Part shown: one piece after another, positions 1 through 64,000 of the stretch
Position numbering within the stretch: position 1 is the first letter of the stretch
How the letters are laid out: every line of letters begins with the position of its first letter
Assembly: GCA_965223325.1 (NCBI GenBank)
Contig: CBDCWI010000001.1
Span: forward strand, 672,001 to 736,000
Reading direction: 5' to 3'
DNA length: 64,000 nucleotides
Source of the DNA: Candidatus Multivoradales bacterium
GTDB taxonomy: Bacteria; Acidobacteriota; Thermoanaerobaculia; Multivoradales; Multivoraceae
Made by a program: the position numbers and the translations under genes
Notes under the pieces: generated by a model
The model's input: only the letters and a program-made list of their open reading frames with translations
The model's database searches: none
What the model was told of the DNA's origin: nothing

Positions 1-660
1 TCGGCGATCGAGGCGCGAACCAGTGTGGAGGTCACGCATCTCTTGCCGAGCTACGTGCGTCCGCGCCTGGCGAGCTGGATCTGGCCATCGGTTCTCGCAC
101 TGCTTTCCTGTCTGCTGATCCTGCCGCGTCGGGCGTCAACGTTCCGGCTCCCGAGGGCCACAGCAACGCCTGAAGCCCTCGGACTGAGCGTCTGCCTGCT
201 GGCCGCAGGTTGTTTGCTGCGGGTTGCAGCCGCGCAGACGACGCAGACCATTGAGCCGGAATCGAGCGCCGTAAGGAAGTCCGGCGGGCAGAGGGACCCT
301 GAACGTTGGATGTGGAACCGTCGGCGCTTCGACGAAAGCTGGGTGCTGGCCGAAGGGCAAAGACTCGAAGCGCGGGTCCGACCGGCTTCGGAGAACGTAG
401 CTCTCGTGCTCCGCTTGCGGGCGATCCACAACCATCCCCATGGACTGGTGCTGCGCGTGCTGGCGGGTGACCTCGAGGTTGCACGCTTTGACGCCGGACC
501 ACCCGAACTCTGGCATCCGCGGCACATCGCACCGTTCACCTGGCAGGACGGCGATGCGCTGGTGGTGGAAGTGCTACCGACCCCGCGCGAGCACACGGAG
601 GGCGAAGTTCCGGTGGTCAACGGAGTCGCGATCGACCACATCGAGCTCGACTGGCGTTGA
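1..660 (+). CDS. Hypothetical membrane protein, C-terminal part (5' end outside window)
   Basis: Frame open from base 1 to TGA at 660. Two hydrophobic segments, then a beta-rich soluble domain ending GVAIDHIELDWR. Confidence 0.6.
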   Translation, partial: SAIEARTSVEVTHLLPSYVRPRLASWIWPSVLALLSCLLILPRRASTFRLPRATATPEALGLSVCLLAAGCLLRVAAAQTTQTIEPESSAVRKSGGQRDPERWMWNRRRFDESWVLAEGQRLEARVRPASENVALVLRLRAIHNHPHGLVLRVLAGDLEVARFDAGPPELWHPRHIAPFTWQDGDALVVEVLPTPREHTEGEVPVVNGVAIDHIELDWR

Positions 661-1365
661 GAGACTTCCAACAGCGCGCGGTAGAAGTGCGCGGCGAGTC
701 GTCGCCAGGAGGACGAGAGGTTCGGTCTTCTCTTGGGGGAGCGATGGGGGGGTGCCGGAGGCCGGCAAGCCTGGGGAAGGCTATGGGGGGAGGGAAAGAG
801 GAAAGAAACGGGCGGGTGGCTCTTTCAGGGGTAGGTTGTGCGGATTGACTTCGTGTGGTTACCGAAGATTGGGGTGGGAGTCCAGGTGGGATGAAGCCAC
901 TTTCTGACTTCTCGTGGTAGGACGTGGTTGGCTGGAGAACCTCCCCGCTTGGCGTTTCCTCTTGTCCTTGCCCTGCTGCAGGGTGCGTGCCAGGATCGCC
1001 ACGGCCTATCGCCAAGTTCTATATCTGCATTGTGACAGTTGCAAGCAGCGGCACAAAACCGGGGCCTCTCGCAGAACATAGCGGTGGATCTTTCTTCAAA
1101 AGCGGATGAATCGTAGTTAATTCTCGCGTCTGATAACTAGCAAACTGGCACTATCTGGCAATACACCGCGCCTGACGGTGACATGGTTTGTCACTCAGAA
1201 CCACTCCTCTTTCAACCCTCTTGCACCGTTTCGCATCTCGAGGCGCGCCGAAACGAAGCGCCAGGCGCCCAGCTCGCGGCCAGCAGAAGTCCTTCAGTGG
1301 GGACATGGTGGTCAGCTGGGCGCCGCAGGTGGAGCTCTCCCTCCATCCCCTGGGGCCCCGCCTCG

Positions 1366-1405
1366 CCCGGGCGCTTCCCGGGCGTTTCCCGGGCAATTGC
1401 CCGGG
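1366..1405. repeat. Interspersed CCCGGG-based repeat, copy 1
   Basis: cccgggcgctt-cccgggcgttt-cccgggcaattg-cccggg (about 11-bp period). Near-identical core at 6514-6563. Confidence 0.7.
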
Positions 1406-1455
1406 ATGGTTCTGGGATTCCTCGGGGGTTGCACCTTGCGGGTGCGTGACGGCGT

Positions 1456-3081
1456 TCAGCCCAGGTTGCTCGACCTGGGGTAGGCGTCTTCGGGGTCGGT
1501 CATGACCTCGACGAGGACTGGACCCCTCTGGTCGAACGCCCAGTCGAGGGATGGACCGACCTCGCCCGGCCGGGTCACGCGGCGGCCAGCGCCGCCGAGC
1601 GCCTCGACGACCTGGTCGTAGCGGGTCTCGGGGTCGAGCTCCGCCACCACGTGGTACCCGTAGAGCTGCTGCATCGGATGCTTCTCGAGTCCCCAGCAGC
1701 CGTTGTTGCCCATGACAACGACGACATCGAGACCCAGGCGCGCCATGGTGTCGAATTCGGAGAGTGCAAAACCGGCGGCTCCGTCGCCCAGCATGAGCAC
1801 GATCTGGCGGTCGGGAAAGGCGGTTCGAGCGCCGATCGCATAGCCCGGGCCGGTTCCGAGGCAGCCGTAGGGTCCGGGATCAAGGAAGGAGCCCGGCACG
1901 TAGCTGTCAACGTACTTTCCGGCATAGGACACGAAATCGCCGCCGTCGCCGATGACGATCGCATCGCGATCGACCCGTTGGGCGAGCTCGCCGTAGACCC
2001 GGCCGGGATGGATGGGATCGCTGTCGGCGGTGAGAATGGCGCGCTCGGCCTCGCGCTTCTTGTGCTCTTCATCCCGCAAACGCTCGATCCATGGCTTCCT
2101 GTCAACCTTGGGTCGCGCCAGGCAAGCTTCGCGGACGTGAGCGAGTGCCCCCGCCAGGTTGCCAGCCGCACTGCCCACCAGGTCGACGTGGGTTGCGAGC
2201 CGCTCTTTGGTGTCCATGACGTGCACGACCTCGGCGGTACCGAACTTGCCAAAACCGAGCCGGAAGTCGAGAGGCGTTCCCACGACTACCACCAGATCGG
2301 CCTCGCCAAAAGCCACGCGACGACAACGCGAGAAGGCGTTGGCGTGGTCGGCCGCCAGCAGTCCGCGGCCGAGCCCATTCATGAAGACTGGCAGGTTGCA
2401 CGCCTCGGCAATGGCAGAAAGTGCCTCTTCTCCACGCTCCCAGTAGAGATCGGCCCCCACCATGAGCACAGGACGCTCGGCCTCTGCGAGCCGCTCGGCG
2501 ATAGCGTCGAGATCTCCCGGGTCGGCTGGTTGGGTCTCGAGCTCGGCCGCCTCGACACCAGCTGGCGGAGCCACCTCAGCCTGGTTGAACATGACGTCCA
2601 TAGGGACGTCGAGAAACGACGGACCACGATGAGCCCTGGCCGCCGCCAGGAGTGCCGTGCGCACCTCCTCGGGCAGCGCCGCCGTACCAGCCGAGGTCGC
2701 GGCATAGCGCGTCACACTGTCGACGATCGGAACATGATCGAGTTCCTGCAGCGACCCTTGCCCCCAGCGCATTGCGGGCGCACGCCCACCCAACACGACG
2801 ACCGGTGAACCGGTGAAATGAGCACTGGTGATCGCGCTGACACCGTTGGTGACTCCGGGGCCCGCCGTCAGCGCCGCGACCCCAGCACGGCGGCTGACTT
2901 TGGCCAGACCTTCGGCCGCGAACACGGCGCTTTGTTCGTGGCGCACGTCGACGAGCGGCAGGTCGATGGCCACCGCGCCATCGTAAAGCGGAAAGAGATG
3001 GCCGCCGGAGAGGGTGAAAACGGCGTCCGTACCGGAAGCTTTGAGGACCTCTGCGGCAAGACGCCCACCATGGGCTTTCAT
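1456..3081 (-). CDS. ThDP-dependent enzyme, acetolactate synthase-like / 2-hydroxyacyl-CoA lyase (IlvG/ILVBL-type) family
   Basis: FTLSGGH and VRHEQSA (catalytic Glu) motifs; ThDP motif GDGAAGF...GNNG. Start placed at ATG 3081 (MKAHGG). Confidence 0.85.
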   Translation of the reverse strand: MKAHGGRLAAEVLKASGTDAVFTLSGGHLFPLYDGAVAIDLPLVDVRHEQSAVFAAEGLAKVSRRAGVAALTAGPGVTNGVSAITSAHFTGSPVVVLGGRAPAMRWGQGSLQELDHVPIVDSVTRYAATSAGTAALPEEVRTALLAAARAHRGPSFLDVPMDVMFNQAEVAPPAGVEAAELETQPADPGDLDAIAERLAEAERPVLMVGADLYWERGEEALSAIAEACNLPVFMNGLGRGLLAADHANAFSRCRRVAFGEADLVVVVGTPLDFRLGFGKFGTAEVVHVMDTKERLATHVDLVGSAAGNLAGALAHVREACLARPKVDRKPWIERLRDEEHKKREAERAILTADSDPIHPGRVYGELAQRVDRDAIVIGDGGDFVSYAGKYVDSYVPGSFLDPGPYGCLGTGPGYAIGARTAFPDRQIVLMLGDGAAGFALSEFDTMARLGLDVVVVMGNNGCWGLEKHPMQQLYGYHVVAELDPETRYDQVVEALGGAGRRVTRPGEVGPSLDWAFDQRGPVLVEVMTDPEDAYPRSSNLG

Positions 3082-3432
3082 CGTCTGCGACGCGTCGGTG
3101 CTTTGGCTGGATTCTTTTTGGCTCAAGTCGGTCCCCTCGCGAGCAGTCGGCGGCGGTTTGGCTGATGACGTACAGAAGGGCGAATGTACCGCGTGTCTTC
3201 GGCGACTCCAAGGAGGTTCCTCCGAATCCCTGCTTTCTCTCTTGACCACTCCGCTCACGGACAGTACGTTGTCGGGAACTTCCTCCTAATAGCCTAGCTC
3301 TGATGTTTGCCCGTCGGTACCGTAGTGCCGACGCCTCGCGACCGTCTGGTGACCCTGCCTGTCGCCACCTTCTGTCGTGCCCGCGCGCCGTTCGCAGAGT
3401 CATCGAAATGCCAGAACCAGAGGAGTTCACTC

Positions 3433-4980
3433 GTGGTGGATTTTCTTGCTGCCCACGCCCTGCGCATGCCGGCCCGAGCGGCGGTCGTGCTCGGAACGGA
3501 ACAGCTCACTTTCGGCGATCTCGAGCGCCAATCAAACGCCCTGGCGAACGCTTTGCTCGACCTCGGCATCGAGCCGGCAGATCACGCAACGACGATCGGC
3601 TACAACAGCCTGGAGCACTTCATCGTCAGCGCCGCGAGCCGCAAGCTGGTGCTCGTCGGCATGCCGATGAACTACCGCCTGCGGCCCGACGAAGTGCTCT
3701 ACCAACTCGCACACTCCGAGACCCGCGTCGTCTTCTGCGGTCCGGAACACGTCGCGGTCGTCGACCAGGTTGCCAGTCAGTGCCCGCAGCTCGAGTTCAA
3801 GGTGACCTGGAGAGGGTCGGCTCGAACGGAGGCCGCGCTCCCTGAGGGCTGGTACGGGCTCAACGATTTGCTGGAGACCGCCAGCAGCGAACCGCCGCCA
3901 GTGGAGTCAGGACTCACCGCGCCATCGATGAGCTACACCGCCGGCACCACCGGAAACCCAAAAGGGGCCTACCGTGCGGAAGGCACCGACCCCGGAGTCA
4001 TCGCCCGCTACTCGGAGTGGTTCGGGCTCAAGCCCCTCGACGTGCACCTCGTCGCTGGGCCGCTCTACCACTCGGCGCCAGGGGCCTTCGCCGCCTTCAC
4101 TCACATCTTCGGCGGTACCAACGTGGTTCTCCCCCGTTTCGATGCAGAGGCCGCTCTGCGTGCCATCGACCGCCATCGCGTGACCACCTCGTTCATGGCC
4201 CCCATTCTGCTCAAGCGAATTACCGAGCTACCTCAGGCAACAAAAGACAAGTACGACGTCTCCAGCCTGCGCGCGGTCATCGTCGCTGCCGCACCCTGCC
4301 CCCACGAGCTCAAGAAGCGAATCGTCGCCGACCTCGGCGAGGTGCTCTTCGAGTTCTACGGCTCATCGGAGCTCGGTTTGAACACCCTCCTGCGTCCCGA
4401 AGAACAGCTCACCCACCCCGGCTCCTGTGGACGCCCGGTCGAGGGAGTCGAGATCAAGGCTCTCGATGACGACAGTAACGAAGTCGCGACGGGCGAACCG
4501 GGAGAACTGTGGATTCGATCACCACAAGCGATCAACGAGTACTGGCAGAACGAAGAAGCCACCGAAGAGGCTCGGCGGAACGGCATGTGGAGCGTCGGCG
4601 ATGTGGGCTATTTCGATCGAGACGGCTACCTCTACATTGTCGACCGCAAGCGCGACATGATCATCTCAGGCGGCGTCAACATCTGCACCACCGAGGTCGA
4701 GAACGTCCTGCACGCACATCCCGACGTGCGGGACGTCGTCGTGATCGGGATTCCGTCGGAGGAGTGGGGCGAGCAGGTGCATGCCGTCGTCGAAAGCCAC
4801 GCCGCAGGAGACTCGGCCTGTGAAGACGAGTTGCGACGTCTCGCAGCCGAACAACTCGCCGACTTCAAGCGGCCACGATCCTTCGAGTTTCGTGATCGCC
4901 TGCCGCGCGACGAGGCGGGCAAGATCAGAAAGCGCGAGATTCGCGAACACTTCTGGCAGGGCCAGGAGCGAAGCGTGTAG
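3433..4980 (+). CDS. Acyl-CoA synthetase (AMP-binding, long-chain-fatty-acid-CoA ligase-like)
   Basis: YTAGTTGNPKG, FYGSSE, GDVG..D.DGYLYIVDRKRDMIISGG, GKIRK. AGGAG RBS at 3421 before GTG 3433. Confidence 0.9.
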   Translation: MVDFLAAHALRMPARAAVVLGTEQLTFGDLERQSNALANALLDLGIEPADHATTIGYNSLEHFIVSAASRKLVLVGMPMNYRLRPDEVLYQLAHSETRVVFCGPEHVAVVDQVASQCPQLEFKVTWRGSARTEAALPEGWYGLNDLLETASSEPPPVESGLTAPSMSYTAGTTGNPKGAYRAEGTDPGVIARYSEWFGLKPLDVHLVAGPLYHSAPGAFAAFTHIFGGTNVVLPRFDAEAALRAIDRHRVTTSFMAPILLKRITELPQATKDKYDVSSLRAVIVAAAPCPHELKKRIVADLGEVLFEFYGSSELGLNTLLRPEEQLTHPGSCGRPVEGVEIKALDDDSNEVATGEPGELWIRSPQAINEYWQNEEATEEARRNGMWSVGDVGYFDRDGYLYIVDRKRDMIISGGVNICTTEVENVLHAHPDVRDVVVIGIPSEEWGEQVHAVVESHAAGDSACEDELRRLAAEQLADFKRPRSFEFRDRLPRDEAGKIRKREIREHFWQGQERSV

Positions 4981-5162
4981 CCGAGGAGACGCGGTCTCCG
5001 AGAAACCTTGTTTTTCGGCGCCGTCGTCGGCTCTCGGAGGGGTCGTCAGCCGAAGATCCATGAATTCGACTGGTAGGATCACTCTTCGCCCCTTCCCTGC
5101 ATTCATCGTCCGTGATGTGCGCCTTCCACTCTCGAAGAACGTCGTCCCGGACTCGGAACTTC

Positions 5163-6506
5163 ATGAGTTCACTTCTGCCCGGCTCGCCCTTGAGCAGTCG
5201 CCCGACCCTGCGCCCGAGCAAGCGCGAAGAGCTGCTCGATCGCTTTCACGAGACACGGCGACTGAGTGTCGAGCTCGCCCGCGCTCTGACCCCGGAACAG
5301 TGGCGCATTCAGTCGATGCCCGACGTCAGCCCGCCGTGGTGGAACCTCGGTCATACCAGCTGGTTCTTCGCCAAGAACCTCCTCGAGCCGTTCACCGGCT
5401 TCACGATCGGTCGCGGTCTCGAGTACGTTCTGAACTCGTACTACGAAGCCCACGGCGCGCGTCTGGCGCGCAATCGGCGCGGCACCATAACCCGCCCCAC
5501 CAACGAAGAGGTTCTCGACTTCCGCGACCGGGTCGACACTGCGATGGAGCGCCTGATCGAGAACTGCCGCAAGGACGACTTCGACGACATCGAGTTCCTC
5601 ACCGTCACCGGGCTGCAACACGAACAACAGCACCAGGAGCTCCTGGTGACCGAGCTCAAGCACATCCTGTCCTCGGACCCGGCCCACCTGCGACTGCCCT
5701 ACCCGCTGGCCAGTACCGGCCCACCTGTTCGACGGCCAGCGACATATCGCTGGCGGCCGTTTGATGGCGGTCTGGTCGAAATCGGCGACGATGGGAGAGC
5801 GTGGGCGTGGGACAACGAACGACCGCTGCATCGCGTCTGGCTCCAGCCTTACCGACTGGCCAACCGGCTGGTGAACGCCAACGAGTACGTCGAGTTCATC
5901 GCCGACGGCGGCTACCGGCAGCCGCTCCTCTGGCTGGCGAATGGATGGGACTTCATCCAGTCGCAGGAAGTCACTGCACCGCTGTACTGGTATCGCCACG
6001 ACGAAGAATGGTGGGTTTTCGATCTGGCAGGGGATCGACCGGTTGATCCCGAAGAGCCCGTCGCTCACTTGAGCTTCTACGAGGCTTCTGCTTTTGCCGA
6101 GTGGGCGTCACAGACGCATGCGCGCTTTCGTGGGGCTCGACTGCCTACCGAACAGGAGTGGGAGCACGCGGCAAAGTCGCTGCGCCTGAGCGACGAGCAC
6201 GCCAACATTCTCGAGGTCTACCGGCTGCACCCGCTACCGGCCGACTCGGAGAGCCGTGGAGAGGTGCACCAGCTCGCCGGCGATCTCTGGGAGTGGACAT
6301 CGAGCCACTACGAACCGTACCCGGGCTACCGCGCCTTCGATGGTGCACTCACCGAGTACAACGGCAAGTTCATGGACAACCAGCGCGTCCTGCGCGGTGG
6401 CTCGTGCGCCACTCCGCTGGGCCACATCAGAGCCAGCTACCGCAACTTCTGGCACGCCACGACACGCTTTCAGTTCAGCGGAGTCCGGCTAGCAACCGAC
6501 CGCTAG
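5163..6506 (+). CDS. egtB: Ergothioneine biosynthesis sulfoxide synthase EgtB
   Basis: QSMPDVSP..LGHTSWFF, NSYYE and QHEQQHQE iron ligands. FGE-like C-domain with RLPTEQEWE, GDLWEWT, EYNGKFM, RASYRNF. Confidence 0.9.
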   Translation: MSSLLPGSPLSSRPTLRPSKREELLDRFHETRRLSVELARALTPEQWRIQSMPDVSPPWWNLGHTSWFFAKNLLEPFTGFTIGRGLEYVLNSYYEAHGARLARNRRGTITRPTNEEVLDFRDRVDTAMERLIENCRKDDFDDIEFLTVTGLQHEQQHQELLVTELKHILSSDPAHLRLPYPLASTGPPVRRPATYRWRPFDGGLVEIGDDGRAWAWDNERPLHRVWLQPYRLANRLVNANEYVEFIADGGYRQPLLWLANGWDFIQSQEVTAPLYWYRHDEEWWVFDLAGDRPVDPEEPVAHLSFYEASAFAEWASQTHARFRGARLPTEQEWEHAAKSLRLSDEHANILEVYRLHPLPADSESRGEVHQLAGDLWEWTSSHYEPYPGYRAFDGALTEYNGKFMDNQRVLRGGSCATPLGHIRASYRNFWHATTRFQFSGVRLATDR

Positions 6507-6513
6507 CGGTCCT

Positions 6514-6563
6514 CCCGGGCGCTTCCGAGCCCTTCCCGGGCGCTTCCCGGGCAATTGACTGGG
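6514..6563. repeat. Interspersed CCCGGG-based repeat, copy 2
   Basis: cccgggcgctt-ccgagccctt-cccgggcgctt-cccgggcaattg immediately after the egtB stop. Confidence 0.7.
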
Positions 6564-6628
6564 GTGAATCTGGGAAAGCTCGCGGTGTTGGTGCCTGGTT
6601 GGCGCGCTGGCCTACAATGCTCCCTCCT

Positions 6629-7444
6629 ATGACTACCCGACGGCCCCCGACGGGGCGTTCCATCATGGCCGGCCTGGGCGGCGGCGGCCGTACTCCAGAG
6701 GATGTCTGGGTCCTCCTGGGAATCGTCTTTGCGACCTTCTCTCTGCAGTTCTTCGCCGCCACCGCACCGCTTGTCCTTGCCCTGCGCCTGACGCCGCGGT
6801 TCTGGGAGTCGTTCTTTCTGTGGCAGCCCTTCACCTATGCCTTAATGGGCACTGGCGGCGCGAGTCTGTGGATTCTTCTCGAGCTGTGGATCCTGTGGAT
6901 GTTCGCGCGCGACGCGCTCGCCTCGTTGGGTCGCAAGCGCTTCTGGACGCTCCTCGTCGGCGGCTCGCTCGCAGCGGCTGCAGCCGCCCTCGCCGCACAC
7001 TTCCTGACCGTACTTGCAGGCATCTCAACAGGTCCCGCCTTCGCGATCATGCAGGGACAACGAATGCTCTTGACGCTGGTGATTGCGGCCTTCGCCGTAA
7101 CGCGAGCCCGCGCCACCGTCATGCTGTTCTTCGTGCTGCCGGTCCAGGCCAAGCACTTTCTCTGGCTCGAGGTGCTCTTTGCCTTCATCGCTTTCCTGGG
7201 CACCAAAGACTTCGCCGGGTTCGTAGGGATCTGTACCGCAGTGGCCGTGACCTGGATCTGGCTGACACGGCGCTCGACCCGAGGCCTTCTGCGCGAGGCG
7301 CGCCTGCGTATCGAGCGCAAGCTCATCGAACGCAAGATGGCGAGCATGAAGAAGAAGCGTGGTTTTCGCGTCGTCGATGGCGGTCGCGAAAGCGGAACGG
7401 CGGGCGAAGGCAAGAAAGCCAACACACCACCATGGGTCAATTGA
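6629..7444 (+). CDS. Rhomboid-like membrane protein, probably non-catalytic
   Basis: LWQPFTYAL motif, about 6 TM segments, basic C-terminal tail ending PPWVN. No GxS or TM6 His visible. Start approximate. Confidence 0.7.
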   Translation: MTTRRPPTGRSIMAGLGGGGRTPEDVWVLLGIVFATFSLQFFAATAPLVLALRLTPRFWESFFLWQPFTYALMGTGGASLWILLELWILWMFARDALASLGRKRFWTLLVGGSLAAAAAALAAHFLTVLAGISTGPAFAIMQGQRMLLTLVIAAFAVTRARATVMLFFVLPVQAKHFLWLEVLFAFIAFLGTKDFAGFVGICTAVAVTWIWLTRRSTRGLLREARLRIERKLIERKMASMKKKRGFRVVDGGRESGTAGEGKKANTPPWVN

Positions 7445-7484
7445 TCACCGACTAGCGTCGAGCTCGACGGGAAGAACGTTACAA

Positions 7485-8093
7485 ATGATGAATCGCGATA
7501 CAGGTTGGGCAACCGTCCAGGAGTTCGTCTCCAAGGACCCGCTGCGGCGGCACATGCTGGCGGTCGAAGCGGCCATGCGCTGGTACGCCGAGCGGCTCGA
7601 CGAAGACGTCGAGGAGTGGGGCCTGGCCGGCCTGCTCCACGACTTCGACTGGGAGCTGCACCCAACGCTCGAGCAACACCCACGCGACGGCGCGCCCATC
7701 CTGCGCGAACGGGGCTGTCCCGAGACCGTCGTACACGCGATCCTCGCCCACAACACCGAGGGCACCGGCGTCGAACGGAGTCGCCCGCTCGACTTCGCAC
7801 TCCTCGCCTGCGACGAGATCACTGGGCTGATCTCCGCCGCGGCGCTGGTCCGGCCGAGTAAGGACATCCGTGACGTGCCACTCAAGTCGGTCAAGAAGAG
7901 GTGGAAGGCGAGGTCCTTCGCCCCCGGCGTCGACCGCGACCACGTCGAAGAGGCAACCGCTGACTTCGCCAAGCAATGCTACGGCGGAGAACTCGACCTC
8001 TGGCAGCACACCAACAACGTGCTCGAAGCCATGCAGGGTGCGGCCGCGGCTCTCAAACTCGACGGGTCGCTCGCTCAGGCTGAACCGGCGTGA
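7485..8093 (+). CDS. HD-domain metal-dependent phosphohydrolase
   Basis: RRHMLAVEAAM, GLLHDFDWE, HP..G, ILAH and ACDEITGL motifs. Confidence 0.85.
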   Translation: MMNRDTGWATVQEFVSKDPLRRHMLAVEAAMRWYAERLDEDVEEWGLAGLLHDFDWELHPTLEQHPRDGAPILRERGCPETVVHAILAHNTEGTGVERSRPLDFALLACDEITGLISAAALVRPSKDIRDVPLKSVKKRWKARSFAPGVDRDHVEEATADFAKQCYGGELDLWQHTNNVLEAMQGAAAALKLDGSLAQAEPA

Positions 8094-8803
8094 CCAGGCG
8101 ACCCCTGACGACAAGCGCGCGAGGCCTGGCGCTCGTCGCCGCGCTGGCGATCAACCTGCCGCTCTTCGCCCAGCAGTCGCCCGACCCCAACCAACCCCAG
8201 GGGGCCGAGCTCGCTTTCCCGAGCGACTGGAAGATCCGGCTGGACCACCCCACCGCAGTCATGCACATCGGCGACCAGGCAAGTGATGACGTGTTCTTCG
8301 TCAACATGACACCGGGGTGGCACCTGCGTAGTACGCCACCGGTGATCGCCTGGCACCCGGGTCTCCTCGCCGGCGGCACCTACCGGGTAACCGCCGACAT
8401 CCATCTCTTCGATCCCGATGGCAGCAACCGAGGCTTCGGCATTCTCTTCGGTGGCCAACAACTCGAGCGCCCCGAAAGGGCGATCTTCGACGTGTTTCTG
8501 ATTCGCAATACCGGCGAGTATCGCCTCGAGGGCCACAACTCGCGGCTCATCGAAACGATCGCCGACTGGAGCGACGCACCTTCGGTTCGACCGTTCACCG
8601 ACGCCACCGACGGTAGCGTCCTCAATGCAATTTCGATGGACGTCGGGCCAGAGATCGTGCGCTTCGAGGTCAACGACGAGCTCGTCGCCGAGCTGCCGCG
8701 CAACGAAGTCAACACCGAAGGCTACGTCGGCCTGCGGGTCGAGGGCTTTCTCAACCTACACATCTCCGACCTGCGCATCGTCCCCAGCAGCGCGTCGCCC
8801 TAG
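8090..8803 (+). CDS. Secreted hypothetical protein (beta-sandwich/ConA-like fold possible)
   Basis: Signal peptide (LALVAALAINLPLFA-Q), beta-rich sequence, 4-bp GTGA overlap with the upstream gene. Confidence 0.7.
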   Translation: MTRRPLTTSARGLALVAALAINLPLFAQQSPDPNQPQGAELAFPSDWKIRLDHPTAVMHIGDQASDDVFFVNMTPGWHLRSTPPVIAWHPGLLAGGTYRVTADIHLFDPDGSNRGFGILFGGQQLERPERAIFDVFLIRNTGEYRLEGHNSRLIETIADWSDAPSVRPFTDATDGSVLNAISMDVGPEIVRFEVNDELVAELPRNEVNTEGYVGLRVEGFLNLHISDLRIVPSSASP

Positions 8804-8814
8804 GAGCTCGCCCC

Positions 8815-9903
8815 TCAAGTGACTCGGCGACGACGGTTCCTGATGTAGTCGGCGAAGACGAACTCGCTCAGGTTGTGCGGCGACGCGAAGTAGGCTCGAC
8901 CGCGGTTGATGCGCGTCATCTTCTCGACGAAGTCCACCAGGCTCGGGTCGGTCGCCACCATGAAGGTCGTGATCACCACCTTCTGCCGGCGACACTGCTC
9001 GGCCTCTTCGAGAGTCTTGTTGACAATCCGCAGGTCGAGGCTCCAGGGGTTCTTGTAGACCCCTGAGCCGTCGCGGATGGCGGTCGGATGACCATCTGTG
9101 ATCAGGAAGATCTGTTTGTTGCGGTGACGACAACGGCCGAGGAGCTGACGCCCCAGCTGCAGCGCATCTGAGGTGTTGGTGTGGTACGGCCCGGCCTGGA
9201 GCGTGGCGATCTCCGACAGCTCGATTGGCTCGGCCTGGTCGCCGAACGACGCGACCTCGAGATGGTCGCGCGGATACTTCTCGCGGATCAACTCGGTCAG
9301 CGCAAGGGCGACCTTCTTGGCCGGCGTCAACCGGTCTTCGCCGTAGTAGACCATCGAGTACGAAACGTCGATCGCCACCATCGTCGCACTGGTGGTCATG
9401 AACTCGGTTTCCTGGACCTCGAAATCTTCAGCGCCAAGCTCGATGCGCCCCTTGTTACGACGCAGAGAGTTGGTGACCGAACGCATCGGATCAATGCGGT
9501 GAAGCTCATCACCAAAGCGGTAGCGCCGCGTCTCGGGCAGCGCCTCACCACCATCTCCGGGACTCGTCGTGGTGTGTTGGCCGGCACCGGAGCGCGCCAG
9601 ACCGTTCCAGATCTCCTCGAACGCCGAGCGGCGAATACGCCGCTGACCAACGGCCGACAGCACCAGTTTGCCGTTTGCAGCGCGGGTTACCGTCTCGTCA
9701 TCCTCGAGAGAAGCGAGAAACGCGTCGAGATCGACGGTCGGATCGAGGTGTCCCGCCGCCTGCAGTTGCCGCATCCACTCGAGTGCCTGCTCGGGGTCAC
9801 CACCAGCCATCATCACCAGGTCGTTCCACAACCGAGTCAGATCGAGGCCAGCCAGTGCAGCTTTGATGACTTCGGGGTCGAGATAGCCGTAGCGATGCCG
9901 CAT
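8815..9903 (-). CDS. VWA (von Willebrand A) domain protein, chelatase-associated type
   Basis: YRFGD..HRID, MIDAS DVSYS, TNTSDAL, LITDGHPT. Start at ATG 9903. Confidence 0.85.
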   Translation of the reverse strand: MRHRYGYLDPEVIKAALAGLDLTRLWNDLVMMAGGDPEQALEWMRQLQAAGHLDPTVDLDAFLASLEDDETVTRAANGKLVLSAVGQRRIRRSAFEEIWNGLARSGAGQHTTTSPGDGGEALPETRRYRFGDELHRIDPMRSVTNSLRRNKGRIELGAEDFEVQETEFMTTSATMVAIDVSYSMVYYGEDRLTPAKKVALALTELIREKYPRDHLEVASFGDQAEPIELSEIATLQAGPYHTNTSDALQLGRQLLGRCRHRNKQIFLITDGHPTAIRDGSGVYKNPWSLDLRIVNKTLEEAEQCRRQKVVITTFMVATDPSLVDFVEKMTRINRGRAYFASPHNLSEFVFADYIRNRRRRVT

Positions 9904-9931
9904 GAGAGCAGTATAAGGACCGCCGGCTGGC

Positions 9932-10417
9932 TCACGCGTCGTTGCGGCCGCGCCGCCATTCACTTTCCCAGACGTCGACCTGCTGGCGGAGCCAGGCGCG
10001 GATCTCATCACGCGCGGCGACGAACGCCTGGCGGCGTGCGCGTTCGTCGCCCTCTGCATTCGAGGGATCACGGAACGCGTGGTGCAGATTCCGCACGCGC
10101 GCCGGCAGGTACGGGCACGCCTCGCGTGCGTCGTCACACACGGTGACCACGATGTCCGCAATGGGCTCCCCGCCACCCCGCTGCGCAACCAGTTCGGCGA
10201 TGGTCTTCGAAGTCTGGGTGGAGGTATCGATCCCGAGTTCCTCGAGAACCGCGGCGGCAAGTGGTTTGACTCGCGTCGCTTCGGTGCCGGCCGACAACGC
10301 TTCGAAACGCTCGCCGAAGTCGTGCCGCAAGAGTCCCTCGGCCAACTGCGAGCGGGCGGAGTTGTGGGTGCACAAAAAGAGCACCACAGGAACCTCTCGC
10401 GCCACCTTCCCGGTCAT
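9932..10417 (-). CDS. arsC: Arsenate reductase / low-MW protein tyrosine phosphatase family
   Basis: VLFLCTHNSARSQLAEG P-loop, SAGT, VTVCD...CP, FRDPS. Confidence 0.85.
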   Translation of the reverse strand: MTGKVAREVPVVLFLCTHNSARSQLAEGLLRHDFGERFEALSAGTEATRVKPLAAAVLEELGIDTSTQTSKTIAELVAQRGGGEPIADIVVTVCDDAREACPYLPARVRNLHHAFRDPSNAEGDERARRQAFVAARDEIRAWLRQQVDVWESEWRRGRNDA

Positions 10418-10483
10418 CGGTGGATCGATCATCAGTCGAAACCTACCGCACACACCGAGCGCTCTGTACGGCATGATAGGCCG

Positions 10484-11506
10484 ATGAAGTTCGGGCCCCT
10501 CCCCATCGACCAGGCACTCGGCGCCGTTCTCGGTCACAACGTCTATGGCGACGACGGCCGTCGTCGACTGCGCAAAGGGCGTCGCCTCACCCCTCCCGAC
10601 ATTGAGCTCCTGGCACAAGTCGGCCGGAGCTCGGTGTTCGCCGCCACGCTCGAACCCGGCGATGTGCTCGAAGACGAAGCCGCCTTGCGGGTGTCGCAGG
10701 CGGCCGCCGACCCGACCGATCTCGTGCTCTCCGGGCCGGCCACCGGTCGCGTCAACTTCCGGGCCGAGAAGCTCGGTATTCTGCGGGTCGACGTCGAGCG
10801 CCTGCTCGAGCTGAACGAGATCAACGGCATCACGCTGGCGACGCTCGAGAGCAACCGTGCGGTCCATGCCGGGCGCACCGTCGCAACGACCAAGATCCTC
10901 CCCTACGCCCTTTCTGAAACCGCAGTTGCCGGCGCCGAGGCGCTCCTGGTCGAGGCACCAGTGCTCCGCCTCGAAGCCTTACCCGAACGTCGAGTCGGGC
11001 TTCTGGTCACCGCCTCGAGCGGTAGCCTGGACGCGACCCTCAAAGGCTTTGATGCACCCCTCAGGCGACGGGTCGAGGCACTCGGGTCGAGCATCACCGA
11101 GGCTCGCGCGGTCGAGCTCACCGGCGATGGCGAAGTCGAGCATCTCGAGGCGGCCCTCGGTGAACTCAGCCGAAGGCCAATCGACCTGCTCCTGCTCGCC
11201 GGCGAAACCGCCATCCAGGACCGGCTCGACCTCGCTCCCCGCGCCCTCGAAGCTGCTGGCGGCGAGGTGGCGGTCTTCGGTGCACCGGTCGACCCAGGCA
11301 ACCTCTTGCTGTTGGGACAACTCGGCGGGATCGCTGTTCTCGGTGCCCCGGGCTGCGCGCGCAGCCCCAAGACCAACATCGTCGACCTCTTACTACCGCG
11401 TCTCCTGGCGGGCGATCTGTTGACCCGGCGCGACGTCCTCGAGCTCGCTCATGGCGGTTTGCTCGAAGACGTACCCGAAAGGCCGCTGCCCCGCAGTCGC
11501 GTCTGA
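10484..11506 (+). CDS. Molybdopterin-binding (MoeA-like) protein
   Basis: MKFGP..GAVLGH, EDEAA, TGRVN, PVDPGNLLL and GAPGCARSPK motifs. Confidence 0.8.
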   Translation: MKFGPLPIDQALGAVLGHNVYGDDGRRRLRKGRRLTPPDIELLAQVGRSSVFAATLEPGDVLEDEAALRVSQAAADPTDLVLSGPATGRVNFRAEKLGILRVDVERLLELNEINGITLATLESNRAVHAGRTVATTKILPYALSETAVAGAEALLVEAPVLRLEALPERRVGLLVTASSGSLDATLKGFDAPLRRRVEALGSSITEARAVELTGDGEVEHLEAALGELSRRPIDLLLLAGETAIQDRLDLAPRALEAAGGEVAVFGAPVDPGNLLLLGQLGGIAVLGAPGCARSPKTNIVDLLLPRLLAGDLLTRRDVLELAHGGLLEDVPERPLPRSRV

Positions 11507-11564
11507 GCCGCTCCGGCCTGGTGGCCCACCTCGAGGACGTGCGGCATAGAGCGAGCGCCAGCGG

Positions 11565-12080
11565 TCAGTCTCGAGGCGCCTCACTCACGGCTGCTCGCTG
11601 GTAGATCAAGCGAACCTTCTGGTCGGTGTCGACCAGCTCGAGGCGATCGGCACGTAGCCGATGACCCCGCACCTCCCGCAAGACCCCGACGAACTCGCTC
11701 TCGATCGCCGCCCGATCGGGTTGGCAGGCGCGTCGGGACATGCCGAAGATCTCGAAGTGGAAGGGCTCTGTTTCGCCCTCCTGTGACGCACCACGACCTT
11801 TCATGAAGCGATTGCAGCCGGCGTAGCCACTGATGCCGCCATCTTCGCTGATCGTCATGTCCAACTCGACGGTCTCTGGCGCCGGCTGGCCATCGATCTC
11901 GACCAGCAGCCAGCGCCCCGTCAGGCCCTCGGTTCCACGCATCGCCTTGTCACTCTCCCGGGCTGAAACCGCCTCCTCCGGCTCAGTGCCCAATCGGGCG
12001 TCACCTGCTCCCGGACTCATGCAGCCAACAACACAGAGCGCGAGGACCAGCAGCCCGATCGCGGGCACAGAGACCTTCAT
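11565..12080 (-). CDS. META/HslJ-domain lipoprotein
   Basis: Lipobox VVGC; W.LVEIDG, SGYAGCNRF, MSRRAC. ATGA overlap with the protease stop. Confidence 0.8.
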   Translation of the reverse strand: MKVSVPAIGLLVLALCVVGCMSPGAGDARLGTEPEEAVSARESDKAMRGTEGLTGRWLLVEIDGQPAPETVELDMTISEDGGISGYAGCNRFMKGRGASQEGETEPFHFEIFGMSRRACQPDRAAIESEFVGVLREVRGHRLRADRLELVDTDQKVRLIYQRAAVSEAPRD

Positions 12081-13372
12081 GGAGTCGTGTTCGACCAGAT
12101 ATCCGCGTCGCCGACTTCGAAATCGTCGGCAAAGATGCCGCCCGCAGTGAAGTTGGTCGCGGAGAGTTGGTACTCCCCTCCGCCCTCGAACGGCACGACG
12201 TGGATGTACCACGTCCCCGGGTTGGGACTCGTGAACTCGCAGTACTCGTGGACACCCAGGGCATCGCTCTTGCAGTCGAAGTCCAGCGGTGAAGCCTGGG
12301 AGCCGAACTTGACGTAGAAGTCGAAATCGTTGGCGGCTCCATGAACCCCATTGAGCGCGAAACGCAGCAGGTCGGTTCCGGTCGGAACTTCGTGCGTCCA
12401 ATCGGCTGCGTTCCCGCCACTGAGGGTGCCCGCGCCAATCAGAACCGGCGCAAAGTAGCTGTCCGCAGGGCCAACGTCGCCACAGTGTCGTGCACCGAGG
12501 TTGGCGCCAGCTTTGGTTTGGATCCACGCGCGCTCGACAAAGACATCGGCATCCCATGCCTCGTCTGGAGTTTGGCAACTGGTGTTGATACCTCCTGACG
12601 TCACACCGGCGACCGTGAGCTTGCCGTCGCCGAAAATGCCAAAGAGCGGACCACCCGAATCGCCCTGGCAAGTGTTCGAATCCTGTCCCGGAGCGCCGAT
12701 CGGGCTCTCGAAGGTCCAGCACAGGTGTCGATTCCCTGGAACTTCGGTGCACGGCGCGGTAGTGACCAGACCAGAGTTTTTGTTGCCATTGCTGTTCGCG
12801 CCACCGGTGCGCCCGAAACCAACCACCAGGGCCCGGTTGCCGTCCCCGACCCGGAAGTGCGTGTTGATCGGTGCCGGCTCGACTCCGGTGACCTCCGAGG
12901 ACAGCTCGAGAACTGCCGTGTCGGAACGCTCACCGAAAACATAGTTGGGCGGAACGTGCACTTTGGAGACGCCATGGATTCCGGCATGCTGGAGGAAGAC
13001 ACCGAAACTGTTCGCGGGGACCAGATCCGCGCCGCCGGCCTGGCAGTCGGCTCCCGTCTCGTTGCAGACACAATGGGCTGCGGTCAGCACCGTACGACAG
13101 CCGATGAGCGTTCCGGTACAGAACTGGCGGCCGCTGGTCGAGATCAGGGAAACCGTTTGAGGGAAGAGATTGGTACCAATCCCGTTGATCACCCGCTGTC
13201 CCGAAACCGGATCTCCGGCCGGAACCGTCGCCCGTGGCGATGAGTCCTCGGCAGCCTGTAGGGGGGCACCAGGTGACAAAACGAGACTCGCCAGAATCGC
13301 GACGGCAAGCCTTACCAGAGGGCTGCCGAGCGGTGACGGGGATGTGCGTGCCAGGACGTCGGAGGCGGGCAT
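12077..13372 (-). CDS. Secreted trypsin-like (S1) serine protease with PPC domain
   Basis: Signal peptide; triad LTAAHC / SDTAVL / GDSGGP; PPC-like DFDFYVKFG...GTWYIHV; C-terminal GIFADDFEVGDADIWS. Confidence 0.9.
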   Translation of the reverse strand: MPASDVLARTSPSPLGSPLVRLAVAILASLVLSPGAPLQAAEDSSPRATVPAGDPVSGQRVINGIGTNLFPQTVSLISTSGRQFCTGTLIGCRTVLTAAHCVCNETGADCQAGGADLVPANSFGVFLQHAGIHGVSKVHVPPNYVFGERSDTAVLELSSEVTGVEPAPINTHFRVGDGNRALVVGFGRTGGANSNGNKNSGLVTTAPCTEVPGNRHLCWTFESPIGAPGQDSNTCQGDSGGPLFGIFGDGKLTVAGVTSGGINTSCQTPDEAWDADVFVERAWIQTKAGANLGARHCGDVGPADSYFAPVLIGAGTLSGGNAADWTHEVPTGTDLLRFALNGVHGAANDFDFYVKFGSQASPLDFDCKSDALGVHEYCEFTSPNPGTWYIHVVPFEGGGEYQLSATNFTAGGIFADDFEVGDADIWSNTTP

Positions 13373-13500
13373 GGAAACTCCTCACCGGATAGGAACCTTG
13401 GGGAAGAACCTTCCCAAGGCAGGGCAGAGCCCCGCGGAAGGAACTCCAAATGGTCGGGCAAGAATAGACCAAGGCTAGCATCCCGCATTACCCTCTACCG

Positions 13501-14163
13501 ATGACAGAGCACAACCCCATGGCGAAACCGACCAACGACGGCCGCCTCAAGTCGCCTTCAGCGGCACGCAACCGCGATCCGATCCTCGAAGTGCTACGGA
13601 CCCTCTTCGAAGCCGAAGCACGGGTTCTCGAGATCGGCAGTGGAAGCGGTGAGCACGCGGTCTTCTTTGCCGAAGCCCTGCCGCGGGTGACCTGGATCCC
13701 GAGCGACCCGGACGCGGAAGCGATCCGGAGTGTCGTCACCTGGACGAGCGCTACAGGTGCCACCAACGTCGAGTTGCCCCTGCAGCTCGATGTACGCGAC
13801 CCGACCTGGCCGGTCGAAGAGCTCCGACCGATCGATGCCATCGTCAGCATCAACATGATCCATATCGCCCCCTGGTCGGCGACCCTCGGCTTGCTGAGGG
13901 GCGCTGCGCGAGTCCTGGAAGACGGCGGCCTGCTTTTTCTGTACGGCCCGTTCCGGCGCGGCGGCACACACACGGCCCCTTCCAACGCTCGGTTCGACCA
14001 GTGGCTCAAGGAGCGCGATCCGAGCTACGGCGTGCGCGACCTCGACGACATCTCTCGGGAGGCAGAGGCGGTGGGCCTGGGAATCGAGCGCGAGGTCGAA
14101 ATGCCCGCCAACAATCTCTCGCTCATCCTTCGGCAGAGAAACGCCGACCGGGAGCGCTGCTGA
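13501..14163 (+). CDS. DUF938-family SAM-dependent methyltransferase
   Basis: SAARNRDPIL, VLEIGSGSGEHA, NMIHIAPW, YGPF, SNARFD, MPANNL. Confidence 0.88.
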   Translation: MTEHNPMAKPTNDGRLKSPSAARNRDPILEVLRTLFEAEARVLEIGSGSGEHAVFFAEALPRVTWIPSDPDAEAIRSVVTWTSATGATNVELPLQLDVRDPTWPVEELRPIDAIVSINMIHIAPWSATLGLLRGAARVLEDGGLLFLYGPFRRGGTHTAPSNARFDQWLKERDPSYGVRDLDDISREAEAVGLGIEREVEMPANNLSLILRQRNADRERC

Positions 14164-14235
14164 TGAGGAACAAACAGAAGGCGGTGCCCTTGAGGCACTC
14201 CCTGACGTGGCGCCCAGTGAGTCCATGGAGCACAG

Positions 14236-14785
14236 GTGAGTCCTTGGATCAAGGGAATATCTCTGTTCATCTTGTTGATTGGTTCACCGCTTCTCACCGA
14301 AGAGGCCGCTGTCAGTCAGTCGACCGCCACTACCGAAACGCCCTCACCTGAAAAGGTCGAGTTTCGAGACGACGCGATTCGAGCCAGTCGCGCCCTCCTC
14401 AGCGCCAGAGTCTCCGAGGGCGTGCCCGGCTTCTCGGTCGCCTTCGCTTTAAACGGCGAGGTGGTGTCGAGCGAAGGCCTCGGAGTCGCAGACATTGAAA
14501 GCCAGCGACCGGTGACCACCGAGACGCGCTTTCGAAGCGGCAGCACCTCGAAATCCGTAACCGCTGCCTGCCGGCCGCCTACTCGAACGCGGGCTCATCG
14601 ACCTCGACGCCGACATCGCCTGGTCGTTTGAAGATTCTCCGCACAGGGACCACCCGATCACCTTGCGCCACCTGCTCTCGAACCAGGCTGGGATTCGCCA
14701 CGACAAAGGCATCGAGTCCTTGAGCCGCACACACTTCGGCTCCCTCAAGACGGGTCTCGGCACTTTGACTCCGACGCTGATCTAA
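14236..14785 (+). pseudogene. Frameshifted, truncated beta-lactamase-family serine hydrolase
   Basis: First frame gives a signal peptide, VPGFSVA and FRSGSTSK (SxxK). Near 14568 homology continues in another frame (GRLLERGLIDLDADI...ITLRHLLSNQAGI) and stops at TAA 14785. Confidence 0.8.
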
Positions 14786-16605
14786 CGCCCAGGTGCCTTC
14801 TTCGGCTTCTTCCGTGGTACGTACAGATCGGTGATCGTGCCCTCGAAGCCTTCAGCGCCCAGCGCAACGGTCTCAGAGAGCGTTGGATGAGGGTGAATCG
14901 AGAGGCCGATGTCGCGCGCGTCGGCACCCATCTCGATCGCCAGGACGACCTCCGCAATCAGGTCGCCGGCGTTGGGGCCTACGATACCGGCGCCCAGAAT
15001 GCGTTCATCTCGAGGGTCGAAGAGCAGCTTGGTGATCCCTTCGCCTCTGCCCATTGCCAGTGCACGCCCACTGGCCGCCCAGGGGAAGGTGCCCTTCTCG
15101 TACTCGGCGCCCCTGGCCTTGGCTTCTTCCTCGGTGAGACCGACCCAGGCGACTTCCGGATCGGTGTAGGCAACGCTCGGAATGACGGTGGCGTCGAAGC
15201 CGCTCTTCAGGCCGGCAATCACCTCGGCAGCGACCTTGCCTTCATGGGTCGCCTTGTGCGCCAACATGGGCTCGCCGACGACGTCGCCGATGGCGAAAAT
15301 GTGAGGCACCGCGGTGCGCATCTGGCGATCGACCTCGATGAAGCCGCGCTCGGTGACCGGAAGCCCGGCTGCCTCGGCTCCCACTTGGGTACCGTTCGGT
15401 CGCCTGCCCACCGCCACCAGGACGCGATCGAAGGTGGCGCTCGCGGGGGCGTCCTCGCCTTCGAAGGTGACCTTGATTCCCTTCTTGAGGGCTTTGGCAC
15501 CGGTCACCTTGGTTTCGAGCCAGATATTCTCGAGGGTGGCTTCGAGGCGCTTGGCGAGCGGGCGCACGAGATCCGCGTCGGCGCCCGCCATGATGCGTGG
15601 CAAGAGCTCGACGAGCGACACCCTGGTCCCGAGAGCGGCGTAGACGGTCGCCATCTCGAGGCCGATGATGCCGCCACCGATCACCAGCAGGCTCTTGGGA
15701 ATATCAGAAAGAGCTAGGGCACCGGTCGAGGTCATCACCCGCTCGTCGTCGTGCGGGAGGAAGGGAAGCTCGACTGCACGCGAGCCGACCGCCACGATGG
15801 CGTGGGCAAAAGACCACTCGCTCGTCGACGCGTCGTCTGCGAGGACCTCCAGGCGATGCGGGCTCACAAAGCGCGCGACCCCTGTGATCACACGGACCTT
15901 GCGACGCTTCGCCAGCTGGGCCAGGCCGCCGGTGAGTTTTCCAACCACTCCCTCTTTGAAGCCCCGCAGGCGATCGAGATCGATCTTGGGAGCCCCGAAC
16001 GTCACCCCGTGCTGGGCGGCGGCCTCCGCCTCCTCGATCACCTTGGCAACGTGCAAGAGGGCCTTTGACGGAATACAGCCGACGTTCAGGCACACGCCTC
16101 CCAGGTCGGAATAGCGCTCGACCAGCGCCACCCGGAGACCGAGATCGGCGGCGCGGAAGGCAGCAGTGTAGCCACCCGGGCCGGCACCGATCACCACACA
16201 GTCGAAGTCGTAGTCGGCGTCGGCTGGCGCCTCGTCTAGCGCAGGCTGAGTCAGCGAGGGCACAGCTGGCAAAGGAGCGGCGGGCGCCCCTTCTTCGGCC
16301 GCGGTCACCTCAGAAGCTCCCGATTCAGAAGCCTGCTCGCCGGCAGCTGGAACAAGAGCAGGCTCGAGCACTGCGATCACCGCACCCTCCCCGACCTTGT
16401 CACCGAGCGCCACCCGAATCTCCGTCACGGTGCCAGCCGCCGGAGATGGGATTTCCATCGAGGCCTTGTCGCTTTCGAGCGTCACCAAGGAATCGTCGAT
16501 CGCCACATGGTCGCCCACTGCCACCAGAATCTCGATGACATCGACGTCGTCGAAATCCCCAATGTCAGGAACAGCGACCTCCACAAGACCCGCCATCTGC
16601 GTCAC
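14782..16605 (-). CDS. lpdA: Dihydrolipoamide dehydrogenase (E3) with N-terminal lipoyl domain
   Basis: ESDKASME lipoyl site; GAGPGGY; GGVCLNVGCIPSK; HPHPTLSE. Confidence 0.95.
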   Translation of the reverse strand: MTQMAGLVEVAVPDIGDFDDVDVIEILVAVGDHVAIDDSLVTLESDKASMEIPSPAAGTVTEIRVALGDKVGEGAVIAVLEPALVPAAGEQASESGASEVTAAEEGAPAAPLPAVPSLTQPALDEAPADADYDFDCVVIGAGPGGYTAAFRAADLGLRVALVERYSDLGGVCLNVGCIPSKALLHVAKVIEEAEAAAQHGVTFGAPKIDLDRLRGFKEGVVGKLTGGLAQLAKRRKVRVITGVARFVSPHRLEVLADDASTSEWSFAHAIVAVGSRAVELPFLPHDDERVMTSTGALALSDIPKSLLVIGGGIIGLEMATVYAALGTRVSLVELLPRIMAGADADLVRPLAKRLEATLENIWLETKVTGAKALKKGIKVTFEGEDAPASATFDRVLVAVGRRPNGTQVGAEAAGLPVTERGFIEVDRQMRTAVPHIFAIGDVVGEPMLAHKATHEGKVAAEVIAGLKSGFDATVIPSVAYTDPEVAWVGLTEEEAKARGAEYEKGTFPWAASGRALAMGRGEGITKLLFDPRDERILGAGIVGPNAGDLIAEVVLAIEMGADARDIGLSIHPHPTLSETVALGAEGFEGTITDLYVPRKKPKKAPGR

Positions 16606-16607
16606 CC

Positions 16608-17960
16608 TCAGACCAGCAACCGACGCATGTCACCGAGAACAGACGCCAGGTAGGTGGTGAATCGCACTCCCATGGCTCCGTCGATCACTCGATGGTCATA
16701 AGAGAGACAGAGCGGCAGCATCAAACGAGGCGCAAAGGCGTCGCCCTGCCATACCGGCTTTCGTTCCATGCGCGCTACCCCGAGAATCGCCAGCTCGGGA
16801 GCATTGACGATCGGGGTGAAGCCGGTGCCTCCGATGCCGCCAAGGCTCGAGATCGTGAAGGTCGCGCCCTGAATGTCGTTGGGGCGCAGTTTTCCCTCCC
16901 GCGCCCGCGCACTGACCTCACCCAGCTCGCCGGCCAACTCGAAGAGACCCTTCTGGTCGACGTCACGAATCACCGGCACGACCAGCCCGTTCGGAGTGTC
17001 GACGGCGACCGCGAGGTGGTAGTAGCGCTTGAGAATCAGGCTCTCACCAGAGGGCGCCAGGGACGCGTTGACCTCCGGAAACTTCACGAGCGCCCCCACG
17101 CAGGCCTTGAGCAGAAAGGCAAGCGGCGTGAGCTTGACGCCTGCTGCTGCGGCCTCGGGCTTGAGCTCCTTTCGAAACGCCTCGAGCTCGGTGACGTCGG
17201 CTTCGTCGAACTGGGTGACGTGCGGAACGTTGAGCCAGCTCCGGTGAAGATTGCGCGACGACACCCGACGGATGCGGTGCAGCTCGATCTCCTCGACCGG
17301 CCCGAAGCGCGAGAAGTCGATCGTGGGAACGGCCGGGATGCCGCTGCCCTCTGCAACCGGGTCGGCACCACCGCCAAGGCGCTCCTTGACGTAGCGCCGC
17401 ACGTCGTCGGCGAGGATGCGCTCCTTGCGCCCCGAACCCTTGACCTTCTGCAGGTCGACCCCGAGCTCGCGCGCGAACCGGCGAACCGACGGACTGGCGT
17501 GCACAATCGCCCCGGCACCTGCCGCGCGAACCGAGCTTCCCACGGCGATTTCAGGCGCTGGTGGCGGTGCCTCGTCCTGGTCGAGGTCGGAGTCGGCCTT
17601 GGGACGACGGGTATCGACCGCTCGCACCGGCTCTGCGGCCGGTGTCCCTGCGGGAGGCTCGGCAGCGACTGCGGAAGGGGGGCCTGTCGCCTCCTCGGGC
17701 TCCGCCTCCGAAGCGCCGGCAGCGGCCTCGAGCACGACGATCACTGCCCCCTCGCCGACCTTGTCGCCCACTCTGACGGGCACACTCTTGACGGTACCAG
17801 CGTGCGTCGAGGGCACCTCCATCGAGGCCTTGTCGCTCTCGAGCGTCACCAAGGAGTCGTCGATGGCGACCTGGTCCCCTACCGCCACCAGTACTTCGAT
17901 GACGTCGACCTCGTCGAAGTCACCGATATCCGGCACCTTGATCTCTACTGGTTCGACCAC
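16608..17960 (-). CDS. aceF: Pyruvate dehydrogenase E2, dihydrolipoamide acetyltransferase
   Basis: One lipoyl domain (ESDKASME), E3-binding HASPSVRRFARELGVDL, catalytic SYDHRVIDG. Confidence 0.95.
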   Translation of the reverse strand: MVEPVEIKVPDIGDFDEVDVIEVLVAVGDQVAIDDSLVTLESDKASMEVPSTHAGTVKSVPVRVGDKVGEGAVIVVLEAAAGASEAEPEEATGPPSAVAAEPPAGTPAAEPVRAVDTRRPKADSDLDQDEAPPPAPEIAVGSSVRAAGAGAIVHASPSVRRFARELGVDLQKVKGSGRKERILADDVRRYVKERLGGGADPVAEGSGIPAVPTIDFSRFGPVEEIELHRIRRVSSRNLHRSWLNVPHVTQFDEADVTELEAFRKELKPEAAAAGVKLTPLAFLLKACVGALVKFPEVNASLAPSGESLILKRYYHLAVAVDTPNGLVVPVIRDVDQKGLFELAGELGEVSARAREGKLRPNDIQGATFTISSLGGIGGTGFTPIVNAPELAILGVARMERKPVWQGDAFAPRLMLPLCLSYDHRVIDGAMGVRFTTYLASVLGDMRRLLV

Positions 17961-18009
17961 GCCACTACCCTTCTCTCGTTCCGTTCTCGCTGTTTCTCAT
18001 GGTCGACGT

Positions 18010-20757
18010 CTACACGTGTGCCGGGTTGCTCTTCTCGGGGTCGATCCCGTAGCGCTCGATCGCTTCGGTGACCACTGAGCGCTCCACCACCCCGAGCTGC
18101 GCGAGCTCATAGAGAGCCGCGACAACGACATGGTGGCGATCGACCTCGAAGAACTCGCGCAGCGTCTCACGCGTATCGCTCCTGCCGAAGCCATCGGTTC
18201 CGAGCACATGGTAGGGCGCGTCGACCCACGACCGGATCTGATCCGCAAAGACCGTCATGTAGTCGGTCGCCGCAACGACCGGGCCGCTACCCTCAGCCAG
18301 CACCTCGGAAACGTACGGCACTCGCGGTTCCGCTTCCGGGTGCAGACGATTCCAACGATCACAGTCCAGCCCGTCGCGCCGCAAGAGGGTCAGGCCAGGG
18401 GCGGAAAACACGGTCGCTGGGCAGTCCCAATCCTGCTCGAGAATCTCGGCCGCCGCTTCGACCTCGCGCAGAATGGCGCCACAGCCGAGGAGGCGCACGG
18501 CGCGGGCCTTCTTCTTGCCGCGTGCCGCCCGAGCGCTACGCAGCGTGTAGATGCCGCGGCAGATGCCTGAGGCTTTGCCCTCGGGCATCGGCGGCATGAC
18601 GTAGTTCTCGTTGAGAACGGTCAGGTAGTAGAAGATGTCTTCCTGCTCCTGGTACATGCGACGCAGTCCATCTTGCAGAATCACCGCGACCTCGTAGCCA
18701 TAGGTCGGGTCATAGGCCTGGCAGGTTGGCACGGTGGAAGCGAGAAGGTGGCTGTGACCGTCTTCATGCTGCAATCCTTCGCCGTTCAGCGTCGTTCGCC
18801 CCGAAGTGCCACCGATGAGAAAGCCGCGCGAGCGCATGTCGGCACCCGCCCAGATGAAGTCGCCCACTCGTTGGAAGCCAAACATCGAATAGAAGATGAA
18901 GAACGGGATCATGGTGATGCCGTGGTTGGCGTACGAGGTCCCGGCTGCGATCCACGAGCACAGCGCGCCCGCTTCGTTGATGCCTTCCTGCAGGATCTGG
19001 CCGTCGCGCGCTTCCTTGTAGGGGGCGATCTGACCTGCGTCGACGGGTTCGTAGAGCTGACCGCGTGGCGAGTAGATCCCGAGCTGGCGGAACATGCCCT
19101 CCATCCCGAAGGTGCGCGCCTCATCCGCGACGATAGGCACCAGGTGCTCCTTGAGGCCTTTGTGTCGCGCGAGCAGAATGAGGGAGCGCACGAAGGTCAT
19201 GGTGGTCGAGATGTCGCGCTCGCCGGAGCCCTCGGTGAGGCTCTTGAAGTAGTCGAGGTCCGGGACCTCCAGCTTCGGCGCCTCAGCCGAGCGCGCGGGC
19301 AGGTACCCACCGAGGGCCGCTCGCCGTTCCTGCATGTACTGCAACTCGGGGCTCTCGGCAGGCGGGCGGTAGAACGGTGTCTCGTCGAGCTCTTCGTCTG
19401 AGATCGGGATGTTGAGGCGATCGCGCAAGTTGCGCAGCGACTCCTCACCCATCTTCTTCTGCGAGTGGGTGATGTTCATGCCCTCACCCGATTCGCCCAT
19501 GCCGTAGCCCTTGACCGTCTTGACCAGGAGCACCGTCGGCTGTCCACGATGCGCTACGGCGGCGGCGTAGGCCGAGTAGAGCTTGTGGGGGTCATGGCCA
19601 CCACGGTTCAAACGCCAGATGTCCTCGTCGGTCAGGTGCGCCACCATCTCCTTGAGCTCTGGGTACTTGCCGAAGAAGTGCTCGCGCACGAAACCACCAT
19701 CGCGCGACGCCTTGTAGGCCTGGTACTCGCCGTCGACCGCCTCCTCCATGCGCTGGCGCAGAAGGCCCTTGGTGTCCCGCGCGAACAGTGGGTCCCAGTA
19801 CGAGCCCCAGATCACCTTGATGACGTTCCACCCGGAGCCGCGGAAGTTCGCCTCGAGCTCCTGAATGATCTTGCCGTTGCCGCGCACCGGTCCATCGAGG
19901 CGCTGCAGGTTGCAGTTGACGACGAACACCAGGTTGTCGAGCTGTTCGCGCGCGGCGAGCGAAATCGCCCCCAGCGACTCCGGTTCGTCCATCTCACCGT
20001 CGCCCATGAACGCGAACACCTTGCGGTCGCTGGCGTCTTTGAGACCCCGGTTGTCGAGGTACTTCATGAAACGCGCCTGGTAGATCGCCATCATCGGCCC
20101 CAGTCCCATCGAAACGGTCGGGAACTGCCAGAACCCCGGCATCAACCAGGGATGGGGGTACGACGACAGGCCACCCGGGCCGACCTCGCGACGGAAACGA
20201 TCGAGATCTTCCTCGTCGAGGCGCCCCTCGAGAAAGGCACGGGCGTAGATTCCCGGCGACGAGTGCCCCTGAATGAGCAACAGATCGCCGCCGTGCTCCT
20301 CGGTCGGAGCACGAAAGAAATGGTTGAAGCCAACGTCGTAGATCGTTGCCGCCGAAGCGAAGCTCGCGATGTGGCCGCCGAGACCCTCGAAACGCTTGTT
20401 GGCGCGCACGACCATCGCCATCGCGTTCCAGCGGATCATCGACTGGATGCGCCACTCCAGCTCAGCATTGCCCGGTGACTTCGCACCGATGCCGGCCGGA
20501 ATGGTGTTCTGGTACGCGGTGGTGGCATCGAACGGCAGGTTCGCACCTTGCTCGCGCGCTCTTCCGACCAGCGCTTCGAGCAGGAAATGCGCCCGCTCGA
20601 TGCCCTCGCGCTCTAAGACCCCATCGAGCGCTCCGATCCATTCACCGGTTTCCTGGGGATCGAGGTCCGGTTCACGCGTTCCAACCAGCCAGGCCGGCCC
20701 AGGCGGCCGCTCGCCGGTACCGAGTGCGCTCTGCTTCGCTTTGTCGTCGACTGCCAT
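18010..20757 (-). CDS. aceE: Pyruvate dehydrogenase E1, homodimeric AceE type
   Basis: GGHIASFAS, LSSYPHPWLMP, GDGEMDEPES, NCNLQRLDGPV, GEGLQH, GTDGFGRSD. Confidence 0.96.
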   Translation of the reverse strand: MAVDDKAKQSALGTGERPPGPAWLVGTREPDLDPQETGEWIGALDGVLEREGIERAHFLLEALVGRAREQGANLPFDATTAYQNTIPAGIGAKSPGNAELEWRIQSMIRWNAMAMVVRANKRFEGLGGHIASFASAATIYDVGFNHFFRAPTEEHGGDLLLIQGHSSPGIYARAFLEGRLDEEDLDRFRREVGPGGLSSYPHPWLMPGFWQFPTVSMGLGPMMAIYQARFMKYLDNRGLKDASDRKVFAFMGDGEMDEPESLGAISLAAREQLDNLVFVVNCNLQRLDGPVRGNGKIIQELEANFRGSGWNVIKVIWGSYWDPLFARDTKGLLRQRMEEAVDGEYQAYKASRDGGFVREHFFGKYPELKEMVAHLTDEDIWRLNRGGHDPHKLYSAYAAAVAHRGQPTVLLVKTVKGYGMGESGEGMNITHSQKKMGEESLRNLRDRLNIPISDEELDETPFYRPPAESPELQYMQERRAALGGYLPARSAEAPKLEVPDLDYFKSLTEGSGERDISTTMTFVRSLILLARHKGLKEHLVPIVADEARTFGMEGMFRQLGIYSPRGQLYEPVDAGQIAPYKEARDGQILQEGINEAGALCSWIAAGTSYANHGITMIPFFIFYSMFGFQRVGDFIWAGADMRSRGFLIGGTSGRTTLNGEGLQHEDGHSHLLASTVPTCQAYDPTYGYEVAVILQDGLRRMYQEQEDIFYYLTVLNENYVMPPMPEGKASGICRGIYTLRSARAARGKKKARAVRLLGCGAILREVEAAAEILEQDWDCPATVFSAPGLTLLRRDGLDCDRWNRLHPEAEPRVPYVSEVLAEGSGPVVAATDYMTVFADQIRSWVDAPYHVLGTDGFGRSDTRETLREFFEVDRHHVVVAALYELAQLGVVERSVVTEAIERYGIDPEKSNPAHV

Positions 20758-20819
20758 CGTCTCGCTTCTCTTCTGCCAGTTGCCGCGTAACCCTCCCAAA
20801 GTAAGTCATTTCCGCGCCG

Positions 20820-20837
20820 TGTTCAACATGTTGAACA
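20820..20837. promoter_or_regulatory. Perfect 18-bp palindrome, candidate operator upstream of aceE
   Basis: TGTTCAACATGTTGAACA is its own reverse complement. It is AT-rich in a GC-rich context and lies ~63 bp upstream of the aceE start. Confidence 0.55.
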
Positions 20838-20866
20838 AGAAAGCGTTCGCCATATCGGAACGCTGT

Positions 20867-21466
20867 TCAGGCATCGGGACTCGCAGAACCGCCACCCTCG
20901 CGCACCAGACGTCTGAAGGTCACGAGGCCTTGAATCGAAAGTAGGAGATAGAAAACGTACAACCCCGCGGTGAGCTCGAGGCCGCGCGACAGGTAGAGCG
21001 GTATGTAGATGACGTCGACTGCGATCCAGATCCACCAACTCTCGACCCAACGCCCCATCAGATAAACGTGCGCGACGAGGCTCATGACGGTGGTCAACGC
21101 GTCCCAGAAAGGCAGCGCGCCGCCGAGCTCGACCATGAGCCAGCGCAGGAAGAAGAATGCCAGCAAGGCAACGACCAGGGTTGGCAGCACCAGGCGACCC
21201 GGCACGCGGCGCACCGGTCGCTCCTGGCGATCGGCGCCCCCGCGCATCCACAACCAGATGGCCTGCAGGCTGGTGAAGAAGTAGAACGTTTGGATGCCGA
21301 CCTCGCCGTAGAGCTTCACCTGGTAGAAGACCCATCCAAAGGCAGCCACGCTGGCCAGCGCCACGAACCATCCGGCGACTTTGTTGTGCGCCAACAGCCA
21401 TACCGAAACGGCGCCAGTGACCACGGCGAAAGTCTCGAGAGGGTTGGTCCACAGAAAGGAAAGCAT
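20867..21466 (-). CDS. pnuC: PnuC-family vitamin transporter (possibly thiamine-specific PnuT)
   Basis: About 7 TMs; LYGE, WDALTTVMS, ESWWIWIAVD motifs. Divergent from the TPP riboswitch and thiC. Confidence 0.85.
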   Translation of the reverse strand: MLSFLWTNPLETFAVVTGAVSVWLLAHNKVAGWFVALASVAAFGWVFYQVKLYGEVGIQTFYFFTSLQAIWLWMRGGADRQERPVRRVPGRLVLPTLVVALLAFFFLRWLMVELGGALPFWDALTTVMSLVAHVYLMGRWVESWWIWIAVDVIYIPLYLSRGLELTAGLYVFYLLLSIQGLVTFRRLVREGGGSASPDA

Positions 21467-21523
21467 GAGGCCCCCGACCTTACTGAACAGGCGAGTTGCC
21501 GGGTCTGTTACCGTTTGAGGTCA

Positions 21524-23632
<2,109 letters not shown>

Positions 23633-23690
23633 ACGCACCGCGAGGATTCGGTCGCAACCCAAACCCAACGACCACCAACACCATGCCCCA

Positions 23691-26156
23691 CTACCCGTCG
23701 TTTCGGATCGCCAGCCAGGGGTCAACCGATGCGGCGCGTTTGGCGGGCAGATACGCCGCCAGCACGCCGGCAACCAGCAGCACGATGGTGGCGGTCCCAA
23801 AGGCCGCCGGGTCACGCGGGTTGAGACCGTAGAGCTGGCTCGCCAACAGGCGAGAAAGAAGAAGTGCTCCCACCAGGCCGAGCACGAGACCCACTGCCGT
23901 CAGCACCATGCCGTCACGCATTGCCCACCTCAGAATCGCCGGCCGATCCGAGCCCAGCGCCATCCGAATGCCGATCTCGCGTCGTCTCTGGCTGACACTG
24001 AAGCTCAAGACCCCGTACAGCCCGACTGCTGCCAGCAACAGAGCGAACAGCCCGAAGCCGCCCAGGAACTGAGCGCCAGTGCGTACCGGGAACAAGGCCA
24101 TCGACAGTTGTTGATCAATCGAACGCAGGTTGTTGACCGCCATGCCGGGTGCCAGGCGCCCGACTTCGGTGCGTAGGGCCGCTGCGAGAGCCATAGGGTC
24201 GCCGTCGGTCGCCAAGACGACCTCCATCGCTGGTTCGTAGTACTGCCCTGCAGGAACCCACAGGTAGGGCTCGGGATCCTGGCCGAGGCCCTTCCACTTG
24301 ACGTCTTGCGCAACCCCGATGACCTCCCAGGTCTGCCGATTCATGCGCACCCGACCTCCGAGAGGTTCACGACCATCCCAGTAGCGCTTGGCCATCGCCT
24401 CGGAGACCACGAGAACCGGATGGGAATCGGCGGTATCGGTCTCGCGAAAACCCCGGCCAGCAATCAACGGGATGTCGAGCACCTCGAAGTAGCCAGGGTG
24501 GACGACGTTGTAGTCCGGGTTCATGCGCTCGTCCGGAGCCTCCTCATAACCCTCGACAGAGAGGCCGTTCTGCTGCGAGCTACCGAGGGTGAAGGGTGTG
24601 ACCTCTCCAAAGCTCACCTCACGAACACCTGGGGCATTCGAGAGCGCCAGATCGAGCTGCTCGTAGAAGGACCTCGTCTCGGTCTCCGACATACCTGCCA
24701 ACGAAGGATCGAGGCTCGCCACGAGGACCCCAGAGGTGGCAAAGCCCGGATCGATGGTGCGGGCCTGGCCGAGGGCGCGCAGGAAGAGCGCCGAGCCCAC
24801 CAGCAGGAGGAGTGAGAGCGCCACTTGTGCCACCACCAACATGCGGCTGGCGCTCCAGGACATGCCGAGGAAACGACGCCCCGGCTCCGAGATCGCGCCG
24901 TCCGAGCGCAGGCCGAGCGACAGTTTCGTTCGGCTGGCGCGCAGCGCGGGAAAGAGGCCGAAGACGACCGCCGTTGCCACCGTGAGCGCGAAGGTAAACA
25001 GCACAACGCTTACATCGGGCTCGAAGTCGAAGCGCAGCGGTATACCGACGTCTGGAATCAACCGCGGCAACAGGCGCGATCCGGCAAAGGTCAGAACCAG
25101 CCCGAAGGCGCCGCCGAGAAGACCCAGAACCAGCGACTCGGTCAACAGCTGGCGGATCAGCTGCCAGCGGCTGGCGCCAGTCGCCAAACGCACATTCATC
25201 TCGGCGCGCCGTGACAGAGAGCGCGCCAGCAGGAGGTTGGCAACGTTGCCGCAAGCAACCAGCAGGACAATGGCCACCATCACCAACATCGTCGCACTCG
25301 AACCGACGACCATGCCCCTGGCCTCGGGCGAGCCGGTGACGGCGGAATCGGCGATCGGCAGTGTGGTGAACCCAAACGACCCTTCTTCCCAACCGTGCTC
25401 TTCCCTGAGGCTGGCTGCCATGGCATCCATCGCCGCCGAGGCCTGCTCGACGGAGACGCCGTCGCGCAGGCGACCGGTCGTCAGAAACAACCACCCCGAC
25501 CCGCGGCTGTCGAGGGCGCCCTGGGCCGGCGCCACCACCGGCTCCATTGCCAGCGGAACCCAGAGATCAACATCGGCCACCACCAGAGTGCCCACGAAGC
25601 CAGGAGGAGCCACTCCGATGATCGTGAAGGCGCTCCCGTTGAGCAGGAACTCTCGGCCGACGACATCGGTCGCGCCACCCCAACGCTCCTGCCAGGCAGA
25701 ATGGCTGAGAACCGCGACCGGATGACCTCCTCGCACGACGTCGTCGCTTGCCGCCAGCGGCCGACCGAGCACCGCACCGACCCCGAGGACGTCGAAGTAG
25801 TTGCCACCCACGATGGCCGCCGTGGCGCGCTCAGACGACCCGCCAGAGGAAATGTCGACCGGGCGAAGGTTGCCGGTCGTAAAGCCCGAAAACACAGTGT
25901 TGTTGTCTCGAACGTCGACGTAGTTCGGGTAGGAGAAGCTGGCATACGGGAAGCTGGCCCCCGACTGGTAGACCCGCACCAGTTCTTCAGGCTTCTCGAC
26001 CGGAATCGTTGGCGTGAGCAGCTTGCTGGTTACCGAAAAAACCATTCCGTTCAGACCAATGGCGAGGCCGATGCAGAGAATGACGGTTGCGGTGAGGGTC
26101 GGGTTGCGGCGCAGCATACGCATTGCATAGCTCCAGTCCTGGCCGAATCGATCCAT
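23691..26156 (-). CDS. ADOP-type duplicated FtsX/MacB ABC permease
   Basis: Two MacB-PCD plus FtsX repeats (ACGNVANLLLAR; VSQRRREIGIRMALG; PAKRAASVDP). No linked ATPase. Confidence 0.9.
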   Translation of the reverse strand: MDRFGQDWSYAMRMLRRNPTLTATVILCIGLAIGLNGMVFSVTSKLLTPTIPVEKPEELVRVYQSGASFPYASFSYPNYVDVRDNNTVFSGFTTGNLRPVDISSGGSSERATAAIVGGNYFDVLGVGAVLGRPLAASDDVVRGGHPVAVLSHSAWQERWGGATDVVGREFLLNGSAFTIIGVAPPGFVGTLVVADVDLWVPLAMEPVVAPAQGALDSRGSGWLFLTTGRLRDGVSVEQASAAMDAMAASLREEHGWEEGSFGFTTLPIADSAVTGSPEARGMVVGSSATMLVMVAIVLLVACGNVANLLLARSLSRRAEMNVRLATGASRWQLIRQLLTESLVLGLLGGAFGLVLTFAGSRLLPRLIPDVGIPLRFDFEPDVSVVLFTFALTVATAVVFGLFPALRASRTKLSLGLRSDGAISEPGRRFLGMSWSASRMLVVAQVALSLLLLVGSALFLRALGQARTIDPGFATSGVLVASLDPSLAGMSETETRSFYEQLDLALSNAPGVREVSFGEVTPFTLGSSQQNGLSVEGYEEAPDERMNPDYNVVHPGYFEVLDIPLIAGRGFRETDTADSHPVLVVSEAMAKRYWDGREPLGGRVRMNRQTWEVIGVAQDVKWKGLGQDPEPYLWVPAGQYYEPAMEVVLATDGDPMALAAALRTEVGRLAPGMAVNNLRSIDQQLSMALFPVRTGAQFLGGFGLFALLLAAVGLYGVLSFSVSQRRREIGIRMALGSDRPAILRWAMRDGMVLTAVGLVLGLVGALLLSRLLASQLYGLNPRDPAAFGTATIVLLVAGVLAAYLPAKRAASVDPWLAIRNDG

Positions 26157-26462
26157 GGCGGAGGCTCCTTGTCACCCATGTCTGAGGGTCAGCGATTCCT
26201 GTTTGGGGAGAGTCAGTCTTTCCTTACGAGATGGCCGGCCCTCTTGTTTCCGGTGTTGTGTGAGACCCCATCGGGCTATGCTCTCGCCTAGCGGAGCCGA
26301 GCGGCGCGAGAGGCTCTCGATTCGAGGTGTACCGCGGCTCCTGGGCCGTGAATACCGGCACCCGTTCGCCCGTACCAGCGGCGGCTTTCCCAGTTGACAG
26401 CAGAGCGCCCGCGCCTCTTCTAACCCTGGACTACTCTCTTTGCACCTACCGGCACGACCGCC

Positions 26463-27737
26463 ATGAACCTCCGCGACATTTTTGATCTCCTGCGCCTCGA
26501 ACTCCTCGGCGGCCTGCGTGAGCGTTCGATCGTCATCAACAGCATCCTGGTGCCGGTCCTCTTGTATCCGGCGATCATCTTCGCGATGTTGACTCTCATG
26601 ACCTTCGTCGACGCGCAGACCGAGCGCTTCGAGTCGCGGGTCGAGGTTGTCGGTGAAGGCCCGGCAACCCAAGAGGTCATCGAGCGTCTCGCGGCCCGCG
26701 ACAACGTCACCGTCACCCAGATCGAAGCGGGGAGCGAGACGGCGAGCTCGGCTACTGCGCGCCTCGAGTTGGGCAGCATCGACGCTCTACTCGAAGTTCG
26801 CCCGGCCGGAGAGCGCGCGTCGCCGGATCGCATCGCCAACGATGCCGACTTCGCACTCACGGTCGTGACCTCGCGCGACCGCAGCTCGACCGCAGCCGCC
26901 CGGGTGCGGAGCGCTATCGAGGAACACCGCCGCGAACGCATCGACCACGAGGCGCGCACTCGCGGTGTCCCGGCCGACCAGTGGCAAGTCTTCTCGATCG
27001 AAGAGAACAACCTGGCAACCGGTCGGCAAATGGGGGCCTTCGTCCTCAGTTTGCTGATCCCGCTCACTCTCACCGTGATGATTGCCGCCGGTTGCTTCTA
27101 TCCGGCCGTCGGCGCGACCGCCGGTGAGCGCGAGCGGGGGACCTGGGAGACCACTCTCAGCCTGGCGACCGCACGATCAAACGTCGTCGTCGCCAAGTAC
27201 CTCTACGTCGTAGTTTTCGGGTGTCTGGCCGGGTTCCTCAACGTCGTTGCCCTCCTGGTCAGCGCCCGGGGCATCCTGGCAGGAATGACCCGAGACGCTC
27301 CGGTCGAGGTCTCGCTGCCGCTCTCGACCCTGCCGGTTCTTCTGGTGTGCTCGGTTCTCCTGGCTACCATGCTGGCCGCCGGAATGATGATCTTCGCCAG
27401 CTTCGCACGCACCTTCAAGGAAGGTCAGGCAATGGTCACGCCGTTCTACATACTTTCGATCGTGCCCGTCATGGCGATGGTTGACGAGGGGCTACGCCTC
27501 ACCGAGAAAACCGCCCTGGTGCCTTTTCTCAATACCGCGCTTCTCATGCGCGACGCCTTCCAGGGCCAGGTTGCCGCCGTGCCTGTGCTGATCACCCTGG
27601 TCGTCTCGGCTGTAGTGGTTGCGCTCCTCTTGTTCATCGCTTCGCGCATTCTCGCCTACGAAGACATCCTGACCGGCACCTACGATGGCAAGTTCACCCA
27701 GTTCATACGCCAGCGCCTGTTCGCTAAAGGCGCCTGA
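26463..27737 (+). CDS. ABC-2 permease, NatB-like
   Basis: AGERERGTWETTL, FARTFKEGQ; N-terminal TM, periplasmic loop and C-terminal TMs. Confidence 0.85.
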   Translation: MNLRDIFDLLRLELLGGLRERSIVINSILVPVLLYPAIIFAMLTLMTFVDAQTERFESRVEVVGEGPATQEVIERLAARDNVTVTQIEAGSETASSATARLELGSIDALLEVRPAGERASPDRIANDADFALTVVTSRDRSSTAAARVRSAIEEHRRERIDHEARTRGVPADQWQVFSIEENNLATGRQMGAFVLSLLIPLTLTVMIAAGCFYPAVGATAGERERGTWETTLSLATARSNVVVAKYLYVVVFGCLAGFLNVVALLVSARGILAGMTRDAPVEVSLPLSTLPVLLVCSVLLATMLAAGMMIFASFARTFKEGQAMVTPFYILSIVPVMAMVDEGLRLTEKTALVPFLNTALLMRDAFQGQVAAVPVLITLVVSAVVVALLLFIASRILAYEDILTGTYDGKFTQFIRQRLFAKGA

Positions 27738-27753
27738 GGAGATCGGAGACCGG

Positions 27754-28536
27754 ATGACGATCCCAGTCGAAGTTTCGAACCTCACCAAGACCTACTACGA
27801 CGAAGGACGCGGCGAGGTCCATGCCGTCGCCGGTATCGACTTCGGATGCCGCACTGGAGAGATCTTCGGCCTGTTGGGTGCCAACGGCGCCGGTAAGACC
27901 ACGACGCTGCGCATGCTCGCCACCATTCTCGAGCCCAGCGCCGGCAGCGCCGCAATCATGGGTCACGACGTGCAGGCCGAGCCTGAGGCTGTGCGCCGCA
28001 ATCTCGGCTTCTACTCCGCCAGTACCGCCCTCTACCCGCGCCTGACCGGGCGCGAGACTCTCGACCTCTTCGTGCGGGTGAACAAGTACCCCCGCGAGCG
28101 CGTCAAAGAGCGAGTCGACGAGCTGGTCGAACGATTCGGTATCGAGGAGTACGCCGACGCGCGGGTCGAGAAGCTCTCCTCAGGTATGAAGCAGAAGGTC
28201 TCGATGGCGCGCACCGTCGCCCATGACCCACCGGTCTTGATCTTCGATGAACCCACTGTCGGGCTCGACGTCATCAACGCCCTCGACCTGCAGGAGACCA
28301 TTAGCGGCCTTCGCGACGAAGGCAAGACGATCATCTTCTCGACCCACATCATGAGCGAGGCCGAGCGCCTCTGTGACCGCATCGCGATCATCCATCGTGG
28401 CCACATTCACGCCTGCGACACGCTCGAGGGTCTACGGGCCCAGACTGGTCAGCACTACCTCGAGGACATTTTCGTGCACTTCGTCGAGACCGCACAGCGT
28501 GAAGAGTCCGGCCCGAAGGGGACAGCAACCTCGTGA
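27754..28536 (+). CDS. ABC transporter ATP-binding protein, NatA-like
   Basis: Walker A GANGAGKTT, signature LSSGMKQK, Walker B LIFDEPT, STH. Confidence 0.92.
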   Translation: MTIPVEVSNLTKTYYDEGRGEVHAVAGIDFGCRTGEIFGLLGANGAGKTTTLRMLATILEPSAGSAAIMGHDVQAEPEAVRRNLGFYSASTALYPRLTGRETLDLFVRVNKYPRERVKERVDELVERFGIEEYADARVEKLSSGMKQKVSMARTVAHDPPVLIFDEPTVGLDVINALDLQETISGLRDEGKTIIFSTHIMSEAERLCDRIAIIHRGHIHACDTLEGLRAQTGQHYLEDIFVHFVETAQREESGPKGTATS

Positions 28537-30725
28537 GCCGACCGGGAGGAGGAGGCTTCGGCGGCACGACCGTCGACCGCAGAACGGTGGCGACCCTCTT
28601 GCGCCATGAGCTTCGCATGCTCATACGTTCAGGTCGCACGGTCCTGATCTCGATCGTTGTGCCGATTCTGATCCTGCCGGCGATGTTCTGGCTGCAGACC
28701 CGGTCGATGGAACGGCAGGTGGAGCGAAGTGCAAGGGGCGCCTACCAGTTCGCTGTCACCGGAAGCCAGACCGCCGACGCCGTTCTCTGGATCGAACGCG
28801 CAACCATCCTCGGCGAGGAGCAGACGGCGAGCGCTGCTCGGTCAATGCCTGGCCAACCGACGGCCGATCGCGCCACCTTCGAGCGAGTCGCCGTCGAAGG
28901 CGATCACCGGCGGGCCTACGACGACGGAGAAATCGACTTCTGGATCGAGACGACGACTCTCGGCGCCCTGCGCGCCGAAGCGACTGAGCAAGCTGACGAC
29001 GGCAGCAGCCACGAAAAGGACGCAGAAGAGAGCAGCCAGGAGAGCGACGAGAGTGAGCTCCCCGATGAAACCCCCGTCTTGCGTTTCAACCTGCGCGGCG
29101 ACGTCAGTTCATCGCAAAGCGGCGTGCAGATCCTCCGCAGGCGGCTCTCCGAGGTGCGCTCTTCGCTGCGCGCGGACCGTCTCGCTGCGGCGGGACTCGA
29201 CCTGCGCGGGTCGCTACCGTTCGAGTTCTCCCAGGTCGACCTGGCCAGGGCCGAAGAGGCGAGCGGTCTCCTGCTCGGCCGGTTCCTCACCAGCATTCTC
29301 CTGATGATGTTGATCTCGGGCGGTTCGATCGTCGCGATGGACAGCCTGGCCGGCGAGAAGGAACGCGGCACCCTGGAGACGCTTCTCACGTCGGCTGCCA
29401 GCCGTACCGAGATCGTCTCGGCAAAGAGCCTGGCGATTCTGTTGGTCGCCCTCTTCATCGCCACCGTCCAGGCCGCCAACCTCTTGATCTGGGTAGGACT
29501 CGGCATGCTGCCCCTTCCCCCAGGCATGGAGTTCTCGGTCTCGCCCATGCAAGCCGTCTTGCTCGGGGTGCTCTTTCTGCCCTTGGCAGCCCTGGTCGCC
29601 AGCACCCTGCTCCTGGTTTCGGGCCGAGCCCGGACCTATCGCGAAGCCCAGCTGTTCTTCTTCCCGGTGTTTCTAGTGCTCTTGTTGCCCAGTCTGGTGA
29701 CCGTCTTGCCGGCGCTCGAGCTGCGCTCGGCAATGGTTCTGGTGCCGATCTCGAACCTCGCCCTGGCGGTCAAGTCACTCCTCGCTGGCACGCCAGACTG
29801 GCCGATGACGGCGATCGCGTGGCTGGTCAACGCCGCCGTGGCAGCGGTGGTCGGCACTGTGACGCTCAAGTCGCTGACCAGCGAGCGCCTGATCACCACC
29901 AACGATCGCGACGAGGCAGATCTGGTGCGCGGTTCGGAGCTGCTCGGCCGGCACGTCGTCCGGCTGTTCCTGGTTGCCGGGGCGATCTACTTTGTCACCC
30001 AGCTCTTCTTCAGCGAAGAAACCGACCTGCGCTTCATGTTGCTGGTCAACATGACGATCATTTCGGTCCTGCCACTAGTGGTCGCGAGCCGCTACCGCAT
30101 CGCATGGCCGGAACTCCTGTCACTGCGCTCGCCTCGCCACCTGGTGTGGCTCGGCGTTGTGCTCGCTGCGCCCTTCGGGGTCTTCGCACTCTCGGTGGTC
30201 GCTAACGCCTGGTCGTCGTTTCTCGGAGTTTCCGACTCCTGGCTCGAGCAGTTCACCCGCGCGCTGTTGCCCGAACGCTACGGCTTGTTGACCCTGATCT
30301 TCTTCATCGCCGTGGTGCCGGCCATCTTGGAGGAACTGGCCTTCCGGGGTGTTCTTCTGCACGGCATCAGGCAACGCTTCGGTCCCCTCGCAACGATTCT
30401 GTTGACCGGCATCATGTTCGGTTTCTTTCATGTGACGTTGATGCGCATCGTGCCCACCGCCGTGCTCGGATTTCTGCTCGCCTGGCTGGTCCTTCGAACC
30501 GGCTCGATCTATCCCGCGATCATCTGGCACTTCCTCAACAACGCCACCGCGGTGCTCGCCGATCGGCTCGGTGGTGACAGAGAATTCACCTCGATGCATG
30601 TCGCCGGTGCCTGGGTGCCGTTCCTGGTCGGCCTGTCGATCATCTGGTTCGCCACCCGCAAAGACCCTCGTTCGCTGGGCTCCGACGGAAACGGCGACCT
30701 CATGCCTCAGTCGTTGAGTTCGTAG
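28533..30725 (+). CDS. NatB-like ABC permease fused to CPBP (CAAX/Abi) intramembrane protease
   Basis: AGEKERGTLETLL; C-terminal EELAFRG, FGFFH and HFLNN CPBP motifs. Confidence 0.88.
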   Translation: MSRPGGGGFGGTTVDRRTVATLLRHELRMLIRSGRTVLISIVVPILILPAMFWLQTRSMERQVERSARGAYQFAVTGSQTADAVLWIERATILGEEQTASAARSMPGQPTADRATFERVAVEGDHRRAYDDGEIDFWIETTTLGALRAEATEQADDGSSHEKDAEESSQESDESELPDETPVLRFNLRGDVSSSQSGVQILRRRLSEVRSSLRADRLAAAGLDLRGSLPFEFSQVDLARAEEASGLLLGRFLTSILLMMLISGGSIVAMDSLAGEKERGTLETLLTSAASRTEIVSAKSLAILLVALFIATVQAANLLIWVGLGMLPLPPGMEFSVSPMQAVLLGVLFLPLAALVASTLLLVSGRARTYREAQLFFFPVFLVLLLPSLVTVLPALELRSAMVLVPISNLALAVKSLLAGTPDWPMTAIAWLVNAAVAAVVGTVTLKSLTSERLITTNDRDEADLVRGSELLGRHVVRLFLVAGAIYFVTQLFFSEETDLRFMLLVNMTIISVLPLVVASRYRIAWPELLSLRSPRHLVWLGVVLAAPFGVFALSVVANAWSSFLGVSDSWLEQFTRALLPERYGLLTLIFFIAVVPAILEELAFRGVLLHGIRQRFGPLATILLTGIMFGFFHVTLMRIVPTAVLGFLLAWLVLRTGSIYPAIIWHFLNNATAVLADRLGGDREFTSMHVAGAWVPFLVGLSIIWFATRKDPRSLGSDGNGDLMPQSLSS

Positions 30726-31771
30726 CGCATGATCGCACCGTGGGGGCTCGTTCGATCGCGCTCGAGGCCGTAGACCGGACCGAGCGGGCCACGCGCTTGG
30801 CCGAACAGCCCTTCGATTTCAGCCACCAGACCAGCGTCGATCGGCGCTTCGAGCGCTCTTCGGTTGGCGGCGAAGCGTTGCGGCTCTTGTTGCCCAACGA
30901 TCACCGCTCGAACGGCCTGGCGCTCGAGGACCGAACGAATCGCCAGGGTCGCCAGGTCGACTTCTGGGCACTCCTGGGCCAGCCGAACCGACGCCCGCCG
31001 CAGCCGTTCCTGAAAGCGCTCCCAGCCGCCGGCCTCTTCGATGATCAAGCGATACTTCACCAGCGAACGGTTCGCGAGGTCTCGGAAGCCCGGGTCAGGC
31101 TCTCCCTGCCAGCGCTCGGCGAGGAAGCCCCCGGCCAACACGCCATAGGGCAGGATGTGGATACCTGACTGCCGGCACAGAGCAGCCAAGCACAGAGCGG
31201 GACGCTGGTCCAGCAATGAGTACTGCACCTGAACGGTGGCGACGTCGAGGCCCGCGTCCAGGAGTTCCTGGAGGTGCGCCGCGTCGTAGTTGGTGACTCC
31301 CGCCAGCCGCACCTTGCCCGCTTGCCGTAGGTCGTTGAGCCAGCCGTAGGCCTCGACGTGCCCTGGAATCGCGAAATCCCACCAGTGAAGCTGGACCAGG
31401 TCGATGCGTTCCACCGCCAAGCGCCGGAGCGAGCGATCAACGATGCGCTCGACGTAGGCGCGATCGAGGGTCGGCAGTCGCGAAAGATCGGGAACCAGCT
31501 TGGTGTGGACCTGTAGAGCGTCGGGGTCTGGGCCGAGGCGGCGCCGCAGATGACCGAGCAGCTCTTCGACCCCCGTGTAGATGTCGGCGCAGTCGAAGGT
31601 CGTTGCCCCCTGATGGGCGAGCTTCTCGAGGGCACGCAGGCGTTCGGCACTGGTCGCCGGTCGAGGATCGCGCGCGTGTCCGGCAGACCACTGCCAGCCG
31701 CCGCAGATCAGCCGACAGATCGAGTAGCCGGACACCAGCTCAACCCGCAACGACAGAACTTCGGCGTTCAA
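30707..31771 (-). CDS. Aldo/keto reductase
   Basis: GGWQ, TFDCADIY, VHTK, DLVQLHWWD, GVTN, QVQYSLLD, YGVLAGG. TTGA overlap with the upstream gene. Confidence 0.88.
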   Translation of the reverse strand: MNAEVLSLRVELVSGYSICRLICGGWQWSAGHARDPRPATSAERLRALEKLAHQGATTFDCADIYTGVEELLGHLRRRLGPDPDALQVHTKLVPDLSRLPTLDRAYVERIVDRSLRRLAVERIDLVQLHWWDFAIPGHVEAYGWLNDLRQAGKVRLAGVTNYDAAHLQELLDAGLDVATVQVQYSLLDQRPALCLAALCRQSGIHILPYGVLAGGFLAERWQGEPDPGFRDLANRSLVKYRLIIEEAGGWERFQERLRRASVRLAQECPEVDLATLAIRSVLERQAVRAVIVGQQEPQRFAANRRALEAPIDAGLVAEIEGLFGQARGPLGPVYGLERDRTSPHGAIMRYELND

Positions 31772-32127
31772 TCGCCCCCCGGAGACGAAAGCGGCACGAC
31801 GGTCGTCTCGGCGTGGCTGAACGTGCGCTCGCCGACGCGTTCGACCTTGAACCGCGCGCCGCAGTTCGGATCAGGGCAGGCGATGAGCGCGTCGGTCGTC
31901 ATCCAGTCGTTGGCGTCTGTCAAGCGCTGTTTGGCCGGCAGGAGAGGCAGGAGCGCAGCCAACGCGTACATCGAAAAGGGCTGTTCAGCGGGAAAGCGCA
32001 GGTTCTCCCCTTCGACCAGAAACCAGTCACCCACCCGGTGCGAGCACACCATCGGCCGTTCCCCTTCGACGACCTCGACGCGCAGGTCGTAGAGCGTGAA
32101 GAGATCGCCAGGCTTCTCTGTGCTCAC
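31768..32127 (-). CDS. TIGR04076-family protein
   Basis: LYDLRVEVV, CSH.VGD.F, ACPDPNC..RFKVER. Confidence 0.75.
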   Translation of the reverse strand: MSTEKPGDLFTLYDLRVEVVEGERPMVCSHRVGDWFLVEGENLRFPAEQPFSMYALAALLPLLPAKQRLTDANDWMTTDALIACPDPNCGARFKVERVGERTFSHAETTVVPLSSPGGD

Positions 32128-33332
32128 GTCCGATCCCCGACAACGCCGCGGGCGCGCAGCGCGGCGATTTCGGTGCTCGAGAGCTCGAGCTCGGCCTCGA
32201 GGACGGCATCGGTGTGCTCGCCGAGACGCGGCGCAGCCTCGATCTCCACCTGGCTCTCTGACATTCGAAACGGTGACCCGAGGAGTCGCAGGGTTCCGAG
32301 CTCAGGATGTTCGAACGATGTGATGAAGCCGCGCTCCTCGAGATGGGGGTCGTTGAACAGATCGAGGCTGTCGAACACCGCACTCGCCGGTACACCTGCT
32401 TCGGCGAGGATTCGCATCGCAGAGTGCTTGTCGTGTTGGGCGGCGAACTCCGTCAACGCGGCGCGTAGCGGCTCGGCGTTCTCGAGGCGTTTCCTCGCGG
32501 TCTCGAAGCGCGGGTCATCTCTCCACTCGGGGTGGCCAATCGCAGCGCACAGATCCTGCCACATGCGTTCGGTCACCACCATGATGTAGACGTAGTCGTT
32601 GGTGCCGAAAGGTCGAGTGGGATAGAGATCGATCAGCGGGCCATACCCGGTGCCCATGCGTCGCGCCGCCTGGGTGCCGAACCGGGACCCCATCGCGATG
32701 GCGGTGCGCATGAAGTAGGTCATCGCCTCCTGCATCGAGATCTCGATGTGCTGTCCCTTCCCGGTGCGCAGCCGCTGCGCCCAGGCGGCGGTGATCGCGA
32801 GCGCCATCTGGACTCCGGTTCCCGAATCGCCGGTCGTCGGTCCGGGTCGCATGGGTGGGCCGTCTTCGAGGCCGGTCACCGACAGCGCACCGGCGGCGGC
32901 CTGAGCGACCGAGTCGAAGCACTTGTAGCGGGAGTAGGGTCCATCGGCGCCGAAACCGCGAATCGATGCGTAGATCACCTCGGGGTGGGCCCCGCGAACC
33001 TCTTCGTAGCCGAGGGCTAGTTTCTCGGTGACCCCCGGGCCGAAGTTCTCGACCAGAACGTCGAAGCGCGGCAGCATACGCAGCAAAAGGTCACGCCCTT
33101 CCGGTTGGTCGAGGGCGAGGGTGACGCTGCGCTTGTTGGCGTTCCAGTACAGAAAGTACTCCGAGTCCTCGAACTCGAAGTCTGCGGCGATGCTCCGTCC
33201 CGGGTCGCCTGTGCCCGGGCGCTCGATCTTCACCACGTCGGCGCCGAGCCAGGCGAGGGCCTGGGTGCAGGCTGTGCCTGATTCGTACTGCGTCAGATCG
33301 AGGATTCGGAGGCCATCCAGAGCGGCGGGCAT
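32124..33332 (-). CDS. Family III CoA-transferase (formyl-CoA transferase/CaiB-like)
   Basis: LDGLRILDLT, GADVVKIERP, NKRSVTL, ENFGPG, catalytic GDSGTG, APRLGEHT. Start approximate. Confidence 0.9.
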   Translation of the reverse strand: MPAALDGLRILDLTQYESGTACTQALAWLGADVVKIERPGTGDPGRSIAADFEFEDSEYFLYWNANKRSVTLALDQPEGRDLLLRMLPRFDVLVENFGPGVTEKLALGYEEVRGAHPEVIYASIRGFGADGPYSRYKCFDSVAQAAAGALSVTGLEDGPPMRPGPTTGDSGTGVQMALAITAAWAQRLRTGKGQHIEISMQEAMTYFMRTAIAMGSRFGTQAARRMGTGYGPLIDLYPTRPFGTNDYVYIMVVTERMWQDLCAAIGHPEWRDDPRFETARKRLENAEPLRAALTEFAAQHDKHSAMRILAEAGVPASAVFDSLDLFNDPHLEERGFITSFEHPELGTLRLLGSPFRMSESQVEIEAAPRLGEHTDAVLEAELELSSTEIAALRARGVVGDRT

Positions 33333-33398
33333 GAGCGGCAGCGTACCGTAAACCATGCCGCGCGCCGGCTCGCTGCGCAGTGACATGATCACCTCCTC

Positions 33399-34775
33399 AT
33401 GCCCTCCCCGCACCTCAGGTTCTACGGTGGCGCCGCCGGCGCTCTCCTGCCGATCTTCGTTTTTCTGGCTGGCGTTGCCTGGCTGGCGCTCGGCGGAGCG
33501 CCCGATGAACGCGGCTTCTGGCCAGTGCTCGTCGCCGCGCTCGGCTGTGGCCTCATCCTGGCGCGCGACCGCGCCGCCTGGTGTGAGGTCGTGCTTGCCG
33601 GCATGAGCCAGAGGCTGGTCGCGCTGATGATTCTGGCGTGGCTCCTGGCGGGAATCCTGGCCGAGCTCCTGGCCGCCAGTGGGCTCGTCGACGCGCTGGT
33701 GGCGGTCGCCGACCGCGCCCATCTCGGAGGCGGAGGGTTCGTGCTCGCCGCGTTTCTGGCCAGTTCGGTGCTCTCTACCGCCATCGGCACGAGTCTCGGC
33801 ACCCTCATCCTGACCGTTCCGCTGCTCTACCCCGCCGGCACGGCGCTCGGCGGCGAGCCTGTGATGCTCGCGGGAGCCCTCCTGGCCGGTGCGACGTTCG
33901 GCGACAATATTTCGCCGGTCTCGGACACGACGATTGCCTCGGCGTCGACCCAGGGAGCCGAAATGGGACAGGTGGTACGCACCCGCCTGCGCTACGCGCT
34001 ACCCGCAGCCGCGATCGCCGCCCTGGTCTATGGCTTTGCCGGCGGCGCCGCGCAGAGTTCCTCGTTCTACGACGAAGCGCTCTTGCCCGCCCTCGAGCCG
34101 AGCGCACTTTTGATGCTGCTCGTCCCCGCCTTGATCGTCGGGCTCCTGTTGCTTGGTCGCCATCTCGTCGAAGGCCTCCTTCTCGGCACGCTCGCTGCTG
34201 CTCTCCTCGGAATCGCTCTCGGTCGTTTCGGCCGGACAGAACTCATCTTTCTCGACCGCGACAACTTCATTGCCCGCGGGCTCTTGTCTGCCGGTCTCGA
34301 ACGCGGCGTTGGCATTTCGATCTTCACCCTGCTTCTCATGGGACTGGTCGCCACGCTCACCGCAACGGACTTCGCGGACAAGCTTTTTGCCGCCACAGAG
34401 GAGCGGGCGAACAGCCCGCGCAGTGCGGAAGGCTGGATCGCCGTGGTGACCTCAATCGTCGTCCTCCTTACGACCCACGCCGCCGTCACCCTGTTGGCCG
34501 TCGGTCCCTTCGCGCGTCGGATCGGCGAAGCGCAGGCGGTGGTTGCCACCCGGCGAGCCAACCTGCTCGACCTGGTGGTTTCGATCTGGCCGTTCCTCCT
34601 GCCCTGGTTCATCCCCACCATCCTGGCGGCCGGATTGACGGCCGGAACGTCCGCTGCGCCGCGGCTCGGCGCGCTCGAGATCGGTCTCCACAACGTGCAC
34701 TCGTGGGCCCTCCTGGCCATTCTTCTAGTGGCGATCACGACCGGTTGGGGAAGAGGGGCTCGACAGACCGGCTGA
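33399..34775 (+). CDS. NhaC-family (Na+/H+ antiporter-like) transporter
   Basis: GTSLGT and GATFGDNISPVSDTTIASA motifs; more than 10 TMs. Confidence 0.85.
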   Translation: MPSPHLRFYGGAAGALLPIFVFLAGVAWLALGGAPDERGFWPVLVAALGCGLILARDRAAWCEVVLAGMSQRLVALMILAWLLAGILAELLAASGLVDALVAVADRAHLGGGGFVLAAFLASSVLSTAIGTSLGTLILTVPLLYPAGTALGGEPVMLAGALLAGATFGDNISPVSDTTIASASTQGAEMGQVVRTRLRYALPAAAIAALVYGFAGGAAQSSSFYDEALLPALEPSALLMLLVPALIVGLLLLGRHLVEGLLLGTLAAALLGIALGRFGRTELIFLDRDNFIARGLLSAGLERGVGISIFTLLLMGLVATLTATDFADKLFAATEERANSPRSAEGWIAVVTSIVVLLTTHAAVTLLAVGPFARRIGEAQAVVATRRANLLDLVVSIWPFLLPWFIPTILAAGLTAGTSAAPRLGALEIGLHNVHSWALLAILLVAITTGWGRGARQTG

Positions 34776-34898
34776 GGGCGTGAAACAAGTGGGGACCTGG
34801 CCACCGTAGGCGACGATAGAATGGAGGGCGGACCTCAGAATCAGACCCCAGGTGAAGTGGACTGCGAAGTGAAACTACCTTCCGCCTGCTGATCGCTC

Positions 34899-35696
34899 AT
34901 GCACGAAGACCGGACATTTCCCGCCATCGACATCCCCAGGATCGAGATCCATCCCATCCAGGCGCTACGGGAGGCTGCCGCACTCCTGGGCAAGCAGTAC
35001 TGGCTCTTTGTGCTGATTTGCTTCCTGGGCATGCTGATCGGCGGCGTGGTCCCGTTCGGCATTCTCATGGGGCCCATGATGGCCGGCATCTTTTTGTGCT
35101 TCATCAGGCGCGAAGAAGGCGAGCCGGTCACGATCGACCTTCTCTTTCGCGGCTTCGACTTCTTCGTCGAGTCTCTGATCGCGACCCTCTTGACGATGGC
35201 GGCGACGCTGGTCGGAGCACTCCCTCTAATGATCGCGGGGATGGTCATGTTCGCCGGCATCGCAGCGACCTCGGTCGGCGCTGCCACCAGCGGTTCGGAT
35301 GCCGCGGCAGCGACGGTGGTCACCAGTGGGGTTGGTGCGACAACCGTTGCGGTTGCCTGCCTGATCGCCTTTTCGGTGCTGATCATGTTCGCCGTGGTTT
35401 GCCTTTTGACCTTCACCATCCCGCTTGTCGTCGACCAGCGCATGAAGGCCTTCGATGCGGTCTTGACCAGCTACGAAGCGGTGCGCATCAACTTCGGGGG
35501 CGTGTTCCTGCTGACGATCTTCCTCGGCGTCATCAATATCGTCGCGACTCTGTTCTGCTACGTCCCCTCGCTGCTGGTCATGCCGCTCAGCCTCGGGGCA
35601 ATCTTCGTTGTCTACCGACGGCTCTTCCCGGACAGCCAGTTGACATTCGACGATGAGGGCATGCCCGTTCGACCCGGGGTCGGCGTGCCGGCCTAG
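34899..35696 (+). CDS. Hypothetical integral membrane protein
   Basis: Several TMs; GPMMAG, DLLFRGF and PLVVDQ..AFDAV..S pattern. Confidence 0.75.
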   Translation: MHEDRTFPAIDIPRIEIHPIQALREAAALLGKQYWLFVLICFLGMLIGGVVPFGILMGPMMAGIFLCFIRREEGEPVTIDLLFRGFDFFVESLIATLLTMAATLVGALPLMIAGMVMFAGIAATSVGAATSGSDAAAATVVTSGVGATTVAVACLIAFSVLIMFAVVCLLTFTIPLVVDQRMKAFDAVLTSYEAVRINFGGVFLLTIFLGVINIVATLFCYVPSLLVMPLSLGAIFVVYRRLFPDSQLTFDDEGMPVRPGVGVPA

Positions 35697-35712
35697 CGCT
35701 TCCGAGGTCGCC

Positions 35713-38277
35713 CTAGGGTGACTCCCAGACCCCGCAACTCTCGCCACTACCGATGGGCGAACCGTCGGGCGCTATGGGCGGCGGCGGTAGCTCGAATGCG
35801 AGCGGATCGTTAAAGAAGCGCTCGAGGGTCCAGGCTGCGGCCGATCGGTGCGCGCCCTCTTCGGCCGAGGGGCGCTCGCTCTTGAGCCGTTCGGCGAGTG
35901 CGGTCAATTCGTCGTAGGCGATGGCACGAGCCTCGGCCGAGGCACGGTCCGAAACCGCCAGGTTCATCAGATGACGCAGGGCCACCGCGTCGACCACCCG
36001 GCCAACGGCACCTTCGAGGCCGTCACCGTGATTGCCGTCCCAGGTTACCAGGAGCAACGCATCGATCACCTCGGTAAGGTCCGGCTGGTTCTCGTCGCGG
36101 GCGTTCTGGACCACCAGGCGAGAAGCCCTCTCGGGGTGGAGAAGCAACCCGACGGTCATCTCGGCCGCCACCTCGGCGGCGGCAAGAGGATCGAAGGTCA
36201 CCCCGGTTCTGGTAGGCAGGTGCTCGCGCCCCCGACCGAGACCCGCGGCCGGCGGCGGTATCGAGGCCAACACACTCTCGGGCAAAGCCAGCCTATCCGG
36301 AGCGATGGTCGCTAAGACAGAATCGAGGGCGCGCCGTTGCACCGCAGGCTCGAGAGCCGCCGTCGGAACCTGGCCGTCGCCGCGCACGGCGTAGGTGTAG
36401 TCGAGCCCGCCCACCATCTTGGTTGCCGCCTCAACCTGGTAACGGTGGAAAAGGTAGAGCGGAGTCAACACGGCGTCGAGGTTCGAGAGCGGAACACCGT
36501 TTCTGATGTTGCGCTCCCCAAACCGCGACAGCGCCAACTCGCGCACCGCCATCATGCGCTCGAGCTCTTCGGCCGCGTCGGTGCCGTTGTCCCACAGGTG
36601 GGCCCGCGGATGGGCGCCGCCCAGCGGGCGGGCATCCTGGTCGGAGAGAAACGACCAGCCGTTCTCGCGCGTTTCAGCGAGGAGCTGCTCGAGGGCGGCT
36701 TGCTCATCGGTTCCCGGCGGAAAGACTTCATAGCCGTAGCGAACCGCATAGGCGTCCCACTCGCCGATGCCGGTGTCGTAGGCGGCGGCGGCGGAGATCT
36801 CGCCGTTGTCGTCAATCTCGAACAAAGGGTGTGGATAGTCCATCACCGAGGCGCGCCCATCGACGCTCGAGGTGTAGTTGTGCACCAGGCCAATCGTGTG
36901 ACCGACCTCGTGCGCCGAGAGCTGGCGCAGTCTCGCGAGCGCCAGCTCCTCTATGGCGGACGGCACCGTCTCTCCGTCCTCGTAGGGAGCCAGAAGTGCC
37001 TCGGCAATCAGATAGTCCTGGCGCACCCGCAGCGATCCGAGAGTCACTTTGCCCTTTAGAATCTCGCCGGTGCGCGGGTCGACTACCGCGCCGCCGTAAG
37101 ACCACCCACGGGTCGAACGATGCACCCACTGGATGAGGTTGTACTGGAGATCGAGCGGGTTCGCGTCTTCGGGCAACATCTTGACGATGAACCCATTCTC
37201 GAAGCCGGCGGCTTCGAACGCCTGGTTCCACCACCGCGCTCCGTCAAGCAGCGCCGAACGAATCGGCTCTGGAGTTCCCGGATCGAGCCAGTACACGATC
37301 GGCTCGACCGGCTCGGAGACCGCGGCGCCCGGGTCCTTCTTCTCGAGACGATGGCGAATGACGTAGCGCTGCTCGATCGGCTGTGAGATCGGCGTCGCGT
37401 AGTCGAAGAACGACTGCGAGATGTAGCCGGAGCGCGGGTCCCACACCCGCGGCTGGTAGCCGTCGTCGGGCAGCTCGACGAACGAGTGGTGCTGACGCAC
37501 CGTGACACTGGTCGGGTCGGGAGCGACCGAGCGCAGCCAGCGGCCCTCTCCGCTACCGGTGAAGGTGAGCGTCGCTTCGAGCTCGGTGTTCTTCGCGAAA
37601 CTACCGGTGTACTCGAGGTAGGGCGCCGAGCGACTGGCGTCGAGGCTGTACTTACCCTCTCCGGTGGCATCGAGAGTGGCTGCTACGCCATGCGCGTCGC
37701 GCAGAAGAAACGGAGTGACATCGAAGAGCACTTTGCCGTCTTTCTCCCCGACGACTTCGAAGCCAAAGAGCACCGACTCAGCAAAGGCCTCGCGCACCGC
37801 CCGGCGCTCGGCGGCGCTGTCCGAGTTGGCGCGATAGCGCGTATTGCGCTCGACCAGCAGAACTCGATTGCCCACCCGTCGTAGATCGACCAACCGTGAT
37901 CCGCCGAGCTGGCCGCGGTCGAGGCCAATGTCGTTCGAGCCGACGCCGGCAGAGAGACCGCTGACGTAGAGGAACTCTTCGTCGAACAGGTCCGTGGCGA
38001 GAAGCACCTTGCCCTTTCGCTCGTCCCAGTAGAGATCGAAGAAGCCCGGCCAGTGCTCGCTGCCCTCGGTCGCTTCGGCGAAGGCTCGGCTGGCCTGACG
38101 GGAAGGCTCGCCTTCCGCCACACTGTCGGTAGCGAGAGCCTCAGTCGGAGGGCTTTCTTGGGTCGCACTGGTTGTGCCCAGCGAGGCGCAGCCCAGAGTT
38201 GCCAGGAGAAGAGTCGCCAGGAGGAGAAAGAGCAGGGAGACATCGAGCAGACGGGTGGCAGAATGGTTCAGAGCCAT
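35713..38277 (-). CDS. Zinc-dependent metalloprotease lipoprotein (DUF5117/DUF4953 type)
   Basis: Lipobox TLGC; DPRTGEILKG; HEVGHTIGLVHN; Met-turn SVMDYP. Confidence 0.9.
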   Translation of the reverse strand: MALNHSATRLLDVSLLFLLLATLLLATLGCASLGTTSATQESPPTEALATDSVAEGEPSRQASRAFAEATEGSEHWPGFFDLYWDERKGKVLLATDLFDEEFLYVSGLSAGVGSNDIGLDRGQLGGSRLVDLRRVGNRVLLVERNTRYRANSDSAAERRAVREAFAESVLFGFEVVGEKDGKVLFDVTPFLLRDAHGVAATLDATGEGKYSLDASRSAPYLEYTGSFAKNTELEATLTFTGSGEGRWLRSVAPDPTSVTVRQHHSFVELPDDGYQPRVWDPRSGYISQSFFDYATPISQPIEQRYVIRHRLEKKDPGAAVSEPVEPIVYWLDPGTPEPIRSALLDGARWWNQAFEAAGFENGFIVKMLPEDANPLDLQYNLIQWVHRSTRGWSYGGAVVDPRTGEILKGKVTLGSLRVRQDYLIAEALLAPYEDGETVPSAIEELALARLRQLSAHEVGHTIGLVHNYTSSVDGRASVMDYPHPLFEIDDNGEISAAAAYDTGIGEWDAYAVRYGYEVFPPGTDEQAALEQLLAETRENGWSFLSDQDARPLGGAHPRAHLWDNGTDAAEELERMMAVRELALSRFGERNIRNGVPLSNLDAVLTPLYLFHRYQVEAATKMVGGLDYTYAVRGDGQVPTAALEPAVQRRALDSVLATIAPDRLALPESVLASIPPPAAGLGRGREHLPTRTGVTFDPLAAAEVAAEMTVGLLLHPERASRLVVQNARDENQPDLTEVIDALLLVTWDGNHGDGLEGAVGRVVDAVALRHLMNLAVSDRASAEARAIAYDELTALAERLKSERPSAEEGAHRSAAAWTLERFFNDPLAFELPPPPIAPDGSPIGSGESCGVWESP

Positions 38278-38468
38278 GACCAAAGACCTCGTTAGGGACC
38301 GGCGGGCCCCGCTGTTGAAGGCCGCGCCAGGCGGCGCGGCAATCGCGGCCGTTTAAAAGGACGCGAACCCCCATTCGGGGGCTCTTAGGAAAAGGACGTT
38401 CAAGTTCAGATTGCGGCCATCTTAGTCCGAGCCCTCGCGCACGCTCCAGCGTTCGACCGCTCCCCCGC

Positions 38469-41400
38469 TCAGGCTCCGCTGCTCGCGGCACCACCGTGGC
38501 GCGCAACGATTTCGAGCCACTCCCCGCCCCACCGGTCGGCTTTGGTCGGCCCAATGCCAGGAATGCGGAGGAGGGCGTCCGGGTGGCTGGGCTGAGCCGC
38601 CGCCAGCGCAACGAGGCTTTTGTCGTGCAGGATGGTAAAGGCCGGGACCTTGCGCCGGCGAGCCTCTGCCAACCGCCACTCGCGCAGGGCGTCGACCAGC
38701 GCCTCTGGTGCGTCTGCACCAACCAGAGCGAGCTTCTTGCCGGCACCTTTCGCCCGCGAGCGGCGCCTGCCTCCCGAGCGGCGGCTCTTCTTGGCGGTCT
38801 CATCGGGAAAGGCGTCCTCGGGAAGGCGAATGGCTGCCAGGACGGCATCGAGGCCGGCTGCGCCTGAGTCCGCCGCAAAGGCGTCGTTCCCCCCTCGCCG
38901 GCTGCTCCAGAGACGCTTGATCCGCGACCCGAGGCGGGCGCGCTTGTACTCGATCTTGCGCCCGTCTTTTTCGAACGAGTCGACATCGACCAGGACCAGA
39001 CCGGCGCGCGCGAGACCACCCAGGAGGTCCTCGAAGTCGCCGCGATCAGTCGTGGCGTGGATGCCGTGGACGTCTTTGAACAGACGCCCGGTGCCCTGAC
39101 CGCGGCGCGCCTTCTCGAGCTCCACAAGAATGGTCTTCATCACCTGGACCTCGTCACTGTGCGGAGCACGTGACCCCAGGGCCAGTGCCTCGTCTGGGGC
39201 ACAAACGTCACACTGCCCGCAGGCGCGACCGTCGTCTTCCTGGTCGCCAAAGTGACGCACCAGCGACAGCATTCTGCAGGCATGCCCCTGTGCGAAGCGA
39301 CACATGTCCTCGAGCTGAGCGGTGCGATGGTCGCGTTGCGCAACGTAGGGTTGCCACCAGTTCTGGTGGCCCTGGCGGAGGTTCTCCTCGGGATCGACCA
39401 GCGCGCCGCCGTGGATCCACAGCTTCTCGACCGACGGTCGCATGACCTCGTCGTCGAGGTCGAGCATCGCCCCTACTTCGTCGATCGTGCGCGGGTCTTT
39501 CCCGAGCGCACGCCAGATCTGAGCCAGCACTTTCGGGTGCGGGTAGTCGCGGCCGTGGAAGAACTCGTGCGTGCGGCGGTCGGCCCACGACCAGAGCAGG
39601 AAGGCGCGGGAGCTCCGACCGTCGCGCCCGGCCCTGCCGATCTCCTGGTAGTAGCCCTCGAGGGTGCCGGGCAGGGCGGTATGAACGACCGAGCGCACAT
39701 TGTGCTTGTCGATTCCCATGCCGAAGGCGATCGTGGCGACCACTACATCGACGTCTCCTTCGAGGAAGCGCTTCTGTACCTCGTCGCGACGCGCCGAGGG
39801 CAACCCCGCGTGGTAGGCCTCGGCACCGAACTCGCCCTCGAGAACCGACGCGATGTTCTCGGACTCCTTGCGGGTCGGAGCGTAGACAATCGCCGGCCGG
39901 CGTTCCGAGGCCGCCAAGAGGCGGGCGACCACTGCTGCCCGCGCCCCCGGACGGATTTCTGCCACCTCGATGGCAATGTTGTCGCGCCGGAAACCATGGA
40001 TGTGAAGGGCAGGCTTCAGGAGGCCCAGCTGCTCGGCAATGTCGCGCTGAACCCGCGGGGTCGCAGTCGCAGTAAGCGCGATCACTGGCGCCGGGCGAAG
40101 CGCCGGCAGCCGTTCTCCGAGCAGGCGATAGTCCGGCCGGAAGTCATGCCCCCACTGCGAGATGCAGTGCGCCTCGTCAATGGCGACGAGACCGGGCGGC
40201 TGAAGAGCCAGGAGCTCAGCGAAGCGTTCGATTCCCAGGCGCTCGGGTGCGACGTAGAGAAAGTCGAGCTCACCGTTCTGCCACGCGCGAGCCGCCGCCC
40301 TCGACTCCTCGAAGGGGCGTCCCGAGTGAATGCGCTCGGCGGAGAAACCGTCTTGCTGAAGCTTGATGACTTGATCTTCCATGAGCGCAATCAGCGGTGA
40401 AACCACCAGGGTCGAGCCGCCCCTGGCGATACCGGGCAGTTGGTAGCACAGTGACTTGCCGGCGCCGGTCGGCATCACCAGCAAAACATCGCGGCCAGCG
40501 ACCACCGCCTCGCAGACGCGTTCCTGGAAGGGCCGAAAGTCGTCGAAGCCAAAGCGCTCAGCGAGTACCAGCTTGATTTCGAGGGGTGCGCCGGCCCTGG
40601 CCCGGGTACGCGCCCGCTTGCGGGCCGGCGGTTTCGCCGGCGCCTCTTCGTCCGGCGACGCCTGCTGGAGAAAGGTCTCGCTTGGCGACGTTCGAGCTGG
40701 CGATGCGCCAGGGGCTGCCACTGGCGCGCGACTCGGGCCAGGTGACGATTCCGGTACCCCGCCCGGCGCAGGAGACGCCGCGGCCCAGTCTTCACCTTCG
40801 AAGAGATTGAGGGTGCCTGGTTCTTCTGGTGGCTGGTCTTCTGCAGCCGGCGCGGTCGCATTCCCCGCCGCTTCGCCGAAAGTTCTACCGACCGCCTCGC
40901 GCACGAAATCCTCGATGCCCTGCCAGAAGACGGATAGTTCACCTTCGCCGCGCTCGATCGCCTTGAGCTGCGCTTCCCACTCACCGGTCAGGGCAGGGCT
41001 CTTGACCATCGGGTGGACGCGCGCAATAAGGTCGATTCCTTTCTCGGTCGCAGCGAGTGCCTTCTTTAGTCGTTCGATATAGCCGCGGCGCAGCAAACCC
41101 TCGATGGTCTCGGCGCGAGTCGCCGGAGTCCCGAGACCACGATCCCGCATCGCCTCCTCTAGCTCCCGTTCGTCGAGGGTCTTGCCGGCAGTTTCCATTG
41201 CGGTCAAGAGGGTGGCCTCGGTGAACCTCCTGGGAGGTCGGGTCTCTTTCTTCTGACTCTCGAGGAGAGCGCAACGGCCCGGGAAGCCCTCTTTGAGCTC
41301 GGCAGGCAGCTGGCTCTCCTCCTTGGACGCTTTGGAGGACTTCTTCTTGCGGCCTCTGCCGCGCGGCAGCTCGAGGTCGAGCACCTTCCAACCTGGATCG

Positions 41401-42863
41401 AGGGTTTGCGTGCCGCGGCTCTGAAAACGATCTCCGGCCTCGGATTCGACCAGAGTGATGACGATCGTCGTGGCGGTTTTCCAGGGCACATGCCAGGCCA
41501 TCAAGAGACGGCGACAAACCAGATCGTAGAGCCTCGCCTCGTCTCCCGAGAGACTCTCCGGCGCCCGGTTCTCGGTCGGAAGAATGGCGTGGTGGTCGGT
41601 CACTTTGGACCCGTCGACGAACCGCTTCCCGAGCTTTTTCTGGCCAGTGCCGGCGGCCAGTTTGCCAGCGTAACGATGTTCGATCGCGGCGACGACCTGG
41701 GGCAGCTCGGCCTCGTTTTCCGGCGCGATGTGGCGACTGTCGGTTCGTGGATAGGTGATCAGCTTGCGCCCTTCGTAGAGACCCTGCGCAACCTGCAGGG
41801 TGCGCTTGGCACTCCAGCCCCACAGGCGGTTGGCGTGCCGTTGAAGCTCGGTCAGGTCATAAAACCGTGGCGCCGCCATCGAACGCTGGCGGGCATCGAG
41901 TGACTCGACGCGAGCCGGCGCGTTCAGACAGCGCTCGATGATGGCGGCGACCTGCTCTTCTGGGCCGGGCCCTTCGGCTGACTCCTTCTTCTCGCCGCCC
42001 GCTTTGGCTTCATCGGGCACGAAGAAACGAAAGGCCTTTTGGTCCTTGGGGTCGGCAAGGTAGCGGCCCTTCCAGACCACCGGCGAGCCCTCCTCTGAGG
42101 TGCCTTCAAAAGAGGCATCGGAGACAGGCCGCCCTTCGAACGTCGCCTCGACCTCGAAGTAGGTCTGCGGCACGAAGGCCCGTATCTCGAGTTCACGCTC
42201 GACGACCATCGCCAGGGTCGGCGTCTGCACACGGCCGACCGGCAGGGTTTCGTCAGCCGCGAGGCTGGTCGCCCGCGACAGGTTCATGCCCACCAACCAG
42301 TCGGCGCGGCTACGCCCGCGCGCCGCGTCGGCGAGACCGTCGAAGTCTTCCGCCGGCCGCAGGTTCAAGAAGCCCTGGCGAATCGCAGCCGTGGTCATGT
42401 TCGAGATCCACAACCGACGCACCGATTTCCTGGCTCCCGCTGCTTCGTAGAGGTACCGGAAGATCAACTCGCCCTCGCGACCGGCGTCGGTCGCCGACAC
42501 GACGCCAGTCACCGCCCGCGCCCGCAACAGGCGCTTTACGACAGCGAACTGCTCCCTGGTCTTCTCCTGGACCGCAAGGGGCCACTCCTCAGGCAGCATC
42601 GGGAGAGCGCTGCGACGCCAGCGCTTCCAGTCGGGGCGGATTTCGTGGGGCTCGGGAAGCCGCACCAAATGGCCGATCGCCCAGGTGACCAGCCAGTCGT
42701 CGCCTTCGAGGTAACCGTTGCGACGCTGGTTGGCCCCGAGGACCCGGGCCAGGTCTCGCGCCACGGAGGGCTTCTCGGCCACTACCAGGGTTTTCTTGCC
42801 GGTGGGGGCGGGTTCACGTGTGGCGTTCTTTTTGCGCCTCGATTTCTTCCTGGTTGGTGACAT
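38469..42863 (-). CDS. topB-recQ: DNA topoisomerase III - RecQ helicase fusion protein
   Basis: Toprim AEKPSVA and DAGREGE; catalytic ITYPRTDS; LGTPATRA; Pro/Ala linker; RecQ TGAGKS, DEAHCISQWGHDFRPDY, QEIGRAGRDG; Zn site C..CGQCDVC; HRDC. No internal stop. Confidence 0.93.
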   Translation of the reverse strand: MSPTRKKSRRKKNATREPAPTGKKTLVVAEKPSVARDLARVLGANQRRNGYLEGDDWLVTWAIGHLVRLPEPHEIRPDWKRWRRSALPMLPEEWPLAVQEKTREQFAVVKRLLRARAVTGVVSATDAGREGELIFRYLYEAAGARKSVRRLWISNMTTAAIRQGFLNLRPAEDFDGLADAARGRSRADWLVGMNLSRATSLAADETLPVGRVQTPTLAMVVERELEIRAFVPQTYFEVEATFEGRPVSDASFEGTSEEGSPVVWKGRYLADPKDQKAFRFFVPDEAKAGGEKKESAEGPGPEEQVAAIIERCLNAPARVESLDARQRSMAAPRFYDLTELQRHANRLWGWSAKRTLQVAQGLYEGRKLITYPRTDSRHIAPENEAELPQVVAAIEHRYAGKLAAGTGQKKLGKRFVDGSKVTDHHAILPTENRAPESLSGDEARLYDLVCRRLLMAWHVPWKTATTIVITLVESEAGDRFQSRGTQTLDPGWKVLDLELPRGRGRKKKSSKASKEESQLPAELKEGFPGRCALLESQKKETRPPRRFTEATLLTAMETAGKTLDERELEEAMRDRGLGTPATRAETIEGLLRRGYIERLKKALAATEKGIDLIARVHPMVKSPALTGEWEAQLKAIERGEGELSVFWQGIEDFVREAVGRTFGEAAGNATAPAAEDQPPEEPGTLNLFEGEDWAAASPAPGGVPESSPGPSRAPVAAPGASPARTSPSETFLQQASPDEEAPAKPPARKRARTRARAGAPLEIKLVLAERFGFDDFRPFQERVCEAVVAGRDVLLVMPTGAGKSLCYQLPGIARGGSTLVVSPLIALMEDQVIKLQQDGFSAERIHSGRPFEESRAAARAWQNGELDFLYVAPERLGIERFAELLALQPPGLVAIDEAHCISQWGHDFRPDYRLLGERLPALRPAPVIALTATATPRVQRDIAEQLGLLKPALHIHGFRRDNIAIEVAEIRPGARAAVVARLLAASERRPAIVYAPTRKESENIASVLEGEFGAEAYHAGLPSARRDEVQKRFLEGDVDVVVATIAFGMGIDKHNVRSVVHTALPGTLEGYYQEIGRAGRDGRSSRAFLLWSWADRRTHEFFHGRDYPHPKVLAQIWRALGKDPRTIDEVGAMLDLDDEVMRPSVEKLWIHGGALVDPEENLRQGHQNWWQPYVAQRDHRTAQLEDMCRFAQGHACRMLSLVRHFGDQEDDGRACGQCDVCAPDEALALGSRAPHSDEVQVMKTILVELEKARRGQGTGRLFKDVHGIHATTDRGDFEDLLGGLARAGLVLVDVDSFEKDGRKIEYKRARLGSRIKRLWSSRRGGNDAFAADSGAAGLDAVLAAIRLPEDAFPDETAKKSRRSGGRRRSRAKGAGKKLALVGADAPEALVDALREWRLAEARRRKVPAFTILHDKSLVALAAAQPSHPDALLRIPGIGPTKADRWGGEWLEIVARHGGAASSGA

Positions 42864-43075
42864 TGAACTGACTCTCTCAGGTTCTGACGGTTGTCGAAAG
42901 GGCTGTTCTGACGCGTCTTTCCAGACGGAGTGCCTGCCTGGGCTCTCAGTACCCTGAGACGCAAAATGGCGCCGAAACATGACGTGCTCTGTCCCATGCG
43001 ACTCGCGAGACCCAAGGGTCCAACACGGCTAGACTCGCCTCCATCCCGCTCCTCCCAAGAGAGGTCAGAACGCCC

Positions 43076-44761
43076 ATGCCTCGACCCCCAGCCTGCCGAC
43101 ATCACGAGCCGCAGCAGCCGCGGCGCCCGAGGGCCAACTCGCCAGGCGCCCTTCCAAGCATCGTCGTTTTCCTCCTCTCGGCGGCACTTCTCGTTGGCTG
43201 TCCTGAACCCGAGCCCTTTTCGTTGGTCATCTTGCACACCAACGACACGCACGCCCGTTTCCTGCCCACCAACCAGATCGGTTCCACCTGCCGCGACGAA
43301 GACCGCGCCGAGCGCTCTTGCCGCGGCGGCGTCGCGCGACGCGCCTCTCTAGTCGCCGACGTACGCAACCAACACCCCAACGTCCTTCTCCTCGACGCCG
43401 GCGATCAATTCCAGGGCACGCTTTTCTATTCGCGATTCAAGGGGCTCGTGGCGCAGCGCACCATGAACGCTCTGGGTTACGACGCGATGGTCCTCGGCAA
43501 CCACGAGTTCGACGACGGCCCGCCGGTGCTGGCCGAATTCGCCAAGGGCCTCGAGTTTCCCCTGCTCGGCGCCAACATCGATACGAGCGCCGAGCCTCTC
43601 CTGGCTGGCCTCATCGAGAGCAGCACCGTTGTCGAGCGCAGCGGCCGCCGTATCGGAATCGTCGGCTGGATCACTGAAGAGACCGCCCAGCTCTCGAGCC
43701 CCGGCCCAACCGTAGAGTTCGGGGCTATTCAGAGCGCCGTCGAACGTGAGGTCAAGAGTCTCACGGCCCAGAACATCGACGTCATCATCGGGCTCTCGCA
43801 CGCCGGACACCGCTCTGACCTCGAGATCGCCAGAACGGTCGCCGGTCTCGATGTGATCGTCGGCGGTCACACCAACACCCGGCTCTCCAACACCGACGAA
43901 GACGCCGAGGGGCCGTATCCCGAGGTCGTCACAGGGCCTGAAGGTGACCCCGTCCTGGTCGTGACCGACTTCGCCTGGGGCCACTATCTCGGTCAGGTGA
44001 CCGTCGAGTTCGACGCCAAGGGCAGAGCGTTGACCTGGGAGGGCGAGCCGCGACTTCTCGACAGCGACGTACCCGAGAACCCAGCGATGGCCGAGCTGCT
44101 CGCTCCGATGACGGCCGAGATCGCAACCTTCGCTGCCGGTGAGGCAGGCTCGAGTACCGTCGACCTGATCGGACGCGAAAGCATCTGTCGAGCGCGCGAA
44201 TGCAACCTCGGCAATTTGATTGCCGACGCTCTCCTCGACGCCCACCGCGAGGTCGGAATCGAGGTCGCCCTCCAGAACGGCGGCGGCATTCGGGCCAGCC
44301 TTCCCGCCGGCGCCATCAGTCGCGGCCAGGTGCTCGAAGTGCTTCCGTTCGGCAACACGGTCAGCACTTTTGGATTGCTCGGTCGCGATCTCGGAGCGGT
44401 ACTGGAACATGGCGTTTCGCAAGCACACGACCTCGACCTCGGCGGCACCGGACGGTTCCTTCAGGTGGCCGGTCTGCGCTACCGCTTCGACGTGCGAGAA
44501 CCGCCGGGCGAGCGCGTCCTCTCGGTCGAGGTGCAGGAGGCCGACGGCAGCTGGCAGCCGCTCGACCGAGAACGGACCTATCGCGTCGCCATGAACGCCT
44601 TCAACCGCAACGGTGGCGACGGCTACACCGTCCTCGCCGAGCGCGCCATCGACCCCTACGACCAGGGAGCCACCCTGGCAGAAGTGGTGACGGACTATCT
44701 GGTCGAGCATGCGCCGGTGGAGCCGACGATCGACGGCCGGATTGTTCGAATCGAGAACTGA
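43076..44761 (+). CDS. 5'-nucleotidase / UDP-sugar hydrolase lipoprotein
   Basis: LLVGC lipobox; HTNDTH, DAGDQFQG, GNHEFD, GGHTN, NGGGIRA, PFGN. Confidence 0.92.
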   Translation: MPRPPACRHHEPQQPRRPRANSPGALPSIVVFLLSAALLVGCPEPEPFSLVILHTNDTHARFLPTNQIGSTCRDEDRAERSCRGGVARRASLVADVRNQHPNVLLLDAGDQFQGTLFYSRFKGLVAQRTMNALGYDAMVLGNHEFDDGPPVLAEFAKGLEFPLLGANIDTSAEPLLAGLIESSTVVERSGRRIGIVGWITEETAQLSSPGPTVEFGAIQSAVEREVKSLTAQNIDVIIGLSHAGHRSDLEIARTVAGLDVIVGGHTNTRLSNTDEDAEGPYPEVVTGPEGDPVLVVTDFAWGHYLGQVTVEFDAKGRALTWEGEPRLLDSDVPENPAMAELLAPMTAEIATFAAGEAGSSTVDLIGRESICRARECNLGNLIADALLDAHREVGIEVALQNGGGIRASLPAGAISRGQVLEVLPFGNTVSTFGLLGRDLGAVLEHGVSQAHDLDLGGTGRFLQVAGLRYRFDVREPPGERVLSVEVQEADGSWQPLDRERTYRVAMNAFNRNGGDGYTVLAERAIDPYDQGATLAEVVTDYLVEHAPVEPTIDGRIVRIEN

Positions 44762-44924
44762 TGGGCGGTTGAACCTGTGAGATTCTGAATCTGACAGCTC
44801 TCGATTTGTTTGAAACAAACAATATTTCGTTGAAAAGAAACACAAGACAGATTCAGGTGATAGTTTAGATTTCCTAGTTTCGCTGAATCAACTCCCTGAT
44901 TCGGCAGTGCTCGCCAAAGGAAGC

Positions 44925-47900
44925 ATGAACTTCGCCAGCGCGCCCGGCCGGCGCCAGAGATCCACCCGACCTTCAGGCCATCGCGGCTGGAGCACCGCCC
45001 AACGTGCCTGGCTCGAACGCCGGCGGTTGGCTGGGCTTTTGACCAACCCACTCGGCCTGCATCTAGGGATCGCGACCGTAGCCATTGCGATCGGCTTCTG
45101 GGCTGCCCATCTCCACCCATGGATTCCCGCCTGGATCGCGGCCCTGGCACTTACTGCCAGCGCTCGCTGGCGATTGCTCTATTCGTGGCGTCGCAACCCC
45201 CGCCGACACACGGTGAGCGGTTGGCGCGGGCGCTACGGCTTGACGCTGCACACCGAGGGCTGGCTCTGGGCGATGCTCGCGGGACCCTTCTTTCCTGCCC
45301 CGACGAGTCATCCGGCGATCGCTGTCGGCCTTCTCCTCACCGCCCTGCCGGTCACCGGCCTTTTGTTGTACTCGTCCAGCCTGTGGATGTTCGCCGCTTT
45401 CTCGGCGCCGATTCTCGTCGCCGCGACTCTCCGATCGTTGGCCGTTGTCGAGATGGATTCGACCTGGATCTCACTCTTCTGGCCCGGCTTCTTCCTGCTG
45501 CTCTTTGGCATTGCCGCCCACTTGCGGCGGGGCACCCTCGACTCGCTCGAGCTCGAGTACGAGAACCGTCTTTTGCTCGACGAGTTCGAGCGCACGAATC
45601 GTGACCTGCTGGCACGCACCCGCTCGCAGGAAGCGGCGCGCCAAGAGCTCCTCCGCCGCGACGCCATTCTGCAGGCCGTGCGCTTCGCCGCCGAGCACCT
45701 GCTGGACAGCCGGACCTGGGAGGAAGACCCGGTCGAGATTCTCGAGCAGCTCGGCCTCGCCGACGGGGTACAAAGGGTGCAGCTCTTGCACTACCATCAA
45801 GCGAGCGGTGCCTTGAGGGTCGAGAACCGCTACGTCTGGACCACCGAAACCACCTCTACCCTCGACGCGCCGCTCGAACTGCCGGTACACGAGGCCGATC
45901 GAAGCGGCGTCGACCCGGTTCTGATCACCGCTTGGCGCTCGACTCTGGAGGCAGAGCAGCCGGTGTTCATCGGACGAAGTGGAACCGAGGGCTTGGCACT
46001 CCGGCTCCTCGAAGCGCACGGGACGAAGTCGCTGGCTGCCATCCCGGTCACGGTGCGCGGCGAGCTGTGGGGAACTCTGGTCTTCGAGGACCTGGCCGCA
46101 GAACGCACGTGGGTCGAAACGGAGCGCAGCGCCCTCCTGGCGGCTGCCAACATGCTCGGAGCCGCCGTCCAGGGCATGCGCACCGAAGAAGCCCTACGCC
46201 ACTCGGACGACCGCTACCGATTGCTGGCGGAGAACACCAGCGACCTCGTCGCGCTTCACAAACCCGACGCCAGCTATCTCTACGTCAGCCCCTCGAGCCA
46301 AACGCTCTTGGGGTTCGAGTCCTTCGAACTCATGCAGTTCGACCCGCTTGCGCTGGTGCTCGACGCAGAGCGCGAGGAAGTCAGACAGCGCCTCCTGACC
46401 GCCGCTAGAACCGACGACACCGACCCGTTGACCTATCGCATGCGGCACTCTGACGGGCGCCTGATCTGGGTCGAAACCAGAGTACGGGCGGTACGCGACG
46501 GCCTCGGCCAGATGACTCTTTTTGTAACCTCTTCGCGCGACGTGACCGAGCGGCGGCGCGCAGACGAACAGCTCTACCGCGAAAAGGAACTGGCCCAGGT
46601 CACCCTCTCTTCGATTGGCGATGGAGTCATCACCACAGATGGTCAAGGGGTCATCCAGTACATGAACCCCGCAGCCCGCCGCTTGACCGGTCGCCGGGGC
46701 CAGATCGACGGCCTGGAGGTTCGCCGCCTGTTCGGCGACAGAGGCGAGAGTGCGGCGTTTGCCCGCCTGGTCGACAGAGCTCTCGACTCACCCGAGATCG
46801 TGTCACCGGAGAACCCGCTGGTCCTCACTGCGCCCGACGACGCGGAGATCGCAATCAAGGTCACCGCGGCCCGCCTGCGCGATCGCCATCGGCAGACGAT
46901 CGGCACCGTCACCGTCCTACACGATGTCACCGACAACCGCCGACTCGCCGAGCAGCTGACCTACCACGCCACCCGCGACCCACTGACCGATCTCCTCAAC
47001 CGTCGAGAGTTCGAGAACCGCCTCCATCATTCCGTTCGCACCCGACTCGATGGTGAGGGTGACGCGCTGTGTTACCTCGATCTCGATCAGTTCAAAGTCG
47101 TCAACGACACCTGCGGCCACGCTGCCGGCGATGAGCTCCTCCGTCAGCTGGCGGGCATTCTCCGCACTCACGTCCGACAGACCGACGTCGTCGCACGCCT
47201 CGGCGGCGACGAGTTCGGACTGCTCCTGACCGAGTGTCCAGCGGAGCGCGCCGAAAGTGTTGCCCAGGGTATCTGCGAAGCGGTGCGAGCCTTTCGCTTC
47301 ACCTGGCAAGACAAAGCCTTTCGCCTCGGCGCCAGCATCGGCGTCGTACCGATCACCCAGGGCGTGTCGAGCGTGACGGAGCTTCTGAGTGCCGCCGACA
47401 CGGCCTGCTACGCGGCCAAGGATAGCGGCCGCAACCGGGTTCACATGTTTACCGCGGGCGATTCCGCGATTGCCAAACGCACCGGCGACATGGAGTGGGT
47501 CAGCCGCGTCCACGGCGCCCTCGAGAACGACCTTTTCGAACTCTGGTACCAGCCGATCTTCGACGCCCAACCGGCACCGCTGCAGAATCCCGAATCGTTC
47601 ACACTGCGTTTGCATGAAACGATCGCGCCGCGCGTCGAGATCCTGCTGCGTATGAAGGGCGAGGATGGCGAAACGATCTTGCCGGGTTCGTTCATACCAG
47701 CGGCCGAGCGCTACAACACCATGCCGGCAGTCGACCGCTGGGTGGTCGCAAGAACCCTCGGCGCCTTCGCCCCCAGGTGGCACGCTGGGTCCCGTGGGGC
47801 GCTCGACTGCTTCATCAACCTGTCGGGCCCGACCCTGACCGATCCCTCTTTCGGTGACTTCGTCAAAGAACAGATCGAACAACACCGAGTTCCCACTGGC

Positions 47901-48332
47901 CGTTTGTGCTTCGAGATCACCGAAACCGCGGCCATTACCAACCTCCGTGAAGCACGCAAGCTGATCAGGGAGCTCCAGGAGCTCGGCTGCCGCTTCGCGC
48001 TCGACGACTTCGGCAGTGGGCTGTCCTCCTTCGCCTACCTGCGTAGCCTGCCGGTTGATTTTCTGAAGATCGATGGTCTCTTCGTCAAAGACATCGACCG
48101 CGACGAAATCGACTATTCGATCGTCGAGTCGATCCATCGCGTGGGCCGCGGCCTCGGGTTGAAGACGATTGCCGAGTTCGTCGAGAGCGACGCCATCCGC
48201 GATCGCCTGATGGGGCTCGGCGTCGATTGCCTGCAAGGCTACGGGCTCGCCAAACCGCGACCGCTCGGCGACCTGTTCTCGCCGCCACCTGCCGATGACA
48301 TCCTGTACGGCCCGACGGCCGGTCAGGCTTAG
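44925..48332 (+). CDS. Membrane sensor diguanylate cyclase/phosphodiesterase (TM-GAF-PAS-PAS-GGDEF-EAL)
   Basis: RQTD I-site and RLGGDEF; EIL variant, FEITET, DDFGSG, LKIDG, AEFVE, QGY. Confidence 0.92.
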   Translation: MNFASAPGRRQRSTRPSGHRGWSTAQRAWLERRRLAGLLTNPLGLHLGIATVAIAIGFWAAHLHPWIPAWIAALALTASARWRLLYSWRRNPRRHTVSGWRGRYGLTLHTEGWLWAMLAGPFFPAPTSHPAIAVGLLLTALPVTGLLLYSSSLWMFAAFSAPILVAATLRSLAVVEMDSTWISLFWPGFFLLLFGIAAHLRRGTLDSLELEYENRLLLDEFERTNRDLLARTRSQEAARQELLRRDAILQAVRFAAEHLLDSRTWEEDPVEILEQLGLADGVQRVQLLHYHQASGALRVENRYVWTTETTSTLDAPLELPVHEADRSGVDPVLITAWRSTLEAEQPVFIGRSGTEGLALRLLEAHGTKSLAAIPVTVRGELWGTLVFEDLAAERTWVETERSALLAAANMLGAAVQGMRTEEALRHSDDRYRLLAENTSDLVALHKPDASYLYVSPSSQTLLGFESFELMQFDPLALVLDAEREEVRQRLLTAARTDDTDPLTYRMRHSDGRLIWVETRVRAVRDGLGQMTLFVTSSRDVTERRRADEQLYREKELAQVTLSSIGDGVITTDGQGVIQYMNPAARRLTGRRGQIDGLEVRRLFGDRGESAAFARLVDRALDSPEIVSPENPLVLTAPDDAEIAIKVTAARLRDRHRQTIGTVTVLHDVTDNRRLAEQLTYHATRDPLTDLLNRREFENRLHHSVRTRLDGEGDALCYLDLDQFKVVNDTCGHAAGDELLRQLAGILRTHVRQTDVVARLGGDEFGLLLTECPAERAESVAQGICEAVRAFRFTWQDKAFRLGASIGVVPITQGVSSVTELLSAADTACYAAKDSGRNRVHMFTAGDSAIAKRTGDMEWVSRVHGALENDLFELWYQPIFDAQPAPLQNPESFTLRLHETIAPRVEILLRMKGEDGETILPGSFIPAAERYNTMPAVDRWVVARTLGAFAPRWHAGSRGALDCFINLSGPTLTDPSFGDFVKEQIEQHRVPTGRLCFEITETAAITNLREARKLIRELQELGCRFALDDFGSGLSSFAYLRSLPVDFLKIDGLFVKDIDRDEIDYSIVESIHRVGRGLGLKTIAEFVESDAIRDRLMGLGVDCLQGYGLAKPRPLGDLFSPPPADDILYGPTAGQA

Positions 48333-49108
48333 CCCAAGGCATCGAAGCGCCGTACCGCAAGTTCCCCACCTCGCCAACAGGCGGCAGCGGCAAACCCCGG
48401 GTAGGGCTCGAAATCGAGTACTGACCACTCCGCGACGTGGTCACCGGGCATCTGGGTGTGCCGCAAGAAGCGGCCAACCACCTGCTGGTCGGCCGCCTCG
48501 AGGTCTACCGAGGACACTTCGAAAAGGCGTGACGAAAAGGAGAGGCCGGTGCCCCAGGCTTTGAGGTAGGCCTCTTTCCGGCACCAGGTACGGTAGAACG
48601 AGTCGACTTTTCGATTCTCCGGCAGGGCCTGCCACTGCCGAGTCTCCGAGGCGGCGAAGAACCGTCGGGCAAGTCCAGCCAACCTGCGATCGGCACGACG
48701 CTCTTCGACGTCGACCCCGAGCCGTAGGCCTGAAGCGACTCCAACGATCGCCACGTCGGCCGAGTGGGAGAGGTTGAACACCAGGTCACCCGCGCCCCGA
48801 ACGCTCGGATGCCCGTGTTCGCCATAGGTGAACTCGATCGCCGCTGGATCGCGGTCGAGGTAGCGGGACAGAACGAGCCGCAGGGTCGTCCGTGCAGCGA
48901 AGCGCTCGATGCGCTTGCGCTCGATGATCAGGCGACCGAAGCGCTCCTTCTCATCAGGCGACAGGATGCTGTCGTCAGAGCCCTCGGGCGTCAGTCGGAA
49001 CCGCCAGAGATCGAGCTCCCTACCGGACGTACCCTTCTGCCAGGTCTCGCGCCCGGCCCACGCGGGCGAAAGAGCGCGAGGCGGTCGCTCGGCGGGCGCC
49101 TCACTCAC
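48329..49108 (-). CDS. Sfp-type 4'-phosphopantetheinyl transferase (PfaE-like)
   Basis: FNLSHS, LGVDVE, WCRKEAYLKA.G.G. GTGA overlap with the oleD stop. Confidence 0.9.
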   Translation of the reverse strand: MSEAPAERPPRALSPAWAGRETWQKGTSGRELDLWRFRLTPEGSDDSILSPDEKERFGRLIIERKRIERFAARTTLRLVLSRYLDRDPAAIEFTYGEHGHPSVRGAGDLVFNLSHSADVAIVGVASGLRLGVDVEERRADRRLAGLARRFFAASETRQWQALPENRKVDSFYRTWCRKEAYLKAWGTGLSFSSRLFEVSSVDLEAADQQVVGRFLRHTQMPGDHVAEWSVLDFEPYPGFAAAACWRGGELAVRRFDALG

Positions 49109-50175
49109 CGAGCCGCTGCCTCGTTGTTGCCGGCCTGATCCCGGGCCAGCCGCGCGAGGCCCTCCTCAATCGAAACCTCGGGACGGTAGCCAAAGTCGCG
49201 CTCGGCCGCGCCGAGATCGAACCAGTGCGAGGTGGTGAGCTCGTCGACCACCCAACGTGTGAGGGGCGGTTCATCGCTTCTCCCGGTCGCCAACCACAAC
49301 AACTCGCAAGCGGCGGCGGCCGTGCGAGCCACAGGCTGTGGAACCGCCGGCTTGCTGGTCCCGGCGTTGGCGGCGCGCAGCATGCTGTCGACCATCTCGA
49401 AAGGAGCGATGCACTCGCCAGAAGTCACGAAGTAGGCCCTGCCACAGGGAGGCTGGTGATGGTCTGCGGCTGCCACCAGGGCCTCCGATGCCAGCACATG
49501 AGCCCGCGCCGCGTCGTCGATGAAGGTCGGCGCGATCTTCTTCTCGGGGCCGCCGATGCGACGCAAACGGCCCGCACGGGCGCGCTCGATCATGCGTGGC
49601 AGCAACTGCGTATCTCCCGGCCCCCAGATCAGGTGAGGCCTGAGAGCCACCGTCTGAAGGGTCGCACAGTTGGCCTCGAGAACCGCACGCTCTGCCACGG
49701 CTTTCGAGCGCGGATAGTGGGCCTCGTAGTGCCGCGGCAGCTCGAGCTCGTGCTCGGCTCTTCCCTCGATGTCGCGACCATCGAAGACGACACTGGGAGT
49801 CGAGGTGTGGATGAGCGCTGGCACGCCGGCCGCCAGGCAGGCATCGATCACATTGCGGGTCCCTTCGATGTTGGTGCGAAAGTAGCCCTCCCAGGGCCCC
49901 CAGGCACCGGCCTTCGCAGCGACATGAAAGACCCGCGAACAACCAGACACTGCCGCTGTCACCGCCTCGCGGTCGGCCAGATCGCCGACATGCTGCTCGA
50001 CACCCTGGCGCTCGAGATCCGGGTACTTTCTCCGCGAGAAGGAACGCACGTCGTGGCCGCGGGCGCGCAGCTCGCGCACCACCGCCCCACCGAGAAAGCC
50101 ACCGCCACCAGTGACCAGGCAGCGCTCCGGCTGCCCGGACGTGCGTGCGCCGATGGGGTCGAGTGGGGTCATCAT
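49105..50175 (-). CDS. oleD: OleD-like 2-alkyl-3-oxoalkanoate reductase (3-beta-HSD family)
   Basis: VTGGGGFLG, HVAAKAGAWG, TSTPSVVF, YPRSKA, LRPHLIWGPGD. oleABC nearby. Confidence 0.82.
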   Translation of the reverse strand: MMTPLDPIGARTSGQPERCLVTGGGGFLGGAVVRELRARGHDVRSFSRRKYPDLERQGVEQHVGDLADREAVTAAVSGCSRVFHVAAKAGAWGPWEGYFRTNIEGTRNVIDACLAAGVPALIHTSTPSVVFDGRDIEGRAEHELELPRHYEAHYPRSKAVAERAVLEANCATLQTVALRPHLIWGPGDTQLLPRMIERARAGRLRRIGGPEKKIAPTFIDDAARAHVLASEALVAAADHHQPPCGRAYFVTSGECIAPFEMVDSMLRAANAGTSKPAVPQPVARTAAAACELLWLATGRSDEPPLTRWVVDELTTSHWFDLGAAERDFGYRPEVSIEEGLARLARDQAGNNEAAAR

Positions 50176-50277
50176 CGGACCATTCTGCCTCAGCGCACCC
50201 CGTGCGCGGCAGAGCCGCGCTTGGCGGGGGGTACAGGCGCTAAGCTTGGCCAACCAAATCAAACTGGAGACTCGCCG

Positions 50278-50775
50278 ATGCCGCACCTTCTCCTTCGTCC
50301 GCTCAGTGCCACCGTTCTCGCCGCAGTCGTCGCAGCCACTGCTCTGCCAGCACCACTCGCAGCCGAAGAGGCGAACCGCGATGACGCGTTCGCCGCCCTC
50401 TTCGAAGGCAAGCGACTCGAGGGCAACTTCAACGTCGTCGGCGCCGATGGCCTGTCGGTGCCCTACGACGAGCTCTACATGGTCTCCGACCTCGAGCGAG
50501 GCGAGGGCGATACCTGGATCTTCACCGCCAGCATGAAGTACGGCGACAATGCCCCGGCCGCCGAGTTTCCGATTCCGGTGCAGGTCCTCTGGGCCGGCGA
50601 GACTCCGGTCATCACCATGACCGAACAGACTGTCGAAGGCCTCGGCACGTTCACGGTTCGCCTCCTGCTCCATGGGGACCGCTACGCCGGTACCTGGCAA
50701 CACGGCCAATTCGGCGGCCATATGTGGGGCATGTTGGTCGACGCGGCCGACGGCGGACAAGAAGGCAGCAACTAG
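50278..50775 (+). CDS. Secreted hypothetical protein
   Basis: GGAGA RBS, signal peptide, beta-rich domain ending YAGTWQHGQFGGHMWG. Confidence 0.72.
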   Translation: MPHLLLRPLSATVLAAVVAATALPAPLAAEEANRDDAFAALFEGKRLEGNFNVVGADGLSVPYDELYMVSDLERGEGDTWIFTASMKYGDNAPAAEFPIPVQVLWAGETPVITMTEQTVEGLGTFTVRLLLHGDRYAGTWQHGQFGGHMWGMLVDAADGGQEGSN

Positions 50776-51049
50776 ACAGCAAGGGATACACGACGGCCGG
50801 GAACGAGAGGCGTCCTGGCGAGGTCCAGGCCCCCGGCATTCGCTCCGCCAGGGACTCTTGCTGTAGACTGTTTTCTCCGGAGTTTCAGGGATAACCTTGG
50901 GCTCCTTAGGCACTTGACTGCAGAGCCACCCCACCGAATTTTCCACGATTTCGAGAGCTGGCCTCTCCCTCCTGCCCGTTGAGTCACCCGACCCAACACC
51001 CGCCCTGCCCGGGCCCCTCCTTCCTCACTCGCCCTCGGAGTCTCCCAAC

Positions 51050-54000
51050 ATGCTGATTCAGACCGCGACCTCGCGCGTTGACTTCCTGCCGCGTCTTGCT
51101 GGCCCGATTGCTCTCTTCTCTCTCTTCGCACTCATCCTCGCGACTCCGGTCGTCGCCCAGTGCCCTCCCGGCACCGACGTCGGCGGCCAGCTGGTTCGAG
51201 AGTTCGAGCTCGACGGGTCCTTCGACAACAGCGCCGCCAACCACGATTTCTCAGGCAATCCGAGCCCAGTGCCCGGCGACTTCCCAGACCCACCACCCCA
51301 CGGACTCTGCACCGATGCCATGGGCAGCAATTCCATTTGTATCGAGGCGTTCACCGGTGGTAACTCCTACACCGACGTCGGGCGCGACACCATTCCCAAA
51401 CGATCTCCCGAGTGGGGACTCGGCGGGCACACGGTCGAGATCTTCGCTGCCGGAAACGTCAGCCTTGGTACCACGATGACGAATCCGGCCGACGGGACGT
51501 GGAGTTTCACCCACGCCGCCCTGTCGGCCGGCGACCCGGTGACCGTCGAGTACCTCGCCGGCCCAAGCTACTTTCATTCGGGCCCGTCGGGCTCTGACAA
51601 CCGCACGTCGGTGGTTCACACGACGGTTGGTGACTGCAGCGTCGACTTCACAGTCGCTAATCCCGCGGATCATTGCAGCGCCGATCCCGATCTCGGCCTG
51701 GCCTGCTTCGTGCGCTCGACCAGTACCGCGACCGACACCCTGATTCGCTTCGGTTGGAACGAGGGTTACCCCTTCGTCGTCGAACGCGAACGTCCCGCGA
51801 CGGCTGGTGGAGGGTCGATTCCCAATCCTGATCCCGGGGCCACTCCCAACTACGACTGGCTCGGTTTCGACGCCGACGAGGAGTACATGCCTCCGATCCC
51901 CGCTGCCACAGCAGTCGGAACGCGCGCCGAGATTGGCAACGTCTTCGGGGTCGCCTGGGACGCCAAGCGCGGAGTTTTCATGAGCTCGGCTTTCTTCAAG
52001 CTCGACGCTCCCCTGTTGACCGACGGCGCACGCACCCGTTTCGGCGCGATCTACCAGGGCAACAGTCTGTGGCTCGATCTCGGCGATCCCGCCGGCCTGG
52101 CGATGACCCTCGACCGAGGTGCCGTCTGCGACTTCGACAACAACGGCAGCGCAAACGAGTACTGCGTCAACGACATTGGTTTCAACGGGCTCGGTGATCT
52201 CGAAATCAGCGACGACTGGAACACACTGTTTTCAGTCAATCTGGCCACCCAGCAGATCGTCGCCATTCCGATTCTTCCGGACGGATCACCAGACGACGCC
52301 AACGTGCGCCTCTACCAGGCGCCCGAGCCTGCCAACTGCAGCGCCGACAACCCCGGCGGCTTCAGTCGCACCCGCGCCCCCTTTGCGCTCGGCTTTCACG
52401 AGGGTGAACTCTACGTTGGTGTCACCTGCACCCAGGGCATCGATGGCAACCCCGCTGGTGCCGACCAGCTCGGCGCTTCGCCCGGCCCGCATGGTTACGT
52501 GTTCCGGTTCGACCCCAGCAACCCGCCGGCGGCACCAGGGTACGTCCAGGTTGCAGCCGTCGACCTGACCTACGAGAAGACCTTCTACACCGAGGGCTAC
52601 ATCCTGCCGGCCACCTTCTTCGGCGACGATGGTTACGGCGGCTTCGCCAACTACAAGAACTGGGGCGACCAGGCTGACATCGTCGACTTCTTCACCAACG
52701 CCTCTGGTCTGACCGGCGCCGATGGCCAACACGATCAGTTCCCGCGCTGTGGAACCGGTAACGCCGAGAACTTCAACGGCTCCTTCAACCAGCCCTGGCT
52801 GGTCGATCTCGAGTTCGACGTCAAACCCGACGGCACCGACGACGTGATCCTCGGGGTGCGCAACCGCTTCCTCGATCAGTTCGAAGCCTCGGGCTGCGTC
52901 AACGGTGGCGGCGTCATCAGGCTTTGCGAATCAGCGGCCGGCTCGACGACCTGGGTTCAGGAGACTCCGGGAACCGGAGCCTGTGGCACGCTCGCCCCCG
53001 GTACCGGCCCCGGCGAAACCCGCGCCGATGCGCCCTTCAAGCCCAACGCTCCGCAGTTCTTCATGGATCAGGGCGCGGAGGGCCGCTTTACGAATGGCGC
53101 ACTGGCTGCCATTCCTGGTTTCCTCGAACTCGCCGTACCAGGCACCGACAACATCAGCAACCAGAACTCCTCTGGGCTCAGCTGGCTGAGCATGCTCGAC
53201 GGCGCCCACGAGCGCACCTCCTTGCTGCTCGGCGCGATGACCAGCGTCGACGCCGGTTACATCAAGTCGCCAACCTGGGGTGACATCGAAGCGGCCTGCC
53301 CAGCACCACCGCTCGAGATCGGCAACTATGTCTGGCTCGACACAGTGACCGCCAACGGCATTCAGGACGCCGACGAAGCAGCAGTGCCGGGCGTCACGGT
53401 CAATCTCTATCAGGACGCCAACGGCGACGGCCAACTGCAGGTGGCGGAGCGAATCCCGGGCAACCTGATTGCGACGACCACGACCAACGGCGACGGTCAG
53501 TACCTGTTCACCAATGCCGACGGCCTCGTATGGGATACCAACTACGTCGTCGACATCGCCCCCTCGAACTTCGATCCCGGCGGGCCCCTCGACGGCTACA
53601 CCGCCGCCATGTCCAACGTACCGGGAACCGAGACCCGTGATTCAGACGGCGTAGTGCAGCCGGCTGGCGTCTTCGGTGCCGCCGTCGCCACCGGCGCTCC
53701 CGGCCAGAACGATCACCGCTACGACTTCGGTTTCGTACTCCAGATCGTCGGCCCGCCACCGCCGCTTTCACTCGGCAACCGGGTCTGGTTCGACGAGGGT
53801 GCCGGCGGAGCAACCCGCAACGACGGCCTGCAAAGCGGCGCTGAACCAGGCGTCGCCGGCGTGCTCCTCGAACTGCTCGACGAAACCATGGCCCCGGTCG
53901 ACCTTGGCGCCGGGCCAGTCACCTCGGTTACCGATGGCTCAGGGCACTACTTGTTCGACAATCTCCCACCGGGTCGCTACATCGTGCGGGTCGCGCCGAT

Positions 54001-54370
54001 GAACTTCGACGCCGGTGGGCCTCTAGAGGACTACTCGAGCTCGACCCCGACCGAGACGTCACCCGACGACAACGCCGACACAGCCGACAACGGCCTGAAC
54101 GGCGGCAACCTGGCGACCGACGGGGTCAAGTCGGGAATCATCACGCTCACACCTGACCTCGAGCCAACCGGCGAAACCGACGTGGGCGCACAGGGATCGG
54201 GAGTTGCCGACGACGACGACTCGAACTTGACCGTCGACTTCGGCTTCATCCTCGGCCCGGCACCCCCGCCACCCGACGTGTACAGCGTGCCAAGCCTGGG
54301 CGGCATCGGCCTCCTGGTTCTGGTGCTCGTGCTGCTAGGCCTGGCCCTACCCCGCCTCCACGCCCGCTAG
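51050..54370 (+). CDS. Large cell-surface protein with two SdrD B-like domains and IPTL-CTERM-like tail
   Basis: Signal peptide; IGNYVWLD..NGIQD and LGNRVWFD..DGLQ repeats ending DFGF; tail VPSLGGIGLLVLVLVLLGLAL-PRLHAR. Confidence 0.85.
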   Translation: MLIQTATSRVDFLPRLAGPIALFSLFALILATPVVAQCPPGTDVGGQLVREFELDGSFDNSAANHDFSGNPSPVPGDFPDPPPHGLCTDAMGSNSICIEAFTGGNSYTDVGRDTIPKRSPEWGLGGHTVEIFAAGNVSLGTTMTNPADGTWSFTHAALSAGDPVTVEYLAGPSYFHSGPSGSDNRTSVVHTTVGDCSVDFTVANPADHCSADPDLGLACFVRSTSTATDTLIRFGWNEGYPFVVERERPATAGGGSIPNPDPGATPNYDWLGFDADEEYMPPIPAATAVGTRAEIGNVFGVAWDAKRGVFMSSAFFKLDAPLLTDGARTRFGAIYQGNSLWLDLGDPAGLAMTLDRGAVCDFDNNGSANEYCVNDIGFNGLGDLEISDDWNTLFSVNLATQQIVAIPILPDGSPDDANVRLYQAPEPANCSADNPGGFSRTRAPFALGFHEGELYVGVTCTQGIDGNPAGADQLGASPGPHGYVFRFDPSNPPAAPGYVQVAAVDLTYEKTFYTEGYILPATFFGDDGYGGFANYKNWGDQADIVDFFTNASGLTGADGQHDQFPRCGTGNAENFNGSFNQPWLVDLEFDVKPDGTDDVILGVRNRFLDQFEASGCVNGGGVIRLCESAAGSTTWVQETPGTGACGTLAPGTGPGETRADAPFKPNAPQFFMDQGAEGRFTNGALAAIPGFLELAVPGTDNISNQNSSGLSWLSMLDGAHERTSLLLGAMTSVDAGYIKSPTWGDIEAACPAPPLEIGNYVWLDTVTANGIQDADEAAVPGVTVNLYQDANGDGQLQVAERIPGNLIATTTTNGDGQYLFTNADGLVWDTNYVVDIAPSNFDPGGPLDGYTAAMSNVPGTETRDSDGVVQPAGVFGAAVATGAPGQNDHRYDFGFVLQIVGPPPPLSLGNRVWFDEGAGGATRNDGLQSGAEPGVAGVLLELLDETMAPVDLGAGPVTSVTDGSGHYLFDNLPPGRYIVRVAPMNFDAGGPLEDYSSSTPTETSPDDNADTADNGLNGGNLATDGVKSGIITLTPDLEPTGETDVGAQGSGVADDDDSNLTVDFGFILGPAPPPPDVYSVPSLGGIGLLVLVLVLLGLALPRLHAR

Positions 54371-54640
54371 GTCCACGGCTCGAGCTCCGTCTTCACCGCC
54401 TTCTTGGCGATCTGGAGGGCGGGGTCGCGGCCCCGGCTGCGGTTGAGGCTGCGGTTGGGGTTGGGAAACGGGCCGCGCCGGCGATCCTGGGCAGCGCGGC
54501 CCCTCTTCGGACTGCGGTGCGGAGCGCCGCCTGCCCGCGGGATCTCGACAGACGGGAACCGACCGCGACTGCACATTGAAACGTAGAGCCCTTGCTCTGC
54601 TATCTTCGGCCGCCGCCCCAACGACCCGTCCCCTCCAGAA

Positions 54641-56248
<1,608 letters not shown>

Positions 56249-56273
56249 GTCCCAACAACAGAATCCCTCCTCC

Positions 56274-57206
56274 ATGAGCTACGACCGCATTCTTTTCACC
56301 GACGGTGGCGCCAGCCCCAACCCCGGACCAGGCGGATGGGGCGTCGTGAGTATCGACCCCGCAAGCGGCGAAACCACCGACCTCTCAGGCGGCGAAAAGG
56401 AAAGCACCAACAACCGCATGGAGCTAACTGCCGCCATCAAGGCCCTCGAGTCCCTCGCCCTCGGCTCGCGCGTGCAGCTGGTCACCGACTCCAAGTACCT
56501 GCGCCAGGGCATGACGGAGTGGCTACCGCGCTGGATCGACAACGGCTGGAAGCGCAAGGTGGGAAAGAAGCTCGAGCCGGTCAAGAACGAAGACCTCTGG
56601 CGACGGCTGCACGAACTCGAGAAGCGCCATCAGGTCACCTGGAGCTGGATCAAGGGCCACGCCGGCCACGAGCACAACGAACGCGCCGACGAGCTAGCCA
56701 CGCGTGAGATCGAAAAGCGCACCGCCCTCGAGACGGCCAGTCAACCAACACGGGAACCCGCTGACTTCGAGGTCTTCCTCAAGATCACCTGCAACAAGAC
56801 CAAGGGCGCGTGGGCAGCGCAGGTTGACACCTCCAGTGGCAAACAAGAAGTTCTGACCGGGCGCCGCGACGGAGTCTCAGCCAATCAGCTCGACCTCGAA
56901 GCAGCAGCCGCCGTCCTCGAGCACCTCCCCCGCGGCACCGTCGCCTTCCACACTGGAAGCGACTACCTACGCCGCGGCGCCACCGAATGGGTAGCCAGCT
57001 GGAAGCGCTCCGGCTGGACCACCAAGGCAGGCACCCCCGTCCAGAACCGCGCCCTCTGGCAGAAGCTCGACGACATCCTGCGCACCAGACGCGCCGGTGG
57101 AAAGCCCGTGACCTGGCCGAAAGAGCCAGCGGCAAAAGAAACCCTCGAGGCGCTCTACCCGATCGCCAAAGAAGTGCAACAGGGAACCCGCGAACCAACC
57201 CACTGA
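56274..57206 (+). CDS. rnhA: Ribonuclease HI with second degenerate RNase H domain
   Basis: TDGG..PNPGPGGWG, TNNRMEL, TDSKY, KGHAG..NERADELA. The C-half repeats the fold (NQLDL, TGSDYL..G..EW...WKRSGW..PVQNRALWQKL). Confidence 0.9.
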   Translation: MSYDRILFTDGGASPNPGPGGWGVVSIDPASGETTDLSGGEKESTNNRMELTAAIKALESLALGSRVQLVTDSKYLRQGMTEWLPRWIDNGWKRKVGKKLEPVKNEDLWRRLHELEKRHQVTWSWIKGHAGHEHNERADELATREIEKRTALETASQPTREPADFEVFLKITCNKTKGAWAAQVDTSSGKQEVLTGRRDGVSANQLDLEAAAAVLEHLPRGTVAFHTGSDYLRRGATEWVASWKRSGWTTKAGTPVQNRALWQKLDDILRTRRAGGKPVTWPKEPAAKETLEALYPIAKEVQQGTREPTH

Positions 57207-57213
57207 ACCGGCC

Positions 57214-57528
57214 AAGGCGCGCGCATGAAGGCGCGACCTGCGAAGCACGAGCATGCAGGACCAACCATTCCGGCTCCGAGACCAACCAATCCGCGCAAGC
57301 CGCCGAAGGCGCGCGCATGAAGGCGCGACGTGCGAAGCACGAGCATGCAGGACCAGCCATTCCGGCTCCGAGACCAACCAATCCGCGCAAGCCGCCGAAG
57401 GCGCGCGCATGAAGGCGCGATGTGCGAAGCACGAGCATGCAGGACCAGCCATTCCGGCTCCGAGACCAACCAATCCGCGCAAGCCGCCGAAGGCGCGCGC
57501 ATGAAGGCGCGATGTGCGAAGCACGAGC
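57214..57528. repeat. Non-coding tandem repeat, 92-bp unit, about 3.4 copies
   Basis: Units start at 57214, 57306, 57398 and 57490 (aaggcgcgcgcatgaaggcgcga...) and differ by only 1-3 nt. Confidence 0.95.
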
Positions 57529-57572
57529 GTACACCCCCCTCATCCCACTCGGGCATCGCGCCAACTCCGAGA

Positions 57573-57861
57573 GGGCGGAGAGTGGAGCTCGGGACTGCCC
57601 GCGGAGCAGTCAGACGGTAAAGGCGCAGGATCCAGCTTAGGGGTGCACGGCGTGCGGGGCGGATCAGGGTGGGTAAGTGTCTGAGCGGAGCACCCACCCA
57701 AGAACCAGGCCGCGATGGACCAAGAGAAACCAACGAAGACCGCCGCGCTACCGGCGAAGCGCAGCGAGTTTTGCCCACCCCCGCCCCGCGCCCCGGGCAC
57801 CCCTTAGCTGGATGCGCCGGCCGTCGCGGAGCGGGCAGTCCCGGAGCTCCACTCTCCGCCC
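57573..57861. repeat. Long imperfect inverted repeat (~290-nt hairpin; MITE/REP-like or structured RNA)
   Basis: gggcggagagtggagctc-gggactgcccgc pairs with gcgggcagtccc-g-gagctccactctccgccc. Pairing continues inward (atccagct/agctggat, aggggtgc/gcacccct, gggtgggtaa/ttgcccaccc). Confidence 0.85.
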
Positions 57862-57918
57862 GGCGACCTGGCACACCGTCACAATCCTGCACCCCCCACC
57901 CCCTGCACGCCACGACAC

Positions 57919-57959
57919 AATCCTGCCCCCAATCCTGCCCCCAGTCCTGCCCCCAATCC
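57919..57959. repeat. 12-bp tandem repeat (aRtcctgccccc) x3
   Basis: aatcctgccccc aatcctgccccc agtcctgccccc aatcc just downstream of the oleC stop. Confidence 0.75.
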
Positions 57960-57986
57960 AATCCCATCCCATCCCAAAAAGGCCGG

Positions 57987-59678
57987 TTAACCGCGTTCAG
58001 CAACCCAGCGCGCCAACGCCTCCCGATCGATCTTGGCGTTATGCCGAATGTCGACCGGAAACCCCGGATGAAACTCGATCCGCTCAATCTCACGACTCGC
58101 CGCATGCCGCCCACAAAGCTCAAACAGCTCTGCCCGCAACTCACCCTGGTCGCGCCCCCGAGACTCAACCTCGAGCTCAACACAAAGACCAGCAACAACC
58201 GACCCGTCATCAGCCAGAACCCCAACCAACGCCGACCGCCGAACGTCAGGATGCGTATTGATCGGACCTTCAGCGGCAATCGAATAAAGCGTGCTGAACG
58301 GCGTTTCGACCCGATGCGCCTTACGCCCACACATGAACAGCCGCCCCCGCCGATCGAAATACCCCACATCCCCGGTACGATGCCAGATCACCCCCCCGAC
58401 CAGGACCTTGTGGAAGGCGTCGGCAGTGGGGCTACCGACATAGCGCGGGCTCACGTTCGGGCCGGTGACCATGATCTCGCCGATCTCGCCAAGAGTCCGG
58501 GTCTTGATCTCGCTGATGTCGGAGCGGTCGTGCATCGGTTCGTCGGTGATCGGCACGATCTCGACCGAGACCTCCGGCAGCGGCCGGCCGACACAAACGC
58601 CGGCCCCTTTGCCTGTCTGCTCGCCGGCGCCCTCACGGATCTCAGATGATCCAATCGTCGCGATCGGAAGACACTCGGTCGCACCGTAGGGAGTGTGGAC
58701 CTCGACCTCGCTTCTGAGGCATGCCGCCAAGCGCTCGACAGACTCAGCGCGCGCCGGCGCACCGGCCGAGATCACCCGTTCGAGGCTCGGAAGTTGCCGG
58801 CGGTTGAGAGTGCAGTAGCGCCCGAGCTTCTCGACCAGCGCCGGGCTCATGAAGGCATTGGTGCACTCGTAGCGCTCGAGCGCCGCGAGGAGCTTCTCGG
58901 GATCGGCCGCGGCCGGCTGGCTGGCATCCATATCGGGGACCACCGCCGCCATGCCGAGAGCTGGCCCGAAGAGAGCGAACAAGGGAAAGGTCGCGAGATC
59001 GCGTTCGCCAGGCGTGATACCGAAACACTCGCGCAGCATGTCGACCTGCGCGGCGAACATGCCATGAGTGTAGAGCGCCCCCTTCGGAGGGCCGGTACTC
59101 CCGCTGGTAAACAGCACCGCCGCTTCGCTCGCCGCCCTCGATCGAGGCAACTCGAACTTCGCTTCTCCCAGGAGCTTTGCACCCCGGCGCTCGAGTTGCG
59201 CCTGGGTCATTCCCACGCCGGGTAAGAACCGAGGACCCACGGTGACCGCACGGCGCACCGTCGGGCGCCCCCAACCCAGCAACAGGCGAGCGATCTGGGC
59301 GCGGTGCACTCCCAGAAAAGCCACTGGGCCTACATCGGCGAGCGACCGCCGTACCCACTGTCGCGGAAGGCCGGGATCGATCAGAACGGGCACCGCCTCG
59401 ACTCGAAAGAGCGCGAAGACGAGGACAAAGAAGTCGAGGCCGGGCGGCACGAAGACAACACAACGATCACCGGCCGACCAACCGTCAGCCCGCAGACCGG
59501 CGGCCAGCGCGTCGACCCGGCGATCGAGGACTCCCGCCGACAGCTCGACAAACGATCCGTCGCGCTGGGCTACGGCAACGGCCAGACGCTCGGGATCCTC
59601 CTCGGCCAGAAAGCGTAGATGATTGCTGACGTTGACGGTGGCGGTCGGTTCCGCCGCTCGATTCTCTTGCGTCCTCAC
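57987..59678 (-). CDS. oleC: OleC olefin beta-lactone synthetase (ANL family)
   Basis: PVLIDPG, FTSGSTGPPKG, TFPLFALF, TPYGATECLP, WHRTGDVG, PVDIRHNAKI. GTGA overlap with oleB. Confidence 0.9.
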   Translation of the reverse strand: MRTQENRAAEPTATVNVSNHLRFLAEEDPERLAVAVAQRDGSFVELSAGVLDRRVDALAAGLRADGWSAGDRCVVFVPPGLDFFVLVFALFRVEAVPVLIDPGLPRQWVRRSLADVGPVAFLGVHRAQIARLLLGWGRPTVRRAVTVGPRFLPGVGMTQAQLERRGAKLLGEAKFELPRSRAASEAAVLFTSGSTGPPKGALYTHGMFAAQVDMLRECFGITPGERDLATFPLFALFGPALGMAAVVPDMDASQPAAADPEKLLAALERYECTNAFMSPALVEKLGRYCTLNRRQLPSLERVISAGAPARAESVERLAACLRSEVEVHTPYGATECLPIATIGSSEIREGAGEQTGKGAGVCVGRPLPEVSVEIVPITDEPMHDRSDISEIKTRTLGEIGEIMVTGPNVSPRYVGSPTADAFHKVLVGGVIWHRTGDVGYFDRRGRLFMCGRKAHRVETPFSTLYSIAAEGPINTHPDVRRSALVGVLADDGSVVAGLCVELEVESRGRDQGELRAELFELCGRHAASREIERIEFHPGFPVDIRHNAKIDREALARWVAERG

Positions 59679-60595
59679 TGACTGCCCGCCCCTAGAAAGC
59701 TCATGACCCTCTGCGTGACGGCAAGGCGCTCGTCCTCGAGCACGAAATGGCCGGCTTCGGGAAAGGCCTCGAACTCGGCCTCCGGGCAGCGGCGCTGCCA
59801 CTCGGCGTAGAAGTCCCGGTCGAAGATGAAGTCCTGAAGGCCGAAGAGGATGAGCTTGGGCACCTGGGTGAGCTTGCTCAAGCCAGCGGCCGTCGCATGA
59901 ACGTATTCCCAGGTGGGATGCGCCGGGCCAAGGGGAATGTCGGTGACAAAGCGGTGCACCGCGAGTCGATTCGCCCACGAGTCGTAAGGTGCTTTGTAAC
60001 CCGCGACTGCCTCGTCATCCAGGCCCCGGATCGCGCAGCGTTCGACGGTGCCGCGAACGAAGAGGTTGAGGCCCCGCACCAGCAATGCTCCCAGAAGTGG
60101 TGTTCGAGCGAGCCGCAGCTCAGGCATCACGGGCTTGCCTTCTGGCAGCGGAAACGCCGAGGTGTTGAGGAGAACCAAGCGCTCAACGCGCTCGCAATGG
60201 CGCGTCGCCCAGGACGACGCGATCATGCCACCCCAGTCGTGAGCGATGAAGGTCACGCGATCGAAGCCGAGGGCGTCGATCAAAGCGTCGAGCTCAGCCA
60301 CCCGGCGCTCGAGGGTGAAGCTCCAGTCAGCAGCTCTCGGCTTCTCCGACAGCCCGCACCCTATCCAGTCAGGCGCGATGACCCGCCGGCTCTGGCTGAC
60401 CGGCGGAATCAGGTGCCGCCAGTGGAAGCTCCACGTCGGGTTGCCGTGCAACATGAAGACCGGTGACCCCTCGGGAGCGCCCTCTCTCGAAGCTTCATCG
60501 AGGTAATGCAGACGAGCTTGTTGCCCTCCGATGTCGAGGTCCAGCCAAGCGGAGCGCAGGTCTCTGATTGCCGCACGGCAGGCGAATTCGTTCAC
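59675..60595 (-). CDS. oleB: OleB beta-lactone decarboxylase (haloalkane-dehalogenase-like alpha/beta hydrolase)
   Basis: LHGNPTWSF, HDWGG nucleophile Asp, EAGHFVLED. Lies between oleA and oleC. Start uncertain (60595 or 60697). Confidence 0.85.
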   Translation of the reverse strand: MNEFACRAAIRDLRSAWLDLDIGGQQARLHYLDEASREGAPEGSPVFMLHGNPTWSFHWRHLIPPVSQSRRVIAPDWIGCGLSEKPRAADWSFTLERRVAELDALIDALGFDRVTFIAHDWGGMIASSWATRHCERVERLVLLNTSAFPLPEGKPVMPELRLARTPLLGALLVRGLNLFVRGTVERCAIRGLDDEAVAGYKAPYDSWANRLAVHRFVTDIPLGPAHPTWEYVHATAAGLSKLTQVPKLILFGLQDFIFDRDFYAEWQRRCPEAEFEAFPEAGHFVLEDERLAVTQRVMSFLGAGSQ

Positions 60596-60690
60596 GAAGG
60601 AATTGCCGGTGGGAGGGAGGTCTCTACAAGAACAGCAGGAACAAGGGCAGCTGCAAGAGGAGCAGGAGGAGAAAAAAGCGGCTAAGGCGC

Positions 60691-61806
60691 CTACCACTCA
60701 ACTCCCAACATCAGGCAGTTGAGCCCGCTTCCAATGCCCAGAAGGCCGACCCGGTGGCCACTCTCGAGGAAACCACGCTCCTCCGCCAGGGCCAATGCCA
60801 CGGGCACCGCGGCGGTGCCGGTGTTGCCCAGGAAGGCATAGGCTGCGAAGTCACGATCTTCCGGCATGTCGAGAGCTTCGAGCACCGCCTGGCGATGGCG
60901 GGCGCCAACCTGGTGGCAGACGGTGCGGTCGATCGAGTCACCGCGCCACCCGATCTCGGGCAGGAAACGCTGCCAAGTTCGACGAGCGATCTCGAGCCCG
61001 TGTTCGAGCACCTTGGGCGCATCGGTCTCCATGATCTGACGGTACAGCGGAATTCGATCGAGCGCCGCGCTCATCGCACCACTAGCGGGCAGGGCTTCGC
61101 TTTCCCCCGGATAACGAGTTTCCTCGATGCCCCAGCGACACAGTTCGTGGTGCTGCGGCTCGCTCTCGGCGACGCCGCCCAACAGACGATGGGTCGAGGT
61201 CTCGAAGGAGCCATCGGTGACCAGCACCGCAGCAGCTGCGGAACCACCGGTCAAGGTGGCGATCGAGAGCCGAAAGTTGTCGGCGTCGCCTTCTCCCTTC
61301 AAACGCGCGACGGTGGTCTCGACGATGTCGCGCGCACTCTCGCAGGTAACCACCATGCCGGCCTTGATCTGGCCCAGCTCGACCCGGTTGGCCATATCGA
61401 CGACCGCCGAGAGAACCCCCAGGCAGGCATTGGAAATGTCGTAGATCATCGCCGCCGAGGGGAGGAGGTGGCCGAGCTTGTCGAGCTCAGCGGCCACACG
61501 ACAGGCGGTCGCCGGCTCATGCAGGTCGCGGCAAACCCCGGCATAGGCGAGGGCGCCCACCTCGCTCGCTTTGACCGCCGAGCGTTCGAGCGCCGATCGA
61601 GCGGCAAGAGCCGCCCCACGCGCCATCGAGAAGCCCGGCTCCCAGAAGCGGCGTTCCTCAATCCCAGTCAACGGCTCGAGCTGGCCAAGCGCCAGGCCGA
61701 GACGCCGATAGACCGACTCGAGGCGCGACTCGAGTTCGTCGGAGTCGACGACCTCAGCCGGCAGTTCGTAGCCGATCGCGTCGAGATGCGCTGATCGATA
61801 ACGCAA
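60691..61806 (-). CDS. oleA: OleA acyl-CoA:acyl-CoA alkyltransferase (FabH/thiolase superfamily)
   Basis: GVCRD..EPATA (catalytic Glu), SNACLG (Cys), HQVG, GNTG, GIGSGLNC. Confidence 0.9.
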   Translation of the reverse strand: MRYRSAHLDAIGYELPAEVVDSDELESRLESVYRRLGLALGQLEPLTGIEERRFWEPGFSMARGAALAARSALERSAVKASEVGALAYAGVCRDLHEPATACRVAAELDKLGHLLPSAAMIYDISNACLGVLSAVVDMANRVELGQIKAGMVVTCESARDIVETTVARLKGEGDADNFRLSIATLTGGSAAAAVLVTDGSFETSTHRLLGGVAESEPQHHELCRWGIEETRYPGESEALPASGAMSAALDRIPLYRQIMETDAPKVLEHGLEIARRTWQRFLPEIGWRGDSIDRTVCHQVGARHRQAVLEALDMPEDRDFAAYAFLGNTGTAAVPVALALAEERGFLESGHRVGLLGIGSGLNCLMLGVEW

Positions 61807-62002
61807 GATGCACAGGCCTTCCTGGAAGTCGTGGGGAGAGCCGCGCTCGCACAGAGGGCGCGGCGTTTGGGACGGCGGCCGCCGTCTCGAAGAGGCATCC
61901 TATCCGAAGTGCCGAGGAACACCAGAATTCGGCTCCCGCCCCCCGCCTGTCCCCGCCGATCGCCGGTCGACGGCCGTCCGTCACCCGCAAAAAGAGCTTC
62001 TC

Positions 62003-64000
62003 TCAGGAGGCCTGGATCGCAAAGTCCGTCATCTGGTAGATCACCCGGCCGTCGACCCGCAAGAAGGCATCGGCGCGGATGATCCGCGCCAAATCATCGA
62101 TCTCACGGATCGAGGCCTGGACCTCGACTCGGGAGTCGGACGGGATGACCTGGCCGCGGTAGCTCCAGGAATGCTCGTGACCCACTGGGAACGTCGCAAA
62201 CCGCATGCCGTCAGAGGTCTCGGCTCCCCAGCGATCGAAAGCGATGGCCTTGAGCAATTGCAGGGCCGCCTCGAGACCCAGCGAGCCTGGCCACACCGGG
62301 TCCTCGAAGAAGTGTGCCTCGAAGAACCAGAAGCTCGGGTCGACCCCGATCGAACCATCAATCAGGCCGCGGCCGTGCGCGCCACCGGTGGGATCCCAAC
62401 GATCGATGTCAGAAACCATGCGCATCTGCGCAGCCGGAAGCGGCGCCACATCAGGCAGCGGACCCATGGCCTGACCGCCGGGGTTCTCGATCCACGGCGC
62501 GTCGCGCATGCCGACCTGATTGGCGAGCGCCGCCTGTCCGAAGAACCCGAAGTAGGTCGTGCCGCGATAGCAGGGGCCGAATTCTCGACTCGTCACCTCG
62601 AGCGCGTAGTGCTGAATGATCATGTCGGCGCTCTTGCTGACCGAAGTGAGCTCGGCGCGCGTCGTCAGAACGTCGGGTACGCGAGAGAGGGGCGTGAGCA
62701 GCGTCGCCTCGCCACCGAGGTTGCGGAACTTGAGATCGGTTTCGCTCTCGAGCGCCGAACCGCAGTAGGCCGCCAACCACCCGCAGGGCTGCAAAGCTGC
62801 CTCGAGAAGTACCGCGAATGGCAGGGCGTCCTGGCGGTTGGCGCCATAGAACCACTGCTCCGGCTCGACATCCCACTGCGCCTCGCAGGAAGCCCCAGCC
62901 TTCATCTCGAAAGGCTGACCTGAAAGTGCAGTGATGCGATCGAGAAACTGGAAGGGCGGACGCGGCAGCCGGGCGATCTTGCGTTGCTCGTCGAACACCA
63001 GGTAGGGCGCACCGAAGGCCTCTGACGGCCGGCCGGTCGAGAACGCCAGAATGCGCTCCCGGTCGTAGATCGCCGGCAGAACGTCTGGGCCTCCAGTCGA
63101 TGCGCTCTCGCGGCCAGAGGCTGGCAAGCCCCAGAGGACCTCGAGCGCCTGGCGATCCGTACCGGTCAAGCGGAGCGACATGCCGTCCATCTCGACGATC
63201 GGTCGACCGTCGGCGAACATGAGAGCACGCACGATAGCGTAGGGCGCACCCTCGTCTCCCGGCGCCCCGCCGCCTTGAGGGTGAAAGCGCCGCGATGGGC
63301 GGCCATAGCCGACTTCCTGCACGTCGATCTCATAGGCCACTGTTTCGGTGCTCTCGAGCACTTGACCCCGGCAACGCAGGCGACCGGCAACGCCGGGCAC
63401 CGGCTGCCAGGCCGAATCGTCGCCGCCGAGCCAACCGAAACGCAGGAGCAAAACCCGGAGGGTGTGCAAGCAGCACTCGTACATCAGGGTTCCGGGCATC
63501 ACCCGGTCATCGACGAAGTGACAGGTCAAGAACCAGTCCTCGGGGTCGATATCCGCCTCTCCACGGACAAAACCGAGGCCGGCCGAGCCGCCGTTCGGTT
63601 CGAGGGCGGTGATCCGGTCGACGAGCTCGAGCATCCCACCCGGCAGGGTGTTGACCTCCCCGACGACGCGCTCGGGTTCTAGGAAGGCCGTGCCGAAAGC
63701 CTGGGCGAGCTTTCCGCTACGGAGGGCAAGGAGAGCAACGCGGTCATAGCTCTCGGTTTCCTCAGCTGCCATGGGTGCCAATTGCAGGTTGCCGGCGCCC
63801 CCGGTCGCGGGCACGGATTCCGCCGGCATGGGCGGGCGTTCGACGACACCTTTCCCCGCCGCCAGTTCGGCTTCGGTGAAAAAGCCCGCACATCCATCGC
63901 GCATCGTGAGGACCGGGTCGCCGGACGGTGTCACCGCGTCGTAGTGAAATCGAAACAGCCAGGTGTCACCCTGTTTGAAGAAGCGGTCGATCTCAATGTC
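62003..64000 (-). CDS. pfaC: PUFA-synthase PfaC-like protein, C-terminal FabA-type dehydratase domains (5' part outside window)
   Basis: Frame open to the window edge (DIEIDRFFKQGDTWLFRF). Two active DH motifs, WFLTCHFVDDRVMPGTLM and WFFEAHFFEDPVWPGSLG, alternate with pseudo-DH domains. Confidence 0.85.
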   Translation of the reverse strand, partial: DIEIDRFFKQGDTWLFRFHYDAVTPSGDPVLTMRDGCAGFFTEAELAAGKGVVERPPMPAESVPATGGAGNLQLAPMAAEETESYDRVALLALRSGKLAQAFGTAFLEPERVVGEVNTLPGGMLELVDRITALEPNGGSAGLGFVRGEADIDPEDWFLTCHFVDDRVMPGTLMYECCLHTLRVLLLRFGWLGGDDSAWQPVPGVAGRLRCRGQVLESTETVAYEIDVQEVGYGRPSRRFHPQGGGAPGDEGAPYAIVRALMFADGRPIVEMDGMSLRLTGTDRQALEVLWGLPASGRESASTGGPDVLPAIYDRERILAFSTGRPSEAFGAPYLVFDEQRKIARLPRPPFQFLDRITALSGQPFEMKAGASCEAQWDVEPEQWFYGANRQDALPFAVLLEAALQPCGWLAAYCGSALESETDLKFRNLGGEATLLTPLSRVPDVLTTRAELTSVSKSADMIIQHYALEVTSREFGPCYRGTTYFGFFGQAALANQVGMRDAPWIENPGGQAMGPLPDVAPLPAAQMRMVSDIDRWDPTGGAHGRGLIDGSIGVDPSFWFFEAHFFEDPVWPGSLGLEAALQLLKAIAFDRWGAETSDGMRFATFPVGHEHSWSYRGQVIPSDSRVEVQASIREIDDLARIIRADAFLRVDGRVIYQMTDFAIQAS

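Follow-up and report, generated by a model that had tools for sequence, protein, structure and literature searches.

Gene and domain organisation

The window, i.e. the whole 64,000-nucleotide stretch of Candidatus Multivoradales bacterium DNA that was analysed, carries on its minus strand one uninterrupted ORF of 1503 aa in which a predicted type IA topoisomerase is followed by a predicted RecQ-family helicase (Table 1). A preliminary description of this DNA had placed both enzymes in a single ORF, and this was borne out, as six Pfam domains lie above their cut-offs in one open frame. An in-frame Met40 at 42863, which would give a protein of 1464 aa, is the likely start of the ORF. The public gene call P0002 (1464 aa; P0001[40:] is identical to P0002) begins there, as did the earlier description, and a GAGAGAG stretch is located about 9 nt upstream of the Met40 ATG.

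Table 1. Features of the topoisomerase-RecQ gene and its 3' flank (positions in the window; aa numbering of the 1503-aa ORF)
Feature	Position	Strand	Details
Whole ORF	38469..42980	-	1503 aa; stop codon 38469-38471
Toprim domain, aa 64-194	42399..42791	-	PF01751, 35.1 vs cut-off 23.1; Glu69 in AEKPS, TDAGREGE 164-171
Type IA topoisomerase core, aa 214-681	40938..42341	-	Topoisom_bac PF01131, 345 bits
Pro/Gly/Ala/Ser-rich disordered linker	40572..40889	-	aa 698-803 between homology anchors; aa 707-790 predicted disordered
RecQ ATPase/helicase core, two RecA-like domains, aa 816-1121	39618..40535	-	Pfam DEAD 816-978, Helicase_C 1017-1121
Clade-specific spacer, ~aa 1136-1205	39366..39575	-	three helices and a beta pair, winged-helix-like; AF2 pLDDT >90
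RecQ Zn-binding module, aa 1214-1260	39201..39341	-	RecQ_Zn_bind PF16124, 33.8 vs cut-off 25
RQC-type winged helix with long beta hairpin, ~aa 1268-1350	38931..39179	-	AF2 model (predicted)
HRDC domain, aa 1426-1492	38505..38705	-	PF00570, 68.5 bits vs cut-off 23.8
Terminator-like hairpin and T run	38365..38384	-	~85 nt past the stop codon; weak, consensus scan only

Topoisomerase half

Judged by its sequence, the N-terminal half is a TopB-type type IA topoisomerase III. It scores above the cut-offs of both the NCBIfam 'DNA topoisomerase 3' model PRK07726 (629.5 vs 597) and the TIGR01056 topB model (543.8 vs 515.75), its alignment spans residues 3-592 of the E. coli Topo III chain, and the AF2 model of the core has pLDDT values mostly >85. 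The catalytic Tyr410 is found within ITYPRTDS (residues 408-415; 41736-41759, minus strand), a motif aligning with YPRSD of E. coli Topo III. This Tyr is invariant among fused relatives, and the Glu69/AEKPS and TDAGREGE motifs are invariant in 120 of them. With the Toprim domain, the catalytic Tyr and the TopB models in agreement, and the models above their cut-offs, the earlier claim of a full TopB-type topoisomerase stands. Identity as TopA was rejected (topA_bact 195, below the cut-off of 456.4). The acidic Toprim motif is of the DxG form (Asp-x-Gly), as in stand-alone clostridial TopBs, while that of E. coli is DxD; the nearest stand-alone relatives of this half among those retrieved are clostridial, with 40-45% identity. 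A loop at aa 599-618, conserved in the family and acidic or mixed rather than basic, aligns with a single one-residue gap to approximately residues 500-521 of E. coli Topo III, of which residues 502-519 are the Topo III-specific 'decatenation loop'.

RecQ half

The C-terminal half is assigned by its sequence to the RecQ-family helicases (recQ_fam TIGR00614 383-386 vs cut-off 219.8). Walker A TGAGKS (838-843), DEAH (935-938) and the motif VI QEIGRAGRDG (1112-1121) are invariant, the helicase core aligns with E. coli RecQ residues 14-345, and the Zn module aligns too, its cysteines C1235, C1254, C1257 and C1260 being invariant among fused relatives. A disordered Lys/Arg-rich stretch (~aa 1400-1425) is placed just before the HRDC domain. 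Assignment to the canonical bacterial RecQ equivalog was rejected, since the scores are below its cut-offs (TIGR01389 478-483 vs 640.2; PRK11057 380-384 vs 1015), and the canonical RecQs of the relatives form a separate group in the tree (SH-aLRT 100). This half may prefer other substrates than E. coli RecQ does.

No match to Pfam RQC was found in the RecQ half; however, its AF2 model (pLDDT 91.5, pTM 0.84) places a predicted winged helix with beta hairpin at RecQ-half residues 473-555. Searched with Foldseek, the predicted RecQ half matched catalytic cores of BLM and bacterial RecQ including their winged helices (E ~1e-36 to 1e-34), with BLM structures as the top matches and a target-normalised TM-score of 0.72 to 1oyw. 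The claim of a complete RecQ was upheld for the motifs, the Zn module and HRDC, and its RQC part takes the form of a predicted winged helix in the AlphaFold model with no Pfam match.

The winged-helix-like spacer in the RecQ half is an addition to the preliminary description. It comprises ~70-80 aa, follows the ATPase core and precedes the Zn module, corresponds to a gap in the alignment with E. coli RecQ, and is conserved in fused and stand-alone members. In the published account of the Mycobacterium smegmatis RqlH clade (PMC3378886), a spacer of ~80-90 aa leads from a RecQ-like ATPase to a tetracysteine Zn module, HRDC is absent and the C-terminus is a ComF/phosphoribosyltransferase-like domain. 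As far as that description goes, RqlH and the fusion are alike in a spacer that E. coli RecQ lacks, and the fusion is set apart from the RqlH clade by its HRDC domain and predicted winged helix and by having no ComF/PRTase match.

Linker and continuity of the reading frame

The two halves are joined by a low-complexity linker, as had been noticed earlier, but its length of '~80 aa' needs revision to 84 aa if predicted disorder is used or 106 aa if measured from one homology anchor to the other. The AF2 model gives it pLDDT 30-37 and no secondary structure. Among 120 fused relatives (120/120) the linker ranges from 40 to 235 aa with a median of 104.5, its composition is dominated by P (18%), G (14.5%), A (13%) and S (10%), and neither a conserved motif nor a Pfam match was found in it. 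Read coverage across the linker had been proposed as a check, and Logan contigs of three runs, X1 (38300-43100), X3 (40149-41719) and X4 (39721-43021), cross it without any difference or gap, thus with no stop, frameshift or misassembly; the runs represent three samples from a single study, among which may be the source of the window itself. The fusion is not an assembly artefact.

Genome content, distribution and evolution

In this genome (98.2% complete) no TopB or RecQ-family gene other than the fusion gene lies above cut-off, so that the search for stand-alone topB or recQ genes suggested in the preliminary description had a negative outcome; the other type IA enzyme is a separate TopA. 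An additional RecQ-family gene is nevertheless present in 4 of 5 checked fusion genomes and in at least 3 relatives, hence the fusion is not always the sole RecQ and its role could be narrower.

All six domains occur in each of the 120 best database relatives, and the catalytic residues of both halves are invariant among 25 as well as among 120 fused relatives. When distribution was counted as a fusion-type topoisomerase inside a frame of at least 1200 aa, it was detected in 91 of 301 sampled genomes of Myxococcota (~30%, a count that takes in one unpublished genome, G621), in 7/401 of Acidobacteriota, the phylum of the window, and in 2/201 of Bdellovibrionota. Four large-contig myxobacterial genomes were fetched and all four were confirmed as fused. 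At 80 related loci both halves lie in one frame in 31, and one more fused locus is ended by a contig edge. Relatives are overwhelmingly fused; that they always have two separate genes, which the preliminary description had named as fatal to its reading, is not the case. It had also been unable to tell whether the architecture was already catalogued; the architecture turned out to be common in Myxococcota, and thousands of database proteins having it are filed as 'DNA topoisomerase 3'. No description of a natural topo III-RecQ single chain was found in the literature searched, nor was biochemical, genetic or expression evidence for the fusion or any relative. A common architecture lowers its rarity, not its apparent lack of study.

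Phylogenetic trees are consistent with one fusion event, after which the topoisomerase half was lost repeatedly. In such losses the RecQ part remains; well-supported branches force at least 4 state changes and the best tree has 12, so that coupling is dispensable in many lineages.

Proposed function

The fusion probably works as a tethered RecQ-Topo III pair acting like the known two-protein system, a reading suggested by analogy and favoured because a linker of 40 to 235 aa with no conserved motif does not fit a rigid machine of the reverse gyrase type. The gene encodes one polypeptide in which a TopB-type topo III with its catalytic residues intact leads, by way of the long disordered linker, into the N-terminus of an equally intact RecQ-family helicase. 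The RecQ half would bind forked or junction DNA via the winged helix and HRDC and then unwind it 3'-5' at the expense of ATP; the tether would keep Topo III at a high local concentration and a fixed 1:1 stoichiometry, allowing it to cut the exposed single strand and pass another strand through the break. Together the two halves would unlink late replication intermediates and converging forks, catenate and decatenate DNA, and dissolve hemicatenanes or double Holliday junctions with no crossover. A self-contained decatenase or dissolvase, as proposed in the preliminary description, is a reasonable suggestion because the activities of separate RecQ and Topo III are known and the catalytic residues are intact. 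Both the biochemical activities and the cellular role of the fusion are what we infer by analogy.

RecQ and Topo III are recruited to one another with the help of SSB in E. coli, and through the helicase N-terminus and Rmi1 in eukaryotes; the covalent tether would stand in for such protein-protein recruitment. The E. coli RecQ and topoisomerase III (with SSB) belong to the same two enzyme families and have the same catalytic motifs as the fusion. In contrast to the E. coli pair, the fusion is one polypeptide with the topoisomerase, of the PRK07726 type, preceding a RecQ that has the extra spacer and is below the canonical equivalog cut-off. The eukaryotic 'dissolvasome' (Sgs1-Top3-Rmi1 or BLM-TOP3A-RMI1/2) also unites an HRDC-bearing RecQ helicase with Topo III, but there the attachment is by docking and not covalent, and an Rmi1-like OB-fold partner was not found as a conserved neighbour at 40 fused loci. 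Fusions of Top3 to Sgs1 were reportedly engineered by Bennett and Wang in 2001, and the natural fusion shares its N-to-C topology with the Top3-Sgs1 arrangement. Joint activities described for E. coli RecQ and Topo III are catenation/decatenation and resolution of converging forks (PMC7245102), and the work of Bennett and Wang on Top3-Sgs1 is cited in PMC3905885.

Alternative readings

The helicase might instead gate the topoisomerase via a defined interface, giving a tightly coupled, ATP-driven type IA machine with a new directional activity not shown by the separate proteins, such as ATP-dependent supercoiling or processive unlinking; this is improbable. Its model would be reverse gyrase, also a natural single chain of an SF2 helicase-like ATPase and a type IA topoisomerase, whose helicase module has no Zn module, winged helix or HRDC and contacts the topoisomerase through a latch. 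The contrast with reverse gyrase drawn in the preliminary description (another helicase in the opposite order) was justified: in reverse gyrase the helicase is N-terminal, and identity with it was rejected as TIGR01054 gives 94.5 vs a cut-off of 471.7 with the topoisomerase part matched only. Reverse gyrase, termed the unique helicase-topo IA fusion (PMC7245102), is a precedent for such a fusion creating a new activity, the covalent fusion is conserved across three phyla, and aa 1186-1200 of the spacer show somewhat higher conservation in fused relatives than in stand-alone ones (entropy difference 0.57 bits). Nevertheless, besides the reversed order and the low score, a tight coupling is opposed by the disordered, variable linker between two complete enzymes, by the complete set of RecQ modules (Zn module, predicted winged helix and HRDC), whose conservation profile is unchanged after loss of the topoisomerase (per-window conservation of the RecQ half is nearly equal in fused and stand-alone relatives), by that repeated loss itself, and by a pTM which falls to 0.61 for a 1200-aa two-body construct as compared with the RecQ half alone, a rough sign that a fixed interface is missing.

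It is very unlikely that the ORF is not the functional unit, i.e. that the linker is cleaved, that RecQ is initiated separately, or that assembly or annotation is at fault. A long disordered linker would be protease-accessible, internal GTG or TTG starts are possible, and at 2 of the 80 related loci (L048, L061) the halves lie in different frames; both loci, however, carry MFD-series isolate names, and the topoisomerase half of L061 matches in four pieces, which resembles sequencing error. ATG codons are absent from residue 658 to residue 836, the latter within helicase motif I, and a separate ATG-initiated RecQ is therefore impossible. The bridging contigs, the fused best relatives, the one-frame loci and the fetched myxobacterial genomes speak against two proteins as well, and the single frame kept through a variable low-complexity linker in three phyla points to selection acting on the fused protein.

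A mobile-element or defence-island accessory serving conjugation, plasmid maintenance or an anti-phage role rather than chromosome maintenance is hardly credible. In its favour, conjugative plasmids very commonly carry TopB homologues (the topoisomerase half matches at least 5000 plasmid records, of which 4080 are predicted to be conjugative) and the fusion is patchily distributed within phyla. Against it, none of the 5000 best-scoring plasmid records and none of the 54 matching phage records extends over 80% or more of the protein, the genes around the fusion in the window have ordinary metabolic and signalling functions with no mobile or defence genes nearby, neighbour families are shared by at most 5 of 40 fused loci, and the genome has no other RecQ or TopB. 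In relatives of the same family the 5'-nucleotidase and Met-zincin genes that flank the fusion are in synteny, with 54-58% identity, similar to that of the fusion itself, and the fusion gene is chromosomal and vertically inherited within the family of the window.

A two-gene counterpart is found in Listeria monocytogenes (NZ_LR134400.1), where recQ and a 'DNA topoisomerase III' gene lie on one strand 24 nt apart. The order is opposite to that of the fusion, with recQ first, and identity to the protein of the window is ~40%; this adjacency is an independent genomic linkage of both functions.

Gene organisation and catalytic motifs

The fusion is encoded by a single open reading frame of 1503 codons, located at 38469..42980 on the minus strand of the window. 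The upper coordinate of the preliminary description, 42863, is an in-frame methionine (Met40, numbered on the full product P0001) at which the public gene call (P0002, 1464 aa) begins as well, and both proteins are identical from residue 40 onward. All six Pfam domains, each exceeding its own cut-off, lie within this one frame (see table), which confirms the uninterrupted topoisomerase III-RecQ frame described from the DNA.

Domains and predicted structural elements of the fusion protein
Feature	Residues (P0001)	Position in window	Strand	Source
Toprim	64-194		-	Pfam
Topoisom_bac	214-681		-	Pfam
DEAD	816-978		-	Pfam
Helicase_C	1017-1121		-	Pfam
Spacer, three helices and a beta pair	~1136-1205	39366-39575	-	AlphaFold2
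RecQ_Zn_bind	1214-1260		-	Pfam
HRDC	1426-1492		-	Pfam

The topoisomerase half exceeds the cut-offs of the NCBIfam models PRK07726 'DNA topoisomerase 3' (629.5 vs 597) and TIGR01056 topB (543.8 vs 515.75), falls far under the TopA models and carries the catalytic tyrosine within ITYPRTDS (residues 408-415), in agreement with the TopB type proposed earlier. The helicase half is a member of the RecQ family (TIGR00614 recQ_fam, 383 vs 219.8). The complete RecQ initially described holds as regards the helicase motifs, the Zn module, HRDC and family membership; its winged helix appears in the AlphaFold2 model only, and the canonical RecQ equivalogs are missed (TIGR01389, 478 vs 640). The aligned spans cover residues 3-592 of the E. 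coli Topo III chain and, in the helicase half, residues 14-345 plus the Zn module of E. coli RecQ. The set of catalytic motifs is complete, comprising the Toprim glutamate and acidic motif, Walker A, DEAH, motif VI and four Zn cysteines, and the catalytic tyrosine, the Toprim and helicase motifs and the Zn cysteines show no variation when 25 or 120 fused relatives are aligned.

The Toprim acidic motif, TDAGREGE at 42468-42491 of the window, has the Asp-x-Gly form, while E. coli Topo III has Asp-x-Asp. A change specific to the fusion was ruled out here, because the same form is common to stand-alone clostridial TopBs and thus marks a TopB subfamily. Four disordered Lys/Arg-rich stretches were also noticed in the protein, namely an N-terminal tail (~42792-42863), a loop within the topoisomerase core (~41325-41360), the linker end (~40590-40634) and a pre-HRDC stretch (~38721-38795), which are possibly extra DNA-binding tails.

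Integrity of the reading frame

Logan contigs from four public runs, representing three samples of one study that may include the source of the window itself, were compared with the window over 38300-43100. Single contigs span the entire interval in run X1, 40149-41719 in run X3 and 39721-43021 in run X4, all with no differences and no gaps, so the linker (about 40572-40889), whose read coverage the preliminary description had singled out, is bridged three times. It had also been considered that a stop, frameshift or misassembly might hide in the linker, or that relatives might always encode two genes. No such defect was seen in the Logan contigs of these three runs, and the second expectation fails, since all 120 best matches from a search of 5.8 billion proteins (1332-1570 aa) share this set of six Pfam domains. 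Those that are named are filed as 'DNA topoisomerase 3/III' and belong mostly to Thermoanaerobaculia or Acidobacteriota MAGs, and the ESM Atlas holds several clusters of the same architecture, with 96, 70 and 322 members. The single-chain Topo III-RecQ gene is real, conserved and chromosomal.

Linker and predicted structure

In an AlphaFold2 model of residues 40-1239 (79-row alignment, pTM 0.61) both bodies are modelled confidently, and construct residues 668-751 between them are devoid of secondary structure (pLDDT 30-37). Among the 120 fused relatives the linker measures 40-235 aa (median 104.5) and is rich in P, G, A, S and R, with no common motif: L.LF occurs in 3 of 120, and neither a clamp-like [QT]L..[LF]F nor an SSB-tail-like ending occurs in any. 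A basic run, [KR]{3,}, is present in just 5 of the 120 linkers, so at least the Lys/Arg-rich stretch at the linker end is lineage-specific. This picture fits two complete autonomous enzymes held on a flexible tether and does not fit a rigid coupled machine.

The RecQ half alone (57-row alignment) was modelled with a pLDDT of 91.5 and a pTM of 0.84, and comprises, in order, two RecA-like domains, a spacer, the Zn module, a winged helix with a long beta hairpin, a disordered Lys/Arg-rich stretch and HRDC. Its best Foldseek matches are BLM (E about 3e-36) and bacterial RecQ catalytic cores, 1oyw among the matches reaching an E of about 1e-34 and a target-normalised TM-score of 0.72. The spacer, which E. 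coli RecQ does not have, is winged-helix-like, separates the Zn module from the ATPase core, and is conserved in fused and stand-alone members alike, which marks it as a trait of this RecQ clade and not of the fusion. Conservation along the RecQ half is nearly equal in 32 fused and 23 stand-alone sequences, with the exception of a 15-residue spacer stretch at 1186-1200, KLWIHGGALVDPEEN, which is more conserved in the fused members (entropy difference 0.57 bits). A 90-aa spacer called the 'RqlH-specific linker' is described for M. smegmatis RqlH, a helicase lacking HRDC, in the report on that enzyme (PMC3378886). By that description the two spacers match in position and approximate size, whereas the clade studied here combines the spacer with HRDC.

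Distribution among bacteria

Both halves occur in one frame in 7 of 31 close genomes, others having either a stand-alone orthologue of the RecQ half without TopB or only a more distant RecQ. When one genome per species was scanned and the best 80 of 590 confirmed loci were examined, 31 carried both halves in a single frame, one fused locus was interrupted by a contig end (L058), two had neighbouring halves in separate frames (L048 and L061), 31 had the RecQ-half orthologue alone, and 15, all from Bacillota, were stand-alone TopBs with 39-45% identity. Both loci with adjacent halves have MFD-series isolate names, and in L061 the match to the topoisomerase half is broken into four pieces, apparently by sequencing error. 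The named fused loci belong to Acidobacteriota (Terriglobia, Bryobacterales, Thermoanaerobaculia, Acidobacteriaceae), Myxococcota (Polyangiaceae, Myxococcaceae and others) and Bdellovibrionota (Oligoflexus, Bdellovibrionales).

Even genome samples of these phyla were surveyed with the topoisomerase half as query (E <= 1e-100). Matches were found in 8 of 401 genomes of Acidobacteriota, the phylum of the window (seven with frames of 1348 aa or longer, the eighth with a stand-alone TopB), in 2 of 201 Bdellovibrionota and in 109 of 301 Myxococcota, the last counts taking in one unpublished genome (G621). A fusion-type topoisomerase (identity 50-60%) is present in 102 of the 109 matching Myxococcota genomes, 91 of them with frames of at least 1200 aa; several shorter frames end at contig ends, and in all four large-contig genomes checked a frame of 1457-1653 codons takes in both halves. 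The fusion is widespread in Myxococcota and scattered in Acidobacteriota and Bdellovibrionota.

A different stand-alone TopB was met in 11 sampled Myxococcota genomes (for example locus L126, G458:C5), 4 of which have the fusion too. It shows 40-44% identity to the topoisomerase half of the window, and its frames of 963-1103 codons imply a C-terminal extension of about 350-450 aa.

History of the fusion

Among 51 topoisomerase halves placed in a tree, the 35 fused halves cluster together (SH-aLRT 99), to the exclusion of 15 clostridial TopBs and one stand-alone TopB from Acidobacteriota. The tree of 81 RecQ sequences has the canonical RecQs of relatives as its outgroup (SH-aLRT 100), and fused and stand-alone members are intermixed within the ingroup; after correction of three mis-scored and three undecidable rows, the best RecQ tree holds 12 changes between the two states, at least 4 of them forced by well-supported branches. 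These are quick LG+G4 trees with a narrow sampling of stand-alone TopBs and a root placed by outgroup, and the simplest reading of them would be one fusion event followed by repeated loss of the topoisomerase half. Candidate cases of such loss are a clade of 15 Acidobacteriaceae and g11, a genus of the window's family, with which a locus named 'Candidatus Multivorans' groups in the RecQ tree. This grouping and the names of the nearest protein matches point to Acidobacteriota as the phylum of the window. Within the flanks examined, the stand-alone RecQ of g11 is not adjacent to the 5'-nucleotidase or Met-zincin of the window.

Two labels stand out in the trees: a fused locus assigned to Solirubrobacteraceae (L055, Actinomycetota) lies on a short branch inside Bryobacterales sequences, and a stand-alone RecQ assigned to 'candidate division WWE3' (L043) pairs with a Myxococcota sequence. 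These are either mislabelled or contaminated bins, or recent transfers.

Genome and neighbourhood

The genome of the window (6.69 Mb, 2 contigs, 98.2% complete) encodes two type IA topoisomerases, the fusion and a 936-aa TopA (TIGR01051, 800 bits), and one RecQ-family gene over cut-off, namely the fusion. The stand-alone topB or recQ whose presence the preliminary description had left to be checked is accordingly absent over cut-off from this genome. Many other fusion-bearing genomes, unlike this one, keep a second RecQ-family gene, either a same-clade stand-alone or a canonical RecQ, as in one Polyangiaceae MAG (L035 and L084).

A terminator-like hairpin lies 3' of the stop codon. Downstream on the same strand there is a Met-zincin (DUF4953), and upstream a divergent 5'-nucleotidase followed by a GAF-PAS-GGDEF-EAL protein. 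The 5'-nucleotidase flanks the fused gene in three family relatives (G001, G005 and G003) and the zincin in two (G003 and G008), with 54-58% identity, equal to the divergence of the fusion itself. Given conserved flanks and equal divergence, the fusion seems to have been passed on vertically, at a chromosomal site that has stayed stable. When ORFs up to 4 kb from 40 fused loci were compared all against all, no neighbour family was shared by more than 5 loci, and no Rmi1-like or SSB-like neighbour emerged. A mobile-element gene was ruled out, as the neighbours are ordinary and at least 80% of the protein is covered by none of the 5000 best-scoring plasmid records and none of the 54 matching phage records.

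Proposed function and relation to known systems

To our knowledge, the cooperation of RecQ and Topo III is universal; the human pair is BLM-TOP3A, defective in Bloom syndrome. In E. coli it is SSB that brings about recruitment; eukaryotes use the N-terminus of the helicase together with Rmi1. Coordination of the motor with strand passage is still debated, partly since the complexes need extra subunits or SSB. By analogy, we infer that the fusion does what RecQ and Topo III jointly do elsewhere. The helicase half would open DNA at forks, gaps or junctions, and the tethered topoisomerase would pass strands through a transient single-strand break, so that converging forks and precatenanes may be unlinked and recombination intermediates dissolved; the tether would guarantee recruitment and 1:1 stoichiometry. 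It is rather improbable that the tether goes beyond local concentration, with RecQ ATP hydrolysis mechanically coupled to strand passage and DNA unlinked or supercoiled processively without SSB or Rmi1, in a way that mixed halves cannot reproduce; if true, this would place the fusion next to reverse gyrase as the second machine in nature that combines a helicase with a type IA topoisomerase.

Reverse gyrase is the textbook fusion of a helicase with a type IA topoisomerase; its helicase comes first and has no Zn module, winged helix or HRDC, and the interface is latch-mediated. The present protein has the opposite domain order, and the reverse gyrase model is far under cut-off for it, which bears out the earlier distinction by order and by helicase. 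Engineered Top3-Sgs1 fusions were reportedly made by Bennett and Wang in 2001. Searches of open-access PMC and bioRxiv texts turned up no account of a Topo III-RecQ fusion in nature, and the present one is apparently unstudied so far. In a 2020 publication by a laboratory working on reverse gyrase and type IA enzymes (PMC7245102), hyperthermophiles are said to have 'uniquely' fused these units, and the view of reverse gyrase as their sole fusion, as worded there, is corrected by the present gene.

The fusion represents a natural and conserved version of the RecQ-Topo III pair in a single chain, with the halves in a fixed 1:1 ratio and no accessory partner in evidence. About one in three of the myxobacterial genomes sampled carries it, and many of those genomes consist of a single large contig. 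As a simple system, the fusion therefore lends itself to single-molecule, structural and genetic study; it provides a minimal model from nature of how RecQ and Top3 are coupled, and it corrects an assumption made in the field. The database name 'DNA topoisomerase 3' hides the helicase half, so genome surveys would score such organisms as lacking RecQ.

A separate-gene counterpart with the opposite order is found in Listeria monocytogenes, where recQ and topB lie on the same strand, recQ first, with a 24-nt gap (NZ_LR134400.1, locus L128, 2480-6429). This adjacency hints independently at a functional linkage of RecQ and Topo III; the record is labelled a plasmid, but it is 594 kb long and typed non-mobilizable.
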